From positions 1 through 24,811 of the forward strand of contig JAWCMA010000017.1 in NCBI GenBank assembly GCA_038850285.1: a stretch of 24,811 nt of DNA, written 5' to 3'. Numbering within the stretch: the stretch's first letter is position 1; each line of letters begins with the position of its first letter. The position numbers were made by a program, and so were the translations under genes. Below the pieces are notes generated by a model that did not search any database, was not told where the DNA came from, and saw only the letters and a program-made list of their open reading frames with translations. The DNA comes from Methanocellales archaeon (lineage in GTDB: Archaea > Halobacteriota > JAWCLZ01). Below, in pieces: positions 1-24,811 of the stretch.

Positions 1-531
1 ATGCACTTTATAGGTGGATTGCTCGAGCATTCCCCCTCGCTGCTTGCATTTACTTCTCCAACTACGAATTCCTATCGCCGCTTAGTGCCTGGCTATGAAG
101 CACCTGTGAATCTGGTTTACTCTCAGCGCAATAGAAGTGCAGCCGTGCGCATACCCGTTTATTCGCTAAGCCCCAAGGCAAAGCGCATTGAATACCGACC
201 GCCTGATCCAAGCTGCAATCCATACCTTGCCTTTGCAGCCATATTGATGGCAGGGCTGGATGGAATAGAAAAGAAAAGCGATCCAGGCGAGCCGATGGAT
301 GTGGATGTATTCGAACTTCCAGCTGAGGAGGCAGCGAAGATAAAAACAGTGCCAGGCAGCCTGGAGAAGGTTCTCGACGAGCTTGAAGCAGATCACGAAT
401 ATCTGCTGAAGGGAGATGTATTCACCAGAGATTTAATTGAAACTTGGATTGAATATAAGAGAAAGAGAGAAAACGACCAGGTCAGACTCAGGCCCCATCC
501 ATACGAGTTCTACCTATACTTCGATGTTTAA
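1..531 (+). CDS. glnA: Glutamine synthetase type I, C-terminal part (5' end outside window)
   Basis: Motifs [38 protein letters not shown] and C-terminal [13 protein letters not shown]. The ATG at base 1 is probably an internal Met. Confidence 0.97.
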
Positions 532-535
532 GCTC

Positions 536-567
536 CGACTGCATAATACAGTCGTTCAGATTTTTTT
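536..567 (+). terminator. Hairpin plus T-tract terminator after glnA
   Basis: CGACTG (536-541) pairs with CAGTCG (549-554); a T7 run follows at 561-567. Confidence 0.55.
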
Positions 568-940
568 AATTTACTAAACATATATAAAGAAAAAAAGTAT
601 CCAATCAAAAAGTAAAATCACTGCAAACTAAAAAAATGTTAAGAATAAAAGGGTGAAAATGTCAAAAGTTGAGTATATAGGAATCAGAAAAAATTTCGTA
701 TACCACCGCAAACCCCGGAAAAAATCGGGCACTGTGAAAAAAATATGCATACAATCCAAGAAATCCCAACTCCTTGTGAGGATAGCTGCATAATGCAATA
801 CTGGGAGTAAGCAGGCGGAAGTCAAGTCATACACTTCCACCTCACCTCATTTTTTCGAATCATTAATATCTAAGACCTTACAATTGAATTAATTGCCCCA
901 GTTAAAAACTTTCAAAGAGCAAGAGTAGGAGATCGATAAA

Positions 941-1553
941 ATGGATGTATTTAAACCAGCTAGCGAAGAGAGGAACATAGTATTTTTAGATATTGAAACA
1001 ACTCCACTGCCTGAGTGATGATGAAGTTGTCTTGGAATATTTAATGGATAAAGATATTGATAGGAAATTTCATCCATTGTTCTCAAAGGTCATACTCATA
1101 GGAATTAAACCTAGAAATCAAAAATCAAAATTTTTCTATGGCGATGATGAGTCCAAAATTCTACTCGATTTATGGGACTATCTGCGTAAATCCAATCTAG
1201 ATTTAATTGTCTCATTCAATGGCTACCGCTTTGACATCCCATTTCTCTACGTTAGATCACTCCTCAACGAAGTAAAGCCCTCTCTACCCATAAATACAAA
1301 TAAGTATAATATGGATAGATCGAATCATTTCGATTGCATGCTTGCTCTCTCTCACTACGATGTTTTCCCTTGGGTTTCTTTGGAAATAGCTTGTAGAATG
1401 TTCAAAATTGAAATTCCTCAATGCGAGGTTAAGGGATCTCAGATAAGGGAATGCTATAAAAATGGAAAGTGGGAAGGAATAATTAAGAAGTGCGAAGCTG
1501 ATTTAACAATGCTTGAGAAACTTTATAGCAAGATCTCAGATGGACTAATGTGA
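941..1553 (+). pseudogene. PolB-exonuclease-like (DEDD) 3'-5' exonuclease with a frameshift near 1010-1020
   Basis: AGGAGA RBS, then ATG at 941 gives MDVFKPASEERNIVFLDIETTPLPE (ExoI motif DIE), stopping at TGA 1016. The +1 frame (ORF 993-1553) carries ExoII FNGYRFDIPFL and ExoIII CEADL. Confidence 0.8.
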
Positions 1554-1693
1554 AATTGGCTTTCAAATTTGCGTTATATATTATATATCAGAGAGCTCAA
1601 GGCAATCCAAAGATAAAATTAACAGACAGAGGAATAGCAATCTAAAAATTAGAAGTAATAGTAATATTTACCCTCATTTGGAGTTAATAAGGG

Positions 1694-2527
1694 CTATATT
1701 GTTAGGGGTATTATAGCGAATAGGAATACATTGATGGTTCCATGGATAGTGGTGATGAAATACAAATTTCTTGTTCTCTGGAAGAGATAGCCTATTATTA
1801 ATCCAGCTGAAGCGGCGAAGATTATTTCTAAAGGCAAGCTATAGCCTGAGTGCATTGCTGCGAATATTAAACTCGCTATTATTAATCCATAGGTTGGATT
1901 AAAGAGCTGCTCTAGCTTGGTTTGCAGCAAGGATCTGAAAATTAATTCCTCAACTAAGCCTATGAATAGAAACATTATTAAAGTTATTTTTAGGAAATTA
2001 CTCAAGCTCAAGTCCTCCACTAAACCCCCTGGGTGAAGTAAAAAATATTCAATGTAGCCTAAGAGCGCTCCTAACAATAAACCAACTCCAGTGTAGAGTA
2101 CGTTTCTCCTTAAATTTGATTCTAATCCAATTTGATCTTTGGTGTAGCCTTGGTTTTTAGCTGCAAGATAGATTGGTATAAACATTGGAGCATAGATGAA
2201 TGGGAACCAATAGATAGTTAGGGGGAAGAAAACTGGTATCGATGTATTTATTATTCGAAGAAGAGGTATTAGCATTATTATCTGCAGATAATCCAAATTC
2301 TCTCTATCTATCTCCATTTTTTTAAATTTTAAGTACTTAGCTAGAATTGCTAGAGCAACAATTGAGATTAAGTTAATTATATGCAAGCCCAAGCCTAAAT
2401 AAAGCTGTTTGTGGTAAAAAAATGCCTCAGCTAAGAAAATTGCATATAAGGGTAGGCTAATGGCATTTGGCTTAAGCAAGGTTTTCAAAGATATTTTCTC
2501 AACTTGTTGAATTTTATACATTCTCAA
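1694..2527 (-). CDS. CPBP (CAAX/Abi) family intramembrane glutamic endopeptidase
   Basis: Multiple hydrophobic helices; motifs EELIFR, FAAMH and HGTIN. Confidence 0.9.
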   Translation of the reverse strand: MRMYKIQQVEKISLKTLLKPNAISLPLYAIFLAEAFFYHKQLYLGLGLHIINLISIVALAILAKYLKFKKMEIDRENLDYLQIIMLIPLLRIINTSIPVFFPLTIYWFPFIYAPMFIPIYLAAKNQGYTKDQIGLESNLRRNVLYTGVGLLLGALLGYIEYFLLHPGGLVEDLSLSNFLKITLIMFLFIGLVEELIFRSLLQTKLEQLFNPTYGLIIASLIFAAMHSGYSLPLEIIFAASAGLIIGYLFQRTRNLYFITTIHGTINVFLFAIIPLTI

Positions 2528-2909
2528 ATTCCTTCCCTCATTTCATTGAATTCAGCCTTTCCCCATTAGACAATGTCTATTCTTCCCCCAATTCATCTAT
2601 CAATTTTTTGCGAGCACGCACCTAGCTTTGAATTGAAGATGGCTATGGCAAATCATAATCATTGCATTAAATGCTTCTATATAATCTTTCTAAATATATT
2701 TCAATTCCCATCTTACCGCATCTTACGCACAAATATGAATAGAACTATCGTTTTTCAGAACAAAACCCCCTTTGAAAAGCGAGATAGCTATAAACCTCGC
2801 AAGCCACCTTGGAGCACGCCAACTATGCAAATCATTTATCAAATGAATAATGAATATAATGATTAAAAAAGATAAGAGGATGTAAAAGAATATTTAAAAA
2901 GTAAAAAAG

Positions 2910-3272
2910 ATGTTCCAAACGGAATCTACATCTTCTGCCTCACCTCCGAAGCAGAAAAATATAGGAACAGCAGTTGCTCTGGCGATGATGCCAGGAATCT
3001 TCGGAGTAATGGGGATAGGACATCTATATATTGGAAGAATAGCAAGAGGAATAGCACTATTCATAATTGGTATAATAATCATCTTACTCGCAGTGGCTAG
3101 ATTCCAATATGCCATAAATTTCGCCTCCGAGGGATATCGTCACATAGCTACTACCATTTATGCCACTAGCATAATTGATCTCACAATCTGGGGATGGCAG
3201 ATCTATGATGCATATAGTTTAGCGGTGGAATACAATAGAATAATTCAAGAAACTGGAAAGGCACCTTGGTAA
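2910..3272 (+). CDS. TM2-domain-like small membrane protein
   Basis: KNIGTAVALAMMPGIFGVMGIGHLYIGRIARGI fits the TM2 pattern; C-terminal WQIYDAY. Confidence 0.75.
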   Translation: MFQTESTSSASPPKQKNIGTAVALAMMPGIFGVMGIGHLYIGRIARGIALFIIGIIIILLAVARFQYAINFASEGYRHIATTIYATSIIDLTIWGWQIYDAYSLAVEYNRIIQETGKAPW

Positions 3273-3341
3273 TGGAAAACTTGAAACATATCATGAAGAA
3301 TGAAATTAGAAATTATATTAGAATAATAGAATAAGATAGCT

Positions 3342-4352
3342 ATGGACAAATTACACATACCTGAACCAATTTCCGCAGGGCTCTTTCTCTCCTATAAATG
3401 TACTAGCAAATGTAAACATTGCATGTACGCTTGCTCCCCTAGCTGGAAAGCAGACTGGATTTCCGAGAGATATATACAAAAAATTTTAACTCAACTTGTG
3501 GATAAAATAATGGAAAGCCCCTATGGAATTGATATTAGTATAAACCATGGGCTTCATTTCACCGGTGGAGAGCCCTTCTTAAATTTCAATTTATTGCTTA
3601 AAGCCACTAAAATCGCTCACGAGCTTAGAATTCCCTCAACCTTTGTGGAAACCAACTGTTTTTGGTGCATCGATGATAAAACCACAAAGGAGAAGCTAGA
3701 GCTCTTGAAAGAAGCTGGGTTAAAGGGTATATTAATCAGCGTGAATCCCTTTATAATTGAGCAAATACCCTTTGAGCGAATAGATAGAGCTGTTAGAATA
3801 AGCAAAGAAATCTTTGAAGATAATGTTATAACCTATCAAGATTTCTTCTACCAGCAATTTAAAAGGTTAAACATAAGCGATAAATTGCCCTTCGAAGAAT
3901 ATTTGAAAAAAGCAGCTTACAGCTTGCGCTATGTGGAACTAATTCCAATGGGTAGAGCTGTTTATAAACTTGGAAATCTATTTAAAAAATATCCCGCGGA
4001 GCAATTTTTCGGTGAATCGTGTAAAGAAGAGCTAACTAGACCTTGGCATGTTCACGTAGATAACTATTGCAACTACATCACTGGCTATTGCGGAGGTATT
4101 TCCCTAGGAAACGCTAGAGACCTTGCCTCCATTCGTGAAGTAGATTTAGACAAGCATCCAGTTTTAAAAGCGCTTACCACGGATATTAAAAGGCTATATG
4201 ATTTAGGAGTTGAATTTGGCTATAGAGAAAAAGAAGGTTATATCTCAAAGTGCCATCTATGCGTGGATATAAGGAAGCATTTGATACAGCACGGGGGTAA
4301 ATTTAAATTTAAAGAGCTTACCCCGAGAGATTTTTATCTTCATTTAGAATAA
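3342..4352 (+). CDS. Radical SAM protein with a Cys-containing C-terminal extension
   Basis: CTSKCKHC (CxxxCxxC), FTGGEPFL, ETN; extra C-terminal cysteines including KCHLC. Confidence 0.92.
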   Translation: MDKLHIPEPISAGLFLSYKCTSKCKHCMYACSPSWKADWISERYIQKILTQLVDKIMESPYGIDISINHGLHFTGGEPFLNFNLLLKATKIAHELRIPSTFVETNCFWCIDDKTTKEKLELLKEAGLKGILISVNPFIIEQIPFERIDRAVRISKEIFEDNVITYQDFFYQQFKRLNISDKLPFEEYLKKAAYSLRYVELIPMGRAVYKLGNLFKKYPAEQFFGESCKEELTRPWHVHVDNYCNYITGYCGGISLGNARDLASIREVDLDKHPVLKALTTDIKRLYDLGVEFGYREKEGYISKCHLCVDIRKHLIQHGGKFKFKELTPRDFYLHLE

Positions 4353-4383
4353 CTAGTAGAATAACTAGAATAATCTTGATATT

Positions 4384-5052
4384 ATGGGTGGAAAAATAAT
4401 TTCCTTCGATGTAAGAGGTACTCTCACCACTCCCAGATTCACAGATTTAATTTGGGAGGAAGCTATACCAAAGCTATACTCTGAAAAAACTGGAATCGAT
4501 CTAAATAGCGCAAAATCCTATGTTTTTAGGGAATATGAAAAAATCGGGGAGGATAGGATAGAGTGGTATGATATTAAATATTGGTTTAAGCACTTTGGAC
4601 TCGGCGATAACTATCGAAAATTGCTCAAAAGTTATAGTCACGAGGTCTCATACTACCCAGAGGTCCGCGAGGTTCTCGAGAATTTAAATAAAAATAGAAA
4701 TAAAAATAAAAAATATGAGTTGATCATAATCTCTAACGCTGCTAGAGAATTTCTCGAAGTGGAATTAGAAGGAATTGAAGATTATTTCTCATATATTTTC
4801 TCTGCTCCCTCGGATTTTAATCAAATCAAGAAAACTCCAAGTTTTTATTTGGATATATGCAATATCTTGAAAGTTAAGCCCAGTGAAGTTACTCACATAG
4901 GCGACAATTGGTTTTTTGACTACATAATTCCAAGGGAAGTGGGAATAGAAGCTTTCTACTTAGAAAGGCAAGGGAAAAAACAAGGGGAATTTATTGTAAA
5001 AGATTTAAAGGAATTTGAAAAAAAACTTTTGGATTTAAACTTTTATAATTAA
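4384..5052 (+). CDS. HAD-superfamily hydrolase
   Basis: Motif I FDVRGTL (variant of DxDGT), motif II IISN, motif III K, motif IV HIGDNWFFD. Confidence 0.88.
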   Translation: MGGKIISFDVRGTLTTPRFTDLIWEEAIPKLYSEKTGIDLNSAKSYVFREYEKIGEDRIEWYDIKYWFKHFGLGDNYRKLLKSYSHEVSYYPEVREVLENLNKNRNKNKKYELIIISNAAREFLEVELEGIEDYFSYIFSAPSDFNQIKKTPSFYLDICNILKVKPSEVTHIGDNWFFDYIIPREVGIEAFYLERQGKKQGEFIVKDLKEFEKKLLDLNFYN

Positions 5053-5108
5053 ATTATGAAAATCGAAAATCAAAAAAGAATACTTTCACCACGCTCTTAC
5101 TTAACTCA

Positions 5109-5116
5109 TTTATAAA
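5109..5116 (+). promoter_or_regulatory. Putative TATA box upstream of the hairpin and zinc-finger ORF
   Basis: TTTATAAA at 5109-5116, about 40 nt before the hairpin at 5158. Confidence 0.4.
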
Positions 5117-5232
5117 CAAAATGCGCCATTTTTGAATTAGAGATTAGATAGAAATAAGGGTGGAAGGGATTTGCAACGCCCTACTTCGCTTCTGGGCCTC
5201 TTGCAACTTCTATCCAAAAAATGGGGTGTGAG

Positions 5233-5376
5233 ATGCACAGGCGAATTAAATGCATTATATGCGGGAGAATATTTGCTTCATATGAAAAATATGATGAGCA
5301 TAGCTACCAAGTCCATCGCTTGAAAACCACAAAGCTGAAAAGGCACTATGAATTAATTGCCCCACTTTATCATTAG
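5233..5376 (+). CDS. Small C2H2 zinc-finger protein, 47 aa (below the ORF-track cutoff; alternative start 5221)
   Basis: Hand translation MHRRIKCIICGRIFASYEKYDEHSYQVHRLKTTKLKRHYELIAPLYH*. Spacing is C-x2-C-x12-H-x4-H with the conserved Phe. GGGGTG RBS-like sequence precedes the ATG. Confidence 0.75.
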   Translation: MHRRIKCIICGRIFASYEKYDEHSYQVHRLKTTKLKRHYELIAPLYH

Positions 5377-5445
5377 CTCAATGGAATGGAAAGAATAAGA
5401 TACGAGTAGACCTTAAGCCCAACTGCTTAAGCTTAAAGCTGCTTT

Positions 5446-6108
5446 TTACTTCTCTTTAAGTATGGAGGAAATGGTTGAAAAAGCGCTTTTAACCACCAAA
5501 TAGGTACCTCCAACTACTATTACGCCAATTGCACCTAAACCTAAAGTTGCAGCACTTATCCCAGCGGAGACAAGAATAGCGGTGTCATGCTTAGTTAAAT
5601 ATGAAGCTAGTTTTTTCATTATAGAAGGACTCACTGCAATTGCATCAGTTTCAAGGGTAATATTACCTCTTTGAAAAACCTTTATCCAACCGCTTTCCTC
5701 TGAAATTAAAACTGCAGTTATCTTTTCACTATACTCAGTAATACCCTTAGCTGCCGCGTGTCTAGTGCCAAATCCATACATAGTTGAGGTTTTTAAAACC
5801 CTTGCTCCATAGGCGAGTGTCTCCCCATTTTGAGTTAAATAAATAGCTCCATCCAATGTAGCGAGCTTCTCAAGCACCACATCCATGCCTTTTGAAAGCA
5901 ATGTGCCTCCGAATATCAATTGAGGATATTGACATTCATAGGTGCCCTCAGCAAGCTCTCTTGGAGCTATAATGAAAAGCGCGCCTTTTTTATCCCTAGC
6001 AAGTCTCTTAGCAATCCCAAGCACCTTTTCCATTACCTCTGCTTCAACATCAATGGTTTCTTTAACCTCTTTAACCTCTTTAACCTCTTTAACCTCTTTA
6101 ACTTCCAT
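5446..6108 (-). CDS. Diadenylate cyclase (DAC/DisA_N domain) with a C-terminal hydrophobic segment (alternative start 6129)
   Basis: GALFII, LATLDGA, GTRHAAA and ISEESG are DAC motifs; Gly/Ala-rich hydrophobic tail. Confidence 0.9.
   Translation of the reverse strand: MEVKEVKEVKEVKEVKETIDVEAEVMEKVLGIAKRLARDKKGALFIIAPRELAEGTYECQYPQLIFGGTLLSKGMDVVLEKLATLDGAIYLTQNGETLAYGARVLKTSTMYGFGTRHAAAKGITEYSEKITAVLISEESGWIKVFQRGNITLETDAIAVSPSIMKKLASYLTKHDTAILVSAGISAATLGLGAIGVIVVGGTYLVVKSAFSTISSILKEK
6061..6105. repeat. In-frame 9-bp tandem repeat, (EVK)x5, at the DAC N-terminus
   Basis: TTTAACCTC x4 plus TTTAACTTC on the + strand. Confidence 0.95.
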
Positions 6109-6351
6109 TGAATTAAAGTAAGACTTCATTTAATAAAAACTATTCTATCTCAACTATCTCAAATCTCAAATTACTAGCGATGTTTAGCATCCCAGCAGCA
6201 CTTGCACTACCAGTTATATATCCTTGGATTAATTTAAAATCGCAGCCACCTCTATCCTCTAGCTCCGTAGAAAGCGATCCTAGAAGCTAGAAGCCATAAG
6301 CCAACCATAGAAAAGATTATAATCCATGTAAACATATAATTATTACTTTCA

Positions 6352-6365
6352 GAAAACTATATATG
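6352..6365 (+). promoter_or_regulatory. Putative BRE-TATA for the tRNA-Lys/rpo operon
   Basis: GAAAACTATATATG: purine-rich BRE followed by TATA. A second candidate, GAAAAGATTATAA, lies at ~6310. Confidence 0.4.
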
Positions 6366-6460
6366 CAATGAATGCATTGGGCATGCGATTTGAGAGGTAG
6401 ATTTCTAATTGAAAGGTGAGTATTTGCTTGGGGATGTGGTTTATTTAAATATATTGAAGA

Positions 6461-6558
6461 GGGCTCGTAGCTCAGTTAGGCAGAGCACCTGGCTTTTATT
6501 TTCGAAAATAGCTTTAGAAGATACCAGGTGGCCGGGGGTTCAAATCCCCCCGAGCCCG
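6461..6558 (+). tRNA. tRNA-Lys(UUU) with a 24-nt intron at position 37/38 (6499-6522); CCA not encoded
   Basis: Acceptor GGGCTCG/CGAGCCC, D arm GCTC/GAGC, anticodon stem CCTGG/CCAGG, anticodon TTT at 6495-6497, T arm GGGGG-TTCAAAT-CCCCC. CTTT/GAAG forms the central helix of the bulge-helix-bulge. Confidence 0.95.
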
Positions 6559-6578
6559 TTTTAATGGGAGGGGAAAAT

Positions 6579-6821
6579 TTGGCTAAGAAGTTTAATGTAC
6601 TTGAGCATGAATTAGTTCCTGAGCACGTGATAGCAAGTGAGAAAGAAGTTGAGGAGATTTTGAAAAAATATCAATGTGAAAAAGGACAGCTTCCTCTTAT
6701 TCGCACAAACGATCCAGTGGTGAAGGAGATAGGTGCGAAAACTGGAGATGTAATTAAAATAATAAGAAAAAGCCCTACCGCGGGTAAAGTAATTGCCTAT
6801 CGCTATGTAGTGGAAGCATAG
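6579..6821 (+). CDS. rpoH: RNA polymerase subunit H (Rpo5)
   Basis: HELVPEH...QLPLIRTNDPVV...RKSPTAG. TTG start after GGAGGGG; the ORF-track start lies inside the tRNA. Confidence 0.97.
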   Translation: MAKKFNVLEHELVPEHVIASEKEVEEILKKYQCEKGQLPLIRTNDPVVKEIGAKTGDVIKIIRKSPTAGKVIAYRYVVEA

Positions 6822-6833
6822 GATGTGAAAGCA

Positions 6834-9800
6834 ATGGGGAATAGAAGAATACTTGCGGAAGCATATTTCACTAGAGATAAAATTGCTCAGCATCACATCG
6901 ATTCCTTCAATGCCTTCATCGACTATGGCTTGCAGAAGGTGATCGATGAACAGGGGATAATTGGCACAGATATAACTGAAGAGGGAATGGAGGGCGGGGA
7001 GGGAGGTGTTTATATCAAGCTTGGTAAAATAAGAGTGGGCAAGCCAGTTGTAAGAGAAGCAGATGGCTCAATCGAGCCCCTCTATCCCTCGGAAGCTAGA
7101 CTTAGAAATATAACTTATGCAGCGCCGATTTATCTCCAAATGAGCATTGTACGCGGGAATAGCGAGACTGAGCCCCAGGAAGTGGAAATTGGCATGCTGC
7201 CTATAATGGTTCAATCTAAAGTTTGCAATCTCTATGGCCTATCCCCAAGGGAATTGATCGAGCAAGGCGAGGATCCCATGGATCCAGGGGGGTATTTCAT
7301 CATCAATGGCACTGAACGCGTTTTAATGAGCCTAGAGGACCTAGCGCCCAATAAAATCTTAGTTGAATATAACGAGCGCTATGGCGAGAAAATAGAAGTT
7401 GCAAAGGTATTCTCCCAGAGACGCGGATATAGAGCACTAGTAATTGTTGAAAGGGGTAGAAACTCAATACTTGAAGTCTCATTCCCCTCCATCGCTGGTC
7501 GAATAAATTTCATAACCTTGGTTCGAGCCCTGGGTCTAGAGAGCGATCAAGACATTGTCAATGCCGTGAGCGATGACCCTGAGATAGCGAAGTTCATGCT
7601 TGAGAACATCGAAGAAGCTGAAGTGGAAACAACTGAAGAAGCAATTGATAAAATCGGCAAGCTAGTGGCAGCTGGTCAAGCAAGGGAGTATCAAAAGAAG
7701 CGGGCAAATTATGTTTTAGATCGCTACCTCCTCCCACACCTTGGCAATGATGAATCAAGTAGACTTGCTAAAGCCCATTACCTAGGGAGGATGGCGGAGG
7801 CTTGCTTTGAACTTGCCCTTGGAAGAAGAGGCGAGGATGATAAAGATCACTATTCCAATAAGCGCATCAAGCTCGCTGGCGATTTAATGGAAGACCTATT
7901 TAGAGTTTCCTTCAGCCGCTTAACTCAAGATATAAAATATCAACTTGAGAGAGCTAGCATGCGAAATAGAGAGCTTAATGTAAACACAGCTGTTAGAGCG
8001 GATGTTTTAACTGAGAGACTCGCTCACCCCCTTGCCACTGGCAACTGGGTTGGAGGTAGAACAGGGGTCTCTCAATTGCTTGATAGAATAGATTACATGG
8101 CAATGCTATCGCATTTAAGGCGCGTGATCTCACCCCTCTCTAGAGCCCAGCCTCATTTCGAAGCTAGAGATTTACATCCCACTCAATGGGGTAGAATTTG
8201 CCCCTCTGAAACCCCTGAAGGCCCGAACTGCGGATTAGTTAAGAACTTCGCTCAACTCGTGGAACTTTCCACTGGACTTGAAAATGAAGAGGAAATTAAA
8301 GCCGTTTTAACTCAACTTGGTGTACAGCCAATTGGAAGGGGACATGCGAGAGCAAGGGTTTTTGTAAATGGAGCTCTAGTTGGCTATCACGGCAATCCCG
8401 AGGAACTTGTGAAAGAACTCAAGAGGAAGCGTCGAAGTGGTATTTTACCAATTCAAGTTAACGTGGCATTTTTCGAGCGCACAAAAGAAGTTGTGATAAA
8501 TTCAGATAGCGGGAGAGCTAGGAGACCTTTGATAATAGTGGAAAATGGCAAGCCTAAAGTTACCGAGCAAGACCTAGAGCGCTTGAAGCGCAAGGAAATT
8601 GCCTTTGAAGACTTAGTGAGACAGGGCTTAATTGAATATCTAGATCCAGATGAAGAGGAAAATGCTTTAATTGCAGTGAATGAGGAAGACCTCACTCCAG
8701 AGCACACCCACTTGGAAATAGATCCCTCGCTTATCTTGGGAATCTGCTCTGGAATGATACCCTACCCAGAGCATAATGCCTCGCCTAGGAATACCATGGG
8801 CGCTGGAATGATAAAGCAATCCCTGGGAATGAGCACTGCTAACTGGCGTTTGAGGCCGGATACTAGAGCGCATATGCTTCACTATCCCCAGCTCCCAATA
8901 GTTAAAACTCAAACTTGCGATGCAATTAAATTCGACTTAAGACCAGCTGGACAGAATTTCGTGGTAGCAGTGCTATCTTACGAAGGCTATAATATTGAAG
9001 ATGCCTTGGTTATAAATAAAGGCTCCATAGAGCGAGGGCTGGGAAGAAGCCATTTCTTCAGAACCTACGAGGGCGAGGAGAGGCGATATCCCGGTGGTCA
9101 AGAAGATATCTTTGAAGTTCCAGATGCAGAGGTAAGAGGCGCTAGAGGCGCTGAAGCATATGCCTATTTAGATGAAGATGGCATTGTTAACCCTGAAACC
9201 GACGTTGGACCTAACGATGTTTTAATTGGCAAGACAAGTCCACCCCGCTTCTTAGAAGAGCCAACTGATCTAGGCGGCATAGCTCCGCAGGGTAGAAGGG
9301 AAACCTCCATTACCATGAGATCAAATGAAAAAGGCATCGTAGATACCGTTATCCTAACCGAAGGTGAAAATGGCTCCAGACTAGTGAAAGTGCGCACTCG
9401 AGATCAAAGAATCCCTGAACTAGGCGATAAATTTGCCTCCCGCCACGGGCAAAAAGGAGTTGTGGGATTAATTGCTCCTCAAGAAGACCTGCCATTTACC
9501 GAGCAAGGTATTGTACCGGATTTAATAATCAACCCCCACGCAATTCCCTCTAGAATGACAATTGGACACGTCCTAGAAATGATAGGGGGCAAAGTGGGCG
9601 CACTTGAAGGCAGGAGAATAGATGGCACTGCCTTCTCCGGGGAAAAGGAAGAGGAATTAAGAGCCAAGCTGAAGAAACTAGGCTTCTCCCATACAGGCAG
9701 AGAGGTAATGTACGATGGAATAACAGGCGAGAGAATAGAGGCAGATATATTCATTGGAGTGATATACTATCAAAAACTGTATCACATGGTAGCAAGTAAA

Positions 9801-10160
9801 CTCCACGCTAGATCTCGAGGACCAGTTCAAGTGCTCACTAGGCAACCAACTGAGGGTAGAGCACGGGAAGGCGGCTTGAGATTCGGGGAAATGGAGAGAG
9901 ATGTATTAGTTGGCCACGGCGCAGCTCTAGCGCTTAAGGAAAGATTGTTAGATGAAAGCGATAAAGTGGTGGAGTTGATCTGCAGTCACTGTGGAATGGT
10001 TGCTACCTTCGATAAAAGAAGGAACTATGCCTACTGCCCGAGCTGTGGAGCTGAAACGGATATTTACCCAGTGGAAATGAGCTATGCCTTCAAGCTTTTA
10101 CTTGATGAAATGAAAGCACTTGGAATAGCCCCAAGGTTAGAACTTACAGATGCAGTTTAG
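6834..10160 (+). CDS. rpoB: RNA polymerase subunit B (Rpo2), single unsplit polypeptide
   Basis: [37 protein letters not shown] and [11 protein letters not shown] all lie in one frame. Alternative GTG start at 6825. Confidence 0.98.
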
Positions 10161-10171
10161 GGGGGAAAGCA

Positions 10172-12811
10172 ATGACAAGTCCTAAGCGAATTGGTAAAAT
10201 CAAATTTGGCTTGCTCTCCCCAAAGGAAATACGCAAGATGAGTGTCACTAAAATCATAACCGCAGATACCTATGATGACGATGGCTATCCCATTGAAATG
10301 GGACTCATGGACCCAAGGCTAGGGGTAATAGACCCTGGATTAAGATGCAGAACATGCGGCGGGAGACCAGGGGAGTGCCCAGGTCACTTTGGACATATAG
10401 AGCTAGCTGCTCCAGTAATCCACGTGGGCTTCGCGCGCTTGATCCACAAGATTTTAAGGATCACCTGCAGGAGATGCGGGCGCTTGCTATTACCCGAAGA
10501 AGTTAAAAGGGAATATCTTGAGAAGATGGCTTTGATGGAGAAAATAGGCGAGAGTGTGGATGAAGTCATTAAAGATGTCTTCAAAGACGCTAGAAGATCA
10601 AACATCTGCCCCCACTGCGGCGAGCCTCAGCTTGAGATCAAATTTGAAAAGCCAACTGGCTACATAGAAGATGCCCATAAGTTAATGCCAGCTGATGTAC
10701 GCGATCGCTTAGAGAGAATACCAGATGAAGATGTAAGAGTCTTTGGAATGGATCCCAAAAATGCTAGGCCTGAGTGGATGATTTTAACAGTACTCCCCGT
10801 ACCACCAGTTACCACTCGCCCCTCAATTACCCTTGAAAGCGGCCAGCGCTCAGAAGATGACCTTACCCATAAACTTGTGGATATAATTAGAATTAACCAG
10901 AGATTTCAAGAGAATCGCGAGGTAGGCGCCCCTCAATTGATAATTGAAGACCTCTGGGAGCTACTGCAATATCACGTGACCACTTTTCTAGATAACGAAG
11001 TATCAGGGGTTCCACCAGCTAGACATAGATCCGGCAGGCCGCTTAAAACCCTCTCCCAGCGTTTAAAGGGAAAGGAAGGGCGCTTCAGAGGCTCCCTCTC
11101 AGGCAAGCGCGTGAATTTCTCCGCTCGCACCGTTATCTCTCCTGATCCAAATTTAAGCATAAATGAAGTGGGCGTGCCAGTGAGAATTGCAAAGGAAATG
11201 ACCATACCCATTCACGTTACCGCGAGAAACATAGATGATGTAAGAGAATATGTCCGCAGAGGACCTGAGAATCACCCTGGGGCAAATTATGTCACCCGCT
11301 TAGATGGAAGAAGAGTTAAGGTAACGGAGAAGAACTGTGAAGAACTTGCTCAAAGCCTAGAAGTTGGATGGATGGTGGATAGGCAGCTGAAAGATGGAGA
11401 TATAGTGCTATTTAACCGCCAGCCCTCACTGCATAGAATGAGCATAATGGCACATAGAGTTAAAGTCATGCCCTATAAAACCTTTAGAATCAATCCAGCG
11501 GTTTGCCCCCCTTACAATGCCGATTTCGATGGTGATGAAATGAACTTGCATGTGCCTCAAACCGAGGAAGCTAGAGCTGAGGCGAAGATTTTGATGATGG
11601 TGGAGGAAAACCTACTCTCCCCTAGATTCGGCGGGCCTATAATAGGAGGGATCCACGATCACATCTCAGGCTTATATTTAATTACTAGAGGGGAAACCCA
11701 ATTTGATGAAAACACCGCGCTGGAATTACTTAGAAAGACCAAGATAAAAAAACTCCCCAAGCCAGCTGGAGTTAAAGATGGCAAGCCCTATTGGACTGGC
11801 AAGCAAATTTTCAGCTTGCTTCTCCCTAAGGATTTGAATTTAACTTATAAAGCAGAGGTATGTGTTGATTGCGAGGTATGCAAAAAAGAGCAGTGCGAGC
11901 GCGATGCATATGTGGTGATAAAGAATGGCCAGCTTAAATATGGCACTATAGATGAAAAAGCCGTAGGGGCATTCACTGGGCATATACTCGATAGAATAAT
12001 AAAGGAATATGGAGCTCAAGTTGCCAAGGAATTTCTAGACAATGCCACTAGACTAGCTATTAGAAGCATAATGCACTTTGGATTCAGCTTCGGTATTAGC
12101 GATGAAGATATCCCCAGGGAAGCTCAAACTCAAATCGCTGAGGTAATTAATAAAACTGAGGAAAAAGTGCATGCATTGATAAAAGCCTATGAAGCAGGAG
12201 AGCTAGATGCCCTGCCTGGTAGAACCCTTGATGAAACCCTTGAGATGAAGATAATGCAAGAACTAGGGAGAGCTAGAGATCAAGCTGGCTCAATCGCCGG
12301 GCGCTACCTTGGCTTAAATAATTCCGCGGTGATAATGGCAGTATCAGGAGCTAGAGGCTCAATGCTCAATTTAACCCAAATGTCCGCTTGCGTTGGACAG
12401 CAATCTGTGCGGGGAGAGCGCATTTCAAGAGGCTATGAAATTCGAACTCTGCCTCACTTTAAAAAGGGAGATAGAGGTGCTGAGGCAAGGGGCTTCGTTA
12501 AATCAAGTTATAAAAAAGGGCTATCTCCAACTGAGTTCTTCTTCCACGCAATGGGTGGAAGAGAGGGACTAGTGGACACAGCGGTTAGAACCTCTCAATC
12601 GGGCTATCTCCAGAGGCGATTGATCAATGCCTTGCAGGACTTAGAAGTTAAATACGATGGCACAGTTAGAGAAACAGGCGGTACAATTGTTCAATTCATA
12701 TATGGTGAAGATGGCGTGGATCCAAGTAAAAGTGACTATGGGAAGCCTGTGAATGTTAAGAGAATAATTGAAAACATATTAGGCACGAGGGTGAAATATG
12801 AAGCTGCTTGA
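10172..12811 (+). CDS. rpoA1: RNA polymerase subunit A' (Rpo1N)
   Basis: Catalytic [10 protein letters not shown] motif; [10 protein letters not shown]. Confidence 0.99.
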
Positions 12812-14003
12812 GAAAAAAATCGCAGAAGTTGAACTGCCTGAAAGCATAAAGCAAGAGATAATTGAAACCTTAAATGGAATTGAAGTCAGCGCTGAAGAGA
12901 TAGATGAAATATTGCGCAAAACAGTTGAAGCCTATGAAAAAGCAAAGGTGGAGGCATGTGAAGCAGTGGGAACAGTAGCGGCGCAATCCATAGGTGAGCC
13001 AGGAACCCAGATGACGATGAGAACATTTCACTACGCAGGTGTAGCGGAAATAGATGTTACCCTAGGTTTGCCTAGATTAATTGAAATCTTAGATGCAAGA
13101 AAGGAGCCCTCTACCCCTATGATGAATATAAAATTAAGAGGAGAATACGCTAAGGATAGAGATAAAGTGAGAGAACTCGCTTGGGAAATAGAAGCTACGA
13201 ATATTCTTGACATAGGCAGCATTGAAACTGATCTCAATGAAATGAAAGTGGTGATCAAGCTCAATGAACGCGCTCTAGATCAGAGGAAGATAAAGCCAGA
13301 GTATGTTAAAGAGAGAATAGAAGCTGGAATCGCTTTAGAGGTAAAACTAGAAGGAAAAACCTTAAACTTAGCTCCTGAAAAGCCCTCTTATCGCGATTTG
13401 CTTCAATTGATTGAAAAAATAAAGCGCATTACCATAAAAGGGATAGATGGAATTAAAAGAGTGGTGATAAGAAAAGAGGGAGAAGAATATACTTTATATA
13501 CAGAGGGCTCCGCTCTTGAATATCTAATTTATCCGGAGAAAGCAGTTAAAGCAAAGAAGCTCACTAGTGAAGCAGCTAAGATAATAGCTGAAGGCGTAGA
13601 TCCAAGTAGAACCACTTCAAACAATATCAATGAAATCGCAGAGGTACTTGGCATAGAAGCTGCGAGAAATGCCATTATTCGAGAAGCCACTGAAACTCTG
13701 AGAGAGCAAGGCTTAGACGTGGATATTCGCCATATCATGCTAGTAGCGGATATCATGACCGTTGATGGCAAGGTGAAGCAAATAGGGAGACATGGAGTAG
13801 CGGGGGAAAAGGCAAGTGTTTTCTCAAGAGCAGCTTTCGAGGTAACTGTGAATCACTTGCTCGATGCCGCGGTTCGAGGAGATGTAGATGAACTTGCAGG
13901 TGTAACTGAAAATGTCATAGTAGGCCAGCCTATTCAACTAGGCACAGGTAGCGTTACATTGATAGCAAAGCATGAGCCGCGTATAACAAAGGGGGAGGGA
14001 TGA
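12798..14003 (+). CDS. rpoA2: RNA polymerase subunit A'' (Rpo1C)
   Basis: [21 protein letters not shown]; [10 protein letters not shown]. Confidence 0.98.
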
Positions 14004-14004
14004 A

Positions 14005-14295
14005 TTGGAATTAAATCGCGCCTTGCAAACTGCAATTAAAACCGGTAATGTAAAGATAGGCTCGAGGGAAACAATTAAAGTTGCTTTAAAAGGGGAGGCA
14101 AAGCTGGTAATTTTAGCTAAAAATTGTCCGGTGAAGATAAGAAATCAACTTAAGGAACTTAAATTACCTATATATGAATATCCCGGGCAAAGCCCAGACC
14201 TAGGATTAGCCTGCGGCTTACCCTATACAATTACTGCATTAGCGATAATTGAGCCCGGGGAATCTGAGATTTTAAGTTTATTAAGAGGTGCATAG
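14005..14295 (+). CDS. rpl30e: 50S ribosomal protein L30e
   Basis: AIKTGNVKIG...LGLACG...IIEPGESEI; conserved operon position; TTG start. Confidence 0.96.
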   Translation: MELNRALQTAIKTGNVKIGSRETIKVALKGEAKLVILAKNCPVKIRNQLKELKLPIYEYPGQSPDLGLACGLPYTITALAIIEPGESEILSLLRGA

Positions 14296-14724
14296 ATGGA
14301 GCTGAAACTCACTACTGAATGCATAAGATATATTGCCTTATTCGAAAGCTTAACTGGAGCTAGAGCTATAGATTGCATAATCGATGAGGCAAATGATCGC
14401 GTGATATTTGTGGTGAGAAAGGGAGATATGGGCTTAGCAATTGGAAAGAAGGGGAGTAATATTAATAGGGTGAAGAAAGTGATAGGCAGAGAAGTGGAAA
14501 TAGTGGAGTATTCTGAGAATCCTGAGGAATTCATCTGCAATGCCTTGCTGCCAGTTGTGGCTAAGAAGATTAATTTAGTGAGCAGGCAAAACAAGCGATT
14601 AGCTTATGTAGAAGTTCCTCCTAAAGATAAAGGTCTTGCAATAGGAAAGAACGGCCGCAATATAAATAAAGCCAAACTCCTAGCTCAAAGACATTATAAT
14701 TTAAGTGATATTATAATTCAATGA
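14296..14724 (+). CDS. nusA: Archaeal NusA (KH domains)
   Basis: Two KH GxxG loops: GLAIGKKG and GLAIGKNG. Confidence 0.96.
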   Translation: MELKLTTECIRYIALFESLTGARAIDCIIDEANDRVIFVVRKGDMGLAIGKKGSNINRVKKVIGREVEIVEYSENPEEFICNALLPVVAKKINLVSRQNKRLAYVEVPPKDKGLAIGKNGRNINKAKLLAQRHYNLSDIIIQ

Positions 14725-14739
14725 ATTGAGGTGGAAATC

Positions 14740-15168
14740 GTGGCCACGGGAATGTTCGCCGCTAGAAAGCTCAATAGAGATAGACAGAAATATAGATGGA
14801 GCGAGCGCAGCTACAAGCGCAGAATGCTTAGATTAGATGAAAAAGCAGATCCACTAGAAGGCTCCCCCCAAGGAAGGGGAATTGTGCTCGAAAAAGTTGG
14901 AATCGAAGCCAAGCAGCCTAATTCAGCCATTAGAAAAGCAATTAGAATTCAATTGATCAAAAACGGCCGCCAGCTAACTGCCTTTTGCCCAGGGGATGGA
15001 GCCATAAATTTCATAGATGAACATGATGAAGTCATCGTGGAAGGACTCGGGGGGCGAAAGGGTAGAAGCATGGGCGATATCTCAGGGGTGAGATTTAAAG
15101 TGATAGCTGTAAACAATACCTCTCTCGATGAATTAGTAAGAGGGAGAAAAGAGAAACCAGTGAGGTGA
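14740..15168 (+). CDS. rps12: 30S ribosomal protein S12 (uS12)
   Basis: [18 protein letters not shown]; GTG start after GAGGTGG. Confidence 0.97.
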
Positions 15169-15172
15169 GCAA

Positions 15173-15739
15173 TTGGCCGAGGTAAAGATATTTGGGAAAT
15201 GGGATGCCTCTCAAATTCAAATCACAGATCCCAGTCTAAAGCGATATGTAAATCTAAGTGCCCCTTTAGTGCTGCATTCAAGTGGCAGACACGCTAAGAA
15301 ACCCTTTGGAAAGGCAGAAGTGCCCATAGTTGAGAGGCTAATCAATAAAATGATGCGGGGGGAGGATAACACTGGTAAAAAACTCAAGGCCTATAATATA
15401 GTTAAAAAAGCATTTGAAATCATAAATAAAAAAACCGGCCAAAATCCAGTGGCAATGCTCATAAAGGCAATTGAAAATGCAGGACCTAGGGAGGAAACAG
15501 TTAGATTGAAGTATGGGGGAATAATGGTACCTAAAGCAGTTGATACCGCTCCAATGCGCAGAGTAGATCAAGCTTTGATGTTCCTAGCTCAAGCTGCAGA
15601 ACAAGCTTCATTTAAAAATAGCCGAAGAATAGAGGAATGCCTAGCTTCTGAGATAATAGCTGCAGCTAATTATGATGTGAAAAGCTCAGCGATAAGTAGA
15701 AAGGATGAAAAAGAACGCATAGCCAAAGCTGCCCGGTGA
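15173..15739 (+). CDS. rps7: 30S ribosomal protein S7 (uS7)
   Basis: [26 protein letters not shown]. Confidence 0.97.
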
Positions 15740-15744
15740 GACAT

Positions 15745-17931
15745 ATGGGAAGAAGAGAGCGAATGGTTGCCTCGGCAAGAAAGCTCATGGACCAGCCTGA
15801 GAAAATTAGAAACATATGCACAATAGCTCATATAGACCACGGTAAAACAACCCTTTCAGACAACTTAATAGCTGGCGCAGGCATAATTTCAATGGAACTC
15901 GCTGCTCAGCAGTTGGTTTTAGACTTCGATGAAATGGAACAAGCCCGCGGGATAACTATAAATGCAGCGAACATCTCAATGGTGCACGAAGTCGAGGGAG
16001 AGGAATACCTCATTAACTTAATAGATACCCCAGGGCACGTTGATTTCGGAGGGGATGTAACTAGAGCAATGCGAGCTGTGGATGGCGCGATCGTACTCGT
16101 TGACGCGGTTGAGGGGGTAATGCCTCAAACTGAAACCGTGCTCAGGCAAGCGCTTCGAGAGGGAGTAAAGCCAATTTTATTCATAAATAAGGTTGATCGC
16201 TTGATAAATGAGCTTAAACTAAGCCCTCAGGAGATGCAAATACGCCTGGGCAAAATCATCGATGGCGTTAATAAGCTTATAAAGGGAATGAGCCCGCAGA
16301 GGTATAGCCAAGGCTGGAGGGTTGATGCCTCTCAAGGCACAGTTGCCTTTGGCTCTGCAAAATATAAATGGGGAATCTCAGTGCCATATATGCAGAGGAG
16401 CAAACTCACTTTTAAGGAAATCTATGAATATTGCAAGAGCGGTAGAATGGATGAACTCTCTAAGCTCGACCCGCTATATATCGTAGTTCTAGATATGGTT
16501 GTAAAGCAACTGCCTAATCCAATTGAAGCGCAGAAAAGTAGAATTCCAATCATCTGGAAAGGAGATCTCAATAGCGAGATAGGCAAAGCAATGCTCAATT
16601 GCGATCGCAATGGCCCAATTGCATTTATGGTAACCGATATAGTTTATGATCCCCACGCAGGTGAAGTGGCAGTTGGCCGCTTATTCAGCGGTACTTTAAC
16701 TAGAGGAGTGCAGCTTCACATCTCAGGCACGCATTTTATAGAAAGAGTGCAGCAAGTCTCGCTATTCATGGGCGGGGATAGAGAGGAAGTTGAATCAATA
16801 CCCGCTGGTAACATAGCTGCTGTAACTGGTTTAAGGCAAGCAATAGTTGGCACAACTGCTTCCTCTATAAAAATGACCCCATTTGAAAGCATCAAGCACT
16901 ATAGCGAGCCAGTTATGACGGTAGCGATTGAAGCTAAGAATACCAAAGATCTGCCTAAATTAATTGAAGTATTGAGACAGCTCTCCAAGGAAGATCCCAC
17001 TTTGCAAGTGCAAATAGATGAAGAAACTGGTGAGCATTTAATGTCTGGAATGGGAGAGCTGCATCTTGAGATTAAAGCCGCTTTAATAGAGAGAGACTGG
17101 AAGATACCTATAACAACTTCCACACCAATAGTGGTATATAGAGAAAGCGTTAAAGCAGCCTCACCCCCAGTTGAAGGTAAATCCCCTAATAGACACAATC
17201 GCTTTTACATCACCGTTGAACCCCTGGGAGATAAAATCGTGGAGCTAATTAAACTGGGTGAGGTTTCAAATACAATGCAAGAGCTGGAGCGAAGGAAAGT
17301 TTTAATTGAAGCGGGAATGGACAAAGAAGAAGCTAAAAATGTAGTGGAAATCTTCGGTACAAATATGTTCCTCAACATGACTAAGGGCATTCAATATCTC
17401 GCTGAAACAATGGAACTCATATTAGAGGGCTTCCACGAGGCAATGAGAAATGGACCGCTTACTAGAGAACCCTGTCAAGGTATAAAGGTCAAACTAGTGG
17501 ATGTTAAGCTACATGAAGATGCGGTTCATCGAGGACCAGCGCAAGTAATTCCAGCTGTTAGGCAAGCTTGCCACGCAGCAATATTGCTAGCGGATCCAGT
17601 TATACTCGAGCCAATTCAAAAAGTAACCATCTTCGTGCCTGAGAGATACCTGGGGAATTCTACTTCAGAGATTCAAGGTAGAAGAGGCCAAGTTTATGAA
17701 ATTAGAAGCGAGGGAGATATAAGTGTAATCGTAGCTCTAGCTCCCGTGTCAGAGCTCTTTGGCTTCGCAGGAGATATAAGAAGTGCAACTGAGGGCAGGG
17801 CAATTTGGAATACTGAAAACGCTGGCTTCGCATCAATTCCACCGAGTTTGCAGCTTGAAGTTATAAGGAAGATAAGGCAGAGGAAGGGCTTGAAGGCAGA
17901 GCTTCCTAAACCCAGTGACTTCGTGGATTGA
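15745..17931 (+). CDS. fusA: Elongation factor 2
   Basis: [26 protein letters not shown]. The diphthamide loop LHEDAVHRG is intact. Confidence 0.99.
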
Positions 17932-17992
17932 TAGAAAAAATTAAGTCTAAAAATGTCAATTTAAGGTGAAAGATGAAATTGGAGGAATTGAA

Positions 17993-19270
17993 ATGGCGGA
18001 AAAACCACATATGAACTTAGCAACTTTGGGACATGTTGATCACGGTAAGTCAACAATTGTAGGTAGATTGCTATATGAAACTGGTATTATTCCTGACCAT
18101 ATAATCGAAGCATATCGAAAGGAAGCAGAAGCGAAGGGTAAAGCCACATTTGAATATGCTTGGGTAATGGATTCCTTAAAGGAAGAGCGTGAAAGAGGTT
18201 TAACCATAGATATAGCTCATCAAAAATTTGTAACCGATAATTACTACTTCACCATCGTGGACTGTCCTGGGCACAGAGACTTCGTGAAGAATATGATAAC
18301 AGGAGCATCACAGGCAGATGCAGCTTTACTCGTGGTAAGCGCGGCTGAAGGCGAAGGAGTGCAGCCTCAAACCAGAGAGCATGTTTTTCTAGCTAGAACC
18401 CTTGGGATAAATCAACTTATAGTTGCCATCAATAAAATGGATTTAGTTAACTATGGGGAAGCGAGATATAAACAAGTGAAGGAGGATGTAACCAAGCTTT
18501 TGAAAACAGTTGGGTATAAAATCGAGGAAATTCCATTCATACCCTGCTCAGGATTAAAAGGCGGGAATATCTTCAAGCGCAGCGAGAAAATGCCTTGGTA
18601 CACTGGGCCCACTTTGCTTGAGGCATTTAACAAATTAAAGCTGCCTGAGAAACCAGTGCATCTACCCCTTCGAGTGCCAGTTCAAGATGTTTACTCCATC
18701 TCAGGCGTGGGCACTGTTCCAGTGGGAAGAGTTGAAACAGGCAAAATGAAGAAAGGCGATAAAGTAATATTTATGCCAGCGAATGTGGGAGGAGAAGTTA
18801 GATCCATTGAAATGCACCATGAAGAGATTTTGGAAGCGGTGCCCGGCGATAATATAGGTTGGAATGTTCGTGGAATTAGCAAAACAGATATAAGAAGAGG
18901 AGATGTATGTGGTCACTCTGATAATCCACCCACAGTTGCAGAGGAATTCACTGCTCAAGTAGTTGTACTTCAACATCCCTCTGCAATTACAGCTGGCTAT
19001 ACCCCTGTTTTCCACTGCCACACTGCGCAAGTGGCTTGTACCATAACTGAGTTGAAGAAGAAACTAGACCCCAAGACTGGCGCTGTGAAGGAGGAAAACC
19101 CAGCTTTCCTTAAAACTGGAGATGCAGCAGTGGTGCAAGTGAGACCAACTAGACCGCTTGCAATTGAGAAAGTAAAGGACTTCCCGCCCCTAGGTAGATT
19201 TGCAATTAGAGATATGGGCACGACCATTGCAGCTGGAATGTGCATCGATGTGAAAAAGAAAGTGTATTAA
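17993..19270 (+). CDS. tuf: Elongation factor 1-alpha
   Basis: [21 protein letters not shown]; ATG after GGAGG. Confidence 0.99.
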
Positions 19271-19272
19271 AT

Positions 19273-19584
19273 ATGGCTCAGCGAGCTAGAATTAGACTAT
19301 CGGGCACGAGCCCTGATAAACTTGAGGAAATCTGCAAGCAAGTGAAGCAAATTGCAGAGAGAACAGGTGTTAATATCCACGGCCCTGTACCGCTTCCCAC
19401 CAAGCGCTTGATTGTACCCGTGCGCAAAAGCCCAGATGGCGAAGGCTCAGCTACTTTTGATCACTGGGAAATGCGGGTGCACAAGCGCTTGATAGATATA
19501 GATGCAGATGAACGCGCTTTAAGGCAATTGATGCGCATTCAAGTACCAAAAGATGTAAATATTGAAATTGTACTCGAAAGCTAA
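19273..19584 (+). CDS. rps10: 30S ribosomal protein S10 (uS10)
   Basis: [26 protein letters not shown]. Confidence 0.98.
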
Positions 19585-19624
19585 TCAAATATAAATATAA
19601 TTAAATTTAATTAATTTAATTTAA

Positions 19625-20110
19625 ATGATCTCTCGCAAGATCTACTCCCGCTGGATGGAGAGAAATCAAAAGAAGAAGATAGCTCAAATCCTAGAGATCA
19701 TTTATGCAACTGGCAGAATCCTGGATATAGGCTCAGGACCTGGTTTTTTAGAGGAAAGTTTGCCTAGTGCTATTGCACTGGATATAGATCTCGAGAATTT
19801 GAAAAAAGTTAAAGGAAGAAATAAAATTCTTGCAAGTGGAGATTTTCTCCCTTTTAAATCTAACACTATAGATGTAGTATTCTGCATCGACAGCGTGCAT
19901 CTATTGAGGAGTACCAATGAAATTAAGCGAATACTGCGATCAAATGGCCTGGCAGTTATAACCATGTTTTGCAATGAATATAACCAAAAAGAGAGATCAA
20001 ATTACCTTAGAAAACTCCTCTCAAATTTAAAGATAGAGAAGATATTCATCGTGGAAGGGGAAAATGAGCTAGATGCAGTTGCACTCTGCAGAAAAGTCAT
20101 TAGTTATTAA
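19625..20110 (+). CDS. Class I SAM-dependent methyltransferase
   Basis: ILDIGSGPG (motif I), ALDID, LPFKSNTIDVVF. Confidence 0.85.
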   Translation: MISRKIYSRWMERNQKKKIAQILEIIYATGRILDIGSGPGFLEESLPSAIALDIDLENLKKVKGRNKILASGDFLPFKSNTIDVVFCIDSVHLLRSTNEIKRILRSNGLAVITMFCNEYNQKERSNYLRKLLSNLKIEKIFIVEGENELDAVALCRKVISY

Positions 20111-20131
20111 TCATTAGTCATTAGTCATTAG
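20097..20131. repeat. 7-bp tandem repeat TCATTAG x5 (one copy degenerate) spanning the methyltransferase stop codon
   Basis: TCATTAG TTATTAA TCATTAG TCATTAG TCATTAG. Confidence 0.85.
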
Positions 20132-20175
20132 AAAAGATTATTAATTAAAATAATGAATTAAGAGTGGGGTATATT

Positions 20176-20430
20176 ATGGCCAAGATATTTGCAAAGCATT
20201 TATCAGATAGAAAGGTTGTAACAACCGATGGCTCAGCAATTGGCACACTTTATAATATCATCGTGGATTTGAAAACAGGTAGACTCATAGACCTCGTGGT
20301 AAAGCCAGATCCCGGGGCTAATCTCGAGGGATACAATATTCAGGATAACTTTGTCCTGCTTCCATTTGAATGCGTTAGAGCTGTGCAGGACTTCATAGCT
20401 ATAGATAAAAAAGCAGCAATTATTCAATAA
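20176..20430 (+). CDS. PRC-barrel protein, resembling the CdpB cell-division proteins (CdpB2-like)
   Basis: LSDRKVVTTDGSAIGTLYNIIVDLKTGRLIDLVVKP...VRAVQDFI is a typical archaeal PRC-barrel sequence. Confidence 0.85.
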   Translation: MAKIFAKHLSDRKVVTTDGSAIGTLYNIIVDLKTGRLIDLVVKPDPGANLEGYNIQDNFVLLPFECVRAVQDFIAIDKKAAIIQ

Positions 20431-20431
20431 A

Positions 20432-20454
20432 TTTTTTGATTTTTTGAATTTTTT
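20432..20454 (+). terminator. Repeated oligo-T terminator after the PRC-barrel gene
   Basis: TTTTTTGATTTTTTGAATTTTTT. Confidence 0.6.
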
Positions 20455-20457
20455 AAA

Positions 20458-20691
20458 TGATGTTCCTCGACATTAACTCCAAGAGTTCATCCGCTGGCAA
20501 GCTGCCGCTGTCTTTCTCAGTAAACCCTATGTCGAGGAATATCTCGTGCTATGGTTGTCTCAAAATTCATCGCTTGGTTATTCCAATTTGCTCCTATGAG
20601 GACCTATATAGCGCGAGTATTGCCCCTCTTTTGCTCGAGTTTTCATCCACTCTAAAATTTAGAGAGTCACACCCGTCCTCATAAGAAGGGC
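20458..20691 (-). ncRNA. Triple-hairpin box H/ACA pseudouridylation guide RNA
   Basis: Three abutting hairpins (20622-20691, 20543-20617, 20464-20538). Each has a 9-10 bp basal stem, an internal pocket, a GA...GAU-GA-A K-turn, and a trailing AUA, AUA or ACA box 15-16 nt from the pocket apex. It has its own TATA box upstream. Confidence 0.82.
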
Positions 20692-20714
20692 ATGAATATA
20701 TAATGTTACTTCCC

Positions 20715-20721
20715 ATATAAA
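20715..20721 (-). promoter_or_regulatory. TATA box for the H/ACA RNA
   Basis: TTTATAT on the minus strand, 24-30 nt upstream of the first paired G (20691). Confidence 0.6.
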
Positions 20722-20759
20722 GATTTAGCCCTCTTTCGGCTTTTGAAATTAAAAAATAT

Positions 20760-21041
20760 TTATCGGGCTTTGGTTGCTTCCGCTATTGTTTTCTCAGCTA
20801 GCTCCTGCATTCGAATAGAAATTCGACTTGGACTTGAGGATTCCTCGCTTATTAGCGAGGCAAGTTTGGTTCCAAGTACAAAAATAGCGTGTTTATGCTC
20901 TGCTTTGCTGCGATGGATGTGCAGTGGACTTATATGTAAAGCATTGTATTCAGAGAAATCGCCACCCATCCCATTTTGTTCAAAATATCGTTTAATCTGT
21001 ACTAATAGAGAATGGAGATGTATAAGTTCCTCCTTATGCAA
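20760..21041 (-). CDS. UPF0058 family protein
   Basis: MHKEELIHLH...ISPLHIHRSKAEHKHAIFVLG signature; TTG start. Confidence 0.9.
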   Translation of the reverse strand: MHKEELIHLHSLLVQIKRYFEQNGMGGDFSEYNALHISPLHIHRSKAEHKHAIFVLGTKLASLISEESSSPSRISIRMQELAEKTIAEATKAR

Positions 21042-21102
21042 ACTTTCAACCCCTTCATCCTGTTAGTTGAGCATTGAATTGTAGAAGTACTAAAAATTTA
21101 TG

Positions 21103-21120
21103 TAGGAAATTTAATTCCTA
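21103..21120. promoter_or_regulatory. Palindromic operator candidate TAGGAA-N6-TTCCTA upstream of UPF0058
   Basis: Perfect 6-bp arms, just downstream (minus strand) of the TATA-like AAAAATATAA at ~21125-21134. Confidence 0.4.
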
Positions 21121-21207
21121 TAAGTTATATTTTTAATTTCCCAAATTTTATTGGGGTGAAATGGGCAAAAAAAGGGAAATTAAATGTTAAACTATTAACA
21201 ATTAAAT

Positions 21208-22452
21208 CTAGAGATTTTCAGCGGTTAAGATCTTAATTGAAAGAGGTTTTTTCACAATATTACCCAGCTTCATTCCAACTAAGTAATCCAGCTTTTTCTC
21301 AGCAGCAATATCAATTATCCTCTGAGTAATAACTCCATCGAAGACCACGCTGCGCACATTGGCATCGGTTTCCTTAAGTGCCTTAGCGAGATCTCGCACT
21401 GCAACTTCTTTAATTACATTTCTATTTGCATCCAATAGCTTTGCACTTAAAGTACCGCTTAACTCAGCTACATAGCGCTTAAAGTCATCGCCATCCCTCT
21501 CCCTCTCCTGAGGCTCCAGCGCCTTGGTTAGCTCCTCCACGCGTCCCTCCACTTTAGAACTCTCCTCACGATAGAAGATCTTTCTCTTAGAAGCCAGCTC
21601 CCTCCGCCTTAGCCTTCGCTCCTTCACCTGAGGCATATCCACAACTTGCTCCACAGGCAGTTTATTTCTAAGTGCCTTTACAACCTCCTTTTGAGTTAAA
21701 TCCTCAACGCTTTTGCCCTCAGGTGCTCTTGCAACATAGTCCACTTCTGCAACTTGCAAAAGCTCTTTAAGCAATAAATCTCCACCTCTATCGCCATCGA
21801 GGAAAACAGTTACAGTTTTCTTCTTGCTTAATTCCCCAATTACCGCTGGCACATTTGTGCCTTCAACTGCAATTGCATTTTTAATTCCATATTTAAGCAA
21901 ATTTAGCACATCAGCTCTTCCCTCAACTATTATAATTGCATCTGAATCCATAACATTAGGCCCAGCAGGCAGTCCTTCTTCCCCAAATAAAGTTATCTCC
22001 TCAACCTTCACAGCTTGCTTCACGGTCTCCACTAGCTCTTGGCTCTCGGGTATACCTTCATCGAACATGCTTGTGAGAATAACTTTAGCTCTTTCGATGA
22101 TCTGCTTTCTCTTACTAACTCTAACATCCTCTATTCTCTCAACTTTAATGCTTGCTATGCAAGGTCCAACTCTATCTACTGTTTCCAGTGCAGCAGCTAA
22201 TATGGAGGTTTCAATCTTATCCAAGCTCGAGGGAATTAGAATTATGCCAATTGATTTTCCAAACTTTGACTCAATGTTAACTTCTATCCTTCCAATTCTA
22301 CCGGTTTTTTGAAGGTCTCTAAGATCAAGATCGCTGCCGAGCAGTCCTTCAGTTTGGCCAAATATAGCTCCAACTACATCTGGTCTCTCAACCACGCCCT
22401 CAGCGTTTATTTGAGCGTGAATAATGTATTTAGTTGTATCTGAAGCTTCCAT
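21208..22452 (-). CDS. dnaG: Archaeal DnaG (toprim; exosome-associated)
   Basis: [32 protein letters not shown]. Confidence 0.98.
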
Positions 22453-22579
22453 TTCACCATCTCCCGAAAAATAGCTAGATACTCCTTTTTTTATTTTATG
22501 AATGATGAGATGAATATTATCTAACTATTTCTCATTAAATATTAATAAACTTTAGGTTTTAATAATTTATGGTCTCACT

Positions 22580-22981
22580 TCAATCAAGTCCACACTCTAC
22601 TCGCAATCGCGCGATATAGCTTGGCAGATTCTCAACCCCCCTCACATCTTTTTTAATCAAATCACCTAACTTGGTTCTAATTCTCAAATTCGCATTGCGA
22701 CCCAGCGCTAAGAGATATGTGCTTATCTTCTCTGCAAGTAAATCGCCTTTCCTATCCCAGTCAGTTAGCAAAACGATTTCAGCGCCATCATTAGCCACTT
22801 GATCCGAGAGTTGAAGAAGTGGATAGTGGGAAGCAAATATCACCTCACCCTGGATTCCAAGGTCGCGCAGGGCTCTTTCATCCTTTCTTCCTTCAACTAA
22901 AATAATTGCACCTTTTTTCGAAGCTTCCTTCAATTCCTTCATCAATAGCTCAATTTGCTTCAGCCTCTCCTCATCGCGCAT
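22580..22981 (-). CDS. Small toprim-domain protein (UPF0292 / RNase M5-like)
   Basis: ILVEGRKDERAL and LTDWDRKG. The likely start MRDEER at 22981 overlaps the upstream stop codon. Confidence 0.88.
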   Translation of the reverse strand: MRDEERLKQIELLMKELKEASKKGAIILVEGRKDERALRDLGIQGEVIFASHYPLLQLSDQVANDGAEIVLLTDWDRKGDLLAEKISTYLLALGRNANLRIRTKLGDLIKKDVRGVENLPSYIARLRVECGLD

Positions 22982-23552
22982 GGCAGCATTCTCCCTCAGA
23001 AAAAATTTGTCCCTCGAATCTATATATCTTGGTGTCCTCATCCCACCAAGCATCTGGAGGCAAGCTTGCCTTCATGCAAGTATAGCTCAAAAACTCCTCC
23101 ACATCCCAGTTTTGCTCAACTGGTACTTGAGGAAGGAGCAATCCACTATATATTCCCCTTCTAACCAGCAAGCCATGCTTGCCAACTATGATTTCCTTAG
23201 GCAAGTCCTTTGGCTTGGCTTTAATAAGCTCCATTGGAGTGAGCACAGTTACCTCTAGTTTAAGCTTGTCGAGTTCTTCAATTTTAACCGACTCAAAGCG
23301 AGGATCACTCGTAGCAGCGCTAATAGCAGCATCCACAATTCCCTCTCCAAGAGGCAAATTTGGATAAGGATGCCCAATGCAGCCCCTCAACTCGTCATTT
23401 CTATGGATGGATACAAAAACGCCGCGCTTCTCCTTAAAATTACCAGTTAAAATTGGCTTAATCCTCCTTCCAGTCTTCAAATAAGTTTCAATAGCTTCTC
23501 TAGCTAGGCGAAGTGCAGCTTTTCCCTCTTCCTCTGTTAAAAGATTTACCAT
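22971..23552 (-). CDS. AMMECR1-domain protein (TIGR00296)
   Basis: RGVFVS, LRGCIG, DPRF, GLLLPQV. Confidence 0.95.
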   Translation of the reverse strand: MVNLLTEEEGKAALRLAREAIETYLKTGRRIKPILTGNFKEKRGVFVSIHRNDELRGCIGHPYPNLPLGEGIVDAAISAATSDPRFESVKIEELDKLKLEVTVLTPMELIKAKPKDLPKEIIVGKHGLLVRRGIYSGLLLPQVPVEQNWDVEEFLSYTCMKASLPPDAWWDEDTKIYRFEGQIFSEGECCHAR

Positions 23553-23613
23553 GTTACATTAATTTCTAAGCACAAGGTATAAGCCTTTTCATAAATAATA
23601 AATAATATAAAAT

Positions 23614-23985
23614 GGGAGAGTGGAAGGGCAGCTGCCGGTACTTAAAGTGCTGAGGAAAGTCCCCTCACCATCTGGAAAGGCGAGCATGCGCAAGCATGCG
23701 GAGCGAGAGCTTCGGCTCTGGCACAGCAACGCCACGTCCAAGCGAATGGAATGAGGCGGCTGAGCGTTAACTTAGCGCAAGAAGAAGTTCAGCAATGAAC
23801 TTCGAGCTAACCCGTTGACGTCTCGCTTGGGAACGTTGGAACGGCGAATCCTCGCCGGTGCAAGCCAAAAGGGCTTATGAGGTCTGGACGAAGCCCTTGG
23901 TAGGCGCTTAGCCAAATGCTGCATAGCCCAAATCTCTGCTACTGCAGAGGGGCTTAACAGAAAGGGGCTTACTCTCCACACTCCC
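23614..23985 (+). ncRNA. rnpB: RNase P RNA, archaeal type A
   Basis: GAGGAAAGTCCCC and AACAGAAAGGGGCTTA conserved regions; P1 GGGAG.GTGGA/TCCAC.CTCCC; P7 GGCGAG/CTCGCC; P8 CATGC-GCAA-GCATG; P9; L15 GGT; P16 AAGGGCTT/AAGCCCTT. Confidence 0.97.
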
Positions 23986-24022
23986 AAAATCTTATTATGG
24001 ATAACCATAGATTTTTAAATGG

Positions 24023-24553
24023 ATGCTTGAAGAATACAATGTGCTTTTAACAGCTATGAGGGGGGAGGAATTCAGTCTTCTGCGCCAGCTGGAAGCACTT
24101 AACCTAGGGGTTTTTAAGAGCGCGGATTTTAAAGATGTCATCCTTGGTAAAGTAGCAGATGTTGAGTCTTTCCTCAAGCGAATAGAGGAAGAAACAATTT
24201 TTGGATTAGCTAGAGTAATGTATATTGAAAATTGGATTGACTTCAAACTTGAAAATTTCGAAGAGGAAGTTTTTAAAGCAATAAAAGATAGACTGCAGGA
24301 AATAAAGCAAAAGCAGAGTTTCTGCGTTCGGATCTCAAGGCGAGGGTTAAAAGGCAAACTTAATTCTCAACAAGCGGAAAAAAATCTTGGTTCTTTAATC
24401 TGGAAAGAACTTGAAGCTCGGGGAATAGAGCCAAAGGTGGACTTGAAAGAGCCCGACTGGCTCATTAATATTGAGACCATTGGTAGGAAAGCTGGCATAT
24501 CAATGATACCAAAAGAGAAAAGGGAAGCATATTTCTCTATACTGAAGAAATAA
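24023..24553 (+). CDS. Stand-alone THUMP-domain RNA-binding protein
   Basis: SFCVRISRRG...EKNLG...VDLKEPDWLINIETIG. Confidence 0.88.
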   Translation: MLEEYNVLLTAMRGEEFSLLRQLEALNLGVFKSADFKDVILGKVADVESFLKRIEEETIFGLARVMYIENWIDFKLENFEEEVFKAIKDRLQEIKQKQSFCVRISRRGLKGKLNSQQAEKNLGSLIWKELEARGIEPKVDLKEPDWLINIETIGRKAGISMIPKEKREAYFSILKK

Positions 24554-24811
24554 TGGACTCACCCCTATTTACAAAAGAAGGATATGATAAGAAAATTAAT
24601 GAGCTTCAGAAGCTATGCACTATTTCCTGAACTTCTCAACTATGGATCATCTCAGGGTTTTCAGTATATATAGGTTTAATATTACATATTACATCTCTTT
24701 ACCACTTAGTAATTTCTGGGGCTGATAAAATAATAATGACCAGATACTCTAATTCTACGGGTTGAACACCACAAATATTTTAGCCAACTCAGAATTCATC
24801 CGAATTCTATT

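What the first reader, a model, noticed from the sequence alone, without database searches (positions are those of the whole stretch)
20458..20691. Unannotated three-hairpin H/ACA guide RNA aimed at ribosome functional centres
Seen on the minus strand: HP1 GCCCUUCUU/AAGAGGGGC then AUA; HP2 CUCGCGCUAU/AUAGCACGAG then AUA; HP3 UCCUCGACAU/AUGUCGAGGA then ACA. All three carry the same GA...GAU-GA-A K-turn and a two-sided pocket, and there is a dedicated TATA box. Known: archaeal H/ACA units have this layout (L7Ae K-turn, ANA box 14-16 nt from the target), and three-hairpin examples exist in Thermococcales and Archaeoglobus. Inference, using archaeal 23S sequences recalled from memory: HP3 pockets AGGGU / GAGUUA fit the H69 loop UAACU..U.ACCCU (E. 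coli U1915/U1917 equivalents). HP2 pockets AUAGGU / ACAACC fit the A-loop GGUUGU-U-C-GCCUAU (U2555 equivalent). HP1 pockets GAGG / GCAA may fit UUGC-U-A-CCUC (position 2496 equivalent; weakest match).
Basis: partly seen in the sequence, partly recalled or inferred. Interest (0 to 1): 0.82.

Follow-up and report, generated by a model that had tools for sequence, protein, structure and literature searches.

The report
Three-hairpin H/ACA pseudouridine guide RNA
This is a real but unannotated small RNA gene of an uncultured archaeon that most likely tells the enzyme Cbf5 which uridines in the working centres of the large ribosomal RNA to turn into pseudouridine; it is a diverged copy of a guide RNA already known from Pyrococcus and Archaeoglobus, so it is ordinary rather than new.

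Summary
On the minus strand, 20691-20458 reads as three stem/pocket/K-turn hairpins followed by AUA, AUA and ACA, with a conserved TATA box centred about 27 nt upstream.

It is a sub-threshold homologue of Rfam RF00064 (HgcG/Pab40/Pf7/Afu-4): 42.8 bits against a cut-off of 77, E 1.2e-10, collinear over the whole model. A model built from this lineage retrieves all 15 threshold-passing RF00064 loci. It finds one copy in 127 of 151 genomes of the phylum sample. Stems covary: 49 of 54 pairs change on both sides.

Against the organism's own partial 23S:
- HP1 fits the E. coli-2496-equivalent U.
- HP3 fits the H69 U1915/U1917 equivalents. Both are the experimentally shown targets of Pab40 motifs 1 and 3.
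- HP2 fits the A-loop U2555 equivalent (6+6 bp). It also fits the U2586 equivalent (4+4 bp), the site proven for the Haloferax counterpart.

Guide and target covary across lineages. Cbf5, Gar1 and L7Ae are encoded; Nop10 was not found in this 93%-complete assembly. No expression data exist.

The parts
20715..20721 (-). TATA box (TTTATAT on the minus strand), centred about 27 nt upstream of the first base of HP1
   Evidence: Invariant in the 4 family members. Promoter function is inferred from position, not shown.
20458..20691 (-). Whole three-hairpin box H/ACA sRNA. The 5' end is inferred from the TATA spacing and the 3' end from ACA plus 3 nt.
   Evidence: RF00064 gives 42.8 bits, E 1.2e-10, model positions 1-276. 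R1 gives 217.6 bits. Fold z-score is -4.33.
20622..20691 (-). HP1. Lower stem 20691-20683 / 20630-22. 5' pocket AUGAGGA 20682-76. Upper stem CGGGU/ACUCG. K-turn GA 20668-67 and GAUGA 20647-43. 3' pocket AGCAA 20635-31.
   Evidence: Best target is own-23S U at lsu 1561 (E. coli 2496 equivalent), 5+5 bp at 14 nt from AUA.
20618..20620 (-). ANA box 1 (AUA)
   Evidence: Aligned to the ACA of HgcG motif 1. It is AUA or ACA in relatives.
20543..20617 (-). HP2. Lower stem 20617-08 / 20552-43 with one C-A. 5' pocket AUAGGUC 20607-01. Upper stem CUCA/UGAG. K-turn GA 20593-92 and GAUGA 20571-67. 3' pocket ACAACC 20558-53.
   Evidence: Targets are lsu 1620 (A-loop U2555 equivalent, 6+6 bp, 16 nt) and lsu 1651 (U2586 equivalent, 4+4 bp, 14 nt). 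The upper stem covaries in 4 of 5 pairs.
20540..20542 (-). ANA box 2 (AUA)
20464..20538 (-). HP3. Lower stem 20538-29 / 20473-64. 5' pocket AGGGUUUA 20528-21. Upper stem CUGAG/CUUGG. K-turn GA 20512-11 and GAUGA 20491-87. 3' pocket AGUUA 20478-74.
   Evidence: Target is the H69 loop at lsu 990/992 (U1915/U1917 equivalents), 4+6 bp at 14 nt. The lower and upper stems covary.
20461..20463 (-). ACA box
   Evidence: It is ACA in 3 and AUA in 1 of the 4 family members.
20760..21041 (-). Upstream neighbour on the same strand: UPF0058 protein gene. Context only, not part of the RNA.
   Evidence: Pfam PF01893, E 2.9e-33. The RNA follows this gene in the 3 family relatives only, which is 3 of 80 UPF0058 loci.
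20164..20430 (+). Convergent downstream neighbour: PRC-barrel protein gene. Context only.
   Evidence: Pfam PF05239, E 3.1e-11

Best explanation
Window 20691-20458 (minus strand) encodes a box H/ACA guide sRNA of about 234 nt with three guide hairpins. It is the orthologue in this lineage of Pab40/Pf7/Pho40/Afu-4 (Rfam HgcG, RF00064).

Inferred mechanism, by analogy with solved and reconstituted archaeal H/ACA RNPs:
- It is transcribed from its own TATA promoter.
- Each hairpin binds L7Ae at its K-turn.
- Each hairpin binds Cbf5-Nop10-Gar1 at its lower stem and ANA box.
- The two strands of each internal loop pair with 23S rRNA on either side of a target U, which Cbf5 isomerises to pseudouridine.

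Predicted targets, in E. coli-equivalent numbering (recalled):
- HP1: U at 2496, next to the peptidyl-transferase centre. About 0.8.
- HP3: H69 U1915, and probably U1917 as well, in an unpaired UAUA configuration. About 0.85.
- HP2: A-loop U2555 and/or U2586. About 0.55 each, and about 0.9 that at least one is right.

What is shown: sequence anatomy, homology, stem covariation, complementarity to the organism's own 23S, guide-target covariation across lineages, and the presence of Cbf5, Gar1 and L7Ae genes.

What is inferred: transcription, RNP assembly and actual pseudouridine formation.
For: Anatomy:
- Three stem/pocket/K-turn hairpins each end in ANA.
- The distance from the G-A pairs to the pocket is 9-10 nt. 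Majumder 2020 quotes this as typical (PMC7075261).

Homology:
- RF00064 aligns full length at E 1.2e-10.
- Model R1, built from 11 sequences of 5 families, hits all 15 Rfam-passing loci at 59.6-87.8 bits.
- R1 hits 127 of 151 genomes, in 23 of 26 families.

Structure:
- RNAalifold on a plain MAFFT alignment gives 53 pairs, 26 of them compensatory.
- On the model-fitted alignment, 49 of 54 pairs change on both sides. 91.0% of cells are paired, against 67.4% in shuffles (0 of 500 reach it) and 36-47% when partners are slid.

Targets in the own 23S:
- HP1: lsu 1561, 5+5 bp, 14 nt from the ANA box.
- HP2: lsu 1620, 6+6 bp. In one search, 0 of 300 shuffles reached it.
- HP3: lsu 990, 4+6 bp, 14 nt from the ANA box.

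Orthologue targets:
- Pab40 motif 1 guides 23S 2588 and motif 3 guides 2016 (H69). Both were shown in vitro (PMC2377435).
- Both positions map onto the same nucleotides here.

Guide-target covariation:
- HP1: guide CGAGG with target CCUCG in f1, f6, f15, f21, f9 and f26.
- HP1: guide CGAAG with target CUUCG in G029 and G061.
- HP1: guide GAUG with target CAUC in G088.
- HP3: guide GGGUCA with target UGACCC, and guide GGGUUA with target UAACCC.
- HP2: in G029, the guide change ACAACC to ACUACC matches a U-to-A change in its A-loop.

Proteins:
- Cbf5 with DKCLD, TruB_N, TruB_C_2 and PUA domains.
- Gar1.
- L7Ae.
Against: - There is no expression or modification data. No RNA run holds the locus, which is uninformative either way.
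- The score is below Rfam's gathering cut-off (42.8 against 77).
- Nop10 was not found in the own assembly by Pfam search or tblastn. It is present in all 3 family relatives, and the assembly is 93% complete.
- The own 16S and the 5' third of the 23S are not assembled, so further or better targets there cannot be excluded for this genome. A relative's full 23S gave the same top hits.
- In a strict scan, HP3's best hit was another site, lsu 1826.
- HP2's A-loop pairing sits 16 nt from the ANA box, outside the 14-15 nt rule of Muller 2008.
- The covariation counts come partly from an alignment fitted to the model, and the sequences are related to one another.
Confidence: 0.92

Rival explanations
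1. The RNA is the same H/ACA guide, but HP2 does not guide the A-loop U at all. Its only target is the U2586 equivalent, as Muller et al. argued for the orthologous motif 2 of Afu-4 and Pf7 and as shown for Haloferax sR-h45 SL1.
For: - The U2586-equivalent pairing (GGUC with GACC, AACC with GGUU) sits at the canonical 14 nt from AUA, while the A-loop U sits at 16.
- Muller 2008 found active interactions only at 14-15 nt and reassigned Afu-4/Pf7 motif 2 to this site (PMC2377435).
- Haloferax SL1 makes Psi2605 in vivo with only 3+5 bp (PMC7075261).
- G061 (f10) has a diverged A-loop. Its HP2 has lost A-loop complementarity and gained 4+6 bp to this site.
- The high-GC two-hairpin forms carry UAGUC/GAACCC, which fits only this site.
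Against: - The A-loop complement is longer: 12 bp against 8.
- The extra letters needed only for the A-loop are widely kept. AUAGGUC...ACAACC occurs in 20 of 47 homologues read, and [AU][AU]AGGUC...ACAACC in 28 of 47.
- In G029 the guide changed at exactly the position that compensates an A-loop change, and the same change breaks the U2586 pairing next to the target.
- Toffano-Nioche 2015 accept Af4.2b guiding L2601, 'as shown by Tang et al.' (PMC4652768 section 14). That position equals the U2555 equivalent.
- Haloferax SL2 works at distances two and four bases beyond the typical one.
Confidence: 0.3
2. The RNA is not made from its own promoter. It is the processed 3' part of the UPF0058 mRNA, which lies on the same strand and stops 68 nt upstream. 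This concerns biogenesis only and is compatible with the guide function.
For: UPF0058 (21041-20760) and the RNA are co-oriented and adjacent here and in the 3 family relatives.
Against: - A TTTATAT box is invariant in 4 of 4 family members at the distance expected for an archaeal promoter.
- In the other 77 UPF0058 loci examined, from other lineages, no such RNA lies within 1.5 kb. In other families the RNA therefore lies elsewhere, so it does not depend on that gene.
Confidence: 0.12
3. The region is a conserved structured element with no guide activity (a decayed gene or a protein-binding decoy), or it encodes one of the small ORFs that overlap it (20457-20684 plus strand, 75 aa; 20594-20716 minus strand, 40 aa).
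For: - ORFs of 75 and 40 aa overlap the region.
- Nop10 was not found in the assembly.
- No transcript data exist.
Against: - The pockets are the most conserved parts and the stems vary by compensatory change, which is the signature of a working guide and not of a coding frame.
- Family members differ by 1- and 2-nt indels inside the ORFs.
- The RNA is kept as a single copy in 127 of 151 genomes.
- Guide and target letters covary.
Confidence: 0.03

Closest known systems
Pab40 / Pf7 / Pho40 (Pyrococcus) = Rfam RF00064 HgcG
   Same: - Three H/ACA motifs in one transcript, each with a K-turn, and ANA boxes at aligned positions. The alignment is collinear over all 276 model positions.
- Motif 1 guides the 2496-equivalent U (Pab 2588) and motif 3 guides H69 (Pab 2016). 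These are the same nucleotides as HP1 and HP3 here.
   Different: - Only 42.8 bits, below the cut-off of 77.
- About 45% G+C here against about 60%.
- Pab40 motif 2 has a rearranged fold and guides Pab 1932 instead.
- Pocket letters differ where the rRNA differs, for example GAUG with CAUC in G088 against UGAGG with CCUCG here.
Afu-4 (Archaeoglobus fulgidus three-motif H/ACA sRNA)
   Same: - Three motifs.
- Motif 3 guides H69 (L1970).
- Motif 2 was assigned by Tang 2002, and accepted by Toffano-Nioche 2015, to L2601. That position equals the A-loop U2555 equivalent, the same as the best HP2 match here.
   Different: - Motif 1 of Afu-4 is listed with a 16S target (S1167) in PMC4652768. HP1 here found no 16S match in relatives' 16S.
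- Muller 2008 dispute the L2601 assignment.
- Tang 2002 itself could not be read.
Haloferax volcanii sR-h45 (double stem-loop H/ACA RNA)
   Same: - SL1 guides Psi2605, the U2586 equivalent, with a short 3+5 bp pairing.
- SL2 guides both H69 pseudouridines from an unpaired UNUN (PMC7075261).
- HP2 and HP3 here have the matching pocket cores (GGUC/AACC and GGGU/GUUA), in the same order.
   Different: - sR-h45 has two hairpins separated by a 56-nt linker and no HP1-type motif.
- Its SL1-type pocket, as seen in the high-GC genomes of the sample (UAGUC/GAACCC), lacks the letters that complement the A-loop.
- Calling those high-GC genomes haloarchaea-like is my inference.
Eukaryotic H/ACA snoRNAs for the same sites (yeast snR191 for H69, snR46 for Psi2865, snR10 for Psi2923; all recalled, not checked here)
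   Same: Same chemistry and the same conserved ribosomal sites. Muller 2008 state that Pab 2016 and 2588 are pseudouridylated in eukaryotes.
   Different: - Eukaryotic guides have the two-hairpin H-box/ACA layout without K-turns.
- They show no detectable sequence homology. The only weak Rfam hit, snR3 at E 0.025, is below threshold.

Membership tests
Archaeal box H/ACA guide sRNA | Hairpin with a lower stem, a two-sided internal loop (pseudouridylation pocket) and an upper stem, followed directly by an ANA trinucleotide | tested here: met
   Present three times: AUA at 20620-18, AUA at 20542-40 and ACA at 20463-61.
Archaeal box H/ACA guide sRNA | [quoted passage not shown] | tested here: met
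   GA on the 5' strand and GAUGA on the 3' strand in all three hairpins. The distance from the pocket to the distal G-A is 9 nt in HP1, 9 or 10 in HP2 and 10 in HP3. The typical value is quoted in PMC7075261. L7Ae binding itself was not tested.
Archaeal box H/ACA guide sRNA | Bipartite complementarity of the pocket to rRNA around an unpaired U-N, with the target about 14-15 nt from the ANA box | tested here: met
   HP1 has 5+5 bp at 14 nt. HP3 has 4+6 bp at 14 nt, with UAU or UAUA unpaired. HP2 has 4+4 bp at 14 nt (U2586 equivalent) and 6+6 bp at 16 nt (A-loop). The A-loop pairing alone would fall outside the Muller rule.
Archaeal box H/ACA guide sRNA | Stems maintained by compensatory change while the pockets stay conserved | tested here: met
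   26 of 53 pairs on the MAFFT alignment. 49 of 54 pairs on the model-fitted alignment, with 0 of 500 shuffles as high.
Archaeal box H/ACA guide sRNA | Genome encodes the four core proteins Cbf5, Nop10, Gar1 and L7Ae | tested here: inconclusive
   Cbf5, Gar1 and L7Ae were found. Nop10 was not found in the 93%-complete assembly but is present in 3 of 3 family relatives.
Archaeal box H/ACA guide sRNA | The RNA is expressed and the predicted uridines are pseudouridines | not testable with these tools
   No RNA run holds the locus, and no modification data exist.
Rfam RF00064 HgcG (Pab40) | Score at or above the curated gathering cut-off (77 bits) | tested here: not met
   42.8 bits, E 1.2e-10. 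The cut-off is a curation convention. In the phylum sample only 15 of 151 genomes pass it.
Rfam RF00064 HgcG (Pab40) | Collinear three-motif architecture alignable over the whole model | tested here: met
   Model positions 1-276 of 276 are aligned, with the ANA boxes in register.
Rfam RF00064 HgcG (Pab40) | Reciprocal homology: a model of this lineage finds the accepted members | tested here: met
   R1 hits all 15 loci that pass the Rfam cut-off (L011-L025) at 59.6-87.8 bits, E 5e-17 to 1e-25, at the same coordinates.
Rfam RF00064 HgcG (Pab40) | Same rRNA targets as the experimentally characterised member (motif 1: Pab 2588; motif 3: Pab 2016) | tested here: met
   Pab positions map to G088 numbering minus 8, with 8 of 12 Psi sites being U and no other offset reaching 8. 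2588 and 2016 fall on the nucleotides predicted for HP1 and HP3. Motif 2 is known to differ even within Pyrococcus.

The most novel reading that the evidence does not exclude
HP2 is a true dual-specificity pocket. Its core (GGUC/AACC) guides the U2586 equivalent, and the same pocket extended by a few letters (AUAGGU/ACAACC) guides the A-loop U2555 next to the universally methylated U2552/G2553.

Different archaeal lineages would then have kept both functions, or only the U2586 one, or tracked the A-loop:
- Both: most families, this one included.
- Only U2586: the high-GC two-hairpin forms and f10.
- Tracking the A-loop: f7.

This would settle the 2002-2015 disagreement in print over the target of Afu-4/Pf7 motif 2. 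It would also show sub-functionalisation of a single guide pocket across a phylum.
Probability: 0.35. Interest if true: 0.5.

Novelty: new member of a known kind. Interest (0 to 1): 0.27.

Why it matters
It matters for annotation more than for biology.

Annotation:
- An abundant, ancient archaeal guide RNA is missed by standard pipelines because the Rfam cut-off for RF00064 is tuned to a few hyperthermophiles. 15 of 151 sampled genomes pass it.
- A model built from this lineage finds one copy in 127 of 151. A broader seed would annotate it routinely.

Biology:
- It adds an uncultured hot-spring lineage to the evidence that pseudouridines at H69, the 2496 position and the A-loop/2586 region are guided by one conserved three-headed RNA.
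- It gives comparative data on which site motif 2 really serves: guide changes that follow rRNA changes in G029, G061 and G088.

Tried and rejected
- Expression: the look-up of sequencing runs listed 7 DNA-type runs and no RNA holder. Nothing follows for or against transcription.
- Papers: Tang 2002 (PMC124276) and Blaby 2011 (PMC3138572) are not held. Their content is cited only through PMC4652768, PMC2377435 and PMC7075261.
- Supplements: these are closed. Figure S1 of Muller 2008, which shows the Afu-4/Pf7 motif 2 pairings, and the supplementary figures of Toffano-Nioche 2015 could not be seen. They bear directly on the HP2 target question.
- Synteny as a search handle: 80 UPF0058 loci from genome contigs were scanned with R1. 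Only the 3 of the own family carry the RNA.
- Alternative small hairpin inside the HP2 5' pocket (UCCU/AGGA): RNAalifold predicts it and it is drawn in the Rfam consensus. It shows 0 of 5 pairs with compensatory change, against 4 of 5 for the canonical upper stem. Rejected.
- Alternative HP3 target at lsu 1826 (domain VI): this was the top hit in the strict scan. The target position is not U in G008, G102, G046 and G088. The guide variants of G001 and G002 fit H69 but not this site. Rejected.
- 16S targets: the own 16S is not assembled. In G008's 16S and G003's partial 16S, HP1 found nothing, and HP2 and HP3 found only weaker hits scoring 21 or less.
- Nop10: the Pfam search and a tblastn with a relative's Nop10 found no convincing match in the own assembly.
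- Earlier scan notes by place and by sequence returned nothing.
- The sigma-70 promoter/terminator scanner was not used because it does not cover archaeal promoters.
Full report
**1. The observation**

| Hairpin | Lower stem | 5' pocket | Upper stem | K-turn letters | 3' pocket | ANA box |
|---|---|---|---|---|---|---|
| HP1 | GCCCUUCUU/AAGAGGGGC (9 bp, one U-G) | AUGAGGA | CGGGU/ACUCG | GA and GAUGA | AGCAA | AUA, after a one-nt spacer |
| HP2 | CUCGCGCUAU/AUAGCACGAG (one C-A) | AUAGGUC | CUCA/UGAG | GA and GAUGA | ACAACC | AUA |
| HP3 | UCCUCGACAU/AUGUCGAGGA | AGGGUUUA | CUGAG/CUUGG | GA and GAUGA | AGUUA | ACA |

- A TTTATAT box lies at 20721-20715. Its centre is about 27 nt before the first G of HP1, and it is invariant in the four members of the family.
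- The 241-nt stretch folds at -75.2 kcal/mol, z -4.33. None of 200 dinucleotide shuffles folds as well.

**2. What it is**

- With Rfam's gathering cut-offs nothing is reported here. The window's only hits are RNase P RNA and one tRNA.
- With an E-value threshold the region aligns over all 276 positions of RF00064, HgcG (Pab40). The score is 42.8 bits (cut-off 77) and E is 1.2e-10. The ANA boxes are in register.
- By BLASTN the RNA is found in the 3 other genomes of the family and, in part, in one more: 5 of 41 genomes including the own one.
- RF00064 itself finds 38 of 151 genomes of the phylum sample at E <= 0.001. Only 15 of these are above its cut-off, and all 15 belong to one family, f4.
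- I built a covariance model, R1, from 11 sequences of five families.
- R1 retrieves all 15 cut-off-passing RF00064 loci at 59.6-87.8 bits.
- R1 finds, as a rule, one match per genome in 127 of 151 genomes, in 23 of 26 families. The 11 training sequences match by construction. The weakest hits cover only one or two hairpins.
- Reading 47 homologues shows three layouts:
  - The three-hairpin form in f1, f6, f15, f21, f13, f7, f9, f5, f4 and f26.
  - Forms with only the HP2- and HP3-type hairpins in several families. These include high-G+C genomes whose layout recalls the Haloferax double stem-loop sR-h45; that resemblance is my inference.
  - An HP1+HP2 form in f10.

**3. Structure**

- RNAalifold on the plain MAFFT alignment of 11 sequences predicts 53 pairs, 26 of them with compensatory changes.
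- On the alignment of 32 sequences fitted to R1, a curated structure gives the following:
  - 49 of 54 pairs change on both sides.
  - 91.0% of cells are paired, against 67.4% in shuffles (0 of 500 as high).
  - 36-47% are paired when partners are slid by 1-3 columns.
- That alignment leans towards the model and the sequences are kin, so these figures overstate independence.
- The canonical upper stem of HP2 covaries in 4 of 5 pairs.
- The alternative small hairpin inside the HP2 5' pocket is predicted by RNAalifold and drawn in the Rfam consensus. It covaries in 0 of 5 pairs.
- The distance from the pocket to the distal G-A pair is 9-10 nt in all three hairpins. PMC7075261 quotes this as typical.

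**4. Targets**

The own genome holds only the 3' two thirds of the 23S (contig C29) and no 16S.

A rule-based scan required at least 4 bp on the 3' guide, at least 3 bp on the 5' guide and 13-16 nt to the ANA box. It gave:

| Hairpin | Own-23S position (lsu) | Pairing | Distance to ANA |
|---|---|---|---|
| HP1 | 1561 | 5+5 bp | 14 nt |
| HP2 | 1620 | 6+6 bp | 16 nt |
| HP2 | 1619 | 5+6 bp, three unpaired | 15 nt |
| HP2 | 1651 | 4+4 bp | 14 nt |
| HP3 | 990 | 4+6 bp, UAU unpaired | 14 nt |
| HP3 | 1826 | 4+6 bp | 15 nt |

- The same hits head the list on the complete 23S of relative G002.
- In mononucleotide shuffles of the 23S, the observed best score was reached in 0 of 300 for HP2, 4 of 300 for HP1 and 13 of 300 for HP3.
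- In E. coli numbering, which I recall rather than computed, the sites are 2496 (lsu 1561), 2554/2555 in the A-loop (1619/1620), 2586 (1651) and 1915/1917 in H69 (990/992).

**5. Link to experiment**

- Muller et al. 2008 (PMC2377435; abstract and passages read) showed by CMCT mapping and in vitro reconstitution that Pab40 motif 1 guides 23S 2588 and motif 3 guides 2016 in H69.
- Motif 2 is weakly active at 1932 because of a point mutation.
- The same paper equates Afu 2601 with Pab 2647, and Afu 2632 with Pab 2678. Pab 2678 corresponds to the Haloarcula pseudouridine.
- In genome G088, the only numbering offset between -45 and +10 at which at least 8 of the 12 Pab pseudouridine positions are U is -8.
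- At that offset, Pab 2016, 2588, 2647 and 2678 fall on the H69 U1915 equivalent, the 2496 equivalent, the second U of the A-loop GUUC, and the third U of GGGUUUAG.
- HP1 and HP3 therefore share the proven targets of their Pab40 counterparts.
- The two HP2 candidates are exactly the two sites disputed in print for Afu-4/Pf7 motif 2:
  - Tang 2002, as cited in PMC4652768 section 14, favours the A-loop site.
  - Muller 2008 favour the 2586-type site on the ground of their 14-15 nt rule.
- Majumder et al. 2020 (PMC7075261; passages read) add three points:
  - In Haloferax the 2586-type site is guided in vivo by only 3+5 bp.
  - One hairpin makes both H69 pseudouridines from an unpaired UNUN.
  - Distances two to four bases beyond the typical one still work when the ACA box is present.

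**6. Guide-target covariation**

Guides are. rRNA sequences are.

- HP1:
  - Guide CGAGG faces target CCUCG in G002, G003, G008, G028, G102, G021, G011 and G132. G000 has UGAGG, with one G-U.
  - Guide CGAAG faces target CUUCG in G029 and G061.
  - Guide GAUG faces target CAUC in G088.
  - G058 (CGAGA facing CUUCG) and G046 (CGGGG facing CUUCG, wobble pairs) fit less neatly.
- HP3:
  - Guide GGGUCA faces target UGACCC in G088, G046 and G029.
  - Guide GGGUUA faces target UAACCC in G002.
  - G000 and G003 carry one extra U, and G001 one extra A, in the middle of this strand. These are compatible with H69 if bulged, but not with the rival site lsu 1826.
  - The lsu 1826 target position is not even U in G008, G102, G046 and G088.
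  - f6 and f15 keep an A opposite position 1918 whatever the rRNA letter, which fits the UNUN mode.
- HP2, evidence pointing to the A-loop:
  - The A-loop and the 2586 site are identical in most genomes, so only exceptions inform.
  - G029 has an unusual A-loop, with A at the U2552 equivalent.
  - Its guide reads ACUACC instead of ACAACC. This restores that pair and at the same time breaks the pair next to the target at the 2586 site.
  - Two other changes in that A-loop are not compensated.
- HP2, evidence pointing to the 2586 site:
  - G061 has another A-loop variant, and its HP2 pocket (CACGGUC/AAACCA) no longer fits the A-loop. It fits the 2586 site with 4+6 bp at 14 nt.
  - The high-G+C two-hairpin forms (UAGUC/GAACCC) also fit only the 2586 site.
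- Among the 47 homologues read, AUAGGUC...ACAACC occurs in 20, [AU][AU]AGGUC...ACAACC in 28, and the core GGUC...AACC in 34.
- I conclude that both sites are served by this hairpin lineage, and that G000's pocket is able to serve both.

**7. Machinery and context**

- The own genome encodes Cbf5: 330 aa with DKCLD, TruB_N, TruB_C_2 and PUA domains.
- It also encodes Gar1 and L7Ae.
- Nop10 was not found. It is present in all three family relatives and in two more distant genomes. The assembly is 93% complete, in 39 contigs.
- The RNA lies 68 nt downstream of a UPF0058 gene on the same strand and converges on a PRC-barrel gene.
- This arrangement is shared only by the three family relatives, whose record titles read 'MAG: Methanocellales archaeon'. 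That is 3 of 80 UPF0058 loci.

**8. Verdict**

The RNA is a diverged member of the long-known Pab40/Pf7/Afu-4 family, not a new kind.

Earlier notes of this scan (AI notes, not independent evidence) reach the same conclusion for Asgard and Hadarchaeota counterparts. This agrees with an ancient, widespread gene.

What remains open:
- Whether the RNA is expressed here.
- Which of the two HP2 sites is modified.
- Whether the 16S or the 5' third of the 23S holds further targets.

Noticed in passing
window 23616-23983 (+): Archaeal RNase P RNA, RF00373, 205.8 bits. It has two insertions relative to the model.
   Followed up: no
window 6461-6558 (+): tRNA gene with a 25-nt intron in the anticodon arm (RF00005, 62.5 bits).
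   Followed up: no
Phylum sample: Rfam RF00064's gathering cut-off passes only 15 of 151 genomes, all in one family. A model built from this lineage finds a single copy in 127 of 151. The Rfam seed is too narrow for this family.
   Followed up: partly
L036 (G029 guide RNA) and L138 (G029 23S): G029's 23S A-loop reads GGGAGUUCACCCAU, with A at the equivalent of the near-universal U2552. Its guide carries the complementary change. This could be a real variant or a MAG artefact.
   Followed up: partly
L165 / L194 (G132, f26): The A-loop region is strongly divergent (GGCUGUCCUUCAAU), and the HP2-type pocket is unlike all the others and complementary to neither candidate site.
   Followed up: no
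window 20667-20668 vs L007, L008, L009: The 5'-strand GA of the HP1 K-turn is AA in all three family relatives, which gives an A-A instead of an A-G at the second sheared pair. G000 has the canonical GA.
   Followed up: no
window 20613 / 20547: The HP2 lower stem has a C-A mismatch in G000 where the three relatives have U-G. This is a two-sided change between two wobble-type pairs.
   Followed up: no
Own genome G000: The nop10 gene, the whole 16S and the first third or so of the 23S are missing from the assembly. The 23S fragment runs into the end of contig C29.
   Followed up: partly
window 21208-22452 (-): A DnaG-type Toprim protein gene lies just upstream of UPF0058 and the guide RNA. An earlier scan note (e1-5593541) describes an Asgard Pab40-type RNA upstream of toprim-dnaG, so there may be an old linkage.
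   Followed up: no
window 14011-14274 (+): A second L7Ae/L30e-family gene (PF01248, 55.7 bits, 102-aa frame) lies in the same window. The stronger L7Ae match is on contig C1.
   Followed up: no
L166, L167, L184 (f10) and L160-L163, L168-L170 etc.: The hairpin number varies across the phylum. f10 has HP1+HP2 without an HP3-type hairpin. f2, f3, f12, f14 and f23-25, and the high-GC families, have HP2+HP3 without an HP1-type hairpin. A separate gene for the missing hairpin was not looked for.
   Followed up: no
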